Assembly: GCA_965198235.1 (NCBI GenBank)
Contig: OZ240248.1
Location: forward strand, 1,216,001-1,280,000
Length of the DNA stretch: 64,000 nt
DNA from: Candidatus Poribacteria bacterium
Lineage (GTDB): Bacteria; Poribacteria; WGA-4E; WGA-3G
Direction of reading: 5' to 3'
Numbering within the stretch: position 1 is the stretch's first letter; every line of letters starts with the position of its first letter. The notes beneath the pieces were generated by a model. That model ran no database searches and was not told where the DNA came from. It worked only from the letters and a program-made list of their open reading frames with translations. Below, one piece after another: positions 1 through 64,000 of the stretch. The position numbers and the translations under genes are program-made.

Positions 1-1992
<1,992 letters not shown>

Positions 1993-2132
1993 CTTCTTTT
2001 CTTCTACCGACCCCTCACACATATACAATTGTCAAATATTCTTGTAACGGCTCAGCAACATCAGCAGACTCTGGCTTTAAACAGCCTCTAAAGCAGCCAC
2101 GAGCACGCTAACCCTGAGCCATACAAAGAACT

Positions 2133-2251
2133 TTCCGGTGGCTATAGCGAAGGGGACCCACCCGTACCCATCCCGAACACGGTAGTTAAGCCCTTCAGCG
2201 CTGATGATACTTCGGGGGCGACCCCGCGGGAAAGTAGGTCGCTGCCGGGAA
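2133..2251 (+). rRNA. rrf: 5S rRNA
   Basis: About 119 nt with terminal stem TTCCGGTGGC...GCTGCCGGGAA, CCCATCCCGAACAC and GAAAGTAGGTC motifs; directly after 23S. Confidence 0.95.
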
Positions 2252-2260
2252 TCTTCTCGA

Positions 2261-2283
2261 AAGGCAGGTTATGAACCTGCCTT
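2261..2283 (+). terminator. Hairpin after 5S (probable rRNA terminator)
   Basis: AAGGCAGGTT-ATG-AACCTGCCTT perfect 10-bp stem; U-tract is weak. Confidence 0.55.
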
Positions 2284-2390
2284 CAGTTATTCTACAAACA
2301 TGCCGTCCTGACAAGGCTAAACATTTTACAATCGCCTTTCTATCCCGTCCCAATCGCCGATGGCTGACAACCATACCCGAACCATTTCCC

Positions 2391-2419
2391 TTGCATACAC
2401 GTCCAAAAGCGTATATAAT
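2391..2419 (+). promoter_or_regulatory. sigma70-type promoter
   Basis: TTGCAT-17 nt-TATAAT upstream of the LamG gene. Confidence 0.6.
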
Positions 2420-2513
2420 GTATATCAGGGTCAAATAAAAGTAGTGAGCTTCTTTGCTCCTACTGAACGAATACATTGCCTATCATGAGTTTGAAAACTC
2501 AGGAGGTAAACCG

Positions 2514-3296
2514 ATGAAATTCGATCTATGTTTTGCTCTCTTTTGCGCGGCAGTCGTTGTTTTCGCATCCGCGTATACAGAGATAGCACACGCACAATCC
2601 CTTGAAGACGGATTGGGAGGACATTGGACTTTTGATAAGGGCGATACCGATGCCAAGGTAGCCAAAGATGCCCTCGGTGAAAACGATGGAGAGATTAAGG
2701 GTGCCCCGAAAATTGTAGAAGGCATTGTCGGAGACGCACTCAGTTTCAACGGTAAAGAGGATTATGTTGTCATGGGAGCCGCCACCACAGGGCAGGATCT
2801 TACATACGCAATGTGGATTAAACCCGCAGCCCTACCCGAGGGTCCTAAAGTTATTATCTGGGACGATGATCCACAGGGCGGTGGTGATTCGTGGCTGGAA
2901 CTTTTAGCGGATGGCACGATACAAACCCAAAGAGGTGGCGATGGGTTCGGTGTTTTCAAAACTCAGACCGCTGTCAAAGCGGACGAATGGACACACGTCA
3001 CGTTTGTTGCTGCTGGTGAGGACGATAAAAAGTTCCTCTACCTCAACGGTGAACTCGATGCCGAGGCGGACGGAAAAATAAACAGTCGCGACACGCGCAG
3101 CCATGTTGTCGTTGCTGTCGGGCACGACCGTAACGCTTTTATCAAACCCCTCTATTTTGACGGTCTGATTGACGATGTTGCTGTCTACCATCGCGTCTTA
3201 GATGACAAAGAGGTCATGGAGAATTATCAAATCGCCTTTGATGTTGAACCCGCAGGGAAGCTTGCTCTCACGTGGGGTGCCATCAAAGCACATTGA
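2514..3296 (+). CDS. Secreted LamG-like jellyroll protein with C-terminal VEPAGKLALTWGAIK motif
   Basis: AGGAGG RBS before ATG 2514; signal peptide (AHA-Q); GHWTFD, ALSFNG, WTHV, LYLNG and FDGLIDDVAVY LamG motifs. Confidence 0.88.
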   Translation: MKFDLCFALFCAAVVVFASAYTEIAHAQSLEDGLGGHWTFDKGDTDAKVAKDALGENDGEIKGAPKIVEGIVGDALSFNGKEDYVVMGAATTGQDLTYAMWIKPAALPEGPKVIIWDDDPQGGGDSWLELLADGTIQTQRGGDGFGVFKTQTAVKADEWTHVTFVAAGEDDKKFLYLNGELDAEADGKINSRDTRSHVVVAVGHDRNAFIKPLYFDGLIDDVAVYHRVLDDKEVMENYQIAFDVEPAGKLALTWGAIKAH

Positions 3297-3368
3297 GTTT
3301 TTTGAATCGGCGGCTGAGTAGATTGTATTTCATCTTGGCCGCTTTCCGATACAGCGGGGTTTAATGAG

Positions 3369-3908
3369 ATGTCGAAATTGTACACTGAAATTCCTCAAAA
3401 ACTACAACAATTTATCAGGGACCAAAAAATTTTCTTTGTCGCAACCGCGACAGCCGACAGCAGAATCAATCTGTCCCCCAAAGGCATGGATTCGTTGCAT
3501 GTTCTGGGTCCAAACCGCGTTGCTTGGTTAAATGTAACCGGAAGCGGAAATGAAACCGCCGCACACGTTCAGGAAAACCCGCGAATGACGCTTATGTTCA
3601 CCGCTTTTGAGGATAACCCCCTGATCCTCCGACTCTACGGCACTGCAAAGGCTATCCACAAAGATGATACCGAATGGCAACTACTTTTCCCGTTGTTCAC
3701 ACCGCTGCCGGGGGCAAGGCAGATCTTTGACCTCAACGTTGACCTCGTGCAAACCTCTTGTGGGATGGCTGTCCCGCTTTATGATTATGTAGGTGAAAGG
3801 GATCAGCTAAACGCGTGGGCAACGAAGAAGGGTGAGGAAGGCGTAGAGGCGTATTGGAAAGAAACCAATCATACCAGCCTTGATGGAAAACCAACCCGTT
3901 TCACTTAG
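3369..3908 (+). CDS. Pyridoxamine 5'-phosphate oxidase family FMN-binding protein
   Basis: IFFVATA, NLSPKG, TGSGNETAAH and VQTSCGMAVP motifs. Confidence 0.88.
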   Translation: MSKLYTEIPQKLQQFIRDQKIFFVATATADSRINLSPKGMDSLHVLGPNRVAWLNVTGSGNETAAHVQENPRMTLMFTAFEDNPLILRLYGTAKAIHKDDTEWQLLFPLFTPLPGARQIFDLNVDLVQTSCGMAVPLYDYVGERDQLNAWATKKGEEGVEAYWKETNHTSLDGKPTRFT

Positions 3909-3947
3909 CAACTTGTGCAAATCTCTCCTCTGTATTATCCTTTTATT

Positions 3948-4066
3948 TATAGTAAAACTCAAAAATATATGCACACTCTAAAAAACGCAAAACGCCTCTC
4001 CCTCGCTGGCGAGGTTTGTAACCTCGCCAGTCCCTGAGTGTATAGGTAATTAGGGGCTTTACTATA
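3948..4066. mobile_element. MITE-like element with TATAGTAAA...TTTACTATA termini enclosing a REP-like palindrome
   Basis: Terminal inverted repeats and internal CTGGCGAGGTT-TGT-AACCTCGCCAG (4006-4030); related copies at 11930, 37129 and 51450. Confidence 0.7.
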
Positions 4067-4253
4067 AAAGTTCGGATCGCCACTGATGTCGTTTATTTTC
4101 ATCGGAAACCGGCTTGCAACATTCTCTTAGGATTACCAAATTAATTCATCGAAAGCAAAAGAAACCACAATAGATACCAAAAACGCTTCAATTTTAGCAG
4201 AAACCGGCTTGCAACAACGACAGCAAGCCGAGCGAAACCCAATAGTTAAAAAG

Positions 4254-6872
4254 ATGAAATTATCGTTTATCATCATCACGCTTTTTATAACATGCCTGTC
4301 CCTCACACACGCTCTTCCACCGGATCCCGAACTTCAAGGCGCGATCCAAACTGCTCAACAGTTCACCAATCTCAAACCGAAGTACACCGCAAGCGAAATA
4401 ACAGAATGTGTAACCGATAGTTTCGTGACCCTCGCCAAGAATTGGCGAAACTTGCCCTCTGTGCATCGGCAGAAGTTGAAAGGACTTTTCCTTCGACCCG
4501 GACTTCCCGGCAGCTTCTTCGGTGAGGTAGAGCTACCAGAGAGGTTCAACACACCGCATTTTAAATTCCATTACACGCGCGTCGGACCGCACGCACCACC
4601 GCTTGAGGATTTCCATCCGCGCAATGGTGTTCCCGATTATATTGATCTCTGTGCCGATGCAATGGAACGGGCATATCACGTCCAAATCGACCTGATGGGA
4701 TTCAAAATCCCCTACATCGACTTTTGGGCGGCACAGAACGGCGGCAATCATAAATATGATGTCTACCTCTTTACCTTTCCCGCACTCGGTATCACGACGG
4801 CGGACTGGTTCGAAGGACGCGTTTTATCCACCGCGCTGACCGTCGCACCCTATTTCATGATTAACTCCCGTATCTACGATTACGTCGGAAAAGCGGAGGG
4901 GATCCGCTATCTTGAGACAACCTGCACGCATGAATTCCTGCACGGTGTCCAGTTCGGATATAACGCCTATATGCCGACATGGTTCATGGAAGCATCCGCA
5001 ACTTGGATCGAAGTCATGACTTACGATGGTGGGCTTATTGACGATGGCGATACGCTCCCGGATCCCGATGAACCCAACGAGACTAATGCCTATAACTATT
5101 ATATTCATCAGCTCCGCCGCTGGTTTCTCATCCCCGATATATCCCTTGAGAGTCGCATCGGCGACCATGAGTACGGCTCCGTTATCTGGACATTGTATAT
5201 GGCAGAACGGTTCGGGTACGACATCGTCCGCCAATTTTACAGAAACACCACCGATGGCAGTTATCGCGAGATGGGCAATTTTTACGACGTTTTTACGGAT
5301 AACGGCACCACGCTTGCAGAGGCATTCAAGACCTTCACAGTATGGAACTATTTCACGCATACCCGCGCCAATACGGCAACTGGAATTTCGGGATATAGAA
5401 ACGCACTTCGCTTTCCACCCGTCGCTATTCATCCCAACGATGTCCACACGAGTTACCCAGTTCGCGCTGATTTCGACTCGGAATCAATGCCTGAGCATTT
5501 CTCGGCACGCTATATCGTCTTCCGTCCGGCAGGTCCAGGGGGCATATATAATGTGCCAGAATTCGCAGTCAAAATTGATGGCGCGGATCTCGCCCCGATA
5601 AGCCTCCAACACCTCGCACCTGATGATCAGGAGAACATCCAGAATGAACTGAATCGGCAGAGAGGAACCGGTTTGCGTGGATGGGCTGCCAAATTCATCG
5701 TCAAGAAACGGAATGGGACCACCGAGGTTAAAGAAGCATTCACCTATCACCGTTCCCAGGAAGCACAGGTAACATTCAAAGATTTCGGAGGAGAGATTCA
5801 GGAGATTACGCTCATCCTGATTAATATGCACCCCGATGTTGAACGCGTCGTAATTCCGGGTGGAAGCTTCGGTGGTTCTGTCAGTTACGTGGCTGGTGCT
5901 CCGCCGACAGGAACACTTTCAAACGCACAGGTCGTTCAAGGCTCTAATGGACTTCGTGTGACATGGAATGTTGACAATCCGTCAGGGATTCGAGAAGTCG
6001 CAATCCTGCGAAAACGCTATATGTTACGGAATGAAACGGATGTCCTGTTGCCTTTCCAGAAGCCCGATGAAGTCCTCGCCGCTGCCGACCGCGATGGAAA
6101 CGGTATTCCCGAAGACGATATAGCTATCGTTGGACGCGTTGATGTCACACAAACTCGGTTTGAAGACCCTACTGTCTTTGAGGGTATTAATATCAACAGC
6201 GAATTTTTTGATCCGAACAACCTCCACTATTACTATGCTGTTGTGCCTGTTGATGCAATGGGACTTATGGGTACACCGAGCATCGTTCCAAACAGTATTA
6301 CACCGAGTGTAAATACCGTGAGCGGAGCACCTGCCTTCTTTATTCGGACGCAGCCGCACGGCACAGGCGAATGGAATGTTGAAGTACAAAGCACGTATCC
6401 ACTACAGGCTTCACCCCATCTGACGGTGGAGGGTCCGCATAGAAATGAATACACTGTCTTTTTGACACAAGAAACCGAGACGAAATGGTTTGGAACACTC
6501 CGTACGAACGGATTTCCACCGACAGGTATCTATCTCTATAAAATACGCGGACAAACCGCTGCTGGCATAACAGGCACCCGAATCTGGCAGGGGAGCACCT
6601 TCAATTATGTCGCAAACAGCGCGAACCGGAATGTCATCGTCGCACCTAACCCTCTTTATGCGGGGCAAGGCAAACACCTTACCTTCTATCCGCAGGGCTT
6701 AACCGTTGAAATTTACGATGCTTTGGGGAACTTAATTAAGGTACTGGAGGGTGCCTCCGAGTGGGATTGCACGAACGCACGCGGCGAAATGGTCTGCACC
6801 GGATTATACTTCTTCCGGGCGACCGATGGAAATGGATTCCAAAGTACCGGTAAATTCTGTGTGGTGAAATGA
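4254..6872 (+). CDS. Secreted zinc metalloprotease-like protein (MXAN_6640-like) with T9SS type-A/FlgD-like C-terminal domain
   Basis: Signal peptide from ATG 4254; HEFLH zinc motif with downstream WFMEASATW; C-terminus PNP...IYDALGNLIK...WDCTNARGEMVCTGLYFF. Confidence 0.75.
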   Translation: MKLSFIIITLFITCLSLTHALPPDPELQGAIQTAQQFTNLKPKYTASEITECVTDSFVTLAKNWRNLPSVHRQKLKGLFLRPGLPGSFFGEVELPERFNTPHFKFHYTRVGPHAPPLEDFHPRNGVPDYIDLCADAMERAYHVQIDLMGFKIPYIDFWAAQNGGNHKYDVYLFTFPALGITTADWFEGRVLSTALTVAPYFMINSRIYDYVGKAEGIRYLETTCTHEFLHGVQFGYNAYMPTWFMEASATWIEVMTYDGGLIDDGDTLPDPDEPNETNAYNYYIHQLRRWFLIPDISLESRIGDHEYGSVIWTLYMAERFGYDIVRQFYRNTTDGSYREMGNFYDVFTDNGTTLAEAFKTFTVWNYFTHTRANTATGISGYRNALRFPPVAIHPNDVHTSYPVRADFDSESMPEHFSARYIVFRPAGPGGIYNVPEFAVKIDGADLAPISLQHLAPDDQENIQNELNRQRGTGLRGWAAKFIVKKRNGTTEVKEAFTYHRSQEAQVTFKDFGGEIQEITLILINMHPDVERVVIPGGSFGGSVSYVAGAPPTGTLSNAQVVQGSNGLRVTWNVDNPSGIREVAILRKRYMLRNETDVLLPFQKPDEVLAAADRDGNGIPEDDIAIVGRVDVTQTRFEDPTVFEGININSEFFDPNNLHYYYAVVPVDAMGLMGTPSIVPNSITPSVNTVSGAPAFFIRTQPHGTGEWNVEVQSTYPLQASPHLTVEGPHRNEYTVFLTQETETKWFGTLRTNGFPPTGIYLYKIRGQTAAGITGTRIWQGSTFNYVANSANRNVIVAPNPLYAGQGKHLTFYPQGLTVEIYDALGNLIKVLEGASEWDCTNARGEMVCTGLYFFRATDGNGFQSTGKFCVVK

Positions 6873-7783
6873 TGAAAAGTTGTCAGTTTTCAGTTGTCAG
6901 TTGTCAGTTAAAGAGGAGTCTGATACGTATCGGGAGCCTCTTACTGAAAACCAAGAACCGAACACCGAAAATCATTATATTCCTCTTGCTGTTTCTCGTA
7001 AGTTGTGGAGATGAGGGACTGGTTGACCCACACGGCGAAACAACGCTTCCACCACCTGAGACAAACGGATTCCGCGCGATCGATCTTCCAACGGCTCCAG
7101 GTTCCGCGTGGACTTATGTCAACGTTGACACCAATCAGGAATTCACGCTCCGAGTCGAAGGCACACGCGATATCAGTGGCACAACGCATCGACAACTGAC
7201 CATCAGTGAACTTACCACCGCGGAACCCGACCAATTCAGTCTTGAGGCTGTTGACCACTTGGTAGCAAACGCATATTATTTGCGAATAGAAACCGAATTT
7301 TTTGACGGATTCTCGTTCCCAATTTTTGCCACCTACTTTTCTAAAACCTATCAAGCGTTGATAGAATCCGCGTTTGACATGTACCTTCCGAATCCTAATA
7401 ATCCCGGCTTTCTCCGTATATCTCATCAGAAGCATTTTCCGCCGCGCCGTCTATTGGATTTTCCATTGGAAGTGGGAAAAGAGTGGGTGGTTTTTGAGAA
7501 GACCGCTGGAATACCGGTCACGGTTACACGCTATGTAGTGAGCGACAATGAACGGGTTACCGTCCCCGCCGGTAGCTACACTACCTATGTCGTTCACGAA
7601 GAAGTCGTTTACGGAGATAGTCCAGAGCCGTCGGTTTTCTTAATTAGTCCACCCGCAATTTATTGGATCGCGCCGTCCGTTGGGGTTGTCCAGTATCGTT
7701 ACAGCCGTTACCGTGCCATCGATGAACCCTCGTCACGAACCTTCGCTTTGAAGCGTGTGCATCTGCCAGCACCGAATTTTTAA
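6869..7783 (+). CDS. Putative lipoprotein (DUF3108-like, VTVPAGSY motif)
   Basis: ATGA overlap with the upstream gene; lipobox FLVS-C; ERVTVPAGSYTTY and WIAPSVGVVQY motifs. Confidence 0.7.
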   Translation: MMKSCQFSVVSCQLKRSLIRIGSLLLKTKNRTPKIIIFLLLFLVSCGDEGLVDPHGETTLPPPETNGFRAIDLPTAPGSAWTYVNVDTNQEFTLRVEGTRDISGTTHRQLTISELTTAEPDQFSLEAVDHLVANAYYLRIETEFFDGFSFPIFATYFSKTYQALIESAFDMYLPNPNNPGFLRISHQKHFPPRRLLDFPLEVGKEWVVFEKTAGIPVTVTRYVVSDNERVTVPAGSYTTYVVHEEVVYGDSPEPSVFLISPPAIYWIAPSVGVVQYRYSRYRAIDEPSSRTFALKRVHLPAPNF

Positions 7784-7933
7784 TTATGGGCTCTTGGGCA
7801 TCGTTCCAAATGTAAAGCAAAGACAAATTATGCCATTTAAGGCATAATTTCATTCCACGATGGTGTTTGGCGAATCCCGACTTGACTGAGGAAATGTACG
7901 TTTTTTAAAACTTTTTATCCGATTCTGATTCTG

Positions 7934-9280
7934 ATGAGTAACTATCAGTGTATTAGCAATCAGCAATCAGTAGGCGTTGTCAACGCTGTCCATTCTCGCA
8001 AGAACGGATCGCGTTATCGACGGTATACTGACAGCCGACAGTTTCCGACAGCCGACAGCCATTTAGCACATCGGAACATCCCAATCACCATCATCGGTGG
8101 TGGGATACACGGTGTATCTATTGCAATTCGGCTGCTCCGCCATATGCCAGCAGTAGCGAAAAGCCTCGCGATTGTCGATCGGTATCCGCAACCCCTCACC
8201 CAATGGCGGTCTAAAACAGAACGCCAAGGCATGACATTTCTCCGATCACCCGCTGTTCATCACATTACTCCCGATGCACTGGGTATCGTAGAGTATGCCG
8301 AACGCCACAACCGAACGAATGAGTTGGCACCACCCTATTCGCAACCCTCTACGCAACTCTTTCGGGATTTCTGCAACGGGGCTCTTGCTGAACTCGGAGC
8401 ACATCGGGTTTATTATCAGTTTGATGTCGCGAAATTGCGGTGGGACAAAGGGGCAGGTAGATTTCCATTCCGCCTAATCTCGACAAATAATGAAGGGTTT
8501 CGGAGTCGTTGTGTCATTCTTGCCATTGGGGCTGACGACTGTGCTTACGTCCCTCCTGAGTTTGTCCAATGGCACCACCGATATCCCGATCAGATTTTAC
8601 ACGCCTCCCAATTTTCGGTGGATTGTGAGGGTAAGCGAGACGATAAGGGCAAAATAGTTATCGTTGGTGGTGGATTGACAGCGGGGACGCTTGCAAAAAG
8701 CCTTAGCGAACGCGGACATAGTGTAGCACTGGTTGCTCGGAAGCAGTTGAAGACTGAGCAGTTCGATTTTCCGCCGGTATGGTTAGGTCCCAAAGCACTC
8801 GCCGAATTTGCCAGCGAGACCGATTTTCAGCGGCGTTACGAGACAATTCAACACAACAGAGGGGAAGGGAGCATCACGCCCGATATTATGGATGCCCTGT
8901 TGAATACCCCGAACATTGACATCTATCCTGAGACCCGTGTCCATAACATCGCCACGGCGGAAGAATGTCTACCTGTCCGAAGATTACGGGTTGAAACGAC
9001 GCGTGGTGTCATGACCGATGTGTCTCGCGTCATCCTCGCAACGGGGTATAGATTCAATCTTCGTCGTTACGGATTTTTAACGGAATTACTCACACGACAC
9101 CAAATCCCGTTTGTCTGCGGGCTCCCACGACTTGATACCGATTTACAACTCCATCCAATCGAGAATCTATTCGGATCTGGCACCATCGCGCAACTTCAAA
9201 TCGGTCCGGCTTCAGGCAACATCGCTGGCGCAAATCTCGCCTATGAACGCTTTCGTGAAAAACTGCTTGCGCAGCTGTAG
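7934..9280 (+). CDS. FAD/NAD(P)-dependent flavoprotein monooxygenase (lysine/ornithine N-hydroxylase-like)
   Basis: Two Rossmann motifs (IIGGGIHG, IVGGGLTA), LRSP and VILATGY. Confidence 0.78.
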   Translation: MSNYQCISNQQSVGVVNAVHSRKNGSRYRRYTDSRQFPTADSHLAHRNIPITIIGGGIHGVSIAIRLLRHMPAVAKSLAIVDRYPQPLTQWRSKTERQGMTFLRSPAVHHITPDALGIVEYAERHNRTNELAPPYSQPSTQLFRDFCNGALAELGAHRVYYQFDVAKLRWDKGAGRFPFRLISTNNEGFRSRCVILAIGADDCAYVPPEFVQWHHRYPDQILHASQFSVDCEGKRDDKGKIVIVGGGLTAGTLAKSLSERGHSVALVARKQLKTEQFDFPPVWLGPKALAEFASETDFQRRYETIQHNRGEGSITPDIMDALLNTPNIDIYPETRVHNIATAEECLPVRRLRVETTRGVMTDVSRVILATGYRFNLRRYGFLTELLTRHQIPFVCGLPRLDTDLQLHPIENLFGSGTIAQLQIGPASGNIAGANLAYERFREKLLAQL

Positions 9281-9300
9281 AAGCGATGTTCATTCCTTAT

Positions 9301-11106
9301 TCAAACGCTCAGATCCGCCGCAGCCAATTTTTTCCAGCGTGGGAGAAACGCTTCTGTTAAAAAGCTGTCAAGTTCCCAGATATTCTGTTGCGGCTTCCTT
9401 TCAAAGAAGGTCCCCATCGCCAATACCAGAATATCTTTGAAACCATACGGCGTTTCGATCTGTGAGAGATCTTTGAATGTCTGAATAAGTGCAGTGTGAA
9501 TTTGGAGAAAGTTCAGTGCCGCGAAACTAAACGCATTCAGTTTCAAGCAACTGGCTTCGCCTATCTTCACAGTTTCCCAAGCCCATTCCGGTTGATAAAA
9601 GGAGTGAAGCTGCTCCTTACAGAGTTGCACCGCGGTACTGAGAACTTGCGCGAGCTCTTTGTGTTTCGTCGCATCGTTTGGAATATCGAGTTTCTCGCAA
9701 ATTTCCTTATGTAATTGATGTTGTATCGGTTCAGAGTCAACCCAATTTTGGAAAACTTCGGAGGCATGTGCAAAGCAGGTACGCAGATCCGCGAGTGTCA
9801 AATCCAGTTTGCTTGGAAACGCTTTGAGTAAAGAAGAACTCGGCAGCAGATGTTCCTGTTCAGGGTGTAGTTCTAAGAACTTATATTCTACTACATCCGC
9901 CAGCATTTCCGCGAGAATAGGTGTGAAGGCGATAATTGCACGTTCGTATAATTCAGCATCGATGAATTGCTGTAGTTTGGTTGGATCAAGTTCTATTGTC
10001 CCTGACGCAGTTTTGACGAATGTATCGACGAACGAAGTCTGTTCTCCCAGAACGGAAGCCGTTTCTGTTAAGGATAGTGGACGTTTGAATGAAGTCAATT
10101 CCGTATAAGGTTCCTCGAAATCGAGTAGGCTTTCTTGCCATTGGTGCCCCCAGGTATCGTGAATTAGATATTTGTCAAGTTCCGCTAAAGGAAGAACGCC
10201 AATCATCCGCGTCAGTGTTGACGTGACCAATTCCAAAGGCAATTCAGTGTCAGCGGAAATCTTCTGACGGAGGGTTACGTCTAAGTATTCTGCGTCAAAG
10301 GTTCCGAACACGGGGAAATGTGCAAACGGTTCAACCTCCCAAATTTTTCGGAGAAATTTTTCATAATAGGCTTTTGGACGTGGGGAGGTGTGGTTTTCCT
10401 TACGCTTTTCATCTGTAGAAATACTGGGTTCCAGTGCTTTTTCCCGTAGTTCAGTCGGAAGACAAAAATAGAGCGCGGAGGACGTTTTCACCAACTTTAC
10501 TTCGCCTGCTTCAAAAGGCGCATCGGGATATAAGATTTGAAAGAGTTGTAAAATATTCGCGTCGAGTTGCGGGTTATCAGACACTAAATTGAATCGAGTC
10601 TCTAAACTCTGCATAATTTGATGCCGATAGCGGAGCGGACGTGTCCGTATGGAAAGTTGCCGAGTGAGCCTATCCACTGTTTCCGAATCCAGATGGAATG
10701 CGTGTTGAAGTTTTGTTTTGAGTTTCTCTCGTTCGTCCGAAACTGCTGGAGCGTCCGGGGCGAAAAGTGTGAAGATTTTAGAACCAGCGGTGTCTAAATT
10801 TTCAATCTCTGGATGATGCACGAGAGCCGGATAGTGATCAACGGACAGCCAGACAGCTTCAACAAAAGCGGTGTCTAAAAGAGCCTCGTCACACTGTATC
10901 GGTGCGTGTCGCGAGCGTGCACGCGTATCCGCCATCAATTCATTATGATGTGTGTAGAACGTTTTAAGCGTTTCGGTTGACTCGATTTCCTGTTCCTTTT
11001 TTGCTTTGTTAATTTGCTGCGCAAGCGTTTCAAATTTCTTCAAACGTTCTAAAACAGATTCCCAACGATTGGGGATGTTCTCATAGTGCCATGTGGGCGG
11101 GGTCAT
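9301..11106 (-). CDS. Hypothetical helical protein with HDTWGH motif
   Basis: 601-aa ORF with AAGGA RBS; no recognised family; His/Glu cluster HDTWGHQWQE...EMLAD. Confidence 0.7.
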   Translation of the reverse strand: MTPPTWHYENIPNRWESVLERLKKFETLAQQINKAKKEQEIESTETLKTFYTHHNELMADTRARSRHAPIQCDEALLDTAFVEAVWLSVDHYPALVHHPEIENLDTAGSKIFTLFAPDAPAVSDEREKLKTKLQHAFHLDSETVDRLTRQLSIRTRPLRYRHQIMQSLETRFNLVSDNPQLDANILQLFQILYPDAPFEAGEVKLVKTSSALYFCLPTELREKALEPSISTDEKRKENHTSPRPKAYYEKFLRKIWEVEPFAHFPVFGTFDAEYLDVTLRQKISADTELPLELVTSTLTRMIGVLPLAELDKYLIHDTWGHQWQESLLDFEEPYTELTSFKRPLSLTETASVLGEQTSFVDTFVKTASGTIELDPTKLQQFIDAELYERAIIAFTPILAEMLADVVEYKFLELHPEQEHLLPSSSLLKAFPSKLDLTLADLRTCFAHASEVFQNWVDSEPIQHQLHKEICEKLDIPNDATKHKELAQVLSTAVQLCKEQLHSFYQPEWAWETVKIGEASCLKLNAFSFAALNFLQIHTALIQTFKDLSQIETPYGFKDILVLAMGTFFERKPQQNIWELDSFLTEAFLPRWKKLAAADLSV

Positions 11107-11144
11107 AGTTTTATCCTTTTCTTTATTTTTTTACGATGTGTCTG

Positions 11145-11927
11145 TTATCCCTCATCCTTTATTTGGGGTGTATCATAATTATAAGAAGGTGTTAATTCAC
11201 GTATCTTCGCATCAACTTGCTTGGCAAAAGTGAGGCTTTCGTCGAGTTCAGTACGGAGACGTGTGAGTTCTGTCTCATCGCTTTCAGGGTTGAGCGTTAG
11301 TACCCGGGCGTAGAGATGTGAAAGTTGGACAATCGTCTGCTGAACGTCTGCGATCTGTTGTTCTCGGTGTTGTTCGAGTACACTTTTGACGGTTGCCAAT
11401 TGCGTATCTCTTGATTTTTCATGCATTTTAAGCGTGTCTTTCAAGCATTGTACCGCTTGTGTGAAGAGTTCAGAAACTTTATTGGTAATGTCAGCCCTAA
11501 CGCTCATAGGGAGCGTGCCCATCCATCCATCACCGCCTGCCTCCTCCTGAAAGGATTTGTGCAAGTCGCGAAGTTCTTCAAGCATCGTTTCTGTTCGGGC
11601 ATCTCCATCAGATTCAAGTTGTTCATGTAAGATGTTGAGTTCTTCGTCCTGCTTTTGGTGGACTTCCTGAAGGATCTCGCTGTGAACCTGTTTGGCTATA
11701 TCTTCTGTACCGGTTGCCCACTTGCTAATCAGAGTCCCGATAGGCACCAAGATGCTGAGAATTGCGCTACCGAATAGATAAAGAATCTTCGGTTCTAAAT
11801 TGAATATCCAAGATGCAAAAGCGATGGAACTTCCCACGGCGAAGGGGAAGAGAACATAAGAGTTACCAAGAAGATGGAGTAGGAATTTCCTCCGAAACAA
11901 TTTCCGATCAATCAATTTCTTCACCAT
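11145..11927 (-). CDS. Membrane-anchored coiled-coil protein (2 TM helices)
   Basis: Two hydrophobic segments followed by a helical, charged region. Probable start ATG 11927; the longer called N-terminus runs through a MITE. Confidence 0.72.
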   Translation of the reverse strand: MVKKLIDRKLFRRKFLLHLLGNSYVLFPFAVGSSIAFASWIFNLEPKILYLFGSAILSILVPIGTLISKWATGTEDIAKQVHSEILQEVHQKQDEELNILHEQLESDGDARTETMLEELRDLHKSFQEEAGGDGWMGTLPMSVRADITNKVSELFTQAVQCLKDTLKMHEKSRDTQLATVKSVLEQHREQQIADVQQTIVQLSHLYARVLTLNPESDETELTRLRTELDESLTFAKQVDAKIRELTPSYNYDTPQIKDEG

Positions 11928-11929
11928 AT

Positions 11930-12047
11930 TATAGTAAAGCCCGAAGATACGTGAACACTTTAGAAAACACAAACATCCCTTCTTCGCTGGCGAGGTTTGC
12001 AACCTCGCCCTTCTGTCGGTGTATAGATAATTATGGGCTTTACCATA
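11930..12047. mobile_element. MITE-like element (TATAGTAAAGCCC...GGGCTTTACCATA)
   Basis: Terminal inverted repeats and internal CTGGCGAGGTTTGCAACCTCGCC; same family as 3948-4066. Confidence 0.7.
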
Positions 12048-12145
12048 GTTTTCAGAAGGAAACCGCTTTCTTACCAACAGTTGGATTCCAACAACTCAAC
12101 TTAATATCGAATGTAGAAAGCACGGGGTGTTGGTCAAAACCGTTC

Positions 12146-13741
12146 CTAATACGGCTTTCCGAGGAGTTCGAATGTAACGCTTTGTGCTGCTGCACCTCGC
12201 ATCTGGGTGGAGGTCTGATTGCTTGCGATGGCGCGGATGCGGTGGTTTGCGATACCAGAATTTCTCAGAGATTGTGATGCTGCCTCAGCACGCTGTAAGG
12301 CGAGAATCCGATTCGCCGCTGGATCGCCTTCCTGACGCGTGTGCCCTACCACTCTGAGATAATACTGTGGGAACGATTTCAGGTTTGCAGCGAGTTCTTT
12401 CAGCGCGCGTTCACTATTTGGAAGAATACGAGCATTCCCCCGTCCGAATTGGATCGGCTCTACTTTCATCGCCGCAACGGGCATAAGCGTGTTCCAGTTT
12501 GTATCAGAAAGCGGGTTCAGTGCTGCTGCTTCTTGAACCTGTTCCATAGGTGGCGAGCCAACGAAAATGCCGTCTAATCCGTCGGGACCGCCCGAGTTCA
12601 ACATACCGGGGTGGAATTTATCGTGGTGAAGTGAGCGCAAAATACCCTCAAAGAATAACTGCTCGTAATTTCCTGACACCGGATCAGCGGAGATTGAGTC
12701 CGTCTGCACCAGCACCTGCGTAATTTTAGCGATCATTGTTTCGAGTCTCTCGGCACCTTTTGCCTCCACTGAAGAAATCACTCCGAAATGCGCGTAATTC
12801 TCAACCGTATTCCGCCATTCAATGCCCTTGATTAATTTATTCGTCTCATTTCGGTTAAGCGAATCACCATACTGCTTTGCATCCGCTTGGATCAAGGACG
12901 CTAACCCATCGGGCTGGTTATTGTAATCATAGTTTGCTCGAAGATACGCTTGGACAACGTGCGTGACGAGTTCACGTTGTGAATCCAAAAATTCGCGCTG
13001 AACCACTAACACATCAACGATATAACCCTTCAGTTTTGAGCTGTCTAACAGCAGATGCACACCCTCAATAGCGAGTGCTTTCGTTACGTAAGGTTCCCAG
13101 ATGACATAAGCGTAGGGCTCATCCGGATCAGCGGTCTTGAGTTTCTTATAGGCATCTCCAGCACCGTTTGTCTCCACTGCCCACGAAGAGGGTAGGCTCG
13201 GCAGACTCATTTTGTTAATCATAATTCGGGCGAGTGTTTCACTCGGCGAATCCGGGGTCAGCACGATACGCGCCCGCGGATTGCTCAAACTCGGTATTTG
13301 AGGCACACCTCGCTTATAGGCAACAATCGCATCTGCCCCTTTAGATTCATCAATCACAAGGACAATTGAACCGGGGAATTCGCCGATGACGCTACCTGAC
13401 TTGAGGTAGGCATCAATAGTGAAAACCGCCATCTGTACCTTACCGCTTTTCAGAGCGCGTGCTCTCCCTATATAATCGGCTTTATCGTCAACGAACGTCA
13501 GTTTAATCCCTTGCCGGTCCAACAGGTTCTGAACAGCTGGAGAGCGGAGTATCGCATACCCCGGAAACGAGTCATGCGCCACTTTGATAGTATGCGCATA
13601 CCGTTGTGTGCTCGTCTCTTTGACGAGATCGCCTCGCAGCCACGGTTCAACAACAAACTTGTAAACTAACCCGGTTACCCCGATGATAACCAACCAGCTT
13701 GCGGTCGCGATGATTAGGCGTTTTTTCTTCCCAGCGTCCAT
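12146..13741 (-). CDS. NMT1/THI5-like solute-binding protein fused to an OmpA-like peptidoglycan-binding domain
   Basis: N-terminal TM; DESKGADAIV, WEPYVTKA and IVDVLVVQR motifs; C-terminal IQFGRG...VVGHT...NRILALQRAEA OmpA signature. Confidence 0.8.
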   Translation of the reverse strand: MDAGKKKRLIIATASWLVIIGVTGLVYKFVVEPWLRGDLVKETSTQRYAHTIKVAHDSFPGYAILRSPAVQNLLDRQGIKLTFVDDKADYIGRARALKSGKVQMAVFTIDAYLKSGSVIGEFPGSIVLVIDESKGADAIVAYKRGVPQIPSLSNPRARIVLTPDSPSETLARIMINKMSLPSLPSSWAVETNGAGDAYKKLKTADPDEPYAYVIWEPYVTKALAIEGVHLLLDSSKLKGYIVDVLVVQREFLDSQRELVTHVVQAYLRANYDYNNQPDGLASLIQADAKQYGDSLNRNETNKLIKGIEWRNTVENYAHFGVISSVEAKGAERLETMIAKITQVLVQTDSISADPVSGNYEQLFFEGILRSLHHDKFHPGMLNSGGPDGLDGIFVGSPPMEQVQEAAALNPLSDTNWNTLMPVAAMKVEPIQFGRGNARILPNSERALKELAANLKSFPQYYLRVVGHTRQEGDPAANRILALQRAEAASQSLRNSGIANHRIRAIASNQTSTQMRGAAAQSVTFELLGKPY

Positions 13742-13746
13742 AGTTT

Positions 13747-14676
13747 CTATTTCCTATTTCTGAAAATCAAGAAGCCGGTAACGGAAAGCACAACCAGAAG
13801 GATGACGAACCATATAGCACCTTGATTTTCATCATCATGTCGCTGTGGTGTCGGAGCCTTTCTCGGTGTTGTCGTTTGCGCCTGTGTCGCCTCTATAGAT
13901 TTTACAGCGATTGCCGTATTCCTCGGCAGCGTTGTCAGCCGCTGAATTAAATCAGAGGCAATTTCCGATGAAAGCGGGGCAATGTATTCAAATACATCTT
14001 CGCCGCTAACGTCTGTACCTGTATCGCCGGTTTCCGCAAGAATCTGCGACACTGCCGCCACCAACTCGCCTGGGTTATCTGCCTTGCGGTAACTATCCAC
14101 GACATTTGCCAACATGTGATCGGTTTTCATATCAACACCGATTACATCAATGCGAATCTGGCGATTGAGGATTTCAGGCGTGTAGTACTTAACTTTGTCG
14201 GCATCCGAAGCCTCACCATCTGTAACAACTAACAGCCGATAGTTACCGTAGTTGTACTGTTTTTCCCGTTGTTCAAGGAGGCGATTTGCCCCAATTCGGA
14301 TATATTTCCCCAATGGCGTGTTGCCGCTGGGTTGTGGTAAATGAATAGCTGCTATCAGTTTTTGAGTGTCCTTCAGTCCTAACGGATAAACCCATTCGTT
14401 CTGGATGTTAGTACCGCTAAACACCAGCAATCCGATATGGGTGTCGTTAGGAACTTTCGCCAGCACTTCTTGTAGTGCCCCCTTCGCTGCTTCCATCTTC
14501 GATTTCGTCTGGTCTCCACTAAACTTATCCCGCATTGAGCCAGAGGCATCGAGAATCACAACAATGTTATCTTTATGAATGTCATCGTCGGTACTGCCGA
14601 GTTGGACACTAAAAATGAGTAGACTCAATAGGAGAATAAGTCGCACACCGGAGTTGGCGGTTATAATGCCTTTCAT
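13747..14676 (-). CDS. von Willebrand factor A domain protein, exported with C-terminal TM anchor
   Basis: MIDAS motif DASGS, GNTPL and VVTDG; signal-like N-terminus from ATG 14676; C-terminal hydrophobic helix followed by RNRK. Confidence 0.88.
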   Translation of the reverse strand: MKGIITANSGVRLILLLSLLIFSVQLGSTDDDIHKDNIVVILDASGSMRDKFSGDQTKSKMEAAKGALQEVLAKVPNDTHIGLLVFSGTNIQNEWVYPLGLKDTQKLIAAIHLPQPSGNTPLGKYIRIGANRLLEQREKQYNYGNYRLLVVTDGEASDADKVKYYTPEILNRQIRIDVIGVDMKTDHMLANVVDSYRKADNPGELVAAVSQILAETGDTGTDVSGEDVFEYIAPLSSEIASDLIQRLTTLPRNTAIAVKSIEATQAQTTTPRKAPTPQRHDDENQGAIWFVILLVVLSVTGFLIFRNRK

Positions 14677-14689
14677 CAAAGTTTTTCGG

Positions 14690-14785
14690 ACCGGAAACCT
14701 CGCCTTAAGAGGCGAGGCGGAAAGTCCCTCTCCGTTTTTTACTAAACTTTTTTTAGAAAATTCCGTTAGGGTGGGTAGCACCTGA
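14690..14785. mobile_element. IS200/IS605-end-like palindromic remnant
   Basis: GAAA-CCTCGCCT-TAAG-AGGCGAGG-CGGAAAGTCC hairpin (14698-14717) plus a degenerate TTAGGGTGGGTAGC second end; no transposase gene. Confidence 0.4.
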
Positions 14786-14893
14786 CGAAAAGAACCTATC
14801 TATGTCATGCAAACTGTCAATCTTCGGAAACCTTCAGCAAGAAGTTTTCGCTCAAAGAACTTCTCTCTTTCTGATGGCTGACTGCTATTCCCG

Positions 14894-16816
14894 CTAAAAA
14901 TCAAAATCAGAAGCTGCGACAGCTTCCGCTGAAACTTTAATCAGCGCGAATTCAACGCGCCTGTTTTCTGCTGCTTCAGTCGGACTGGTCGGCTTTGCAA
15001 TAACGGGCTCCTTAATTCCGACACCTACTGGCACAATCTGGTCCGGGTCGATGCGTGCGTTTTTGCGACGGGCATAGGCGATGATCGCCTGTTTAACCGT
15101 TTGTCCCCGCTGCTCAGAGAGTTTGAGAGCAGCCCGCATCACTTGGTAAGGACTCTCAATGTTGCTACCATCGTCAAACTTCCTCTGCTGAATCAGCCGA
15201 ATCAGGTTTGCGGTGTTTTCCAAGCTAAAAGCCTTACCGTCCATGAAATATTTGTAGTTACCTCGCGTGCCCGTCCGCCTCAAAATACCTGTTTGGAGCC
15301 CCGTTTTAACTAATACGCTCAGGGTTCGAGAGGGGTCGCTGTGCCCCTTTATTGCAATGGCGGCGTTACCGTATTTTGAAGCCAACTCAACAACTCTACC
15401 GAATTCTTCTCGGTATTCGGTATCGCTAAAGGTATCTTGATTTGCCTTAAATTGAATTGTAAACGAGATAAGCGTCTTTTCGTCGAGCACTGCGTCTTCA
15501 TTAAACGATTCAATTTCAGCGCGCACTGTCTCTTTTTTGAAACGGGTCTGTTTCAGTTGCGCAGGGGCTGTCACGGTCGTCGTCAGCAGGTTCTTAAAGG
15601 TTGACGAATTAAAATCTAAATCGGAGGGGAGCAGCGCATATCTCTGCCTGGCAAACCCCCAGTTCACCGCCATGTCCAGGCCTGCTTTATTGAAGCCTTC
15701 AAAGCCTGTAATGGTGTTACGCGGATCTTTGAAGAAGGCGATATTTCCCGGTTGCCCAACGAACGTGCAATCCGCGATTAAGCCATGGGCATCCTCTTCA
15801 AGCGTGGGTAATACTTCTTTACCGTAGATGTTTTGCATCATCGTCAGGAGCTGCGTGTATTTTTGGGAGCCGCTCTTTTCGTAGGCTTTTTTAAGAGCCA
15901 CAACCTCTTCGGCACCCTTCAGATAACCCGCGAAGAAGCGTTCAACGAACGGTTTGTAAGCGTCGTAGAAATCCTTGCGGCAGGCGTAAACATCAGCGAT
16001 AGAACGTGAAAGCGTCGCGGTACTAATGACAACCCGAGCACCTTTGACGGTACCTTCAGCTCCAGTGCCAGTATTCTCGGGACCGCCTGTCAATCCAATC
16101 ATATCGGGGGTTATCACAAAGCAACCTGCGATAGTGGGGTCCTTTCGGAAGCGTTCTGCGGGTCCTTTCGCACCTGTTAATTCGTCGACCCAAACAATTT
16201 CCACCTGGGACTTTGAAAGACGGGCAGTCTTCAACATATCATAGAGCATCCCTACGTGCGGGCCACCCTTTTGGATAGCAATCTTTTTGCCCCTAAGGTC
16301 AGAAATTTTCCGGATGTTAGAACGTCCAACGAAGTGGTCACCTGCTGACCAGGTGAGTTGTCCGAAAACGACCGGTTTTGTACGGGCATCCTTTCCCACG
16401 GCTTCGCTTGCTTGCGCTATCATCCTAAACGTACCACGCAGGAAGGGTGATTTGCCCGCAAGATAGTCGCGGACCTGCTGCTGAAAGTTATCTCCCGGCA
16501 CCAATTTGAGATTCATTCCGAGTTCCGCCATAATCGTGCCAGGGCGAGTCGTCAGCCCACCGTTGGCATGGAAAAGGGCAGCTTCCCCACCCCATGTGAT
16601 ATATGGAACTACTAACGGGGTTATTGCTGTTACCTCTCGAACAGTAACAGGACCGACTGCATCTGAAAACCGCTCTTGCGCGTTTGCCTGCGGCGCAAGA
16701 AAGATGAACAGACTCATGAGACAAAACAACATGCATTTTTGGCGTAATTTGCAAGCCAAAAACTTGCTATAGAAAATTAAAAATCGCTGGCAAATCGACC
16801 TAGAATTCCTTTTCAT
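14894..16816 (-). CDS. Solute-binding protein (NMT1/SsuA-like) fused to an OmpA-like domain
   Basis: Signal peptide (ANA-Q); LTWSAGDH, LRGKKIA and IADVYA motifs; OmpA motifs IKGHSD, KLSEQR, GVGIKEP and NRRVEF. Confidence 0.8.
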   Translation of the reverse strand: MKRNSRSICQRFLIFYSKFLACKLRQKCMLFCLMSLFIFLAPQANAQERFSDAVGPVTVREVTAITPLVVPYITWGGEAALFHANGGLTTRPGTIMAELGMNLKLVPGDNFQQQVRDYLAGKSPFLRGTFRMIAQASEAVGKDARTKPVVFGQLTWSAGDHFVGRSNIRKISDLRGKKIAIQKGGPHVGMLYDMLKTARLSKSQVEIVWVDELTGAKGPAERFRKDPTIAGCFVITPDMIGLTGGPENTGTGAEGTVKGARVVISTATLSRSIADVYACRKDFYDAYKPFVERFFAGYLKGAEEVVALKKAYEKSGSQKYTQLLTMMQNIYGKEVLPTLEEDAHGLIADCTFVGQPGNIAFFKDPRNTITGFEGFNKAGLDMAVNWGFARQRYALLPSDLDFNSSTFKNLLTTTVTAPAQLKQTRFKKETVRAEIESFNEDAVLDEKTLISFTIQFKANQDTFSDTEYREEFGRVVELASKYGNAAIAIKGHSDPSRTLSVLVKTGLQTGILRRTGTRGNYKYFMDGKAFSLENTANLIRLIQQRKFDDGSNIESPYQVMRAALKLSEQRGQTVKQAIIAYARRKNARIDPDQIVPVGVGIKEPVIAKPTSPTEAAENRRVEFALIKVSAEAVAASDFDF

Positions 16817-16883
16817 GATTTTCCTCTCGTTTCGTTCGTTTTCAATTATCAGTTAAAGACAATAACCGATAAACTTGTCAAAT

Positions 16884-17813
16884 TTACCTTGTGAGGGCAT
16901 ATGCAACGACGTTCATCCCCTGTTCAAATGCCCAATCCCGCTGTTCCGCACCACCAGGCTCACACGGTCTACCTTCCCACGCGCAATTGAGGTCACTCGG
17001 ACAGAAGTAGACAATCACGCGGTCGTCGTCCATAATTGCCTCGTCATAGTCGGAGATGTCAGGGATGCGTTTATCACCGCCGAGGTATTCATCGTGCTGA
17101 AAGAGCGTCCGATAAATCGGATGACTCATCTCCAGCCGTTCAAAATTCTTTTCCGGATAGACCTGCCGCATCATCTCATAGATATGCGGACGCAAACCGC
17201 CGCGATAACCGTTAAGGCGTGCATCACAGTCTTCGACGTGAAGAAAGCCACCACGTTCAAAATAATCTCTCAACTTTCGGATCTGTTCAGGAGAAAGCCG
17301 AATCCCGGTATGTCCTGTCATATAGAGGAATGGATAGGCGAATAATCCTTCGTCATCAATGTCAACATATTGCGGATGCTCACGTACCTCAACATCAATT
17401 GTCGTATATTTAGCAAGTTCCTGAGTGAACTTCAGATCCGATTGCCAGTAATAGTGATTGACAATGTTCGTCCACCAATCGCCACCGGGATACTTGAGTC
17501 GCACAAACGTGAATTTCTCACCCGTTGGATTCATCTCAGGATAGTGGTGTTCAATTACCCCATATCGTCCGTAGTGAAAATCCCCTGCTGCGTCATAAGG
17601 GAGATATTCTCGGAACCTCCATTGGGCATGTGCAGGCAGAATCAGCTTACCCGCGGCGAGCGCAGAGGCAGCAAGTCCAACGGAGCCTTTAAAAAAGGAG
17701 CGTCGCGACAGTCTTTTTGCCGGTTTCGATTCCACGCTGGATATAAGTTCCCGGTATTCGTTACCAGCATCCGATTTCTTTCGAGGTTCGGGGTGTCTAT
17801 TGTTGCTTGACAT
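16884..17813 (-). CDS. Tat-exported DUF4159 domain protein
   Basis: AGGAGG RBS before ATG 17813; SRRSFFK Tat motif; YPFLYMTGH, LRDYFERGGFL and GMNVVAYALT motifs. Confidence 0.82.
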   Translation of the reverse strand: MSSNNRHPEPRKKSDAGNEYRELISSVESKPAKRLSRRSFFKGSVGLAASALAAGKLILPAHAQWRFREYLPYDAAGDFHYGRYGVIEHHYPEMNPTGEKFTFVRLKYPGGDWWTNIVNHYYWQSDLKFTQELAKYTTIDVEVREHPQYVDIDDEGLFAYPFLYMTGHTGIRLSPEQIRKLRDYFERGGFLHVEDCDARLNGYRGGLRPHIYEMMRQVYPEKNFERLEMSHPIYRTLFQHDEYLGGDKRIPDISDYDEAIMDDDRVIVYFCPSDLNCAWEGRPCEPGGAEQRDWAFEQGMNVVAYALTR

Positions 17814-17917
17814 GACCTTTCCTCCTGTCCCGATTTCTATTGTAGCCAACCTGTCTTTTCTTCTGCTATCCACTAACAACGGTTTATTGTGCTGACATTA
17901 TTTTACATTATTATAAC

Positions 17918-19342
17918 CTAAAAGCGCGAAAAAATCAAGATCGCGTCCGAAATTGCGCGTCCCCGTTGCCTCGGCATCGAACGTATCCGCCGGTTACCGC
18001 GGGTGATCTTTGTGTTCTTTTCTACTCGTGCCTTTTTCCCTTCCGGTTTATCACGCGACTTATCAGACGCAGCCTCTTTCTGTTTGGCGCTCACAACTTC
18101 ATCTCGGACAACTAACATTGATGAAGTGCCGCCGTCAAGATTAAGCGCATCCGTCGCGCCCCATTCCAGAAACAGTTCCGCGAGCCGTGGCAGCATTACA
18201 CCGCGTCGGACCCCTGCTTCTGTTGCTGTTATCGTCACGAAAAGGAGGGTGCCATCCGCCTTTTTACCGACTGCTGTCCGTGGATGCCAAAAACTGTGAA
18301 AAGCACGATCAAAGCCCTCTTGTTCGTAAGATTTCGTTGAAGATGCGACTCCATCCTGCAGTAGTAACGGACCACCGCCGACAATATGTGTGAAACTTGC
18401 CCACAAATCGCTGTCGCCGACGCGCTCAGGGATGATTGTCTCACGAATCTGAACCGCATCGCCTTCTGCGGTGTGGGTTAAAAGATCCTCGCGTCTTTTA
18501 CCACTTGCTGACAAAATATAACCATCTGTCGGGATGCGCGAACTCCCTTGTCCGTTGTGGATGCCGACGACCTCACCATTTCTCACAACGGCTTCTACCC
18601 CATCGGGCATTGTCAAGGTCACGACGTGAAAATGCGGGCGGTAAATTACGAATTCGTTTCTGCCACGGTTCCGATTCATACCGTCAATTGGCAACGTCCC
18701 CCCACTCGGTAGAACGAGTTCCTGCCGCAGTGCTATCCGGTCAATGGACGCTTCGATTTTTCCATCAACCGTTCGGAGTCCGATCACCGCTCTGCCCTGT
18801 TCCGGTTCGCTTATCCATTCACCATCAATCTTCAACGCACCGACCGACTCGCCACGGAACGTACCCACCATCTCAAAGAAGCCACCATTTATCGCAGCGA
18901 GTGCCTTGTGCCGCCGCGCAAGCGACACCAATGTTTCAGTCCCAATCCCTGCACTCAGCGCACGATATGGACGGATGTCCACAGCATCTGGAGACACCTC
19001 AAGAATGTTCGTCAATACGCCGTTATCTTGTATCTGCCGGTGCACAACTCCCCGAGCAACCGATTTTGTCACATCCGTCCGCTCACGATCCGCAAAGGAA
19101 CGAAAATAATCGGTTATTTTGCTGAACTGAACCGTCTGTCCCAACTGAATACCGATGCCGAGGATCAGCAGAAAGCCAATTATTGTCCATGTGCGTGGGT
19201 AGCGTCTGATGAAACGGAAGCACCGCCGTCCTAAATAGGTAATGTCAAACACTTTTTTAACTATTGGGTTTCTGAGCTGCCCTCCGCTACGCTTACGGGC
19301 AGGTTTTTGATTAATTCGAGAAAGTTTCAAAAACCATAGCAC
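17918..19342 (-). CDS. Phosphodiester glycosidase (NAGPA) family protein
   Basis: AAINGGFF, GGGPLL, HPRTAVG and ALNLDGGTSS motifs; N-terminal TM; start codon uncertain. Confidence 0.85.
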   Translation of the reverse strand: MLWFLKLSRINQKPARKRSGGQLRNPIVKKVFDITYLGRRCFRFIRRYPRTWTIIGFLLILGIGIQLGQTVQFSKITDYFRSFADRERTDVTKSVARGVVHRQIQDNGVLTNILEVSPDAVDIRPYRALSAGIGTETLVSLARRHKALAAINGGFFEMVGTFRGESVGALKIDGEWISEPEQGRAVIGLRTVDGKIEASIDRIALRQELVLPSGGTLPIDGMNRNRGRNEFVIYRPHFHVVTLTMPDGVEAVVRNGEVVGIHNGQGSSRIPTDGYILSASGKRREDLLTHTAEGDAVQIRETIIPERVGDSDLWASFTHIVGGGPLLLQDGVASSTKSYEQEGFDRAFHSFWHPRTAVGKKADGTLLFVTITATEAGVRRGVMLPRLAELFLEWGATDALNLDGGTSSMLVVRDEVVSAKQKEAASDKSRDKPEGKKARVEKNTKITRGNRRIRSMPRQRGRAISDAILIFSRF

Positions 19343-19399
19343 GTAACGAAGTGGAGTGCGGATTTAAGGAACGCACGCAAAAGTCTAAACGCACGAGGT

Positions 19400-20803
19400 T
19401 TAACCGCAAGGTAAATTAAAAATCCGTTCCTCCCATTCATCGCATGTTGCGTGGGTACGCCGCACCGAAGCACCGATATAATTCGTCGGATCTTGGAGTG
19501 CTTCACGCTGCGATTCCGTCAACTTGTCGAGGAATGGACGAAACGTTTCATCTTCCCACAATAACGCCGTCAAACTCTTTCCGGTCTGATGCACCTGTCC
19601 TATCAACTTCCGGGTGTGATCATACGCATCGGGAAACCCGTAATACGCCATCAGCAGATAAATGGGTTCTGCGATCGTATCCTCTGCACTCAGAGCGAGG
19701 TTGCGCCGCATATTGTCCGCTTTGACATCCATCTCCTCCAATGCACGCCGAAGCCGATAGATCGCGTAATCGAACGCCGTGAACAGTTCCGTCAAGAAGC
19801 GGCTTGATGCCGAATTCGTCAAATCGCGTTGATGTTCTAAAATGCTATCCATAAAGACGGTCTGCATACGCGGCACGAACGCCTTCCACAAACTTTTGAT
19901 GTTCTCGTACGTTTCTGGATTCACTTTGTGCGGCATCGTCGATGAGCCTACCAACTGCGGATTATACTTTCTGCCGACCTCAGCGATTTCAGTCCTATAG
20001 AGGTGCCGCATATCGTCTGCGAAGTTCGCAAGCACTGTATATGCCGCCGTAATCTGATACGCCAGATCCGAAATGAACTCTGGTTCCACACACTGCGTTG
20101 ACGTGTGTGTATCGGACGGTTTCAAGCCGAGTAGTGCGAGAAAATCCGCCTCGATCTGCTCTGGATGTTCATGAATCAGCGTGAGTCCATTGAACGCGCC
20201 GACTGCCCCTGAAAATTGCCCACGGAGGTTTTGTCCCGCTTTGTGAATCTCTTCAATTCGGGTACCGAGGCGACTCACGTAAAGTGCCAACGCATAGCCG
20301 AACGTTGTCGGCTCCGCGTGTTGTCCGTGTGTCCTGCCGATTTGCACCGTCCCTGCATGCTCGCGCGCCAGTGCAATCAATTGCTGTTCCAGGACAACCA
20401 GATCAGGAATAATGACGTTTTCTGTGAGTGCTTTAAACCGCAATGCAGTAGCGGTATCTAAAACGTCCGCGGAGGTCGCAAACAGGTGGACATAAGGGCG
20501 CGCTTCCGGGCTAATCTTCCGCCGAATCACATTGACGAGTGAGCGGATATTGTGCCGAATGCGAGACTGCTCCTCATAAACCTCTTCCGCCGTTACCAGA
20601 TCCACTGCCTCTTCTACTTCATCAGCGATCGCGGAAGTGCAGACCCCGTAGTTTGCCAAAGTGCGTACCAACGCCGCCTCCACCTTCGCCTGATATGTGA
20701 CATATCCTGCCTCAGAGACATAGGGTAGCAACCGTTTCATAAAATCGGGATCACCACCGTAGTACCTAAAATCCAGTGGACTGACGGCTTCATAAAGTTC
20801 CAT
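19400..20803 (-). CDS. purB: Adenylosuccinate lyase
   Basis: SPLDFRY, GRTHGQHA, SGAVG, GSSTMPHKVNP and QRDLTNS fumarase-superfamily/PurB signatures. Confidence 0.9.
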   Translation of the reverse strand: MELYEAVSPLDFRYYGGDPDFMKRLLPYVSEAGYVTYQAKVEAALVRTLANYGVCTSAIADEVEEAVDLVTAEEVYEEQSRIRHNIRSLVNVIRRKISPEARPYVHLFATSADVLDTATALRFKALTENVIIPDLVVLEQQLIALAREHAGTVQIGRTHGQHAEPTTFGYALALYVSRLGTRIEEIHKAGQNLRGQFSGAVGAFNGLTLIHEHPEQIEADFLALLGLKPSDTHTSTQCVEPEFISDLAYQITAAYTVLANFADDMRHLYRTEIAEVGRKYNPQLVGSSTMPHKVNPETYENIKSLWKAFVPRMQTVFMDSILEHQRDLTNSASSRFLTELFTAFDYAIYRLRRALEEMDVKADNMRRNLALSAEDTIAEPIYLLMAYYGFPDAYDHTRKLIGQVHQTGKSLTALLWEDETFRPFLDKLTESQREALQDPTNYIGASVRRTHATCDEWEERIFNLPCG

Positions 20804-20959
20804 AAAATGTCTTCTCCGTTAGAGCGGAGCAAACTCCACTCTTTCATCTTTGTTTTCTTACCAATTATACACGCGATTGAGGCGAATGTAAAGCGTTTGT
20901 TTTCCTGTAGGCAGGGCTATTTAGTTTTCCATTTTTTGCGACATTTTTGGATAACCAAA

Positions 20960-21310
20960 CCCGGTAGGAGCGGTTTGATAAGGTTTCAATAAATATTTCG
21001 GTAATTCTACCCCAAAAATCATTGTAGGGGGTTTTTGCTTGGGGTGTTTTTGCTTGGGTATTTCTGCATATTGATAGGTGTTTTTGCTGTAGGAGCGAGT
21101 TGTACTCGCGACGTTCATCGACCGCTGACTGCTGATTGCCAACGGTAGGAGGGATCTCCAAATCCCGACTTATCCCATACAATCGGCAGGTGGCAAGGTT
21201 CTAACCTCGCTTACCATAATCCCCTTCCTTTGCTGGCGAGGTTTCTAACCTCGCTACCCACAACCCTCCTTTCTTCGCTGGCGAGGTTTCCCAACCTCGC
21301 CTCGTCCCTA
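20960..21310. repeat. Cluster of GTAG/REP-like palindromes
   Basis: Three GGCRAGGTT..AACCTCGC copies, GTAGGAGGGATCTCCAAATCCCGAC, GTAGGAGCGAGTTGTACTCGCGAC and tandem GTTTTTGCTTGGG units. Confidence 0.7.
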
Positions 21311-21452
21311 ACGCAACCCAAGATAAACGCAGTAAGGGGAAAAACACAACCGGTTGCTTCCCTATACTTACGAGAATCAAAATGTGAAAAATAATTTCAC
21401 AATTTAGCACTTTATGCATCACATATCACGCTTTAGATTCTCCTCCTTGTTT

Positions 21453-22259
21453 TCAGGATTCCTGTTCATCGCTCAAAATCTTATGCAAAGTTGTCGATAA
21501 CGCGATCAACGTCTTCACTCGATCATCGAAGTAAGCTTCTGATGACATAGCCAAATCCTGTGCCTTCTGAACCGCTTCCGCTAAACCCGCAATCACGGAC
21601 TCTGTTGTTGCCGAGTATTCCAACATACGTGCTTGCGCATAAGCAGCTTTCGCTTCACGCCACAACGCTCCATACTTCTGATTCGGCCAACGGCTGTGTG
21701 TTGGACGGAGATAAGAGAACGCACGCTTCCAAATCTTAAAAATAGGAAGAAGATGCTCCCCGGGTTCCCCGACTTCTATCGGAACGCCATCTATCTTCTT
21801 TTCACGCAGTTCAATATGCTGGCGCAGAAACGCGAACTCCGAAAAGTAGTTCACCATTTCGATCAGTGCTTCCTCTGTATCCAGCCGTCGCGCATGACAA
21901 ATCACGATAAACTCACGATGTGTGTCCGTGATCGGTAACACCGCACAGCGAGGGAACAATTCAGAATAAATCCTGCTTTGGCACTCCTCCAGATAATCCG
22001 CGATACACGATGGAACCGTCATATTCCAACCATGCTTATCGCCTTTATATTTCGTCCCGTCATTCGCTATATAAATTTGTCTTACTTTAATCTCACCCGA
22101 TTCATACTTTGCCACCCAATCCCGACGAAAAGCTTCGGTCACTGCTTCAGCACGCGGTCTATGCAGTGCCGCCAGTTCCTTGAAAAAGTCGCAACCCGCG
22201 GGAAGCTGCTTCGCCTGTTCTGCAAGGTCTGTATTCTGTACTACCAAATTCCCATTCAT
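21453..22259 (-). CDS. Hypothetical protein (possibly DUF2280-like C-terminal half)
   Basis: 268-aa ORF with AAGGAGG RBS; YLRPTHSRWPNQKYGALWREAK motif followed by a helical tail. Confidence 0.65.
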   Translation of the reverse strand: MNGNLVVQNTDLAEQAKQLPAGCDFFKELAALHRPRAEAVTEAFRRDWVAKYESGEIKVRQIYIANDGTKYKGDKHGWNMTVPSCIADYLEECQSRIYSELFPRCAVLPITDTHREFIVICHARRLDTEEALIEMVNYFSEFAFLRQHIELREKKIDGVPIEVGEPGEHLLPIFKIWKRAFSYLRPTHSRWPNQKYGALWREAKAAYAQARMLEYSATTESVIAGLAEAVQKAQDLAMSSEAYFDDRVKTLIALSTTLHKILSDEQES

Positions 22260-22826
22260 CTGAAGTCCTCCTTCTGCATTGTTTATCGTAAAACCTGAAA
22301 GTCCGTAAACACCTCAAAAAACAGTAGTCCCGTCCCTTTCGCTGACGGGGTTGTAACCCCAACCATCCTTCGTAATGGAATACGAATTAAATAATTACTA
22401 AAATTAAGTTAACATATATGCAAATTCTACCACAAAACTATTTTTCTATGCAAGCATTTTAACCGCAAAAATCCGTTTTCACGGAGAACGCCTCTTTTCG
22501 ATACTGGGAAGCCAGTGGTCCCGTGCTACGAGAAAAACCTCCGTGAAGCCTCCGTGAATTGCCACTTTTCTGATGGTATAAATCTTCTCACAAAACCACA
22601 TTATCTCGTAAACGTCCCAATCTACTGCCATTTGCTGACGAAGGGGACCCACAACCTTTGGAGGCGAAACGCATTGTAAACAAACGAAATAGGTAAACTT
22701 AACACTACGAAAGACGTTAGATATACAGGAAACCCAAAATCCGTGAAATCTGTGAAATCTGCGAGAATCCGCGATTCAGACAATAGTTACTACACATCAC
22801 CGGCATTGGAACAGTTCAAAAAACAT

Positions 22827-22856
22827 TTGACAACCCCTTATGGAATATGGTATCAT
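22827..22856 (+). promoter_or_regulatory. Promoter of the ileS leader
   Basis: TTGACA-18 nt-TATCAT with extended -10 TG. Confidence 0.6.
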
Positions 22857-22948
22857 AATTAATAGGGATACGTTTTAGCCGAGTCTGAGAAAAGACTCTG
22901 CATCTACAACGACATCACACATCGTTCAAACGAGGCATAGACAGAAAA

Positions 22949-23086
22949 ATGCTTACTACACCGACATCGCAAGATAAGGAATCTGTGCGCTGCAACACCC
23001 CAAATCACGACTGCCTTGGGGCTGTCACGGGTTCGCGCGCCATATCCATTATTATTATTGCTATTCGTCGTGCTGTGGTGGGCTAA
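22949..23086 (+). CDS. Ile-rich leader peptide of ileS (45 aa, ...RAISIIIIAIRRAVVG*)
   Basis: ATG 22949 to TAA 23086; six Ile codons in eight positions (ATA TCC ATT ATT ATT ATT GCT ATT), upstream of a terminator and ileS. Confidence 0.8.
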   Translation: MLTTPTSQDKESVRCNTPNHDCLGAVTGSRAISIIIIAIRRAVVG

Positions 23087-23114
23087 TCACGAGCAGATAA
23101 GAAGTTTCTATTAC

Positions 23115-23162
23115 AACGCCCATCACTGAAGCAGACGATTTCAGTGAGGGTGTTTTTTATTT
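23115..23162 (+). terminator. Attenuator terminator upstream of ileS
   Basis: AACGCCC(A)TCACTGAA-loop-TTCAGTGAGGGTGTT followed by TTTTATTT; its 5' arm is also complementary to GTGGTGGGC (23075-23083). Confidence 0.8.
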
Positions 23163-23298
23163 AAGATGCCCTGCATGGACGTAGGTCCAATCAACTAAAA
23201 TTCGCGCAATCCGCGATTCAGACAATTAACATTGCACATCACTGACTTAAATTCTTAATCTTCATTAAGGAAAACGGCTTACGCCGAGGAGATGCCAC

Positions 23299-26200
23299 AT
23301 GACAAACCGCTCTAATCGAACGCTTGGCGACCGTATGGAAAAAATGTTTGGAGAGGTATCATCCCAATTCACATTTGCTGAAAGAGAAAAACAGATTTTA
23401 GAGTTCTGGCGTGAAAACGACATCTTTCAGAAGAGTATGGAGATGTCCAAAGACGCGCCGTCGTTTGTTTTTCTGGAAGGACCACCGTTTGCGAATGCAC
23501 CGCCCGGTGTGCACCACGTCCTCGCACGTATCATGAAAGATGCTGTCTGCCGTTACAAGACGATGACGGGGCATTACGTCCACCGTAAAGCAGGCTGGGA
23601 CACGCACGGACTTCCCGTTGAATATCAGGTCGAAAAGCAACTCAATATTACAAACAAAGCCGAACTGGAGGCTTACGGCGTTCAGAACTTCATCGAAAAG
23701 TGTAAGGAGAACGTCTTCCAATACGAGCAGGATTGGCGGCAGATGACCGAACGCATCGGATTCTGGGTCAATCTCGATGAAGCCTATATCACGTTGTCGA
23801 ACGATTACATTGAAAGCGTCTGGTGGGTACTCCGACAAGCGTGGGAGAAAGAACTCCTGTATCATGGACATAAGGTGCAACCGTATTGCTATCGGTGCGG
23901 CACAACCTTAGCGAGCCACGAAGTCGCGCTCGCTTACCAAGAGGTCGCCGATCCATCTATCTTTGTTCGCTTCCCGCTGAAAAATCGGGAGAATACCTAC
24001 CTCCTCGTCTGGACGACAACCCCGTGGACGTTGCCTTCTAACGTCGCCGTCGCTGTCGGTGAAAATTACGATTACGTCGCCGTTGAAGAAGGTAACGGAC
24101 AACACCTCATCCTCGCAAAAGAGTGTATACCCAGTTTATTCGGAGAGGAAACCCCGCAAATCGTCGAAAACTATAAGGGCAGTGACCTCCAAGGGTGGGA
24201 ATACGAACCCTTGTTTGATGGCGGACAGCATCCGGAAAGATCCCACTACATCGTCACGGGTGATTTCGTGACGACGACAGAGGGGAGTGGCTTGGTTCAC
24301 GTTGCTCCCGCTTTCGGACAGGATGACTACGAGATCGGACAGAAATACGGTCTGCCGCTCGTGCAATTAGTCGGTCCCGACGGTAGATTTGTCCCAGAAG
24401 TTAAAGACGCTTGGGCGGGTGAGTCCGTCAAAGACGCTGATCCAAAAATCATCGAAAACTTGGACGGACGTGGACTGTTATTCAAGGCTGCCGAGTATAC
24501 GCACCAATATCCGTTCTGTTGGCGGTGTGATACCCCGTTGCTCTACTATGCCCGCGAATCGTGGTTTATCCGGACGACCGCCATCCGAGATCAGATGCAT
24601 CAGCACAATCAGCAAATCAACTGGTACCCGGAGCATATCAAAGACGGACGTTTCGGCAATTGGTTAGAAAACAATATCGACTGGGGATTGAGCCGTGAAC
24701 GCTATTGGGGCACCCCCTTGCCGGTCTGGGTGTGTGACGACTGCGGACATCAGCACTGTGTCGGCAGTATCGCCGAATTGCAGGAACTCGGGACCGATGT
24801 GCCAGATGATATTGAACTACACCGTCCTTATGTAGACGATGTTGTCCTCGCGTGCAAGAAATGCAGCGGCACGATGCATCGCGTGCAAGATGTCATTGAT
24901 TGCTGGTTTGACTCCGGCTGTGCGCACACGGCGCAGTGGCACTATCCCTTTGAGAACAAGGAGATGCTGGAGCAGGCGTATCCCGCGGATTTCATCTCCG
25001 AAGCCATAGATCAAACCCGTGGGTGGTTCTATAGTCTCTTAGCAACCGGCACACTCCTTTATGACAAACCCGCCTACAAAAACTGCCTCTGTCTTGAACT
25101 AATTATGGGACCCGACGGCCAAAAGATGAGTAAAAGTCGAGGCAACACGGTGGATCCGTGGACAATTCTAAACGAACAAGGTGCCGATGCGATGCGCTGG
25201 TATATGTTCACCGCAACCACACCGTGGACACCACGCGCTTTCAAACCAGAGGGCATTGATGAAGCGTTGAAGAAGTTCATGGGAACCCTCCAGAACGTCT
25301 ATAGTTTCTTCGTCATGTACGCCAACCTTGAGCAGGTCGATGTCCTGCAAGATACACCGCCTGTCTCGGAACGCGCCACAGTAGACAGGTGGATCTTGTC
25401 TCGCCTCCACACCCTCATCGATAAGGTGCGCGACGAGATGGAAAATTATCATCTCACGAATGCCCCGCGCGCCATTGAGACGTTTGTGGACGATCTCAGC
25501 AACTGGTATGTCCGCCGCTCCCGCGATCGCTTCTGGGGCGCGAAAGCCGGACCTGACAAGCATGCCGCATACGCCACGCTTTATGAGGTCCTCGTAACCG
25601 TTGCGAAACTCGCTGCACCCTTCGTTCCATTTTTGGCGGATGAACTCTATCGTAACTTGGTGTGTTCGCTGAATACTGAGGCACCCCTCAGTGTTCATCT
25701 TGCGAAGTATCCCGTTGCGGATGCCGCACTCAAAGATGCCCAGTTAGAAGCAGATATGGATTTCACACGCGGAGCGATTAGCATGGGACATGCCGCCCGC
25801 AATCGTTCCGGCATTAAGACGCGCCAACCATTGGCAGAAATCACCCTCGGTGGGCTCTCCGATGCAGAGAAAGCGACCGTAAATCGTTTGGCCGACCTCA
25901 TCCACGATGAACTCAATGTCAAAGCGATCGTCTTCACAGAGGAATTGAACGCTTTCGCACAGGTGACACTCAAACCCAACTTCAAGGTATTGGGACCCAA
26001 GTATGGCAAGGGCGTGCAAGCCATCGCCAAAGCACTCGCTTCCGTAGACGCAGTCGCGTTGAAAGCGGAGTTGGAAGCCGCGGGAAGTTTGCAAGTTGAA
26101 GCATCGGGAGAGACATACACCCTTGAGCAGTCCGAAGTTGATGTGCAGACCCAGAATCGAGAGGGTTTCTTTGTAGAGGTAGACGCGAAGAAATTCGTCG

Positions 26201-26490
26201 CATTGTCAACGGAATTGACACACGAGTTGACGCTGGAGGGCTTGGCGCGCGAGTTTGTCAATAAAATCCAGAATATGCGGAAGGAAGCGGATTTTAATAT
26301 CTCCGATCGGATTAAACTCAGTCTCAGTACCACTTCTCCGCTTGTGGGTGAGGCGTTTAAGACCCATCGAGACTATATCCTCCGCGAGACACTTACGACT
26401 ACAGTCGTAGACGCTCCGGGTGAAAATGCCTTTACCCTCGCGCAAAAACTGAACGGCGAACCCGCAACCTTGAGCGTTGAGCAGGTTTAG
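23299..26490 (+). CDS. ileS: Isoleucine--tRNA ligase, type 2 (IleRS2) with GVHH signature
   Basis: EGPPFAN-APP-GVHH, GWDTHGLPVE, WTTTPWTLPSN, DWGLSRERYWGTPLP, DQTRGWFYSL and KMSKS; type-2 C-terminus EGLAREFVNKIQNMRK; 1063 aa. Confidence 0.97.
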   Translation: MTNRSNRTLGDRMEKMFGEVSSQFTFAEREKQILEFWRENDIFQKSMEMSKDAPSFVFLEGPPFANAPPGVHHVLARIMKDAVCRYKTMTGHYVHRKAGWDTHGLPVEYQVEKQLNITNKAELEAYGVQNFIEKCKENVFQYEQDWRQMTERIGFWVNLDEAYITLSNDYIESVWWVLRQAWEKELLYHGHKVQPYCYRCGTTLASHEVALAYQEVADPSIFVRFPLKNRENTYLLVWTTTPWTLPSNVAVAVGENYDYVAVEEGNGQHLILAKECIPSLFGEETPQIVENYKGSDLQGWEYEPLFDGGQHPERSHYIVTGDFVTTTEGSGLVHVAPAFGQDDYEIGQKYGLPLVQLVGPDGRFVPEVKDAWAGESVKDADPKIIENLDGRGLLFKAAEYTHQYPFCWRCDTPLLYYARESWFIRTTAIRDQMHQHNQQINWYPEHIKDGRFGNWLENNIDWGLSRERYWGTPLPVWVCDDCGHQHCVGSIAELQELGTDVPDDIELHRPYVDDVVLACKKCSGTMHRVQDVIDCWFDSGCAHTAQWHYPFENKEMLEQAYPADFISEAIDQTRGWFYSLLATGTLLYDKPAYKNCLCLELIMGPDGQKMSKSRGNTVDPWTILNEQGADAMRWYMFTATTPWTPRAFKPEGIDEALKKFMGTLQNVYSFFVMYANLEQVDVLQDTPPVSERATVDRWILSRLHTLIDKVRDEMENYHLTNAPRAIETFVDDLSNWYVRRSRDRFWGAKAGPDKHAAYATLYEVLVTVAKLAAPFVPFLADELYRNLVCSLNTEAPLSVHLAKYPVADAALKDAQLEADMDFTRGAISMGHAARNRSGIKTRQPLAEITLGGLSDAEKATVNRLADLIHDELNVKAIVFTEELNAFAQVTLKPNFKVLGPKYGKGVQAIAKALASVDAVALKAELEAAGSLQVEASGETYTLEQSEVDVQTQNREGFFVEVDAKKFVALSTELTHELTLEGLAREFVNKIQNMRKEADFNISDRIKLSLSTTSPLVGEAFKTHRDYILRETLTTTVVDAPGENAFTLAQKLNGEPATLSVEQV

Positions 26491-26505
26491 CCCATCCTTT
26501 CTCCG

Positions 26506-26662
26506 CTGGCGAGGTTTCCTAACCTCGCCATTGTACATATAAAAGATGTCGTGTTTATTGTTTTGCCGATGTGGTGTCAAACCACACCGGTTCTTTTATT
26601 CATCAAATTTTCGTGCGGTTTTGGATAACCAGACTCGGTAGGTGCGGTTTGCAACCGCACCG
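26506..26662. repeat. REP-like palindromes after ileS
   Basis: CTGGCGAGGTTTCCTAACCTCGCCA, TGTGGTGTCAAACCACA and GTAGGTGCGGTTTGCAACCGCACC. Confidence 0.65.
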
Positions 26663-26744
26663 AGTATCGAAAAGGGGCGTTCAACCTCCGGACAATCCGA
26701 TAAATTTTTAAATCTAAATGTCCTAATTGAATGGATTAAAAAAC

Positions 26745-26773
26745 TTGCTTTAAAACCGAATTTTTGCTATAGT
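26745..26773 (+). promoter_or_regulatory. Promoter of the molybdoenzyme operon
   Basis: TTGCTT-17 nt-TATAGT with extended -10 TG. Confidence 0.55.
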
Positions 26774-26888
26774 ACGATTTAAAATAAATATCTTTAAAAC
26801 CTGTCTCATAAACTGATTTCTGTGGCGGGGTCTCCGTGCCTCAGCCCCTTATAAATTCCAGTTATAGTAATGAAAGGAGATTCCGTTC

Positions 26889-27767
26889 ATGCAAGATTTT
26901 TCCTATGTTGCCGCGCAAACGGTACCGGAAGCCGTTGCCCTGCTTGACGAAAAAGGAGAAAAAGCCCGCATCTTGGCGGGTGGAACTGATCTCATTGTTC
27001 AAGTCCGGGAAGCACGCCGAGACGTTGACTTGATGATTGATGTCAAATCCATTCCAGAGGTGAACGTCTTAGATTACGATGATAACGCTGGCTTAACGCT
27101 CGGTGCTGCAGTCGAATGTTATAAAATTTACGCCGTTGATGCCATCTGTGATGCCTATCCCGGTTTAATCGATGCAACCAAAATTATTGGTGGCACCGCG
27201 ATCCAAGGACGTGCTGGCGTTGGCGGTAATTTGTGTAACGCCTCACCCGCTGCGGATTGCATACCGCCGCTGATTGTGCTTAATGCCACATGTGTCATTG
27301 CCGGTCCAAACGGCGAGCGTGAACTACCTGTTGAAGATTTCTGTACGGCTCCGGGGCAAACCGCTCTGGAAAAAGGCGAGATGCTCGTCTCTCTGAAGAT
27401 ACCAGCACCTGCAAGCAATTCCAGTTCTTTCTATCTCCGGTTTATCCCGCGCAATGAGATGGATATCGCTGTCGTTGGTGCCGGAGCGTCTGTGACACTT
27501 GATGATGCGAAACAGACAATTGTCTCTGCTCGCATTGCACTCGCTGCTGTCGCACCCACGCCGCTCTTTGCTGAAGAAGCGAGCGCGCTACTCGCAGGTC
27601 GCGAGGTTTCTGATGCCGCAATTGATGATGCCGCACAAGCTGCGCAAGCCATCGCACGCCCGATTAGCGATATGCGTGGTACTGCCGAGCAGCGGACACA
27701 CCTCGTCGGTGTGCTGACTCGGCGCGCACTCAACGGCGCAATCCAGAGAGTCCGAGACGCAGCATAA
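26889..27767 (+). CDS. Xanthine dehydrogenase family FAD-binding (medium) subunit
   Basis: LAGGTDL, GGNLCNASPAAD and PISDMRGT motifs; AAAGGAG RBS. Confidence 0.92.
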   Translation: MQDFSYVAAQTVPEAVALLDEKGEKARILAGGTDLIVQVREARRDVDLMIDVKSIPEVNVLDYDDNAGLTLGAAVECYKIYAVDAICDAYPGLIDATKIIGGTAIQGRAGVGGNLCNASPAADCIPPLIVLNATCVIAGPNGERELPVEDFCTAPGQTALEKGEMLVSLKIPAPASNSSSFYLRFIPRNEMDIAVVGAGASVTLDDAKQTIVSARIALAAVAPTPLFAEEASALLAGREVSDAAIDDAAQAAQAIARPISDMRGTAEQRTHLVGVLTRRALNGAIQRVRDAA

Positions 27768-28006
27768 ATTTTTGTCCATTTTTTTAATTTATTACTTCTG
27801 GACTGCGCTCCATTTCATTCCGCACAGGTTTCTGGTAATCATCATGTGTGGGACTGCGACAGCAGCCCTACTTAAGAAATTAAAGAATTAAGGCTCACAA
27901 GTTTTCAAGGCATCGTGAATTCATCGGAAGCCCGCATTCTCACTGCGAAGCAAACGGACGCAGCGGCCCAGAAGCCCATAATTAAAAAAACGAAAGGAAC
28001 CATACT

Positions 28007-28483
28007 ATGGCGAGAAAATCGCACGTTCAAACCACTATCAATGGCGAAACAGTAGAATTTCTCTGCGAATCCCGGCAAAGCCTACTCGAAGTTCTCAGAG
28101 ATGAACTCCACCTTACAGGTGCTAAAGAGGGATGCAACAACGGAAATTGTGGAGCTTGCAGTGTCATCCTCGACGGCAGGCTCGTCAATTCATGTCTCGT
28201 CCTTGGTGTAGAGACTGAAGACAAATCTGTCGAAACCATAGAAGGTCTCGCGGAACCCGACAAGCTGCATCCTATCCAAGACGCGTTCTTAGAGAACGCC
28301 GCACTCCAGTGCGGTATTTGCACACCCGGCTTTATTATGAGTGCCAAGGCATTGCTGGATAGCAACCCGAATCCAACCGAACATGAAATTCGGTACTGGT
28401 TAGCGGGTAACCTGTGTCGCTGTACTGGCTATGATAAAATTGTCAAAGCGGTGATAGATGCCGCTAAGGAAACCTCTGCTTAA
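28007..28483 (+). CDS. Xanthine dehydrogenase family 2Fe-2S (small) subunit
   Basis: GCNNGNCGAC...SC, QCGICTPG and GNLCRCTGY motifs. Confidence 0.95.
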   Translation: MARKSHVQTTINGETVEFLCESRQSLLEVLRDELHLTGAKEGCNNGNCGACSVILDGRLVNSCLVLGVETEDKSVETIEGLAEPDKLHPIQDAFLENAALQCGICTPGFIMSAKALLDSNPNPTEHEIRYWLAGNLCRCTGYDKIVKAVIDAAKETSA

Positions 28484-28523
28484 CTTCATACAAACACAGT
28501 CTCATGAATCGGAGGTATACGTA

Positions 28524-30779
28524 ATGACTGAAAAGAAAGAATATAAAGTCATCGGCACCCGTCCTATCCGCCATGATGGGGTCGACAAAGTCACCGGTCG
28601 CGCACTTTACGGGGCAGATTTTCAAATGACAGGGCTCCTGCACGGTAGAGTCCTGCGCAGCCCGCACGCTCATGCGCGAATTATATCGATTGACACCAGC
28701 CGTGCCGAAGCCTATCCGGGCGTTAAAGGCGTTGTTACCGCTCAAGACTTGCCTGAAGCTGAGGACAAAATCGCGGATCTCGGCGAAGGTGCGGTCAGTC
28801 TCAAGTATCTCTGCGATAACATCTTGGCAAGCGATAAGGCTTTGTACAAAGGGCACGCTGTTGCCGCTGTTGCCGCAACAAGCCCACATATCGCTGAGGA
28901 GGCTTGTGCACTCATTGATGTCGAATACGAAGTGCTGCCACCTGTCTTAGAGGTACGCCAAGCAATGGAGTCGGATGCACCACTCCTACACGAAACCCTA
29001 AAAACTACCTCAATGGGTGAAACCGCTGACGAATCGAGCAACGTCGCAAGCCATATCCAACACAAACTCGGTGATCCTGAAAAAGGGTTCGCCGAAGCGG
29101 ATGTCGTTATTGAACGCGAATTCGTCACAGGCACTGTCCATCAAGGCTATATTGAACCCCACAACGCCACGGCACATTACAACCAAGATGGTCAGTTGAC
29201 CATTTGGTGTAGCACACAGGGCGCGTTTACTGTTCGTGAACAGGTCGCCGAAATTCTCCAATACCCCATTTCCAAAATTAAAGTTGTTCCAATGGAAATT
29301 GGCGGCGGTTTTGGTGGCAAGATTAGCGTTTACATTAAACCCGTTGCCGCGTTGTTGGCAAGGAAAACAGGTAAGCCTGTCAAGGTTCTGATGAGTCGTA
29401 CGGATGTGTTTGAAGGTACAGGACCGACACCTGCCTCCTACGTCCGTGTCAAGATGGGCGCAACCGAAGAGGGTAAGATAACTGCCGCTGAGGCGTATCT
29501 TGCTTTTGAAGCAGGTGCCTACCCAGGTTCTCCTGTTGGACCTGGCGCAATGTGTATCTTTGCACCCTACAGCATTGAAAACGTTGTCATTGATGGCTAC
29601 GATGTCGTTGTCAATAAACCGAAAACCGCGCCCTACCGCGCCCCCGGAGCACCAAACGCTGCTTTCGGTTCAGAGACAGTTCTTGACGAGATCGCGGAGA
29701 AACTGGACATCGATCCACTTGAAATCCGGTTGCTCAACGGCGCGAAAGAGGGCGACCGACGCGCAGACGGACCCATTCACCCCCGCATCGGCTGTATTGA
29801 AACGCTCGAAGCGGCGAAATCCCATCCGCACTATACAGCACCGAATGGGAAGAAACATCACGGTCGCGGGATCGCTTCCGGGTACTGGTTCAATATCGGC
29901 TTGGAGTCCAGCGTGACGATTAATGTCAACGCCGATGGCACAATTAACCTCGTTGAAGGTTCCACAGACATCGGTGGCTCGCGCGCTTCAATCGCTATGC
30001 AGGCGGCAGAAGTCCTCGGCATTCCCGCCGAATCGGTCAATCCAAGTGTTGTTGATACCAATTCTGTCGGTTACACTGCTGTGACGGGCGGTAGCCGCAC
30101 AACTTACGCAACTGGCTACGCCGCTTATGAAGCCGCACAAGAGGTCAAGCGGCAGATGATTGAACGTGCCGCAAAGCTCTGGGAAGTTGACGAAGACAAC
30201 GTGCAGTTTGCAGATGGTGAATTCTCAAGTATCAACGGCAAAGAAGAGCAGATTAGTTTCCGCGACCTATGTGCCCACCTCGGTCAAACCGGTGGTCCGA
30301 TTGTAGGCAGCGGGACAGTGAATCCTGGTGGTGCCGGTGGGGCGTTTGCAACACACGTCGTGGATGTGGTAGTGGACGAGGAGACCGGCAAGGTCGAGAT
30401 CCTCCGCTATACCGCAGTCCAGGATGCAGGAAGAGCCATCCATCCCAGTTATGTTGAGGGCCAAATACAGGGGGGTGTTGTTCAAGGTATCGGTTGGGCG
30501 TTGAATGAGGAATACATCTACAATGACGAAGGCACCATGACAAACGCCAGTTTCCTCGATTACCGGATGCCGACCTGTTTGGATTTACCTATGATTGATG
30601 CTGTCATCGTTGAAGTCCCGAATCCGGGGCATCCGTATGGTGTGCGTGGGGTCGGTGAAGTGCCGATTGTGCCACCGCTTGCTGCCATCGCCAATGCCAT
30701 CTACGATGCAATCGGCGTTCGGATGACAGAACTCCCGATGTCGCCTGACAGGCTGCTGAAAGCCATGGGCAAAATCTAA
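28524..30779 (+). CDS. Xanthine dehydrogenase family molybdopterin-binding (large) subunit
   Basis: GGAGG RBS before ATG 28524; DKVTG, LRSPHAHA, GGGFGGK, YRAPG, EGQIQGG and GVRGVGE motifs. Confidence 0.93.
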   Translation: MTEKKEYKVIGTRPIRHDGVDKVTGRALYGADFQMTGLLHGRVLRSPHAHARIISIDTSRAEAYPGVKGVVTAQDLPEAEDKIADLGEGAVSLKYLCDNILASDKALYKGHAVAAVAATSPHIAEEACALIDVEYEVLPPVLEVRQAMESDAPLLHETLKTTSMGETADESSNVASHIQHKLGDPEKGFAEADVVIEREFVTGTVHQGYIEPHNATAHYNQDGQLTIWCSTQGAFTVREQVAEILQYPISKIKVVPMEIGGGFGGKISVYIKPVAALLARKTGKPVKVLMSRTDVFEGTGPTPASYVRVKMGATEEGKITAAEAYLAFEAGAYPGSPVGPGAMCIFAPYSIENVVIDGYDVVVNKPKTAPYRAPGAPNAAFGSETVLDEIAEKLDIDPLEIRLLNGAKEGDRRADGPIHPRIGCIETLEAAKSHPHYTAPNGKKHHGRGIASGYWFNIGLESSVTINVNADGTINLVEGSTDIGGSRASIAMQAAEVLGIPAESVNPSVVDTNSVGYTAVTGGSRTTYATGYAAYEAAQEVKRQMIERAAKLWEVDEDNVQFADGEFSSINGKEEQISFRDLCAHLGQTGGPIVGSGTVNPGGAGGAFATHVVDVVVDEETGKVEILRYTAVQDAGRAIHPSYVEGQIQGGVVQGIGWALNEEYIYNDEGTMTNASFLDYRMPTCLDLPMIDAVIVEVPNPGHPYGVRGVGEVPIVPPLAAIANAIYDAIGVRMTELPMSPDRLLKAMGKI

Positions 30780-30852
30780 TTCGTTACGAATTCCTTAGGG
30801 CGAGGTCTTGTACCTCGCCCTCTTTTATCAGCAATTATTGAATCTGAAAAAA

Positions 30853-31134
30853 ATGCCAACCGTAGTTATTCCACCCCTCATGCGTAATCTCACAGGCGGC
30901 GAAGCGAACATTACTCTCCCCGGTGCAACTCTCCGTGCAGTGATTGATAATTTAGAGAGTCGCTACCCGGGTATCAAAGAACGGTTATGTGAAGAAGACC
31001 GTCTTAAACCCGGCATCGCCGTATACATCAACGGCCTTCTCACCCGGGGATCCATCCTCGAACGCGTTGATACGGATGCCGAGATTCATTTCCTTCCTGC
31101 CATCGGCGGTGGTGTTGCAGAACCATCACACTAA
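30853..31134 (+). CDS. MoaD/ThiS family sulfur-carrier protein
   Basis: VVIPPLMRNLTGG...LESRYPG...FLPAIGGG beta-grasp pattern with a 6-aa tail after the GG motif. Confidence 0.85.
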   Translation: MPTVVIPPLMRNLTGGEANITLPGATLRAVIDNLESRYPGIKERLCEEDRLKPGIAVYINGLLTRGSILERVDTDAEIHFLPAIGGGVAEPSH

Positions 31135-31237
31135 AACCCTACACCGTTTTGAAACGTTGTGGCAGGACAAGTGTGTTTTCTTGATATACAACTGCAGAAC
31201 GTCGTCGCACATCCCCACAAATAGTAGGTGCTATCTC

Positions 31238-31885
31238 CTAACCGCACCGAGCCTGACAAGGAAATCGAAAATTATTGACGCTAATGCTTTCGGCGATTGA
31301 TTTAAGCGTGTCAGGCACTTCGCAAACGATAAAGCAATACCAACCGCGTGCCGTCTTTTTCAACGTGACTTCTTTCGGGTCTCCACTGATCGGACGGTGT
31401 TGGCGGATCTTGACTTCACCTAACTTCGGCACTTTCAGACGGTTATACCGAGAACCTGTTTCACGGATCGGGGTCTCGCGCTTGCGTCTAAATGTGCCTG
31501 TAGATTTATCCTTAACCTTATACTTTCGCAGACTCCACGTCAACGAGCGAACAGAACGCTTATAGCGAGGATACCCTTTTTTGTCCGATCCCTCTTTGCA
31601 ACGGCGTTGAAAATGCTCGTGTGCAGCGTTGACACGTTTGATTGTTTGCACCTGCATATCCTGTGAGTGATCGGAATAGTGCGAGGTATCGGTACGCAGC
31701 TTCGCCAGATGGTTTATCTGGTCATACATCGACACAGATTTACGACCATACTCCCACATCTGCGAACGCATCTGGAGCATATAGTTCTGCAACTGCTTCT
31801 GGTGGCGCAACTCCGCAAAAAGCCAACGTTCCTCTGTTTTTGTAGGTTTTGCGCGGAACTTAAATGTCATTTTCATGATTGCCAT
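31238..31885 (-). pseudogene. tnpB: Truncated TnpB (IS200/IS605 OrfB), N-terminal half only
   Basis: TFKFRAKPT, GYPRYKR, LKVPKLGEVKI and TLKKTARGWYCFI motifs; similarity stops before RuvC-I and the tail runs into a REP-like hairpin. Confidence 0.85.
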
Positions 31886-32757
31886 TTGTAGACTGCACAG
31901 ACTTGATCAGCGACCGTGCTCGACTTCTTGAGCACAGCCACCAGAACGGATATCTCTTCTTTCCCAGACTGCTCCCTGTAGAGTCGGTGCTTGAGTTACG
32001 TCGGCAGGTGCTCCATGTCGCAGAGCGGCACGAGCTCCTTGAACCAGACACCCATCCCGATGCTGGTATTCGCAGAAAAGGCGTTTTTATCTGTGAACAG
32101 GATGGATCCGAGACCTTCAGACGTTTTTACATTGACATCCAGAAACTCCGACTTTTCCACGCGCTTCCCCATCACGAACATATCGTGCGTGTTCTGGAGA
32201 TCCTATTCGGCGATTCCGTTTTCATCCATCCCCGGCATATATGTCACGCTATCTTCCCAGGAGAACATCAGTATACCACCCCTCCGCATCAGGACTTCCA
32301 TCCGGTGCGCGGTGCGCGGGATACATGGACGGTGTGGACACCCCTGGGAGACTGTGATGCCGAGTTGGGGGGCTTGGCGATTGCCCGTGGATCAAACCGT
32401 CGTGGGTTCTTAAAGGACAACGATGTCCGTTCATGGAGGTTGATCGAAGACAGGACGGAATGGGTCTGGAACCCCCTCGAGCGCGGAGATGTCGTCATGT
32501 TTCACAGTTTAGCGATTCACCGAGGTCGTGACAACATGACCGAGAATCGCATACGACTCGCAACGAGTGCTCGCTACCAGTCTGTCAGTGAACCCGTTGA
32601 CGAAGACGCTCTCAGCGTTCATTTGGGCTGTGCGAAATGGGAAGAGGTCTATTCGGAGTGGGAAACGGACGAGCCGCTGAAGTATTACTGGAACGCAATC
32701 GACATGGAGGTTCAGCCGGCTTACCATCGCCGCAGGCCAAAACCCGCTGACGAATAG
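31879..32757 (+). CDS. Phytanoyl-CoA dioxygenase (PhyH) family Fe/2OG oxygenase
   Basis: TPPHQD, WTVWTPL, GDVVMFHSLAIH and RLATSARY motifs; 5' end abuts the TnpB fragment. Confidence 0.88.
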   Translation: MPFVDCTDLISDRARLLEHSHQNGYLFFPRLLPVESVLELRRQVLHVAERHELLEPDTHPDAGIRRKGVFICEQDGSETFRRFYIDIQKLRLFHALPHHEHIVRVLEILFGDSVFIHPRHICHAIFPGEHQYTTPPHQDFHPVRGARDTWTVWTPLGDCDAELGGLAIARGSNRRGFLKDNDVRSWRLIEDRTEWVWNPLERGDVVMFHSLAIHRGRDNMTENRIRLATSARYQSVSEPVDEDALSVHLGCAKWEEVYSEWETDEPLKYYWNAIDMEVQPAYHRRRPKPADE

Positions 32758-32924
32758 ATCCACAATATGAACAAATACGAATTAGAGCTCCAGCAGGGGT
32801 TTTTGCTTGGGTGTTTCTTCAACATGTCTATTGCTGTATTTTTTTACACAGAAATGGTGCTTGAATATCTACAACTTTTTAGTAGCAACTTGGGACACTA
32901 TCGTTAAGAACCTTAGGTGTAAAA

Positions 32925-33713
32925 ATGCAAAAAGAAAATCAGGAATTGTCTAAAGTTGAAGCTCCGCAACCCATCCCCGACGGGTTGGTGGTCCTCACCT
33001 TTGATGACGGTAACAAGTCAGATTATACTTATGTCGGACCGCTGTTGAAGCGTTACGGTTTTGGAGCGACGTTTTTCATCACTGAAGGTCTAAATTTCCT
33101 CAACAGCAAGGCGCACTATGTCACATGGGAGGAGATCCTTCAATTGCACGAGGAGGGTTTTGAGATAGGTAACCACACTCGTCATCATAAGAACGTCAAT
33201 ACACAATTGAAAAAAGAGTTGATCGCAGACTTGATACACATTGATAAACGATGTGAGGAATATGGTATTCCTATCCCTGAGACGTTTGGCTATCCTGGGG
33301 ATAGTCATGGGCGAGAGTCAGTGGAAGTGTTGATGGAAAAGGGGTGTCGTTTCGCACGGCGTGGCATTGGACCGGAGTTTCCTTATGATTTAGAAGGCGG
33401 GCGTGGTCCGGCTTACGCGCCGGATGTCCATCATCCCTTACTCATCCCGTCAACGGGCGTACCCGGTCCAAACTGGGGGTTCGAGGATTTGGTCTGGGCG
33501 GTTGAACAGGCAAAAGATGGGAAAATCGCCGTCCTGACGTTTCACGGTGTGCCTGCCCTTGAACACCCATGGGTCGACGTTTCACCCGAGCTGTTTAAGA
33601 CATACATGGATTATCTTCGGGACAGCGGTTGTACCGTTGTTGCGTTGCGTGATCTAACGAAATACGTTGCTACATCAGAATCAGTTGGGCAAAGAATAAC
33701 ACATTTTCCATAA
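32925..33713 (+). CDS. Polysaccharide deacetylase (CE4/NodB) family protein
   Basis: VLTFDDG, ATFFI, EIGNHTRHH, FGYPG and LTFHGV motifs. Confidence 0.88.
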   Translation: MQKENQELSKVEAPQPIPDGLVVLTFDDGNKSDYTYVGPLLKRYGFGATFFITEGLNFLNSKAHYVTWEEILQLHEEGFEIGNHTRHHKNVNTQLKKELIADLIHIDKRCEEYGIPIPETFGYPGDSHGRESVEVLMEKGCRFARRGIGPEFPYDLEGGRGPAYAPDVHHPLLIPSTGVPGPNWGFEDLVWAVEQAKDGKIAVLTFHGVPALEHPWVDVSPELFKTYMDYLRDSGCTVVALRDLTKYVATSESVGQRITHFP

Positions 33714-33952
33714 AAAGCCTCAGTAGGGTGATAGGGGTTGTGATGTTTCGCAGTCCACAGTTTGGAAACGCCGGTCGCGTATTGTTCGCATCTACTTGTG
33801 TTATGAAGACTCGCGAAACGCGCGAAATCGCGTAAAAATTAGGCAAAAATGCCGAATATCTCTAAAAGAGACTTTTTTATCGAAAAAAGTGATAAAATTG
33901 GTATAAAAATGGGTTTTTGGGGCAAAATTATGCTTTTTTTTTACAATTTTAT

Positions 33953-33981
33953 TTGACAAACCTTTTTTTGCAGTGTATAAT
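33953..33981 (+). promoter_or_regulatory. Consensus sigma70 promoter of 16S rRNA
   Basis: TTGACA-17 nt-TATAAT with AT-rich upstream sequence. Confidence 0.9.
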
Positions 33982-34012
33982 TAACATTACCTTTTGACAA
34001 GAAAGGTGAATT

Positions 34013-34034
34013 TGTTCTTTGAAAGTTAAATAGT
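34013..34034 (+). promoter_or_regulatory. boxA antitermination site / 5' arm of the 16S processing stem
   Basis: TGTTCTTTGAAAGTTAAATAGT, complementary to ACTATTTAACTTTCAAGAACA at 35775-35795. Confidence 0.8.
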
Positions 34035-34146
34035 GAACGTGACGTGCCTATTAATAGCTTGTGAGTGCACTCCAAATTCGTTTGGAGATGTACTTCAATT
34101 AAGTGGAAGTGTACTTCAAATTCGTTTGAAGATGTACTTCAAAACT

Positions 34147-35704
<1,558 letters not shown>

Positions 35705-36099
35705 CATTAACATAAGGACTCTTACACAGTACTTATGTTCATTACGCTCTTTACCTTACAAGACACGCACTAAAACTATTTAACTTTCAAGAACATTTTC
35801 TACAGGATACAGCAAGCCTTTTGCTATATTAACCAACCCAATTTTCCTTTTATATCCAATCTAAATTTCCTTAGGGCTCTACTTACAAAAAAGGATTTTA
35901 AGTTTAATAGCACTTACGCACGATGCTCTTTTGTATCACAAACTTTTAGTTTGTGTCCCTGCTCGTGTGAGTCTTTTAGCGGATCGCAATCCAATAGATC
36001 GGGCTACGGTCAAAACTGCGTAAGTCCTGTTTAATTTCTCCGTCCCCCAATTTTCCTTGTCAGGGTCCGAACCATTGACATAACCAAGGGAGAGATGAA

Positions 36100-36852
36100 A
36101 TGAGAACCGCGGTATTTGTCGTAACGCTCCTCTTTTTAACCGGACTTGGCATTGCAAACGCGAAGATTCTTTTTGTTGATGACTTTGAACAGGATAAAAT
36201 TGGTGAAGAACCATTGAGATGGGAACACCTAAACTTTAACTCGGGCAACTCAAAAATCCTTATTGAAAAAGACCCTGCCGATCCCAAAAACAAAGCCGCC
36301 AAAACCACAGGTATCGGGCTTTACATCCCGAAAGCGGATGGAAGAGAAGGATGGCGGGATTATATTTGGGATTTCGACTGGTTGTGGGAAAATGACAGTT
36401 TTGTAGGCACGATTTACAGGGCGGAGGGCGGGCTTAAAGGGGCTGAGGCGCATTTTCACGGCACGCGTCGCGTTGGCGGATCGAATATTCAGATTTATAC
36501 GCGCAAGGCTGGTGCTTGGGCACTACTTGGAACCGGGCAGTTTCCCAATGAGAACAACGTATGGTATACCCATCGACTGGTTATGAAAGGCGGGCAACAC
36601 CAGATGTATCTGAGGAAACGGGAGGAAGAATTAGCACCCGCGGATTGGCATCTCAATGAGAAGCCTATTGTAGAAGTTGATAATGACACTTTCAAGACAG
36701 GTCCTGTTGGCATGATGGGGATTACCAGCGGTGTCAGTTTTTTTGATAATATGGTTGTTGTCGAAAGTATTGCCGATATTGATAAGGTTCGTCCTGTTTC
36801 ACCACGTCTTAAGTTAGCAGCGACGTGGGGAGTAATCAAAACCAGATTTTAA
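36100..36852 (+). CDS. Secreted concanavalin/DUF1080-like protein with C-terminal VSPRLKLAATWGVIK motif
   Basis: Signal peptide (ANA-K); FVDDFE and GPVGM..SFFDNMVV beta-sandwich pattern; same terminal motif as 2514-3296. Confidence 0.75.
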   Translation: MRTAVFVVTLLFLTGLGIANAKILFVDDFEQDKIGEEPLRWEHLNFNSGNSKILIEKDPADPKNKAAKTTGIGLYIPKADGREGWRDYIWDFDWLWENDSFVGTIYRAEGGLKGAEAHFHGTRRVGGSNIQIYTRKAGAWALLGTGQFPNENNVWYTHRLVMKGGQHQMYLRKREEELAPADWHLNEKPIVEVDNDTFKTGPVGMMGITSGVSFFDNMVVVESIADIDKVRPVSPRLKLAATWGVIKTRF

Positions 36853-36861
36853 CAAATTAAT

Positions 36862-36890
36862 TTGACAAATCTTCTTTTAGCGTGTATACT
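36862..36890 (+). promoter_or_regulatory. Promoter of tRNA-Ile
   Basis: TTGACA-17 nt-TATACT. Confidence 0.8.
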
Positions 36891-36965
36891 TAATAGTGCT
36901 TGTTGACAAACGAAAGCGAAACTATTTTTTCGCGAACATCTCTCCTTTTTTAAGGCATTCCTTGT

Positions 36966-37039
36966 GGGCTTATAGCTCAGACGGTTAGAGCGCGCGCCTG
37001 ATAAGCGCGAGGTCCCTGGTTCGATTCCAGGTAGGCCCA
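36966..37039 (+). tRNA. tRNA-Ile (anticodon GAT), CCA not encoded
   Basis: GGGCTTA/TAGGCCC acceptor stem, GCTC/GAGC D-stem, CGCGC-CTGATAA-GCGCG anticodon arm and CCTGG-TTCGATT-CCAGG T-arm. Confidence 0.96.
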
Positions 37040-37128
37040 CTTTTTTCTTTCTCTCCCCATCTCACTTTTACCATCACTCTGTAATCCTATTTTACCCATC
37101 CGCGCACTTATACCGCTCATCCACCAAT

Positions 37129-37366
37129 TATAGTAAAGCCCGAAAATATGTAGACAGTTGTTCAGTGAACGAGGGAAGCACCCTATCAAAACCCCCCCAC
37201 CGCCGCTGGCGAGGATTGTATCCTCGCCTACTGTCAATGTCCAAGTCATTGTGGATTTTACTATAGTGAACGAGGGAAGCACCCTATCAAAACCCCCCCA
37301 CCGCCGCTGGCGAGGATTGTATCCTCGCCTACTGTCAATGTCCAAGTCATTGTGGATTTTACTATA
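37129..37366. mobile_element. TATAGTAAA-type MITE with an exact 101-bp tandem duplication of its right part
   Basis: Terminal repeats at 37129 and 37265; 37164-37264 is identical to 37265-37365; internal CTGGCGAGGATTGTATCCTCGCC. Confidence 0.7.
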
Positions 37367-37915
37367 ATGATTATCTGGTTATCTATAGCAGAGGTATTTT
37401 TAGGCGTGGCGTACACGTCATTGCTGAGAGAAATGGAACATCGAAATCCACAGTTTCATGCACAAGGGACAGACGTTCTGTAGTGCGTAGGTTGGGTTGA
37501 ACGGGACTCTCCTAAAAACCGCACACAGAGAATGACTTGCAGGGTTCATCGTTATGTGAACTTGTAAATGTGCGTCTCACGGAGGCACAGGAGACCAACG
37601 GTTTCCTATGCTACAAGTGTAAACATATTTTTGGATTTTACTATAATGAAGAAAAAGCAGTAGATTGGATTATAATACATTGATGCTGCGGATTAAATAC
37701 CGCTGCATCAGCACTCTAAGGCTTGCTGGCAAGGTTTGAAACTTCTGTAGGAGGGATCTCCGAATCCCGACTCCCTCTTCTGTGGAAGGGATTTCCCAAT
37801 CCCGACATCCAGCACAAAACGGATAGAAAACCGGAAACTGAATGGCTCTGGGTAAAGGCGTTTTGCATTTGCTGAAAAAGGGCAAAACTGGTAAACTGGC
37901 AGAGGGGCAAATTTT

Positions 37916-39427
37916 ATGATGACAACACTCATTCGCCGAGAGCTACTTGATAATCTGATGACATTCCGATTTGCCGCAGCTGTTTTCATTATGTTGCTGC
38001 TTGTGGTCGCGAATACCGCTGTCCTTATTAAGGATTATGAGCGGCGTTTGGCAGGCCACAATGCCGCTGTCAAAATGCATCAGCGGCAACTCCAAGAGAA
38101 GAAAACATATTCCGCGGGAATGGAGAAATTGCGCGTCGATCGTCCCCCGAATCCATTGAGCATCCTCAATGCCGGGTTCGATAAACGACTCGGAAACGAG
38201 GTTTTAGTGACACATGGATTTGTTCCGACCCTCTGGGATGCAGGCAGGCACGGCTCGGACAATCCGTTCATGGATATGTTCGCCTCAATGGATATTGTCT
38301 TTATCCTTGAGGTTATCCTTAGCTTGCTGGCATTGATTTTCGCCTACGACGCACTGGCGGGAGAATACGAGCACGGAACGCTACGTTTAGTCCTAACACA
38401 TTCCATTGGGCGTGGATATATCCTGTTTGCGAAATACATCGGTGCAATGCTCTGCCTGTTGGTGCCACTGCTGATGAGCTTAATTCTCTCAGTGATTCTA
38501 CTGGCGATGTCTACCGCTATCTCCCTGAATACCGATGATTTCCTACGGATCGGCGGAATTATTTTCGCATCTATCGCGTATCTTTCTGTATTCTACCTCA
38601 TTGGACTGCTGATTTCAGCGGCGACACGTAGAACCGGCACAGCGTTGATGCTCTCCATGTTCGTCTGGGGGTTTTTGGTGCTGGTGTATCCGAATGTGAT
38701 TCTGGCTGTGATCCCACGCCATGATGAACTGCAGGCGCGTACGACATCCAATTTCAATCGAATCAAACAGATGTGGGAGGAATTCGACAGAGAACGGAAG
38801 CACTTCCTTGCCACCGACGCTTTCCCAGGAGAAGATTGGGGACTTGAACTTAGGGGATGGGGGTCCCGCCACGCTTACTTTTGGGACAACCCCCGCGCGC
38901 TACTATACACCTATGAAAGTGTTATGGAGTTTAATGGGTTTGGTGAGAAAGATGAACCCAAAATGCCCCACGCGCAGATGCATTTCCGTTTCCTCGGACC
39001 CCAGGTGATCGGTACAGCTGACCGAACATGGCTCATTCGCAAGCCAGCACTCGAAGATATCTATATTCACCCTGCAAATGTGGAAAGACTCTGGTTGAAA
39101 CTTTCGCCAGTCGGGATCTATGATGCAACAACACAAGCTTGGGCAGGCACGGATTTGCGCGGGGTCAGAGATTTTTTCGACACCGCAAGACAATATAGAC
39201 AGCAGGTGATTGATTATTTATACGATAAAAAGGCGTTTGGGTCTCGACAATGGTTCTCTTCGGACAAGGAGGCGGCGGATTGGAGTGGGCTGCCACAGTT
39301 TTCTTTTCAAAGGGTCGATGTGAACACAAATGCCAAGCGATCATTGCCGGATGTATGTCTACTGCTCATGATGAATGTCGTTCTGTTCATTGTAATATTT
39401 CTAATTTTCATCAAAACCGAAGTGTAG
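37916..39427 (+). CDS. ABC-2/NosY-like permease, type A copy 1
   Basis: LIRRELLDNL, AYDALAGEYEHGTLRLVLT and multiple TM helices. Confidence 0.85.
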   Translation: MMTTLIRRELLDNLMTFRFAAAVFIMLLLVVANTAVLIKDYERRLAGHNAAVKMHQRQLQEKKTYSAGMEKLRVDRPPNPLSILNAGFDKRLGNEVLVTHGFVPTLWDAGRHGSDNPFMDMFASMDIVFILEVILSLLALIFAYDALAGEYEHGTLRLVLTHSIGRGYILFAKYIGAMLCLLVPLLMSLILSVILLAMSTAISLNTDDFLRIGGIIFASIAYLSVFYLIGLLISAATRRTGTALMLSMFVWGFLVLVYPNVILAVIPRHDELQARTTSNFNRIKQMWEEFDRERKHFLATDAFPGEDWGLELRGWGSRHAYFWDNPRALLYTYESVMEFNGFGEKDEPKMPHAQMHFRFLGPQVIGTADRTWLIRKPALEDIYIHPANVERLWLKLSPVGIYDATTQAWAGTDLRGVRDFFDTARQYRQQVIDYLYDKKAFGSRQWFSSDKEAADWSGLPQFSFQRVDVNTNAKRSLPDVCLLLMMNVVLFIVIFLIFIKTEV

Positions 39428-39549
39428 GATGGCTGTCAGCGGTCAGCCGTCAGCAATCAGTCAAAGATGTCTTTGGGATGGAACATGTCCCAATATACCA
39501 CAAACGAGTAACCGAAAACCGAGAACTGACAACCGATAACTCTAAAAAA

Positions 39550-40962
39550 ATGATTTGGCATATAGCGAAACGCGAACTCTACGATAACCTGAATAGCCTC
39601 CGGTTTGCGCTTGCAACTTTGTTATTGTTGGGCTTGATGTTAACCAACGCGATTATACATCTCCGGGAACACCCGAAGCGGGTTCAGAAATATCTTGATG
39701 CTGTTGCTGGATATCAAAGTCGTTTAATATCTCATGCCGAGAACGGTTTATATGAACTCGCGCAACAGGGTCCTGGATATCTTTACAAAAAACCATCGCC
39801 GCTCCGTTTTTGTGCAGACGGGGGCGAAACATTTTTGTCAAATCAGGCAGAAGGCGGATACCATCGATGGAGCACCGACAGATTAAAAAGTTTCTGGATA
39901 TTGGCATATCCATCGGTCACCCCCAATCTGGACAAGGTCCACCCAGATGTCACCAAAGTGGATTGGGGCTTTATCATGGGGTACGTCTTAAGTCTCGTCG
40001 CGCTTCTATTTACCTTCGATTCCATTTCCGGTGAGCGTGAGCGTGGCACCTTACGACTGACCTTGGCGAATTCAATTCCACGGCACACTGTACTCATTGG
40101 CAAATTTTGGGGGGCATTAATAAGTGTTAGCATCCCGTTTATGCTTGCTGTGTTGGTGAATCTGTTGGTGATCTCTACGTCAAGTGAGGTTCATCTTGGG
40201 ACAGACACGTGGGGACGTTTAGGTATCATCTTCGGTATCGCGTTCCTGTACACATGTCTGTTTCTGGCATTAGGCTTGTTGGTGTCTACTCGTGTGCAGC
40301 GGAGTGCTGTCAGTCTTGTGATACTTCTATTGGTTTGGGTTACCCTTGTGGTCTTTATGCCGAGCACCCTTGCATCTATTGCAGGCGGCTCTTCGTCACC
40401 CAGGCCCACCTTCGGATTTTCGGAACGCTCTTGGCAACTTCACAATGAACTTGGGGAAGAATACGGGAGGCATCGGTATGGACCACGTGAGAATTCAAGG
40501 GAAAGCATGCAATTGTCAGGCGAGTACGTTATCAAAGACGCGGAACAGCAAGAACGCTTGCACGAAGAACGCTTAAACCAGCGGGTTTCTCAGGTGAACC
40601 GAGCGCGTGCCATCACCCGGCTTTCACCTGTCACGATTTTCCAGCATCTCCTTGAAGCCTTTGCTGGCACAGGCTTTGAACGACATCTACAATTCTTGGC
40701 GAACGTGAAATCTTACACGCAGCAATTCCGGGTGTTCATCAATGATGCCGATAGAGCCGATCCGGAAAGCCTACATATCTTTGGTGTTCGTAAGGGTATG
40801 TCGCAGAAGCCTGTCAGTCCAGAAGCAGTGCCAAAGTTTGAAGACACGCTCAGCCTCAGCAAAGATTTCAATGCAGCAGCAGTCGATCTGCTGTTACTAA
40901 CGCTATTCGTCATAGTCCTTCTATCCGGAGCATATCTGGCATTTGTTCGCGTTGAGGTGTAA
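39550..40962 (+). CDS. ABC-2/NosY-like permease, type B copy 1
   Basis: Start MIWHIAKRE at 39550; FDSISGERERGTLRL; C-terminal AYLAFVRVEV. Confidence 0.85.
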   Translation: MIWHIAKRELYDNLNSLRFALATLLLLGLMLTNAIIHLREHPKRVQKYLDAVAGYQSRLISHAENGLYELAQQGPGYLYKKPSPLRFCADGGETFLSNQAEGGYHRWSTDRLKSFWILAYPSVTPNLDKVHPDVTKVDWGFIMGYVLSLVALLFTFDSISGERERGTLRLTLANSIPRHTVLIGKFWGALISVSIPFMLAVLVNLLVISTSSEVHLGTDTWGRLGIIFGIAFLYTCLFLALGLLVSTRVQRSAVSLVILLLVWVTLVVFMPSTLASIAGGSSSPRPTFGFSERSWQLHNELGEEYGRHRYGPRENSRESMQLSGEYVIKDAEQQERLHEERLNQRVSQVNRARAITRLSPVTIFQHLLEAFAGTGFERHLQFLANVKSYTQQFRVFINDADRADPESLHIFGVRKGMSQKPVSPEAVPKFEDTLSLSKDFNAAAVDLLLLTLFVIVLLSGAYLAFVRVEV

Positions 40963-40965
40963 TAG

Positions 40966-42492
40966 ATGCTAATAACACTCATCCGTCGAGAGCTCCTCGA
41001 CAATCTCATGACATTCCGGTTCGCTGCAGCAGTCTTCATCACCCTCTTGCTTGTGGTCGCCAATACCGTTGTGCTCCTCAAGGACTATGAACAACGACTA
41101 ACCGCTTACAACACGGCTACCGAGGAAAGTCATCAGAGATTACGCGAGGAAAAAGCCTATTCCTATTACTATGAAAAATTAGTTGTCCATCGTCCTCCTA
41201 ATCCGTTGAGTATTTTCAATCTGGGATTGGATAAACAGGTAGGTAACGCAATTTATGTATACCACGCGTTTGTGCCAACAATTTGGGATGCAGTGAAGCA
41301 CGGGGCGGATAATCCGTTTCTCAACCTCTTCACTTCGATTGATATCGCGCTTGTTTTTCAGGGGGTCCTGAGTCTCCTCGCGCTGATTTTCGCTTACGAT
41401 GCCCTCGCTGGCGAACATGAACGTGGGACCTTACGCCTCGTGCTGACGCACCCAATCCGGCGCGGATACATCCTATTTGCCAAGTACATTAGCGCAATGC
41501 TCTGCCTGCTTGTGCCGTTGCTGATAAGCCTTCTCCTGTCCATCATCTTGCTGACGATGTCCACTATCATTTCCTTGAACACGGATGAATTTCTTCGCAT
41601 CGGCGGGATTGTCCTGACATCACTGCTTTATGTGTCGCTGTTCTACCTCATCGGCTTATGCATCTCCGCGATGACGCATCGAACCAGTACCGCGCTCATG
41701 CTTTCCATGTTTGCTTGGGGATTCTTGGTGCTTGTGTATCCAAATCTGATTCTTACCGCAGTTGACATCGTCCCGCAACCGGAAACGCAAACCTCTGTTT
41801 ATAATCAAATCAAACAGATGTGGGAAGAATTGGATAGAGAAAATAAGCAGTTTCTCCGCAATGATGCCGTCTTAGGTCCTCTATCGCGTAACGGCGAAGG
41901 TTGGGGATTTTACGTGGAAGGCGGTGAATATACCTTTGATGAGAGTGAAGACAACCCCTCAATATTGCTCTATTTCTACCAAACCGGATTCTATGCTGGA
42001 AAAATTGGAGCAGAATCTGAGCCACAGGTGCCACACTTACAGAATTATTACCGCTTCTACAATAGAGAAACTGTCAATACCGTCCAACAAACGTGGCTTG
42101 TCCGTAAACCGGCATTAGAGGCTATCTACATCCAACCCGCGAATCTCGGTCGAAGGCTGTTAAAGTTTTCACCCGTCGGGTTGTATGATGCGGCAACAGA
42201 AGCTTGGGCAGGCACCGACTTGAACGGTATTCAAGACTTTTTCAACGCGGTCCGACGTTACCGACGCACAGTCCTTGACTATTTCGATGATGAAAAGATA
42301 TTTGAATCGCGACAATGGTTTGCTGCCGACAAAGGCACAGCTGACTGGGATGCACTCCCACGCTTCTCCTTTCAGAGAAGTGGTATAGACATCAATGCAA
42401 AGAGGGCGTTACCCGATCTGTTCCTACTTCTCATGATTAATGTCGTTCTGTTCGTAATAATATTTCTGATTTTCATCAGGAGTGAAGTATAG
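40966..42492 (+). CDS. ABC-2/NosY-like permease, type A copy 2
   Basis: Paralog of 37916-39427 (same N-terminus, AYDALAGEHERGTLRL, IFLIFIRSEV). Confidence 0.85.
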   Translation: MLITLIRRELLDNLMTFRFAAAVFITLLLVVANTVVLLKDYEQRLTAYNTATEESHQRLREEKAYSYYYEKLVVHRPPNPLSIFNLGLDKQVGNAIYVYHAFVPTIWDAVKHGADNPFLNLFTSIDIALVFQGVLSLLALIFAYDALAGEHERGTLRLVLTHPIRRGYILFAKYISAMLCLLVPLLISLLLSIILLTMSTIISLNTDEFLRIGGIVLTSLLYVSLFYLIGLCISAMTHRTSTALMLSMFAWGFLVLVYPNLILTAVDIVPQPETQTSVYNQIKQMWEELDRENKQFLRNDAVLGPLSRNGEGWGFYVEGGEYTFDESEDNPSILLYFYQTGFYAGKIGAESEPQVPHLQNYYRFYNRETVNTVQQTWLVRKPALEAIYIQPANLGRRLLKFSPVGLYDAATEAWAGTDLNGIQDFFNAVRRYRRTVLDYFDDEKIFESRQWFAADKGTADWDALPRFSFQRSGIDINAKRALPDLFLLLMINVVLFVIIFLIFIRSEV

Positions 42493-42774
42493 AGTGGCTG
42501 TCAGCAGTCAGGTCGCTGCGCTTTCAGCGATCAGTTAAGAAACATATATGGCGGTTGCTCGTGTGCTTACTCCCGTAAACTGCTGATTACCGACTGCCCT
42601 TATGAATATGGCACAACCGTTCTTTGCTGAAGGCTGATTACTGACGGTTTCCGACAGCCCTTCTGCCGATAAACGTGTCCAATGAAGGTAAGCCCAACCA
42701 ACGGGCGGGCTGGATCTACGGAGGAAATCGTTTTTTTCTCAGATTTCCTGAACGACCCGCAAGGAAAATTAAAA

Positions 42775-44199
42775 ATGTGGCATATTGCGAAACGTGAAAT
42801 CTACGATAACCTCAATAGCCTTCGATTTGCCCTAACAACCGTGTTGTTGCTGGCACTGATGGTAACCAATGCCGTTAGGCATCTCCGAGAGCATCCAAAA
42901 CGGGTACAGAGGTATCAGACCGCTGTCACCGAATCTTTGAATCACTTAACGGATCGCGCCGACAACAGCCTCTATAAACTGGCACAATACGGACCGGGAA
43001 ATTTCTACAAAAAACCGTCTCCTCTTCACTTCTGTGCAAACGGAGGTGAACCCCTTTTACCAGATACGGTTGAAGTGGAAGAACCATTTGTGTTCGCGAC
43101 GGATTCAGAAGATAACGTGCTACTCAAAGGAATCTGGAGCCTGTCCTATCCAGATGCCAACCTCCAGAATAAGGACGTTGGACCGGACGTTTCACAAGTG
43201 GATTGGGCATTCATCATCGGTTACATCTTGAGTTTGCTGGCACTCTTGTTTACCTTTGATGCCTTCTCCGGTGAACGCGAGCGCGGCACACTCCGATTAA
43301 TGTTAGCAAATTCAATTCCCCGACACACTGTCCTTATCGGTAAGTTCTTAGGGGCATTGCTCAGTATTAGCATCCCATTTATACTTGCTGTGTTGGTGAA
43401 CCTTCTATTGATTTCTACTGCAAATACTGTTCACCTGACGACAGAGGCATGGGGACGCTTAGGTATCATTTTCTTTCTTGCCCTTTTATACACGAGTCTA
43501 TTTCTGGCGTTAGGACTATTGGTCTCCACGCGTGTACAACGGAGCACGGTGAGTCTGATGATACTTCTTTTGACGTGGGTAACCTTTGTCGTTTTTATGC
43601 CCAGCACCCTCGCTTCAATTGCAAGCAGTTTCTCGCCTGCCGTATCCTTCGATGAATTTTGGAAGCAGCGTAACCCAACTCAAGAGGATTTATGGGATAA
43701 ATACCGCGAGTGGCTCTGGTCGAGTGAAGTGGACGACAGCACGTTAAGGGGGAAAAGCGAGTTTTACACCGAAAACGCTGAAAGAGAGGAAGGCTGGCAC
43801 GAAGAACAATTAAAGTACCGGGCTTCTCAGGTGCGCCGCGCGCACGCTATCACCAGCATCTCACCCGCCACACTTCTCCAGCACCTGATTGAAGCGTTTG
43901 CTGGAACGGGGTTTGAGCGGCATTTGCAATTTGTGGAGAATACGCAACGTTACGCCCGACAATTCCGTGAATTCATCGTTGACATTGATAGAGCCGATCC
44001 GGAGAGTCTCCATATCTTTGGTGTTCGTGAGGGTATGTCGCAGAAGCCTGTCAGTCCAGAGGCAGTTCCGAAATTTGAAGACACGCTAAGCCTCAGTAAA
44101 GACTTCAATACCAGAGCAATAGAGATGCTGCTGTTGGCGTTGTTCGTTGTGGTGCTTCTGTCCGGAGTGTATCTCGCGTTTGTGCGCGTTGAGGTGTAA
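42775..44199 (+). CDS. ABC-2/NosY-like permease, type B copy 2
   Basis: Start MWHIAKRE at 42775; paralog of 39550-40962. Confidence 0.85.
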   Translation: MWHIAKREIYDNLNSLRFALTTVLLLALMVTNAVRHLREHPKRVQRYQTAVTESLNHLTDRADNSLYKLAQYGPGNFYKKPSPLHFCANGGEPLLPDTVEVEEPFVFATDSEDNVLLKGIWSLSYPDANLQNKDVGPDVSQVDWAFIIGYILSLLALLFTFDAFSGERERGTLRLMLANSIPRHTVLIGKFLGALLSISIPFILAVLVNLLLISTANTVHLTTEAWGRLGIIFFLALLYTSLFLALGLLVSTRVQRSTVSLMILLLTWVTFVVFMPSTLASIASSFSPAVSFDEFWKQRNPTQEDLWDKYREWLWSSEVDDSTLRGKSEFYTENAEREEGWHEEQLKYRASQVRRAHAITSISPATLLQHLIEAFAGTGFERHLQFVENTQRYARQFREFIVDIDRADPESLHIFGVREGMSQKPVSPEAVPKFEDTLSLSKDFNTRAIEMLLLALFVVVLLSGVYLAFVRVEV

Positions 44200-44205
44200 G
44201 ACAAA

Positions 44206-44619
44206 ATGCTTAAAACACTTATTCGCAGAGAACTCCTTGACAATCTAAGGACCTTCCGTTTCGCAGCGGTACTGCTCATCACGCTGTTGCTCGTTGTTGC
44301 AAACGCGGTGGTGCTTATTCAAGATTATGAACAACGTTTGGAGAGTTACAATAATGCTGTCAAAATGCATTATGCCCGTGAATACCGCGAATTCGTTATT
44401 GATACGGATAGGGCAGATCCAGAGAGTCTCCATGTCGTTGGGATTCGTGAAGGTATGTCGCAGAAAAGCGTCAGCCCGGAGGCGATCCCCAAATTTAAAG
44501 ATACGCTCAGCCTCAACCGTGATTTCAACACCGCGGCGACGGATTTACTGTTGTTGGTGCTGTTTCTGGCAGTCCTTGTATCAGGCATGTATCTCGCGTT
44601 CGTGCGTCTTGAGATTTGA
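44206..44619 (+). pseudogene. In-frame A/B permease chimera (internal deletion of a third pair)
   Basis: First 55 aa match the type A N-terminus (..NNAVKMH); the remainder matches the type B C-terminus (YAREYREF..DRADPESLH..FVRLEI); junction at 44370/44371. Confidence 0.8.
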
Positions 44620-44666
44620 ATGGGTGATAGGGAAACTAAATGATGCTGCTTAGAAATCTGAATCGC

Positions 44667-44695
44667 TTGCTTTTTCAAAATTTTTCGTGTATACT
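44667..44695 (+). promoter_or_regulatory. Promoter of the DUF433 toxin-antitoxin locus
   Basis: TTGCTT-17 nt-TATACT. Confidence 0.55.
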
Positions 44696-44737
44696 TTAGA
44701 ATAAGTAAACTTGAAACTTACCAATGAGGTAACAGCA

Positions 44738-45031
44738 ATGAACGACTACACAGGCATTATTACCGTTGAACCGGGCAAACGCAGCGGGCAACCGTGCATT
44801 CGGGGCATGCGGATCACCGTTTACGATATCTTTGAATATCTTGCATCCGGTATGACAGTGGCGGAAATTCTTGATGATTTTCCCTATTTAACTGAAACGG
44901 ATATTCGCGCCTGTTTTGCGTATGCCGCCGACTGGAAAAAATCACAGATGGTTGTTTACACGAATGAAACTCCTATTCGATCAGAACCTATCGCCGAATC
45001 TTGTGAGTCTGCTGGCGGATCTGTTTCCTAA
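44738..45031 (+). CDS. DUF433 antitoxin (C-terminus reads through into the toxin remnant)
   Basis: GAGGT RBS; PGKRSGQPCIRGMRITV and ILDDFPYLTETDIRACFAYAAD motifs. Confidence 0.88.
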   Translation: MNDYTGIITVEPGKRSGQPCIRGMRITVYDIFEYLASGMTVAEILDDFPYLTETDIRACFAYAADWKKSQMVVYTNETPIRSEPIAESCESAGGSVS

Positions 45032-45143
45032 TTCCACAAACCGGCTAAAGACTCTTCTTTCATGCTTCTGTTCTTCCATTTTTCCATCTTTTTATCAAAC
45101 CGCATTTAAAGGCAACGGTTCACCACCGAGAGTTCGTAATTGA
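44964..45143 (+). pseudogene. Truncated DUF5615 PIN-like toxin
   Basis: MKLLFDQNLSPNLVSLLADLFPNST N-terminus, then similarity is lost after about 25 codons. Confidence 0.75.
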
Positions 45144-45165
45144 TACCGATAGAGCAGATCCGATT

Positions 45166-46659
45166 TCAACCCATCACCTGCCAAATTGGCTCCGCGCCCT
45201 CAACACCGACGAGTTTCTGATCTAAACCGCCGTGGAAGTAAGTGAGTCGATTCGGGTCAATCCCGAGTTGATGAAGGATTGTTGCATGCAGATGCTTGAC
45301 ATGAAACGGATCCGTGACCGCCGCGCTACCGAGTTCATCGGTCTCACCAACGCTCATACCGCCTTTGATCCCGCCGCCCGCTATCCACATTGTGAAGCCG
45401 TAGGAGTTGTGGTCACGCCCTGTGCCTTTGGCGTACTCTGCTGTCGGCTGACGACCAAATTCACCGCCCCAGACAACGAGTGTTTCATCGAGTAGCCCGC
45501 GTTGTTTGAGATCTTTAAGCAACCCGGCAATCGGTTTATCAGTCGCCTTGGCATGCTTGTTGTGGTTTTTCTCAATGCCGTCGTGTGCGTCCCAATTGTC
45601 GTCATTATGTGCGCCGCCAGAGTAGAGCTGAATGAACCTAACACCCCGTTCAACCAACCGTCTCGCCAAAAGGCATTTCGTGCCAAACTCCTCCGTCTCC
45701 TTTTCATTGACCCCATAAAGTGCTTTAATGTGCTCCGGCTCGCTATCCAAATCTACTGCTTCCGGCGCCGTAGACTGCATCTTGTAGGCTAACTCATAAC
45801 TCGAAATTCGAGCTGAGAGATCGGTGTTGTCGGTGCGTTTGGAGAGATGGGTCGCATTGAATTGGCGCAGATAATCGAGTAGCCTGCGCTGTTCGCTTCG
45901 GTTCATGTCGTTCGTATGCTCCAAATCGAGAATCGGTGCACCTTCCGAACGGAAAACCGTACCTTGATAAACGGCGGGCATATACCCGCTACTCCAGTTC
46001 TTCGCGCCGCTGATGGGACCACCTGTCCGGTCAAGCATCACAACGTATCCCGGAAGATTTTCGTTCTCACTGCCGAGTCCATAATTCACCCAAGATCCGA
46101 GCGACGGATGACCACTCAACACGCGACCTGCGTTCATCATCAGCATCGCGGAACCGTGCAACGGTGAGTCTGCAGTCATTGACTTAATAAAGGCGATGTC
46201 ATCAACGCAGGTTGCGAGGTGTGGGAAAAGCCCTGAGACCCACTGTCCTGATTCGCCGTACTGGTTAAAATCCCACTTAGGACCAACGATACGTCCCTCT
46301 GATCTCTCACCACCGCGTCCTTTCGTTTTGACTTGAACGGTCTTGTCGTTGAGTTTGTACAAAATCGGTTTGTAGTCGAAAGTATCAACATGGCTTGGAC
46401 CGCCATACATGAACAGGAAAATCACGCGCTTCGCCTTCGGTGTGAAGTGCGACGGTTTAGGCGTGAGAGGATTAAGATACGGTGTCACGCCATCTGCAGC
46501 GACGGCTTGTGAATCGAGAAACCCGTCTGTGGATAGAAGTCCTGTCAACGCAAGCGATGCGAAACCGCCAGCAATGTTGCCGATAAATTCTCTGCGTGTC
46601 TGACCACAAAAGGCACCTTTTGAATTTGTATCTCTCTTGGTCTTAGATTGACTGTTCAT
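45166..46659 (-). CDS. DUF1501 family protein (sulfatase-like)
   Basis: TRREFI Tat-like motif, VIFLFMYGGPSHVDTFD, LARRLVERGVRF, WDAH, WGGEFGR and GRDH motifs. Confidence 0.92.
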   Translation of the reverse strand: MNSQSKTKRDTNSKGAFCGQTRREFIGNIAGGFASLALTGLLSTDGFLDSQAVAADGVTPYLNPLTPKPSHFTPKAKRVIFLFMYGGPSHVDTFDYKPILYKLNDKTVQVKTKGRGGERSEGRIVGPKWDFNQYGESGQWVSGLFPHLATCVDDIAFIKSMTADSPLHGSAMLMMNAGRVLSGHPSLGSWVNYGLGSENENLPGYVVMLDRTGGPISGAKNWSSGYMPAVYQGTVFRSEGAPILDLEHTNDMNRSEQRRLLDYLRQFNATHLSKRTDNTDLSARISSYELAYKMQSTAPEAVDLDSEPEHIKALYGVNEKETEEFGTKCLLARRLVERGVRFIQLYSGGAHNDDNWDAHDGIEKNHNKHAKATDKPIAGLLKDLKQRGLLDETLVVWGGEFGRQPTAEYAKGTGRDHNSYGFTMWIAGGGIKGGMSVGETDELGSAAVTDPFHVKHLHATILHQLGIDPNRLTYFHGGLDQKLVGVEGAEPIWQVMG

Positions 46660-46713
46660 CGCCTCATCTCCAATGTTAGCGTCCCTGCTTCGCAGCAGCG
46701 AAAACAGGTCGTC

Positions 46714-49611
46714 TTAATCCAAAAAGATAAATTCATTTAAATTCAATGCCAATAACGCAAATCGGTCGAGTGCTACTTCTGAATTCACGCCCTCGTGCTG
46801 CTGAAGTTCTTGCATGAAGGTCAACGCTTGTTGAATCTCTGTTGGCTCCGGTTCACGACACAATACAAGCCGCAGCCCAAATCGCACACGATCTTCGACC
46901 GACACACCACCTTCCCACCGCATCCTGTTGGCGAAAGCGAGTGCTTGATCGTTGATAAATTTCCCGTTGAGCATAGTCAGCGATTGTGTCGGCACCGTTG
47001 TCGAAAAACGGACCGGACATGTCGAATCGGTGTTCGCTTGGTCGAATTGGTTCAGAATAGGGACGAGCAACGAACGCTTGACCTTCACATAAACACTGCG
47101 ACGGTTTGCCTCATCCGGCGGTGATTGTCCCCAAACACTCCTTGGTCTTGAGGACGTTGCCAACACCTCTTTCGGTAGTTCAGGAAAAACACTCGGCCCT
47201 CCCATTTTGAGGTTCAGTTTCCCAGTGATCCAGAGTACTGTATCCCGAATCTCTTCTGCAGTCAAGCGACGCATGTCGAATCGCCAAAAGAGATCATTGT
47301 TCGCGTCCTGTTCAACGCATCTCGGATTGCTCTGTGCCGACATCCGATATGCATTCGAGGTCATTATCAACTTGTGCATTGCCTTTAACCGCCAGCCAGA
47401 CGCAATGAATTCAGACGCGAGCCAGTCGAGAAGCTCTGGATGTGTCGGGCGTGTACCGAGCTGTCCGAAATCGTTGGTTGATCGGACAATCCCACGTCCG
47501 AAGTGGTGTTGCCAGATGCGATTGACCATCACCCGGGCTGTCAGTGGGTTCTCAGCACTCGCCACCCATTTCGCGAAGATACGCCGTTTTCCAGATAATT
47601 TTGCCTCCTTTGGAATAGGCGGCACGTCTACAACAGGAAGGTTCAACACCGCAGGAAATGCCGGTTTAACCTCACGTCCGACGAGGTGCGGATTGCCACG
47701 TCGTAAGATGTGCGTCGGTGTCTGCTTGCTCTCTGAAACCGCTAAAACCTGATGATCGTAAGGCACACGCTGTCGCCGCCGCTGATCCCGCTGTTTTTTT
47801 AACTCCTTCTGTTCATCGACTAACGCCTTCAGCGATTCGTTCGTTTCAATAAGTGCTGCGTGTGTTTTGAGCAACTCGCCAAAATTGACTGTAGTGTTTG
47901 TTGAGAGTGGCTGTTTCTCAAAACTCGCTCCAGACCACCAAACCTCCAGATGCGGGTTATCTAAATCTTTATTGAAATACTCAAGACGAATCGGCACATC
48001 ACCACGCATGAGTGCAATTTCCACGTCTCGCTCACCGATCAATTCAGCGACCTTATAACTATTGAGAATCAGTCTACAGGTGCCGTGCAGATTAATATGT
48101 AACGTATAAGTCGCATCTTCTGGTACCCGTAACGTTCCTTCAAAAACCAAGCCGATGTCTTTCTTTCTGCTGGCAGGTGCAAGTGAGAATAGGTTGCTAA
48201 ACAATCTACCTTCGGCAGTAGGTTCAAGGAGATCAAAATCATCAGGAAACTGCTCAAAGGTGCCGCGATAGAAGCGATATGTCAGATCACGCATCGGGGA
48301 CACTGGAGCATCAGGCACTATCTCCTCTGAAATATTTTTAGCAAGTTCGATTTTGATGATTTCTTGTATCTCAAAGAGTTTATTCTGTGCTTCTTGTTCG
48401 GCGAGTCGCTTTTCAGCGAGTTGCTTATCACGTACTGCCTGCTGTTCAGGGGTACCGATGTCGGCAAGCGGTCCGCGGTTGTTAGGCGTGATGTCATGGA
48501 AAAACGCGAGCAGACTATAATAATCCCGAGTCGAAATCGGATCGATTTTATGGTCGTGGCATCGGGCGCAACCGATTGTCATACCGAGCATCACCTGCCC
48601 TGTTGTCGAAACAATATCATCAAGATAGTCGTACCGCGCGAGTTTCCGATCGGCAGGTCCATCGTCCCAAACACCGAGTCGGTGATACCCGGTCGCAATG
48701 AGGGTCTCTGTAGTTACAGCATCCAGTTCATCCCCCGCCAGTTGCTCCTTGATGAATTGATCATACGGCTTGTCTTTATTGAAAGCGTTAATGACGTAAT
48801 CGCGGTATCGCCAGACATAGGGCTTGTCTGAATCGCTTTCATAGCCGTTTGTCTCGGCATAACGGACAAGGTCGAGCCAGTGCCGTCCCCACTTCTCACC
48901 ATACCGTGGAGACTTCAGGAGTTTATCGATTAATTTTTCATAAGCGTCGGGTGCTGTATCGTTCAAGAACGCCTCCACCGCTTCAGGTGAAGGTGGTAAT
49001 CCTGTGAGGTCGTAGTATACCCGACGAATCAGTGTCAGTTTGCTGGCGGGTACGGCTGGCATTAAACCGTGTGCCTCCAGTTTTGCGAGAATAAACGCGT
49101 CGATCGGGTTACTGACCCAATCCGATGCGTTTACCGACGGCACTTGCAGTCGTTTTAGCGGACGATATGCCCAATAATCTGATCCTGTTTTAGAAATCGG
49201 TTGCACGTCGGTATCTTGAACGGGATAGGGGAGTCCTATGTTAATCCATTTCGCTAAAATCTCAAGAGCAGCAGCATCTAACCTACCGTCCGGTGGCATT
49301 TGTGCAGTCTCTTGACCGTACCCGACCATCTGCAGCAAGAAACTGTCAGCGGGGTTTTCTAACGACACCGCAACTCCATAATCCCCACCTTTGAGGATCT
49401 TTTCCCGACTCGTCAATTGGAGTCCACCCTCCACTTCAGCCCCCTCGCCGTGGCATTGGAAACAGTTTTGTTCGAGGACGGGTTTCACTTGAGAATTGAA
49501 GAATTCAACCTTTTCTGCATCACTCAGATTATTCGCGTAACCGATATTGAGAAAAGTCAGCGCGCACAGAAAGGCTATGGCAAGAAAACGGGAACGATGA
49601 GGATGTTGCAT
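46714..49611 (-). CDS. PSD1/planctomycete cytochrome c protein (DUF1549 + DUF1553) with PA14-like insert
   Basis: CFQCH and CARCH heme-type motifs; [38 protein letters not shown] and [11 protein letters not shown] motifs. Confidence 0.92.
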
Positions 49612-49792
49612 AGTCGCCTCCGTTCAAAAGTGACACTTCGGAACGCTTTAAGCGGGTGAAAGACCTTTTGAACCACGATACATTGCCATCAATTCTAAAG
49701 AAATCGATTGTCTATTTGACGTGAATTCGACTTAAGGGTTTAGTGGGATGTTGGGTTTCACTTGCGTTCAACCAACCTACGTCTCCATTACC

Positions 49793-51349
49793 CTACGACG
49801 ATGCTTCTGACTCTCCTGTTTCCGCTGGTACGACAGAAATCCGCGCCAGAAAAGCGTTGGTGCTTCCCTTCTTACAGAACCAATTACCCGTCGCGCCTAA
49901 CTTAAACCGTTGTCCGCGTTCAAACTGGTGAAGGATTTGTCCTGTGTCGCCGGGCGAAATATCCCATACGGAAGCCAGTGCTTCGTCTGGAAACCCTTCT
50001 GTCGGTAGTTCAGCATCGCCAGCAAACAGGTCAAACGAACCCGTCGCCTCACCCGCACCTACCTGTATATTAAGGATCAGGGTTCCGCCTTGCTCAAAAG
50101 ATGTGGTATCAATCTCGACAGTTGTATAATCCTGATAACCGTCTCCGGGTCCACGAAAAACGTTCAAAACCTCCATCACCTCTTGCGGCGAACTGAGGTC
50201 TAATTCTGACACCGATTTCTCTTTGTTCTCGTTGGCGGGGTTTGTAACCTCGCCTTTCGCAACGTCCGCTAACAGTGTTAAATATCTTTGTGCCGGATTG
50301 CGGCCCGGGAGTTGGTTTTCTGGTTGGTGCATTATAATCTCACCTTCAGGATTCAGCACCTGAATATCCACCGCACCGACGTAATGATCTTTGAGTGTTT
50401 TGGCGAAAACACTGACGCTGTCCTCGTCTGGATCGTCTACCAATTCTGCCAAATCGCGAAAGAGCACCCAAGTATTCACAAAATTCTCGTTGAGGGTTTT
50501 GATGATTTCTGATTTCGAGAGCGGACCCGCTCTCAAGTTCTTACCGTTCGCTCAGCAAGATTCATCGTCTAAGGGACCCCAGGAGAGGACTGCATGGAGC
50601 GGACGCTGCGTCGCCTCCGCTTTTTCGACTGCTTCCTCGAGCGGCAGCCAGTTAATTTCAGCGGATTTGTAGAACTTCAATTCCAATCTTCTGCGTGCCC
50701 CTTCGGATGTGATAGCACTTTCCCACGCAATGCCGTCCCGGGCTTCTGTCGAGGTGGCATGGAGTTTCATACGTGGTACGAAGACCATATCAGCATACCC
50801 AAAGTCATTGATGTCTACATTGCTATTGCGTGGCGGAAGTGTGAGGGAAAAGTCACAAATAACACCGGTCTTCAAGTTGATTAGCAACTGTCCGGCATAT
50901 TGCGATGGAATAAATCGGGCTCTTTGCACATGATCCTCATCGGCATCGGGTTCCGATCCCGGTTTAGGGCGGATCGCCAAAGTAAACTCCGCATGAATTC
51001 GGAACGTGATGTCGGCATAATCCGGTGAAAGTGCGCGTAAGCAGGCGAAAGCCCCCTTCTGCCCGTGACGTAACTCGCCTGTAGCGCCCGGGTGAAACTG
51101 CGAAAGAAACGGGATAACGCTATCCAGATCCAGTTCCCAAACATCTCCAACTGCTACAGTTGACGCGGGGAGAAAAGCGTTGAAAGCCTGTCCGTTATAT
51201 TCTCTAATAGGTTCGTTTGGCGATAGATCAAAGAGTTGAATGTTTTCTGGTTCTTTGTGTAGATTGTGAGTCGCATCGGAGATTGGATCCCAATGCGCAT
51301 GGACTTGTAAAGGTGCTGAATTCTTCAGGACATTGTTCATATCTATCAC
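49793..51349 (-). CDS. Selenoprotein N (SELENON)-like selenoprotein; UGA at 50552-50554 recoded as Sec; about 518 aa
   Basis: ORFs 50552-51397 and 49793-50536 are in one frame separated only by TGA plus 5 codons, giving WGPLDDESC-U-ANGKNLRAGPLS. FRIHAEF, GAFACL and NENFVNTW motifs match SelN. GGAGG RBS precedes GTG 51349. Confidence 0.85.
50515..50536 (-). promoter_or_regulatory. Candidate bacterial SECIS element
   Basis: TTGAGAGCG-GGTC-CGCTCTCGA 9-bp stem beginning 15 nt 3' of the UGA; the apical loop GGUC starts with G. Confidence 0.75.
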
Positions 51350-51449
51350 TGGTTTTCCTCCATTGCATAACTTGCTTATAAACGTTCTCGGATGCACTTT
51401 TTACCGATGTTCAGATCTTTTGTGGGAGGGGTTTGTAACCCCGACTCTT

Positions 51450-51577
51450 TATGTAAGTCCTAATCTACAATTACTTGGACATTGTGGATGGGCGGAGGAA
51501 CACCCAAGCAAAACACCCCGCCAGCGATGGAACGGATTGTTTCGTAAAGGGTCAATATATTTTTGGACTTTACTGTA
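51450..51577. mobile_element. Degenerate TATAGTAAA-type MITE
   Basis: GTAAGTCC...GGACTTTAC ends; shares CAATGTCCAAGT (reverse) with the 37129 copy. Confidence 0.5.
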
Positions 51578-51593
51578 AATTGTTAAGTCGCGC

Positions 51594-52496
51594 CTATGGC
51601 AACGGTTCGCCTTCGTTGGCAGTCAGTTCTGCGTAAAGTTCCTGTAGTCGGGTGGTCACGGGACGTATCCCCTCGTCTCCAATTTTCCTGCCATCAACCT
51701 CTAAGACCGGGCTCAACTCACCCACGGTGCCGGTCGTGAAGACTTCGTCTGCGGTGTAGACCTCAGTCAACGAAACGTTCCGTTCCGTCAGCGGGATACC
51801 CGCCTCGCGAGCGATCCGAATAACCGTGCCTCGTGTAATCCCCGGTAGGCAGCTATCGGCGTGTGGTGTCAGTACCTCCCCACGCTTTATGAGAAAGATG
51901 TTCGTCGCGTTCGTTTCTGAAACGTAACCGAAGATGTCGAGCATAATCGCATCGTCCACACCAGCGACATTCGCCTCAATCTTGGCGAGGATGTTGTTGA
52001 TCAGGTTGTTGTGGTGGATCTTAGAATCAACACATTGTGGCGGATTCCGTCGAATCGCTGAGGTGATTAAACGGATACCGCTGCTGGCATAGATGGGTGG
52101 CTTCCACTCCGCGATCGCAATTAAGGTGGTGCCATACTGATTGACGCGTGCGTCCATACTGGAGGTAACCTTTTTCCCGCGACTGAGCGTTAGACGAATG
52201 TGAACACCGTCTCGCATGCCGTTAGCGTGGAGCGTCTCAAAAATCGCTTTTTTCACCTCATCGCGCATCGGAATACTTGCGAATGCCATGGCGTGCGCTG
52301 AATCTATGAGTCGATCCAGGTGTGCATCCAGGGCAAAAATTTTTCCGTTATAGACGCGCAAGCCTTCCCATACGCCATCTCCACCTTGGACGAGGCTGTC
52401 GAACACGGAGATCTTCGCGTCTTCGCGGGGCAGCAATTCGCCGTTGACGTGGATTAATATGTTTTCATTTCTTGAATCAGGTAATTTAGGTTCCAT
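51594..52496 (-). CDS. Aminotransferase class IV (branched-chain amino acid aminotransferase-like)
   Basis: GDGVWEGLR, SKIHHNN, ETNATNIF, LPGITRG and ADEVFTTGT motifs. Confidence 0.9.
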   Translation of the reverse strand: MEPKLPDSRNENILIHVNGELLPREDAKISVFDSLVQGGDGVWEGLRVYNGKIFALDAHLDRLIDSAHAMAFASIPMRDEVKKAIFETLHANGMRDGVHIRLTLSRGKKVTSSMDARVNQYGTTLIAIAEWKPPIYASSGIRLITSAIRRNPPQCVDSKIHHNNLINNILAKIEANVAGVDDAIMLDIFGYVSETNATNIFLIKRGEVLTPHADSCLPGITRGTVIRIAREAGIPLTERNVSLTEVYTADEVFTTGTVGELSPVLEVDGRKIGDEGIRPVTTRLQELYAELTANEGEPLP

Positions 52497-52513
52497 ATCT
52501 CCTCCATTTTAAT

Positions 52514-52683
52514 AGTTATCAGTTATCGGTTTGCCTCGCATTGTCCCGCAAGCCTCTATAGGCTTGCGCAGAGTTGTCAATCAGAGGACTCTGATAACAA
52601 GTCACTTGGCTTGGGTTTTCAGGAGGGGTAAGTTTTTACAGAACACCTCTTAACTGATAACTGACTGCTGACAGCCGATAGCC
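52514..52683. repeat. Heptamer-tandem palindromic element ((AGTTRTC)n-AGAGG...CCTCT-(CTGAYAR)n)
   Basis: Representative copy; related copies at about 6878, 7943, 39431, 42496, 59538 and 63977. Confidence 0.7.
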
Positions 52684-52687
52684 ACTC

Positions 52688-53467
52688 CTACCATGTATCT
52701 CGAACGCTCACACCTTCCTCCGCCAGATAGGTTTTGATGTTTTCAATCGTAAATTCGCCGTAGTGTGTGATAGAAGCGACAATAGCGGCATCGGCGTTGC
52801 TTTCAACAAAAACGTCCCGTAGGTGTTGTGGGTTCCCTGCACCACCAGAGGCGATGACCGGCACCGGCACCAGATCAGCGATAGCACCCGTCAATTCGAG
52901 TTCATACCCGGCTTTCGTGCCATCTGCATCGATGCTATTGACGACGATTTCGCCCGCGCCCAAGTCAACTCCACGCGATGACCATTCCAGTGCATCCCAA
53001 CCGACTGGTGTTCTCCCACCGTCTATGAAAATTTCATAGCCACTTGGGATCTGTTCGCTTTTCGGGACCCGCTTCACTTGCATGCTCAGCACGACGCACT
53101 GACTACCGAACGCCCGCGCGCCCTCCGCAATGAGTTCAGGATTCCGCACGGCACCGGAGTCTATGCTTACTTTTTCTGCACCTGCAAGTAGCACACGGCG
53201 CATATCCTCAAGTGTACGCAACCCACCGCCGACAGAAAACGGGATAAAGATTTCAGCGGCGACAGCGGAAACGACATCAATCATTATATCGCGTCGTTCG
53301 TTGCTCGCTGTGATGTCGTAAAAGACGAGTTCATCGGCACCGCCTTCATAATAGAATCGTGCCATCTCAACCGGGTCACCCACATCGACATTGCCCTTGA
53401 AAGCGATGCCTTTGGTAACCTTCCCCGCTCGTACATCTAAACATGGAATTATCCGTTTCGTTAACAT
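52688..53467 (-). CDS. hisF: Imidazole glycerol phosphate synthase subunit HisF
   Basis: [42 protein letters not shown] and IASGGAG motifs. Confidence 0.97.
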
Positions 53468-53569
53468 TTTTTAATTATATATCCTGGACGGCGTTTCGTT
53501 GTCAACGCCGATTTAAAATTGTTAAAAATCCTGCTTTAGACTTGAAATGGTTTTTTAACAATTGGAGGA

Positions 53570-53642
53570 CTGCCCTTTGACCATCAACTCGCCTCCGTTA
53601 TAAATGTTAAGGCACGAGTTGATGGTCAAGACGGAAGGGCAG
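53570..53642. repeat. Long hairpin between murJ and hisF
   Basis: TTGACCATCAACTCG (53577-53591) pairs with CGAGTTGATGGTCAA (53615-53629); outer CTGCCCTT/AAGGGCAG arms. Confidence 0.7.
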
Positions 53643-53657
53643 CTCAGATTCAATAGT

Positions 53658-55298
53658 TTAAAAAAGTCGCTGTTTGAATATATTCAGAATATCGTCAAAT
53701 TCCGAGACCTTCAAAAGTTTATACATTCCCGCGAGTATCAGCAGACTCAATCCGATGGGTGCAAACACCCCGATAATGCGTGGAATAATACCTTCCGTAC
53801 CGAGCCAATCCTTCTCAATGACCCCATTTGTCAGCCAGCAGACGAATCCCATCACCGCTGAAGCGATTAAAATCTTGAGCGTCAACGTGATAAGTGATTG
53901 AAGTCCCAATCGTCCAACCTTCCGGCGGAGCAGTAACAGTAAAGCGGCACAATTTAGTGTTACAGTCAAAACCGTTGAGAATACCACAGCGCGCGGGTCC
54001 AAAAAAAATCCGCGATAGATAAACAGGTAGTTGAGGCAAATATTGAGCACAACGGCACAAATGCCAACGATAACGGGCGCGCGAATATCTTTGTAGGCAT
54101 AGAACCCATCTGTAACAATCTTGACGGTTGAAAACCCGCATAAACCGAAGGCATAGACGAATAAGATCCCTGCTGTTTCGATTGTGTCTTCTTCGAGAGT
54201 TACACCCCATTCGTAAAGCAAACGGCAGATCGGTTCTGACAGCACCATGAGCCCAATTCCAGCCGGAATTGTCAAGGCAAACATTAAGCGAAGGGCATAA
54301 GAAAGCGCGTTGCGGAAATTCTCTGTGTCCCCTGCTGTTACAAGCCTCGCGAGTTGCGGCAGTGCCACCGTTGAAATCGCAACGCCGAATATCCCGATAG
54401 GGAGATGCATGATGCGATACGCCCTACTGATCCAAGTCAACCATCCAGAATCTGAGGTAATAAAGAATGTGTTCGTAAGTAGATTCACCTGCACAGCCGC
54501 GACCCCTAATACAGCGGGTCCGATGAGATGAACAACTTGGAGTACTCTCGGATCTCGCAGACTCAGCAGCGGACGATACTGAAAGCCGACCCGGTACATA
54601 GACGGCACCTGAATTAGGAATTGGACAATACCGCCGACAATTACACCAATAGCCATGCCTGTTACTGGGTGAATTTCTACCAGTGGACACAAATAGTAGC
54701 CGCCTATTCCGATAGCGAGAGAGCTCACGTTAAAGAAGGTGGACGCGCAGGCGGGGATACCAAACCGGCCCTTGCTATTCAATAATCCCATAGCAATTGC
54801 CGCAAATGACACAAAGAGTAGATACGGGAACATCAATTGCGTGAGATAAATTGCCAGTTCAATCTTGCTATCAAATCCAAAATGTTCGATGGTATCTAAA
54901 TTTCTGTCAAAGTTGTCTCGTGCCAACACATCGACAACATCGGGGGCGAAAATGATACCGAGTGCTGTGATACCGATTAAAACGAGGAATGTTAGATTAA
55001 AGATGCGGTTCGTAAGATTCCACGCCGCTTCTTCGCCATCTTCAGCTTCTGTCGAGAGGAATGTGGTAATAAATGCCTTGCTCAAGATGCCTTCGCCGAA
55101 CAAATCGCGTAGAAAGTTCGGGATACGGAAGGCAAGGTAGAAGGTGTCCGCGCTGACTTTTGAAGGGAAGTAATAACCTATTGCCGTTTCGCGGGCAAGA
55201 CCCAATACCCGAGAGACCATCACAGCAATGCTGACAACTCCGGCTGCACGGGTGACCTTTTGATTATCTTGCTCTGTGGATTTCGTTTCGTTTTCCAT
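53658..55298 (-). CDS. murJ: Lipid II flippase MurJ
   Basis: SRVLGLARE, AFRIPNFLRDLFGEG and LPIGIFGVAISTVALP motifs; probable start ATG 55298. Confidence 0.95.
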   Translation of the reverse strand: MENETKSTEQDNQKVTRAAGVVSIAVMVSRVLGLARETAIGYYFPSKVSADTFYLAFRIPNFLRDLFGEGILSKAFITTFLSTEAEDGEEAAWNLTNRIFNLTFLVLIGITALGIIFAPDVVDVLARDNFDRNLDTIEHFGFDSKIELAIYLTQLMFPYLLFVSFAAIAMGLLNSKGRFGIPACASTFFNVSSLAIGIGGYYLCPLVEIHPVTGMAIGVIVGGIVQFLIQVPSMYRVGFQYRPLLSLRDPRVLQVVHLIGPAVLGVAAVQVNLLTNTFFITSDSGWLTWISRAYRIMHLPIGIFGVAISTVALPQLARLVTAGDTENFRNALSYALRLMFALTIPAGIGLMVLSEPICRLLYEWGVTLEEDTIETAGILFVYAFGLCGFSTVKIVTDGFYAYKDIRAPVIVGICAVVLNICLNYLFIYRGFFLDPRAVVFSTVLTVTLNCAALLLLLRRKVGRLGLQSLITLTLKILIASAVMGFVCWLTNGVIEKDWLGTEGIIPRIIGVFAPIGLSLLILAGMYKLLKVSEFDDILNIFKQRLF

Positions 55299-55346
55299 TT
55301 CGGTGAAATTTACTGTTGTAAAATTTCGGACAGGTTTCCGTTCAAA

Positions 55347-55402
55347 TTTGACTCTCAACGCGGCTACAACCCTTTTCAAACAGTGGCGCGTTGAGAGTCA
55401 AA
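55347..55402. repeat. 16-bp perfect inverted repeat upstream of murJ
   Basis: TTTGACTCTCAACGCG-24 nt-CGCGTTGAGAGTCAAA. Confidence 0.75.
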
Positions 55403-55410
55403 ACTCTTCC

Positions 55411-55439
55411 TTGACATCGCTTGCAATTCGGTGTAAATT
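55411..55439 (+). promoter_or_regulatory. Promoter of the DUF2203 gene
   Basis: TTGACA-17 nt-TAAATT. Confidence 0.55.
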
Positions 55440-55501
55440 TTAGAGCAGTGCCAGCATAAATTTAATACACGTTCTCGCTACGAACATAAGGAGACTTAAA
55501 G

Positions 55502-55882
55502 ATGCAGGAAAAGCGATATTTTACGCTTGAAGAAGCAAATCAATGCATCCCCGAATTAGTTGATGAAATTTCACTGTTAAGAGCAATAAGAGCCCAACTC
55601 GCAGGGCTCCACGCAGAAATTACGCCACTCCTGGAGGTGGTTTCCTCCAACGGTGGCAGTAAGCGGACACCCGCATTGCTCAACGCAACTGAACGTTTTC
55701 AGGAAATTCTGGATCGGATTGAGGCACGCGGGTGTCATCTGAAAGGGCTTGACCCAGGATTAGTCGATTTCCCACACCTCCGCAACGGCAAAGAGGTCTA
55801 CCTCTGTTGGCGAATGGGTGAAAAGAAGATCCGCTACTGGCATGAAATTGAGGACGGATTTGAGGGACGGCAGTCGTTGTAG
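55502..55882 (+). CDS. DUF2203 family protein
   Basis: YFTLEEAN, GLVDFP, EVYLCWRMGE and WHEIEDGFEGRQ motifs; AAGGAG RBS. Confidence 0.88.
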   Translation: MQEKRYFTLEEANQCIPELVDEISLLRAIRAQLAGLHAEITPLLEVVSSNGGSKRTPALLNATERFQEILDRIEARGCHLKGLDPGLVDFPHLRNGKEVYLCWRMGEKKIRYWHEIEDGFEGRQSL

Positions 55883-55891
55883 TCAGCGCAA

Positions 55892-56674
55892 TTACGCCTT
55901 AAAAAAATGGTTCGTCGGACCGTGTCCGTGTCCGATATCCAAAGCGTGCTGGATGGCACCCGTGATATACGCCTTTGCCGTATTGATAGCATCGCTCAAA
56001 TCTTTACCGTGTGCGAGTTGTGTCGCGATTGCCGCCGAGTAGGTGCAACCTGTGCCGTGCGTGTTTTCTGTCTCGACCCGTCCCGCCTCAAAAAAAGTCC
56101 ATTGACCATCGCAGTAAAGCACATCGGTTGCCTTGTTTCCAATGAGATGTCCACCTTTGACGAGGACAGCGTGACAACCGAGTTCCGCGATCGCTTTTGC
56201 GGCATTTTTTGCATCGTCTGTGTTTCGGATGTCCTGTTGCGCGAGGAGTTCTGCCTCGTAAACGTTGGGCGTGATCACTGTCGCAAGCGGAATCAACGCT
56301 GTTTTGAGGCTATCAATTGCCGCCTCTTTTAACAGTGGAAATTTGCTTTTGGAGATCATCACTGGATCTACAACAATGGCTGGGGGTGTGTATTCCCTCA
56401 ATTTCCCCGCAACCGCCTCGACAATCGCTGGCGAGGAGAGCATCCCCGTTTTAACGCTGGCAACCTCAAAATCTGTGAAAACAGCGTCTAACTGCGCTGC
56501 AATCAGTGAAATAGGCAAGTCAAAAGCGTCTGTGACAGCGACCGTGTTCTGTGCTGTAACGGAGGTAATCGCTGACATAGCGAAGCCACCATTAGCCGAG
56601 ATCGCCTTGATGTCCGCCTGTATGCCGGCACCCCCGCCTGAATCTGAGCCTGCAATCGTTAAAATCTGTTTCAT
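55892..56674 (-). CDS. thiD: Hydroxymethylpyrimidine/phosphomethylpyrimidine kinase
   Basis: LTIAGSDSGGGAGIQADIK, VVDPVM, LVKGGH and HGTGCT motifs. Confidence 0.97.
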   Translation of the reverse strand: MKQILTIAGSDSGGGAGIQADIKAISANGGFAMSAITSVTAQNTVAVTDAFDLPISLIAAQLDAVFTDFEVASVKTGMLSSPAIVEAVAGKLREYTPPAIVVDPVMISKSKFPLLKEAAIDSLKTALIPLATVITPNVYEAELLAQQDIRNTDDAKNAAKAIAELGCHAVLVKGGHLIGNKATDVLYCDGQWTFFEAGRVETENTHGTGCTYSAAIATQLAHGKDLSDAINTAKAYITGAIQHALDIGHGHGPTNHFFKA

Positions 56675-56886
56675 TTTTTAAACTATTAGCTCCTGGACGC
56701 TGCGCCATTACATTTCGCAGCGGTTTCTGGTTAAATCCAACGGGGTTACAGCGAAATCACGTTCTCTTTCCAGGAACCATCGTGAAACGTTTTTTTACGA
56801 TTGACCTTCGCGCTCCCCTCCATTCCATTACGGGCAGGTTTTAGATGAATTCAGTTACGTTCATCAAAAACCATCGTGGAATGAAA

Positions 56887-57555
56887 TTAGGTTTCCTTAA
56901 ATGGCATAATTTTGCTTCGCAGCGAGAATGCTTTACATTTGGAACGATGCGCGAGGGCCAAAGAATTTAAAAAACGTTTTGCTTGTATGCCTGCACCTTT
57001 GGGTGACATAACACCTGACATGACAGCCACCCCGAAGGCTCCCGCGGTTAAACATTCCGGTACGCGTGCGGGTGTGATGCCTCCCAATGCGAAGACTGGC
57101 AGTTTCACGCCTTCGACCACCTCAGCGAGGCTCGCTGTGCCGACAGCGGGACCGTATCCGGGTTTGCTTGCTGTCCGGTAGATAGGACTGTAGGTCACGA
57201 AATCAGCACCTTCTGCTTCCCGTTTTTTTGCCGCATCAAAATAGTGCACTGAGCACCCAATATAGAAATTATCGCCTGTTTCTGCCTTTACGGAATCTAC
57301 GGGTTCTGCATTCGCTGGAAGATGAACCCCCGCAGCACCGACATCACTGGCAACACACGTATGTGTATTGATAAAAAGATTTGCTTCGTAATTGTGACAC
57401 AACGCTGCAATCGGTTGTGCCAATTTAATCAACTCAGTGTCGCTTAAATCTTTCTCACGTAATTGGAAAGCGGTGACTCCGGCATCCAGCAACTCCGAAA
57501 CAACATCGACTAATGGAGTGGGCGCACATTGGTGTCTATCAGTAATGGCGTACAA
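56887..57555 (-). CDS. thiE: Thiamine phosphate synthase (ThiE/TenI family)
   Basis: YAITDR, QLREKD, GVHL, GCSVH, TASKPG and PVFALGGI motifs; start may lie a few codons upstream. Confidence 0.85.
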   Translation of the reverse strand: MYAITDRHQCAPTPLVDVVSELLDAGVTAFQLREKDLSDTELIKLAQPIAALCHNYEANLFINTHTCVASDVGAAGVHLPANAEPVDSVKAETGDNFYIGCSVHYFDAAKKREAEGADFVTYSPIYRTASKPGYGPAVGTASLAEVVEGVKLPVFALGGITPARVPECLTAGAFGVAVMSGVMSPKGAGIQAKRFLNSLALAHRSKCKAFSLRSKIMPFKET

Positions 57556-57759
57556 CCTAAAATCAACTCTTTTAATTTTCCTTGCGGTTCGGTAAGGCGG
57601 GTTTAGATACTGACGTGCCTTTCCGTAGATCCGCCCTCCATTTCATTACAGGCTACGGTTTTGACTGATGCTCTAAAGGAAACCCATCTTTTAATTTACC
57701 TGTATCAGTTAGGAAGTTGCGAAGTTGGAAAATTCTAACTTCCTAACTTTCGCACACTT

Positions 57760-59151
57760 CTAAACTTCTTTTCGGAGACGTGCCGCGAATGTTCCGTCAA
57801 CCCCGTGTTCATGTGGAAATGTCTGGACAAAGCCTTGTGATGTTATTGCACTCGGCGGAACATCGGGCAGGAAACGTCGTGCGTTTTCTATCGTATACAT
57901 CGGAAAGTCTGCCAAAAATCGCTGGATGACTTCCTCGTTTTCCATCGGTTCTACGCTACACGTACTGTAGACGAGAATACCCCCCGGTTTGATATGTGCT
58001 GCTGCGTTCTTCAGTAGATTATATTGTAGCTCGCTGAGGGCGCGAACCTGTTCGAGTGTTTTGTTCCATCGGATGTCAGGATGCCGCCGAAGCGTTCCGA
58101 ATCCTGAACAAGGGGCATCGATAAGCACGGCATCCGCTGTTTTGATAAACTCGAGGTCGGTTTTCGTCGCGTTCATTACGCGGGTCTCAACGTTGTGCGC
58201 ATCGACGCGCCGGCAGTTTTTTTGCAACAATGCTATTTTTTCTGCTGAGGCATCCACGGCGATAATTTTTCCGGTATTCCTCATGAGGTGTGCCAAATGC
58301 GTCGTCTTGCCACCCGGCGCGGCACACAGGTCTACTATGAATTCCGCGTCCTCCGGTGAGAGTAAATGTGCCACTAACATGGCACTCTCGTCTTGGACAT
58401 AGATGTCATTTCTGTTAAGGATATCCTTCAATTGCATCGCAGTGGAATTTTGCTCAGCAGCGTCGAAAGTGGTAATTGTGCGGTTTTCGAGTACTATCCC
58501 ATCGGGTGCAATTTTGGAATGGGATGCGGGTAAGCCTTTCATTTCCAAAGATTGGCAAACTTCTTCGCGTTGTGTCAGGAGGGTGTTTACACGGAACGCA
58601 AGCGGTGCGATTTGGTTGCTCGCGCGGCAAAACGCCAGCGTCCACGAAACGCCGCGTGTTTGAAGCCATTGCTTTACTAACCACGTTGGGTAGGACAGCG
58701 AAAACGCAATATGTTCAGTCGGGTTTGCATCGAGTGGTGGATAGGCGACTGTTACGCCTTCACGTTGGATAGAGCGGAGCACTGCATTGATAAACCCCGC
58801 GGTCTTTCGTCCACGTGAGGATTTGCGTGGATCGGAAGTAGCAAGCTGAACGGTTTCAAAAATCGCTGCGTGGGCAGGTATCCCATCGAGGTGTAGCAGT
58901 TGGAACGCGCCAAGCCGTAGGATATTACGATGCCTCGCGTCTAACTGAAATTTGGGATTGATAAACTGATTGAGCACCCAGTCGAGTTGCTTCTGCCACC
59001 GAATAACGCCGTAGACGAGCCCATTTACCAATCGGCGTTCGCGCCCGTCAATTGCGTACCGTCCAAAAGCACTGTCGACAACGGATGATATTGACGCGCT
59101 GCTGTGCGAGAGGGTCAACAGACATTCTAAGGCGACTATGCGCGCGTTCAT
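57760..59151 (-). CDS. rsmB: 16S rRNA m5C967 methyltransferase RsmB
   Basis: NusB-like N-terminus (GFINAVLR), VQDESA, DLCAAPGGKT, DAPCSGFG and YSTCS motifs. Confidence 0.95.
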   Translation of the reverse strand: MNARIVALECLLTLSHSSASISSVVDSAFGRYAIDGRERRLVNGLVYGVIRWQKQLDWVLNQFINPKFQLDARHRNILRLGAFQLLHLDGIPAHAAIFETVQLATSDPRKSSRGRKTAGFINAVLRSIQREGVTVAYPPLDANPTEHIAFSLSYPTWLVKQWLQTRGVSWTLAFCRASNQIAPLAFRVNTLLTQREEVCQSLEMKGLPASHSKIAPDGIVLENRTITTFDAAEQNSTAMQLKDILNRNDIYVQDESAMLVAHLLSPEDAEFIVDLCAAPGGKTTHLAHLMRNTGKIIAVDASAEKIALLQKNCRRVDAHNVETRVMNATKTDLEFIKTADAVLIDAPCSGFGTLRRHPDIRWNKTLEQVRALSELQYNLLKNAAAHIKPGGILVYSTCSVEPMENEEVIQRFLADFPMYTIENARRFLPDVPPSAITSQGFVQTFPHEHGVDGTFAARLRKEV

Positions 59152-59245
59152 ATCTCGCGATAACGCGAGGTTTCGGATTCACTGTTCCGATGCCTCGCGA
59201 GCCTCCTTTGTTTTGACAGCAATTCGTCTAATAGTAAAGTCAAAA

Positions 59246-59518
59246 TTACGCTGCTTCCGCAGTGAGGACATTCAATTTGCGGGTGAGTCGGGACTTTTGA
59301 CGGTTCGCTGTCCCTTTTTTGATAACACCTTTACCAGCAGCTCTATCTAAGAGGCTTCCCATGGTTCGGCACAATTCCTGTGCTGTTTCGATGTCCCCTT
59401 CCGCAAGGGCTGTTTCTGTCTGTTTCATCACTGTCCGAAGCATTGATTTACGGTGTCGATTGCGTGTCCGCTTTGTTTTGTCAGCACGTGCATGTTTCTT
59501 TGCAGATTGTCGATGCAA
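59246..59518 (-). CDS. rpsT: 30S ribosomal protein S20
   Basis: SAKK..R..N...KSMLRT..K and LDRAAGKGVIKK.TANRQKSRL patterns; AAGGGAG RBS before TTG. Confidence 0.93.
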   Translation of the reverse strand: MHRQSAKKHARADKTKRTRNRHRKSMLRTVMKQTETALAEGDIETAQELCRTMGSLLDRAAGKGVIKKGTANRQKSRLTRKLNVLTAEAA

Positions 59519-59865
59519 AACGAATACTCCCTTATTGGTTGTCAGTTTTAATAGTTATCGGCTTTCGGCGGTCAGTAAAGAGGTTCTCTGATAAATCAGG
59601 GTCCTCTTGCTGACCCCTGACAGCCAATATAAATGTGTGTACTTAATGATACCACAAAATATCGGGTTTGTCCATATTTTTTTTCTGAAATCCTAAGCCA
59701 TTTAGCCGCTGCAATAGTAGCCGCTCAATAGTGATCTCTCTTCTGTAGGCCCGAGTTCCTGATCGCGACTCTCAGTCTCCAAAAGCGGAATCGTTCTGGA
59801 ATGGACGCGTTTCTATTTGATTTCTCTCCACAAAGGCGGTAAAATATATATCAAAGGAGAATGCT

Positions 59866-61641
59866 TTGATGAAATTACCGTCCCTTCTACTGATTTTCAC
59901 GATTGGCATCGGATTTTGCACCGCTCTGGCGGCACCCCAAGATACCATTGACACACCTCCCTGGCAACCTACAGGACAATACATACATCCCGATATTCGA
60001 GAGAGCTCCGGCATCGTCGCAAGTCGACAGTTTGAAGGTGTCTATTGGACCCTCAACGACTCTGGGAACCCCGCAGCACTGTACGCCACAAAACTCAATG
60101 GCGAATTAATCCAAGAGGTCGCAGTACGCGGTTCCGGGAACTTCGATTGGGAGGCACTCGGTATTGACAACAAAAATCAACTCTGGATCGGTGAAATTGG
60201 TAATAACAGCAGGTTGCGATTCGATCTGAAGATCGTTGTCGTTGCAGAGCCAGATCCGTTCACTGAGACGGAAACGGAGGTCATCGCAAGTTATCCGTAT
60301 CGATACCCCAATGAAAATGTAGATGCCGAAGGACTTTTTGTTGTGGAAGATATCCCCTATATCGTCTCTAAAGAGCGAGAACGCGCCGTGCTTTACCGTT
60401 TCCCTTCACTGCAAGCGGATACAAAACAGGTATTAGAGAGCGTTGGTGAATTCACCGGAGCAAAGTTTGCGACAGGTGCCGGGGTGTCAGAGGACGGAAC
60501 TTGCCTTGCCCTCTGTACTTACGACGCACTCTGGGTATATCACGGCACAGCGGGTGATTTAGCACAGATGATTCAGAGCACACCATGGCACTTACCTCAC
60601 AGTTTCTATGGGGAAGCAGTCTGTTTTGATGGCTATGATCTCGTCTTAACCAATGAGGCACGAGACATCTTCTACCTCCCACAATTTTGGTATGAGAAGG
60701 AGTGGACATTACCACCCCAGGACACCCACTCGGCTATTGACCTATTGCCTGAGACAACAACACACGGCATAGCGGTTCAAACAGGAAGCTACCGAGCGGA
60801 GGGCATTGATATTGGTGGAAGTTATGTCACTTTCACGCCGGAAACTGTAGGGAAGACAGGATACCTGACCGTTCCGATTGAAGTGCCTTACAGAGATGTT
60901 TATGAAATTCGTGCTATTTTAACGCGTGGACGGGAGTATGCGCGCGTCCAATTGTCTGTAGACGACACAATGGTCGGAGCCCCTTACGATTGCTATTCTT
61001 CTGAGCCGATAGCTGGGACGCTGGTTTCATTTGGGACTGCCCCTTTGAATGCCGGTGAAAATCAGCTTGTGTTCAGTATTGTCGGAAAAGCCTCCGAAGC
61101 CACAGACTATAAAGTTGGTATGGATTCCTATCAAGTATTAAACGCTTCTCCTTATGTGGAACGCTACGCGGTTTTAGGTCCGTTTCCCAAAACAGATGTT
61201 GCTACGGTTGATGAATTGCTGCGGTCTGGCAGTCGATTGGACTTGGAGAAAACTTACATAGGTGTTGATGGCAAAGTCGTCCACTGGCAGGAAGCAACTT
61301 CAAGGGAGGACGGTTATCTCGATTTACGCAAAGACCTCAGTCCTACCCCAATGACTGTCGGGTACACGTTGGTATACGTCCACGCGCCGAAGACGACCGA
61401 TTCTGTAATGTTGATTGGAAGCGATGACGAAATCGCTATTTGGTTAAACGGAACTGAAATTCACCGGAAGCGTATCGACGCTGGAGCAACGGCGGATGCA
61501 GATGCGATTTCGTGTCAACTGAAAGCAGGATGGAACACGGTTCTGTGCCAAAAAGTCGATCTTGGCTGGTCGTGGGGACTCTATTTGCGATTCACGGACG
61601 CAGATGGAATTCTCAAATATGCCACCCAACTAACAGACTAA
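59866..61641 (+). CDS. Secreted multidomain protein (beta-propeller-like N-terminus plus two carbohydrate-binding-like beta-sandwiches)
   Basis: Signal peptide; ESSG..WTLNDSG..DWEAL..IGEIGNN..DAEG; C-terminal VLGPF..IGSDD..IWLNG..LKAGWN. Confidence 0.72.
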   Translation: MMKLPSLLLIFTIGIGFCTALAAPQDTIDTPPWQPTGQYIHPDIRESSGIVASRQFEGVYWTLNDSGNPAALYATKLNGELIQEVAVRGSGNFDWEALGIDNKNQLWIGEIGNNSRLRFDLKIVVVAEPDPFTETETEVIASYPYRYPNENVDAEGLFVVEDIPYIVSKERERAVLYRFPSLQADTKQVLESVGEFTGAKFATGAGVSEDGTCLALCTYDALWVYHGTAGDLAQMIQSTPWHLPHSFYGEAVCFDGYDLVLTNEARDIFYLPQFWYEKEWTLPPQDTHSAIDLLPETTTHGIAVQTGSYRAEGIDIGGSYVTFTPETVGKTGYLTVPIEVPYRDVYEIRAILTRGREYARVQLSVDDTMVGAPYDCYSSEPIAGTLVSFGTAPLNAGENQLVFSIVGKASEATDYKVGMDSYQVLNASPYVERYAVLGPFPKTDVATVDELLRSGSRLDLEKTYIGVDGKVVHWQEATSREDGYLDLRKDLSPTPMTVGYTLVYVHAPKTTDSVMLIGSDDEIAIWLNGTEIHRKRIDAGATADADAISCQLKAGWNTVLCQKVDLGWSWGLYLRFTDADGILKYATQLTD

Positions 61642-62010
61642 AAAGCGACATTTCATTAGGGTTTAACTCCACTATTCCTTTCTGATATAGTTTTCAACCT
61701 CCCTTGAGTCTACCAACCCCTTTCTTTAAATTTCCTATCTATAGAAGAGGGTGTTGCGTAACTGTGGTGAATTATCAAAATATGTGGGCATTCACCAATA
61801 GCAGCATCGTTCTTGAAGGTTCCAAAGTCCCCCTGATAAGGGGGATTTAGGGGGTTTCTTGCAACCCGAAATCATCAGAAATCATTATTAAGGTGATACC
61901 CTCCTGTAGAAAACTAAACCATCCCACCTGTACCCATTTTCATTAATTCAACGTTAAGCGTTGTAGATACATATATCACTAACTTCAAAAATAGCAATGG
62001 GGTATATCCG

Positions 62011-63945
62011 ATGCAATTCAATTTTCTTCGATGGAGTAGACAACGCCTGCTGCAAATCGTACAAAAAGTCGGTATCGTCGGAATGATGTTGGCAGCCGTA
62101 TCCGTTTCTGCGGGAACTTCCAGCATAAGCCAACGGGATATTTTTGTCGGAGCAAGTGCACGCGCCGTCGGCATGGGCAGTGCTTTCACCGCAGGTCCCT
62201 CCGCAAACAACGGTTTTCTATGGAATCCGTCTTCATTAGGATTTATGGAAGGTGTGGAAGTCAATATGGGTGGGATGCCGTTTCCGGGAAATTTCCCAAG
62301 CCGCGATCAGGCGTTTTCAGTCGCCGCGAATCCGCAGACGTTCGGTGTGACGAACAGAAATTTAGGAAATGTCTCCTTCGCGACGTGGCTTGATGGGTGG
62401 AAAAATAACACAACGGAGTCTACACAGATTGTCCTTTTAGGATACGGACTTGCGCTCAGTCAGCGTGCCTCGGCGGGTGCGAACCTACGCTACTATCAGA
62501 ACAACACACCCATCAGAACCAATTTTCTCTGGAGTGTGGACTTAGGGATGCAGTTCGCCTATCCATTACAAAAATGGGGTGATTCGGTAACCGTGGGCAT
62601 GAACTTCTCCGAATTGAGCAGCGGTATTCGTGAGAACGGCGTACTTCTTGAGAGTGCACCCTTAGCGGCACGCTTCGGGACAACTTATGAGTTAGGCGGG
62701 GACACACTCTTTTCCGCAGACCTCGCTGTCCGAGGTAAGAACGACGTAAATTGGGGTGAGCGGCTCCGATTGCACTTCGGTGCGGAACATTGGTTCATTG
62801 ATGGGCATATCGGGCTGCGCTTCGGTTATACTGCTTTGACCGCTTCTGAAAGGTTCTGGAGTGGTGAATTGGCACGGGGACTTAGTTTCCGAAATTCCGC
62901 TGGACAACTCGATTATGCCTATGTCAGTGGCAGTGAATTGGAGCAAGGCGTGCATTGGATCTCCGCGACGTTACGCTGGGACGGAGGCGACATAGCACCC
63001 GTATCGGTGGCAACCCGTACCGAGGCATCTGATGTCGATGAAACCGCCACGATCTTAATGCCGACAACACTCGAAATAGACCCTGAAACCATTGATGGAG
63101 AGTTGGATCTCTCCGAACCCGCAATTTCACCGAATGGCGATGGTGTTTCGGATAGCACCACATTTCGCTTGCGTCTTGGAGAAAATGGCACCCTACCCCT
63201 ACGGTGGCTGTTGGACATCCGGGATGAGTATATCGAAAGCGTGTGGGAGAAATCTGGGACAGGTGTGCCAGCAGAAGGTATCGTCTGGGATGGCTTCGCA
63301 GATACCGGCAACTTGGTCCCTGATGGAAATTACGAGGTTCAGTTCCACATTCTCGACACACAAGACACACGATACCTCATAGATACCGAGACAGTGACAG
63401 TAGACCTCATTCCAACGACATTGGAGCTTTTCGCGAAAACACCGACAACTGTCGGTGTGAAGGCGTGGGACATCAATCCGCTTGCACATTGGAAACTTGA
63501 ACTTTTCAACGCAGGGAACGCGCTTGTCGAGCAGGCGGAGGGAAATGGTTCACCTCCTGCCGAAGTCGTTTTGAGCAAGATTCAAGCGGATCCGAACGCT
63601 GTGTACACTGGCAAGTTACACGTTCAGGACATTGCTGGCAATCGGAGCACGGAACAAACGCAGCTACAGTTTGGGGTGAACAATCATCCAAGAAGAGCGT
63701 CTATGTCCAAGATGACACTTATGGTGGGTTCATTCGTAGAACTTTACTACGCTGAAGCTATGGAAGAAAGATTACGGTTGCAGAATCCAAATCAGAAGGT
63801 TGCTCTCCGTGTTGCTACTGTTGACGGAAAAACTATGCACCGCGTAACAATCGGTGAGTTCAGCACACGGGCAGAATCAGCAGAGTTGAAGCAACACATT
63901 CAAGAGACACTCGGAATCGAACCCGTGTTGATCACACTCCAATAA
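62011..63945 (+). CDS. PorV/PorQ-like outer-membrane beta-barrel fused to FlgD-Ig and SPOR domains
   Basis: GASARAVGMGSAF and WNPSSLG PorV/FadL-type N-terminus; ISPNGDGVSD..WDG..GNLVPDGNY FlgD-like domain; VGSF..HRVTIGEFSTRAESA SPOR-like C-terminus. Confidence 0.75.
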   Translation: MQFNFLRWSRQRLLQIVQKVGIVGMMLAAVSVSAGTSSISQRDIFVGASARAVGMGSAFTAGPSANNGFLWNPSSLGFMEGVEVNMGGMPFPGNFPSRDQAFSVAANPQTFGVTNRNLGNVSFATWLDGWKNNTTESTQIVLLGYGLALSQRASAGANLRYYQNNTPIRTNFLWSVDLGMQFAYPLQKWGDSVTVGMNFSELSSGIRENGVLLESAPLAARFGTTYELGGDTLFSADLAVRGKNDVNWGERLRLHFGAEHWFIDGHIGLRFGYTALTASERFWSGELARGLSFRNSAGQLDYAYVSGSELEQGVHWISATLRWDGGDIAPVSVATRTEASDVDETATILMPTTLEIDPETIDGELDLSEPAISPNGDGVSDSTTFRLRLGENGTLPLRWLLDIRDEYIESVWEKSGTGVPAEGIVWDGFADTGNLVPDGNYEVQFHILDTQDTRYLIDTETVTVDLIPTTLELFAKTPTTVGVKAWDINPLAHWKLELFNAGNALVEQAEGNGSPPAEVVLSKIQADPNAVYTGKLHVQDIAGNRSTEQTQLQFGVNNHPRRASMSKMTLMVGSFVELYYAEAMEERLRLQNPNQKVALRVATVDGKTMHRVTIGEFSTRAESAELKQHIQETLGIEPVLITLQ

Positions 63946-64000
63946 CAATCCAGATCTGGTAGGTGTTTTTGTTAATGGCTGTCGGAAACCGTCAGCGATC

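Follow-up and report, generated by a model that had tools for sequence, protein, structure and literature searches.

A probable isoleucine-responsive leader-peptide attenuator upstream of ileS in Poribacteria

The DNA analyzed here, called the window, is a stretch of 64,000 nucleotides from a Candidatus Poribacteria bacterium (contig OZ240248.1, positions 1,216,001 to 1,280,000). All coordinates refer to the window and all features lie on its forward (+) strand. The gene for isoleucine--tRNA ligase, ileS, occupies positions 23299-26490 and its product matches TIGR00392 with 964.9 bits (cut-off 621.4); in relatives, ileS starts at the ATG equivalent to 23344 (window start 23299). Upstream of the gene, a leader promoter spans 22827-22856, with a -35 element TTGACA (22827-22832), an 18-nt spacer and a -10 element TATCAT (22851-22856) that is extended by a preceding TG, and it matches the consensus at 11 of 12 positions. 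The leader ORF downstream (22949-23086) comprises 45 codons plus TAA (23084-23086) and translates into MLTTPTSQDKESVRCNTPNHDCLGAVTGSRAISIIIIAIRRAVVG. Close to its 3' end, the putative regulatory codons ATA TCC ATT ATT ATT ATT GCT ATT (23042-23065) comprise six Ile codons out of eight. A first-pass annotation of this DNA had described a promoter, a 45-aa ORF, the Ile codons, a stop codon and an intrinsic terminator, and each of these is found exactly where it had been placed.

Several segments of the leader can engage in alternative base pairing. Region 1 (about 22951-22972) at the start of the leader ORF is a putative anti-antiterminator, which binds both region 2 and the Ile codons as long as the RNA is not translated. 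Region 2 (23065-23083) represents the 5' strand of the antiterminator, contains the core GTGGTGGGC (23075-23083) and ends at the stop codon. Segment 2' (23086-23098) folds with 23067-23079 into a local 12-bp hairpin that carries the stop codon in its loop. Region 3 (23117-23138) consists of the terminator 5' arm (23117-23130) and the loop and is common to antiterminator and terminator, while region 4 (23140-23162) consists of the terminator 3' arm (23140-23152) and the T-run TTTTTTATTT (23153-23162). A non-conserved spacer (23163-23298) connects the T-run to ileS and carries the ileS ribosome-binding site as well as one copy (23208-23242) of a repeat that is interspersed genome-wide, with 58 copies at two or fewer mismatches and none for the reversed control. 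The spacer also contains a weak promoter-like site (23226-23253, 9/12 matches).

First, we focus on relatives of the same family (f1), which provide an alignment of 81 distinct units (A1). Conservation among them begins at the promoter and ends at the T-run (query position about 338). Where at least 200 nt were available, 78/83 distinct related units carry the promoter pattern TTGAC-N16-20-TAYNMT upstream. A leader ATG occurs in 81/81 units, at an upstream site (78 units) and/or an inner site (13 units); the ancestral start (22937-22939, 12 nt upstream and in frame) reads ATA in the window, which has an in-frame ATG four codons downstream. The stop codon is likewise kept in 81/81 units (TAA in 80, TGA in one), and distinct gap runs in A1 have lengths in multiples of three in 14/14 cases inside the leader ORF as compared to 4/18 outside. 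The leader peptides are 36-50 aa long, with a variable middle and the conserved end ...IIIAIRRAVVG. Four to seven Ile codons are found among the last 15 sense codons of 79/81 related leaders; the Ile share is 0.7% in the rest of the leader among family relatives and 6.3% of codons genome-wide. The number of ATT units in the Ile run ranges from three to five across relatives, and two family members (L099 and L117) have a degraded run. Hence, frame, start, stop and Ile run are conserved in relatives, in line with the reading proposed by the first-pass annotation. A good Shine-Dalgarno sequence for the leader ORF was not found in the window's family. Neither Pfam nor NCBIfam contains a family that matches the peptide, and an independent small protein was dropped as a candidate on these grounds.

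The terminator stem (23117-23152) has 13 bp with one bulged A and a folding energy of -18 to -21 kcal/mol. In the antiterminator, 23065-23083 and 23118-23138 can form 18 bp, interrupted twice (-24.6 kcal/mol). Complementarity between the last leader codons and the terminator arm had been proposed before and is possible exactly as claimed, but only a 9-bp core is kept among relatives: the core GUGGUGGGC:GCCCAUCAC is paired in 100% of cells in the 81 units, the nine-pair extension into the terminator loop in 75%. We therefore retained the core and dropped the extended helix as a conserved element. Region 3 (GCCCATCAC) is nearly invariant in the 81 units, and differences in the terminator 3' arm are wobble changes. 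The two-helix scheme of the first-pass annotation captures the choice between antiterminator and terminator but misses two extra partners of region 2, i.e., region 1 and segment 2'. In minimum-energy folds, 22954-22972 of region 1 is paired with 23058-23080, and the region 1:2 pairing is found in 93-97% of cells in the 81 units. The local hairpin of segment 2' (about -11.6 kcal/mol) is paired in 92% of cells and, judged from the models, might possibly act as a pause hairpin or as a competitor. For neither of these two does covariation exceed that of shuffles, and the same is true for all four helices in A1 although all of them are well paired, because the helices are too conserved within the family. 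The fold of the 306-nt leader has a z-score of -3.46 relative to 100 shuffles, none of which folds as well.

We further modeled the growing transcript with a ribosome placed on the leader, assuming that its leading edge is 13 nt downstream of the first base in the A-site codon. If the ribosome occupies an Ile codon, the fold of lowest energy contains the antiterminator (8-18 pairs) as the transcript 3' end moves from 23126 to 23142-23150, where the upper limit varies with the codon, and it does so until region 4 has been made in full. If the ribosome sits at the stop codon, the terminator alone forms. The alternative structures thus fold as the first-pass annotation had envisaged for a stalled and a terminating ribosome, respectively. 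At equilibrium of the full transcript, the combination of local hairpin and terminator (-33.0 kcal/mol) is preferred over the antiterminator (-24.6 kcal/mol) even in the presence of a stalled ribosome. Consequently, an attenuator model depends on kinetics.

A second alignment (A2) covers 28 Poribacteria lineages, and it is only in A2 that a covariation signal is found. For the antiterminator helix, pairing is seen in 88.4% of cells, a value reached by 0/500 shuffles. Six of its 11 pairs are changed on both sides (16/500 shuffles), as are 18 cells (0/500 shuffles), its covariation score is attained by 0/500 shuffles, and sliding the partner columns by 1-3 positions leaves 34-62% of cells paired. 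The terminator helix formed by regions 3 and 4 covaries across the 28 lineages as well. Compensatory stem changes, which the first-pass annotation had named as a check on its proposal, are therefore present in the antiterminator at the level of the phylum. Moreover, the upstream segment of a given lineage pairs with its own terminator arm at a mean of -17.1 kcal/mol as compared to -15.2 kcal/mol for permuted combinations, with 0/20,000 permutations as low; in 5/17 lineages, cognate pairing is no better than that of shuffled sequence. In nearly all of the sampled Poribacteria lineages, the terminator 5' arm starts with GCCCA. In genus g4, GGTGGGC is read in another frame, which places the constraint on the RNA. 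At least four Ile codons in a window of eight are found in 11/20 genera, which are distributed across 7/9 families.

Taken together, the conservation of ORF and Ile run, the spacing, the phylum-wide covariation and the stalling geometry support the proposal of an Ile-sensing leader peptide, and we consider it probable that ileS is controlled by a classical transcription attenuator of the ribosome-mediated (leader-peptide) type. The elements themselves, the conservation of frame and Ile run, the need for terminator read-through in relatives (see below) and the covariation of both helices are computed directly. We infer the stalling of the ribosome, its timing relative to RNA polymerase and the pausing role of the hairpin involving 23086-23098. 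According to this model, transcription would start from the promoter (22827-22856), and the 45-codon leader would be translated by a ribosome. With ample Ile-tRNA(Ile), the ribosome would reach the stop codon at 23084-23086 and cover region 2 (23065-23083), the terminator (23117-23152 and T-run) would form and most transcripts would end near 23160. A shortage of charged tRNA(Ile), e.g., owing to insufficient IleRS activity, would make the ribosome stall within the Ile codons (23042-23065, six in total) and leave region 2 free ahead of it. Region 2 could then capture the terminator 5' arm once this is made, so that no terminator forms and RNA polymerase enters ileS. In the absence of translation, region 1 (about 22951-22972) would hold region 2 and again allow the terminator to form. 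As far as can be judged from the sequence, the attenuator most likely raises synthetase production when charged Ile tRNA is low.

The leader might instead be an independent small gene, encoding a small protein or an RNA, that has its own promoter and terminator next to a separately transcribed ileS. The 136 nt between T-run and ileS in the window, the weak promoter-like site therein and the highly conserved C-terminal sequence of the peptide would fit this arrangement, which we nevertheless judge very improbable. The same distance ranges from 13 to 623 nt in relatives and, in 17/76 distinct relatives, amounts to at most 33 nt up to the ileS ATG, which implies that ileS must be read through the terminator; many relatives thus have no room for a separate ileS promoter. 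In most other lineages, 18-60 nt separate T-run and ileS. Furthermore, the spacer is not conserved and hosts an interspersed repeat in the window, the peptide varies in its middle, and its conserved end is in another frame in g4. In genus g9 (L134, L135), the leader is absent and a homologous promoter is located directly in front of ileS, which it drives. Contigs assembled from four RNA-library runs give neither strand, ends nor levels, and parts that they leave uncovered prove nothing. Two of them span the terminator into ileS (X1 record 4, 23053-23547; X5 record 7, 23051-23239), where carry-over of DNA is possible and the contigs mark no RNA ends, and another one (X1 record 2) starts at 22752, upstream of the leader promoter.

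Other readings keep the switch but change what it senses. A protein (e.g., IleRS) or a tRNA could bind the leader RNA with the ORF being incidental. The motifs GGUGGGC and GCCCAUCA are conserved phylum-wide beyond the needs of pairing, as such a ribosome-independent switch might require, and synthetase autoregulation via leader RNA has been described for further synthetase genes, as have tRNA-sensing T-boxes (PMC1262725). Yet the ORF has kept its start, stop and frame, its indels are in frame in 14/14 cases and an ORF reaches or ends beside region 2 in nearly every lineage, while the central leader hairpin is variable and partly deleted in 31/81 units. Given in addition that no T-box or other Rfam match is found at E-values up to 10, we regard binding of this kind as quite unlikely. 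Alternatively, the switch could be read by ribosomes but gauge general translation capacity or transcription-translation coupling, and the Ile run would be a lineage-specific refinement. Indeed, 9/20 genera (all of f5 and f8 as well as g2, g7, g8, and g10) keep leader ORF, region 2 and terminator with only one to three Ile codons in the best window of eight, and f5 leaders, e.g., one ending in RIYIFLFWLSYFYALGLFRVVGRLKGS before the stop, combine strong ribosome-binding sites with the lack of an Ile run. In these f5 and f8 leaders, ribosomes may sense another signal. We find a general gauge unlikely: the Ile enrichment holds in 79/81 family leaders, Ile runs occur in 7/9 families including f10 and f11 from a different class, and the gene is always ileS. 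Moreover, two or three regulatory codons are sufficient in the known trp leader.

The idea that the AUA codon allows sensing of the lysidine-modified tRNA gains no special support, as ATA accounts for 19.5% of Ile codons in the runs and for 14.3% genome-wide; the genome encodes one tRNA-Ile(GAU) and three CAU tRNAs. A terminator-anchored scan of the 5.17-Mb genome (2,089 terminator-like sites; first ATG only and fixed thresholds, so that cases can be missed) yields a single short ORF with six Ile in eight codons, which is the one before ileS, and all other Ile matches have four in eight. The scan did not recover any other convincing leader-peptide attenuator among the 2,089 sites. Its matches include a Leu-run ORF at genome positions 533165-533221 and a few other ORFs.

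Leader attenuation is classic for biosynthetic operons and for E. coli pheM-pheST, which is a leader-peptide attenuator of a synthetase gene. The Poribacteria leader resembles pheM-pheST in that a short ORF rich in cognate codons is followed by a terminator with a competing antiterminator in front of a synthetase gene, and in that more synthetase is expressed when the cognate tRNA is poorly charged (predicted for Poribacteria). It differs in using Ile instead of Phe, in belonging to another phylum and in the absence of sequence similarity and of an Rfam match, and it is longer (36-50 codons), with the Ile run at the 3' end and region 2 inside the ORF. The E. coli leaders ilvL (ilvGMEDA) and ivbL (ilvBN) employ stalling of ribosomes on branched-chain amino acid codons, including Ile, to select terminator or antiterminator, as is predicted for Poribacteria; however, they govern operons for biosynthesis and respond to several amino acids jointly, whereas the Poribacteria leader precedes a synthetase gene and has an Ile-only run. 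A paper by Lopatovskaya and colleagues (Mol Biol 44:128, 2010), reportedly on attenuation of aminoacyl-tRNA biosynthesis operons according to its title, may already predict such elements.

Rfam matches are absent from 22300-23500 at E-values up to 10, which rules out a T-box riboswitch (RF00230 clan), and none of the Rfam leader families (Thr, Leu, His, Trp, Phe and similar) matches with its covariance model. Ten other Poribacteria ileS leaders have no T-box or leader-family match either (Rfam, E up to 0.1). By its sequence, the Poribacteria ileS leader would hence constitute a separate, uncurated family. A literature search for an Ile-codon leader peptide controlling ileS returned only the mention of an "ileS leader CDS (CCNA_03934)" in Caulobacter crescentus. 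The passages concerned (Schrader et al., 2014; PMC4117421) describe a small ORF before ileS that is translated according to ribosome profiling and serves as a negative control, and they further show that trpS is preceded by a leader peptide. Leader ORFs of ileS are thus not without precedent, which amends the first-pass annotation, and the Caulobacter ORF can be compared with the Poribacteria leader by name and position. Passages of another source mention a pheST attenuator in gamma-proteobacteria and place ileS under T-box control in Firmicutes and Actinobacteria (PMC1262725). T-box leaders of ileS share with the Poribacteria leader the gene, the increase in expression when tRNA(Ile) is poorly charged (predicted for Poribacteria) and the alternative helices; in contrast, T-boxes directly bind uncharged tRNA and need no translation, and the Poribacteria leader has a conserved ORF and no T-box match. 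A search combining "Poribacteria" and "riboswitch" found no description of RNA-level regulation in this phylum.

The distribution of the leader allows a tentative evolutionary reading. It stays before ileS in at least nine families and with two deeply divergent forms of IleRS, and sister families whose IleRS are only 38-47% identical bear the same kind of leader. The Ile run looks ancestral from its presence in 7/9 families, including a different class. Conceivably, though we would not put it at even chances, the entire phylum Poribacteria inherited the ileS attenuator as an RNA switch from its ancestor, and individual lineages later re-tuned it via ATT-repeat slippage, loss of the Ile run with retention of the switch in f5 and f8, and deletion of the leader in g9.

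Rather than a new principle, the ileS attenuator would represent textbook control in a phylum that is uncultured. Its interest lies in a specific, testable regulatory mechanism for an essential gene of these sponge-associated bacteria and in an additional, well-supported example of a synthetase gene under leader-peptide attenuation, beyond biosynthetic operons and pheST, for a gene that is known for T-box control instead in the best-studied groups. The Poribacteria variants represent ready-made mutants for sensor tuning, as they differ in Ile counts, have the stop before (as in an f2-g5 leader) or after region 2, or have lost the Ile run or the leader. If the reading as an ancestral switch is true, they would form a natural series on how a leader-peptide sensor shifts its sensitivity and signal.

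Upstream of ileS (23299-26490, forward strand; TIGR00392, 964.9 bits with a cut-off of 621.4), a divergent intergenic space of 1 kb contains a candidate attenuator region (22827-23299). The divergent ORF on the minus strand (21453-22259) has no Pfam match, and ileS is followed by a gene for a flavoprotein subunit of the molybdopterin dehydrogenase/CO dehydrogenase family (26889-27767; PF00941, E 6e-42; PF03450, E 2e-25). The first-pass annotation had described a promoter, a 45-codon ORF, a run of Ile codons and a terminator, and all four were found in place on the forward strand. The promoter (22827-22856) consists of TTGACA, an 18-nt spacer and a TG-extended TATCAT. The leader ORF (22949-23086; MLTTPTSQDKESVRCNTPNHDCLGAVTGSRAISIIIIAIRRAVVG, stop) includes six Ile in eight codons, ATA TCC ATT ATT ATT ATT GCT ATT (23042-23065), and the 13-bp terminator stem (23117-23152) is followed by TTTTTTATTT. 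The pairing proposed between the last leader codons and the terminator 5' arm and loop is likewise present, as region 2 (23065-23083) is complementary to 23118-23138 with a computed pairing energy of -24.6 kcal/mol.

The leader folds more stably than all of 100 shuffles (z = -3.46), and an Rfam search with E up to 10 matched it to no family. The unit is single-copy in the 5.17-Mb genome, the remaining matches being to an interspersed repeat that flanks it. When short ORFs upstream of 2,089 terminator-like genome sites were checked for amino-acid runs, the ORF before ileS was the sole case with six Ile in eight codons (Ile accounts for 6.3% of the genome's codons), and this terminator-anchored scan found no second attenuator of the kind. 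Outside the window, the ORF MPKKSKEALLLLLLLPLC (stop; C1:533165-533221, minus strand) has seven Leu in eight codons beside a terminator-like hairpin and is a possible Leu leader.

Among same-genus and same-family genomes, 81 ileS upstream units remained for alignment after removal of duplicates. They are 75-90% identical between the -35 box and the T-run, where similarity ends. A leader ATG is present in all 81: 13 carry it where the window does and 78 at an in-frame site 12 nt further upstream; the window and two relatives (loci L056 and L061) have the inner ATG only. The ORF stops with TAA in all but one of the 81 units, the exception having TGA, and distinct gap runs are multiples of three in 14 of 14 cases inside the ORF vs. 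4 of 18 outside. The peptides of 36-50 residues are variable in the middle and share the end I-x-I-I-I-A-I-R-R-A-V-V-G directly before the stop. In 79 leaders, the last 15 sense codons include 4-7 Ile, compared with 0.7% Ile in the remainder of the leader; the exceptions (L099, L117) have degraded Ile runs. The Ile run and its frame are thus kept in relatives, which suggests that the leader ORF is translated, or at least preserved as a reading frame. A good Shine-Dalgarno sequence is missing from the leader ORF in the window's family.

Within the family, the 9-bp core of the antiterminator (region 2 with region 3, 23117-23138) is paired in 100% of alignment cells and its extension into the terminator loop in 75%, while the terminator (region 3 with region 4, 23140-23162) reaches 88%, region 1 (22951-22972) with region 2 93-97%, and a local hairpin (23067-23079 with 23086-23098) 92%. 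None of these five pairings covaries beyond shuffles in the 81 units, where conservation is too high for the test. The terminator 5' arm is almost invariant and the 3' arm varies through wobble substitutions, the pattern expected of a doubly constrained segment. Compensatory changes, which the first-pass annotation had looked to as a check, are not in excess within the family; they do appear in an alignment of 28 lineages across the phylum. Here, pairing holds in 88.4% of antiterminator cells, a level that none of 500 shuffles attains. Two-sided changes occur in six of 11 pairs (matched by 16 of 500 shuffles) and in 18 cells (0 of 500), and 17 further pair types are present (4 of 500). Related sequences can beat shuffles on percentage and score; the counts of pairs and of pair types are safer to rely on. 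Only 34-62% of cells pair when partner columns are slid by 1-3, and the terminator helix covaries similarly to the antiterminator. In an independent comparison of 17 genus-level lineages, the upstream segment pairs with its own terminator arm at a mean of -17.1 kcal/mol vs. -15.2 kcal/mol for permuted arms, and none of 20,000 permutations reached the observed mean; 12 of the lineages outperform their own shuffled sequences at 1 in 200 or better, and the other five do not.

Folding of growing transcripts with the ribosome footprint masked agrees with the stalling scheme put forward for these alternatives. When an Ile codon occupies the A site, the predicted minimum-energy fold keeps the local hairpin, a possible pause site, until the terminator 5' arm emerges. 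The antiterminator (8-18 pairs) is then favored while the 3' end lies between 23126 and 23142-23150, the upper limit varying with the Ile codon occupied, and the fold would revert to local hairpin plus terminator only when the complete 3' arm is out. With the ribosome at the stop codon, the terminator is the only helix predicted to form. As the full-length transcript favors the terminator state (-33.0 vs. -24.6), the choice would have to be kinetic, as in classical systems. Evidence was neither for nor against the additional suggestion that the AUA codon senses the lysidine-modified tRNA. The only tRNA-Ile(GAU) gene of the genome (ARAGORN) lies about 14 kb downstream of ileS (36966-37040; C1:1252966-1253040), and one of the three CAU tRNAs is presumably the AUA reader.

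Several observations connect the unit to ileS. Of 76 distinct relatives, 17 have at most 33 nt and 24 at most 60 nt between the end of the T-run and the conserved ileS ATG, which leaves no room for a separate ileS promoter there. A promoter pattern lies upstream in 78 of 83 units. In two genomes of the sister genus g9 (L134, L135), the entire leader and terminator are lost and a homologous promoter (ATATGGTATCATAATTA) abuts the ileS ribosome-binding site. The 136-nt spacer before ileS in the window is mostly a copy of an intergenic repeat (22737-22785 and 23200-23242, flanking the unit) of three to four tandem units of ~11 nt, (A)ATCCGCGnn, ending in ATTCAGACAA; the genome holds 58 copies at up to two mismatches vs. 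none for a reversed control. Relatives carry different short repeats in this spacer. In four RNA-library runs from a single study, contigs cover the leader and continue across the terminator into ileS (X1 record 4; X5 records 7 and 8; X6 record 14, from a relative), showing neither ends nor levels; one contig starts upstream of the promoter, and DNA may be present in the libraries. Taken from sequence comparison, the arrangement indicates that the unit controls ileS. The ileS start itself is ambiguous: the longest ORF begins at 23299 with a good GAGGAG ribosome-binding site, and all relatives begin at an ATG matching 23344 (MF[EG]EVS...), which has no clear ribosome-binding site in the window.

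IleRS of the window's type occurs in 129 of 176 phylum genomes at E up to 1e-60. Nearly all upstream regions read from other genera, families and classes have in common a promoter, then a short ORF and a segment with (G/A)TGGGC at its end, followed 26-53 nt later by a terminator whose 5' arm starts with GCCCA. The GGTGGGC motif is read as GAT GGT GGG in genus g4 vs. GTG GTG GGC in g1, so its conservation acts on the RNA. Clear Ile-run leaders occur in g4 (MLTITVIISSVLISIIILIDGGQKA, stop) and in families f6 (IEIIAIIIIIRCSVMG), f10 (IINIIIIIRLLYSVVG) and f11 (DDIIIIRLLQTMVG). Leaders of the same kind are found in sister families whose IleRS shares only 38-47% identity with that of the window, namely f2-g5 (L153, L156; FIGIAISIIIIP, its stop directly before region 2) and f3 (L154, L155, L157; IGIISIIISIPSCDGG); the L156 leader lies ~840 nt upstream of ileS, with repeats inserted between. 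At least four Ile in eight codons are present in 11 of 20 genera, across seven of nine families. The other nine genera retain the ORF and switch with only 1-3 Ile (f5, L140-L142; f8, L147-L152; g2, L039; g7, L044/L045/L131; g8, L040; g10), and those given here with loci still have region 2 and a GCCCATC terminator ahead of ileS. In f5 leaders, Phe, Leu and Tyr are abundant in place of Ile. Insertions of 2 and 10 nt in one g4 leader (L129, genome G027), relative to two sister genomes, introduce a stop codon behind the ATG and deprive the Ile-run frame of an ATG; the leader is either decaying or misassembled. Upstream of one f6 leader lies a sub-threshold match to Rfam HEARO RNA (L143:208-439; 67.7 bits, gathering score 83, E 2e-12), which has no connection with the attenuator.

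The conserved frame, Ile run, covariation and modeled stalling geometry together support the first-pass reading of the leader as a classical leader-peptide attenuator of ileS. Classical leader-peptide attenuation is exemplified by trpL and ilvL, whose design is the same, and pheM-pheST is the nearest case of such control on a synthetase gene. In Actinobacteria and Firmicutes, ileS is described with T-boxes (PMC1262725), and in Caulobacter an 'ileS leader CDS (CCNA_03934)' is named, as well as a trpS leader peptide (PMC4117421). Searches of the full-text literature turned up no account of ileS attenuation through Ile codons, nor any treatment of RNA regulation in Poribacteria; such attenuators may be predicted by Lopatovskaya et al. 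(2010), by title on attenuation of aminoacyl-tRNA biosynthesis operons. The mechanism itself is not new; the leader is a well-conserved new instance of a known control type, with an unusual target gene and from a phylum that is uncultured.
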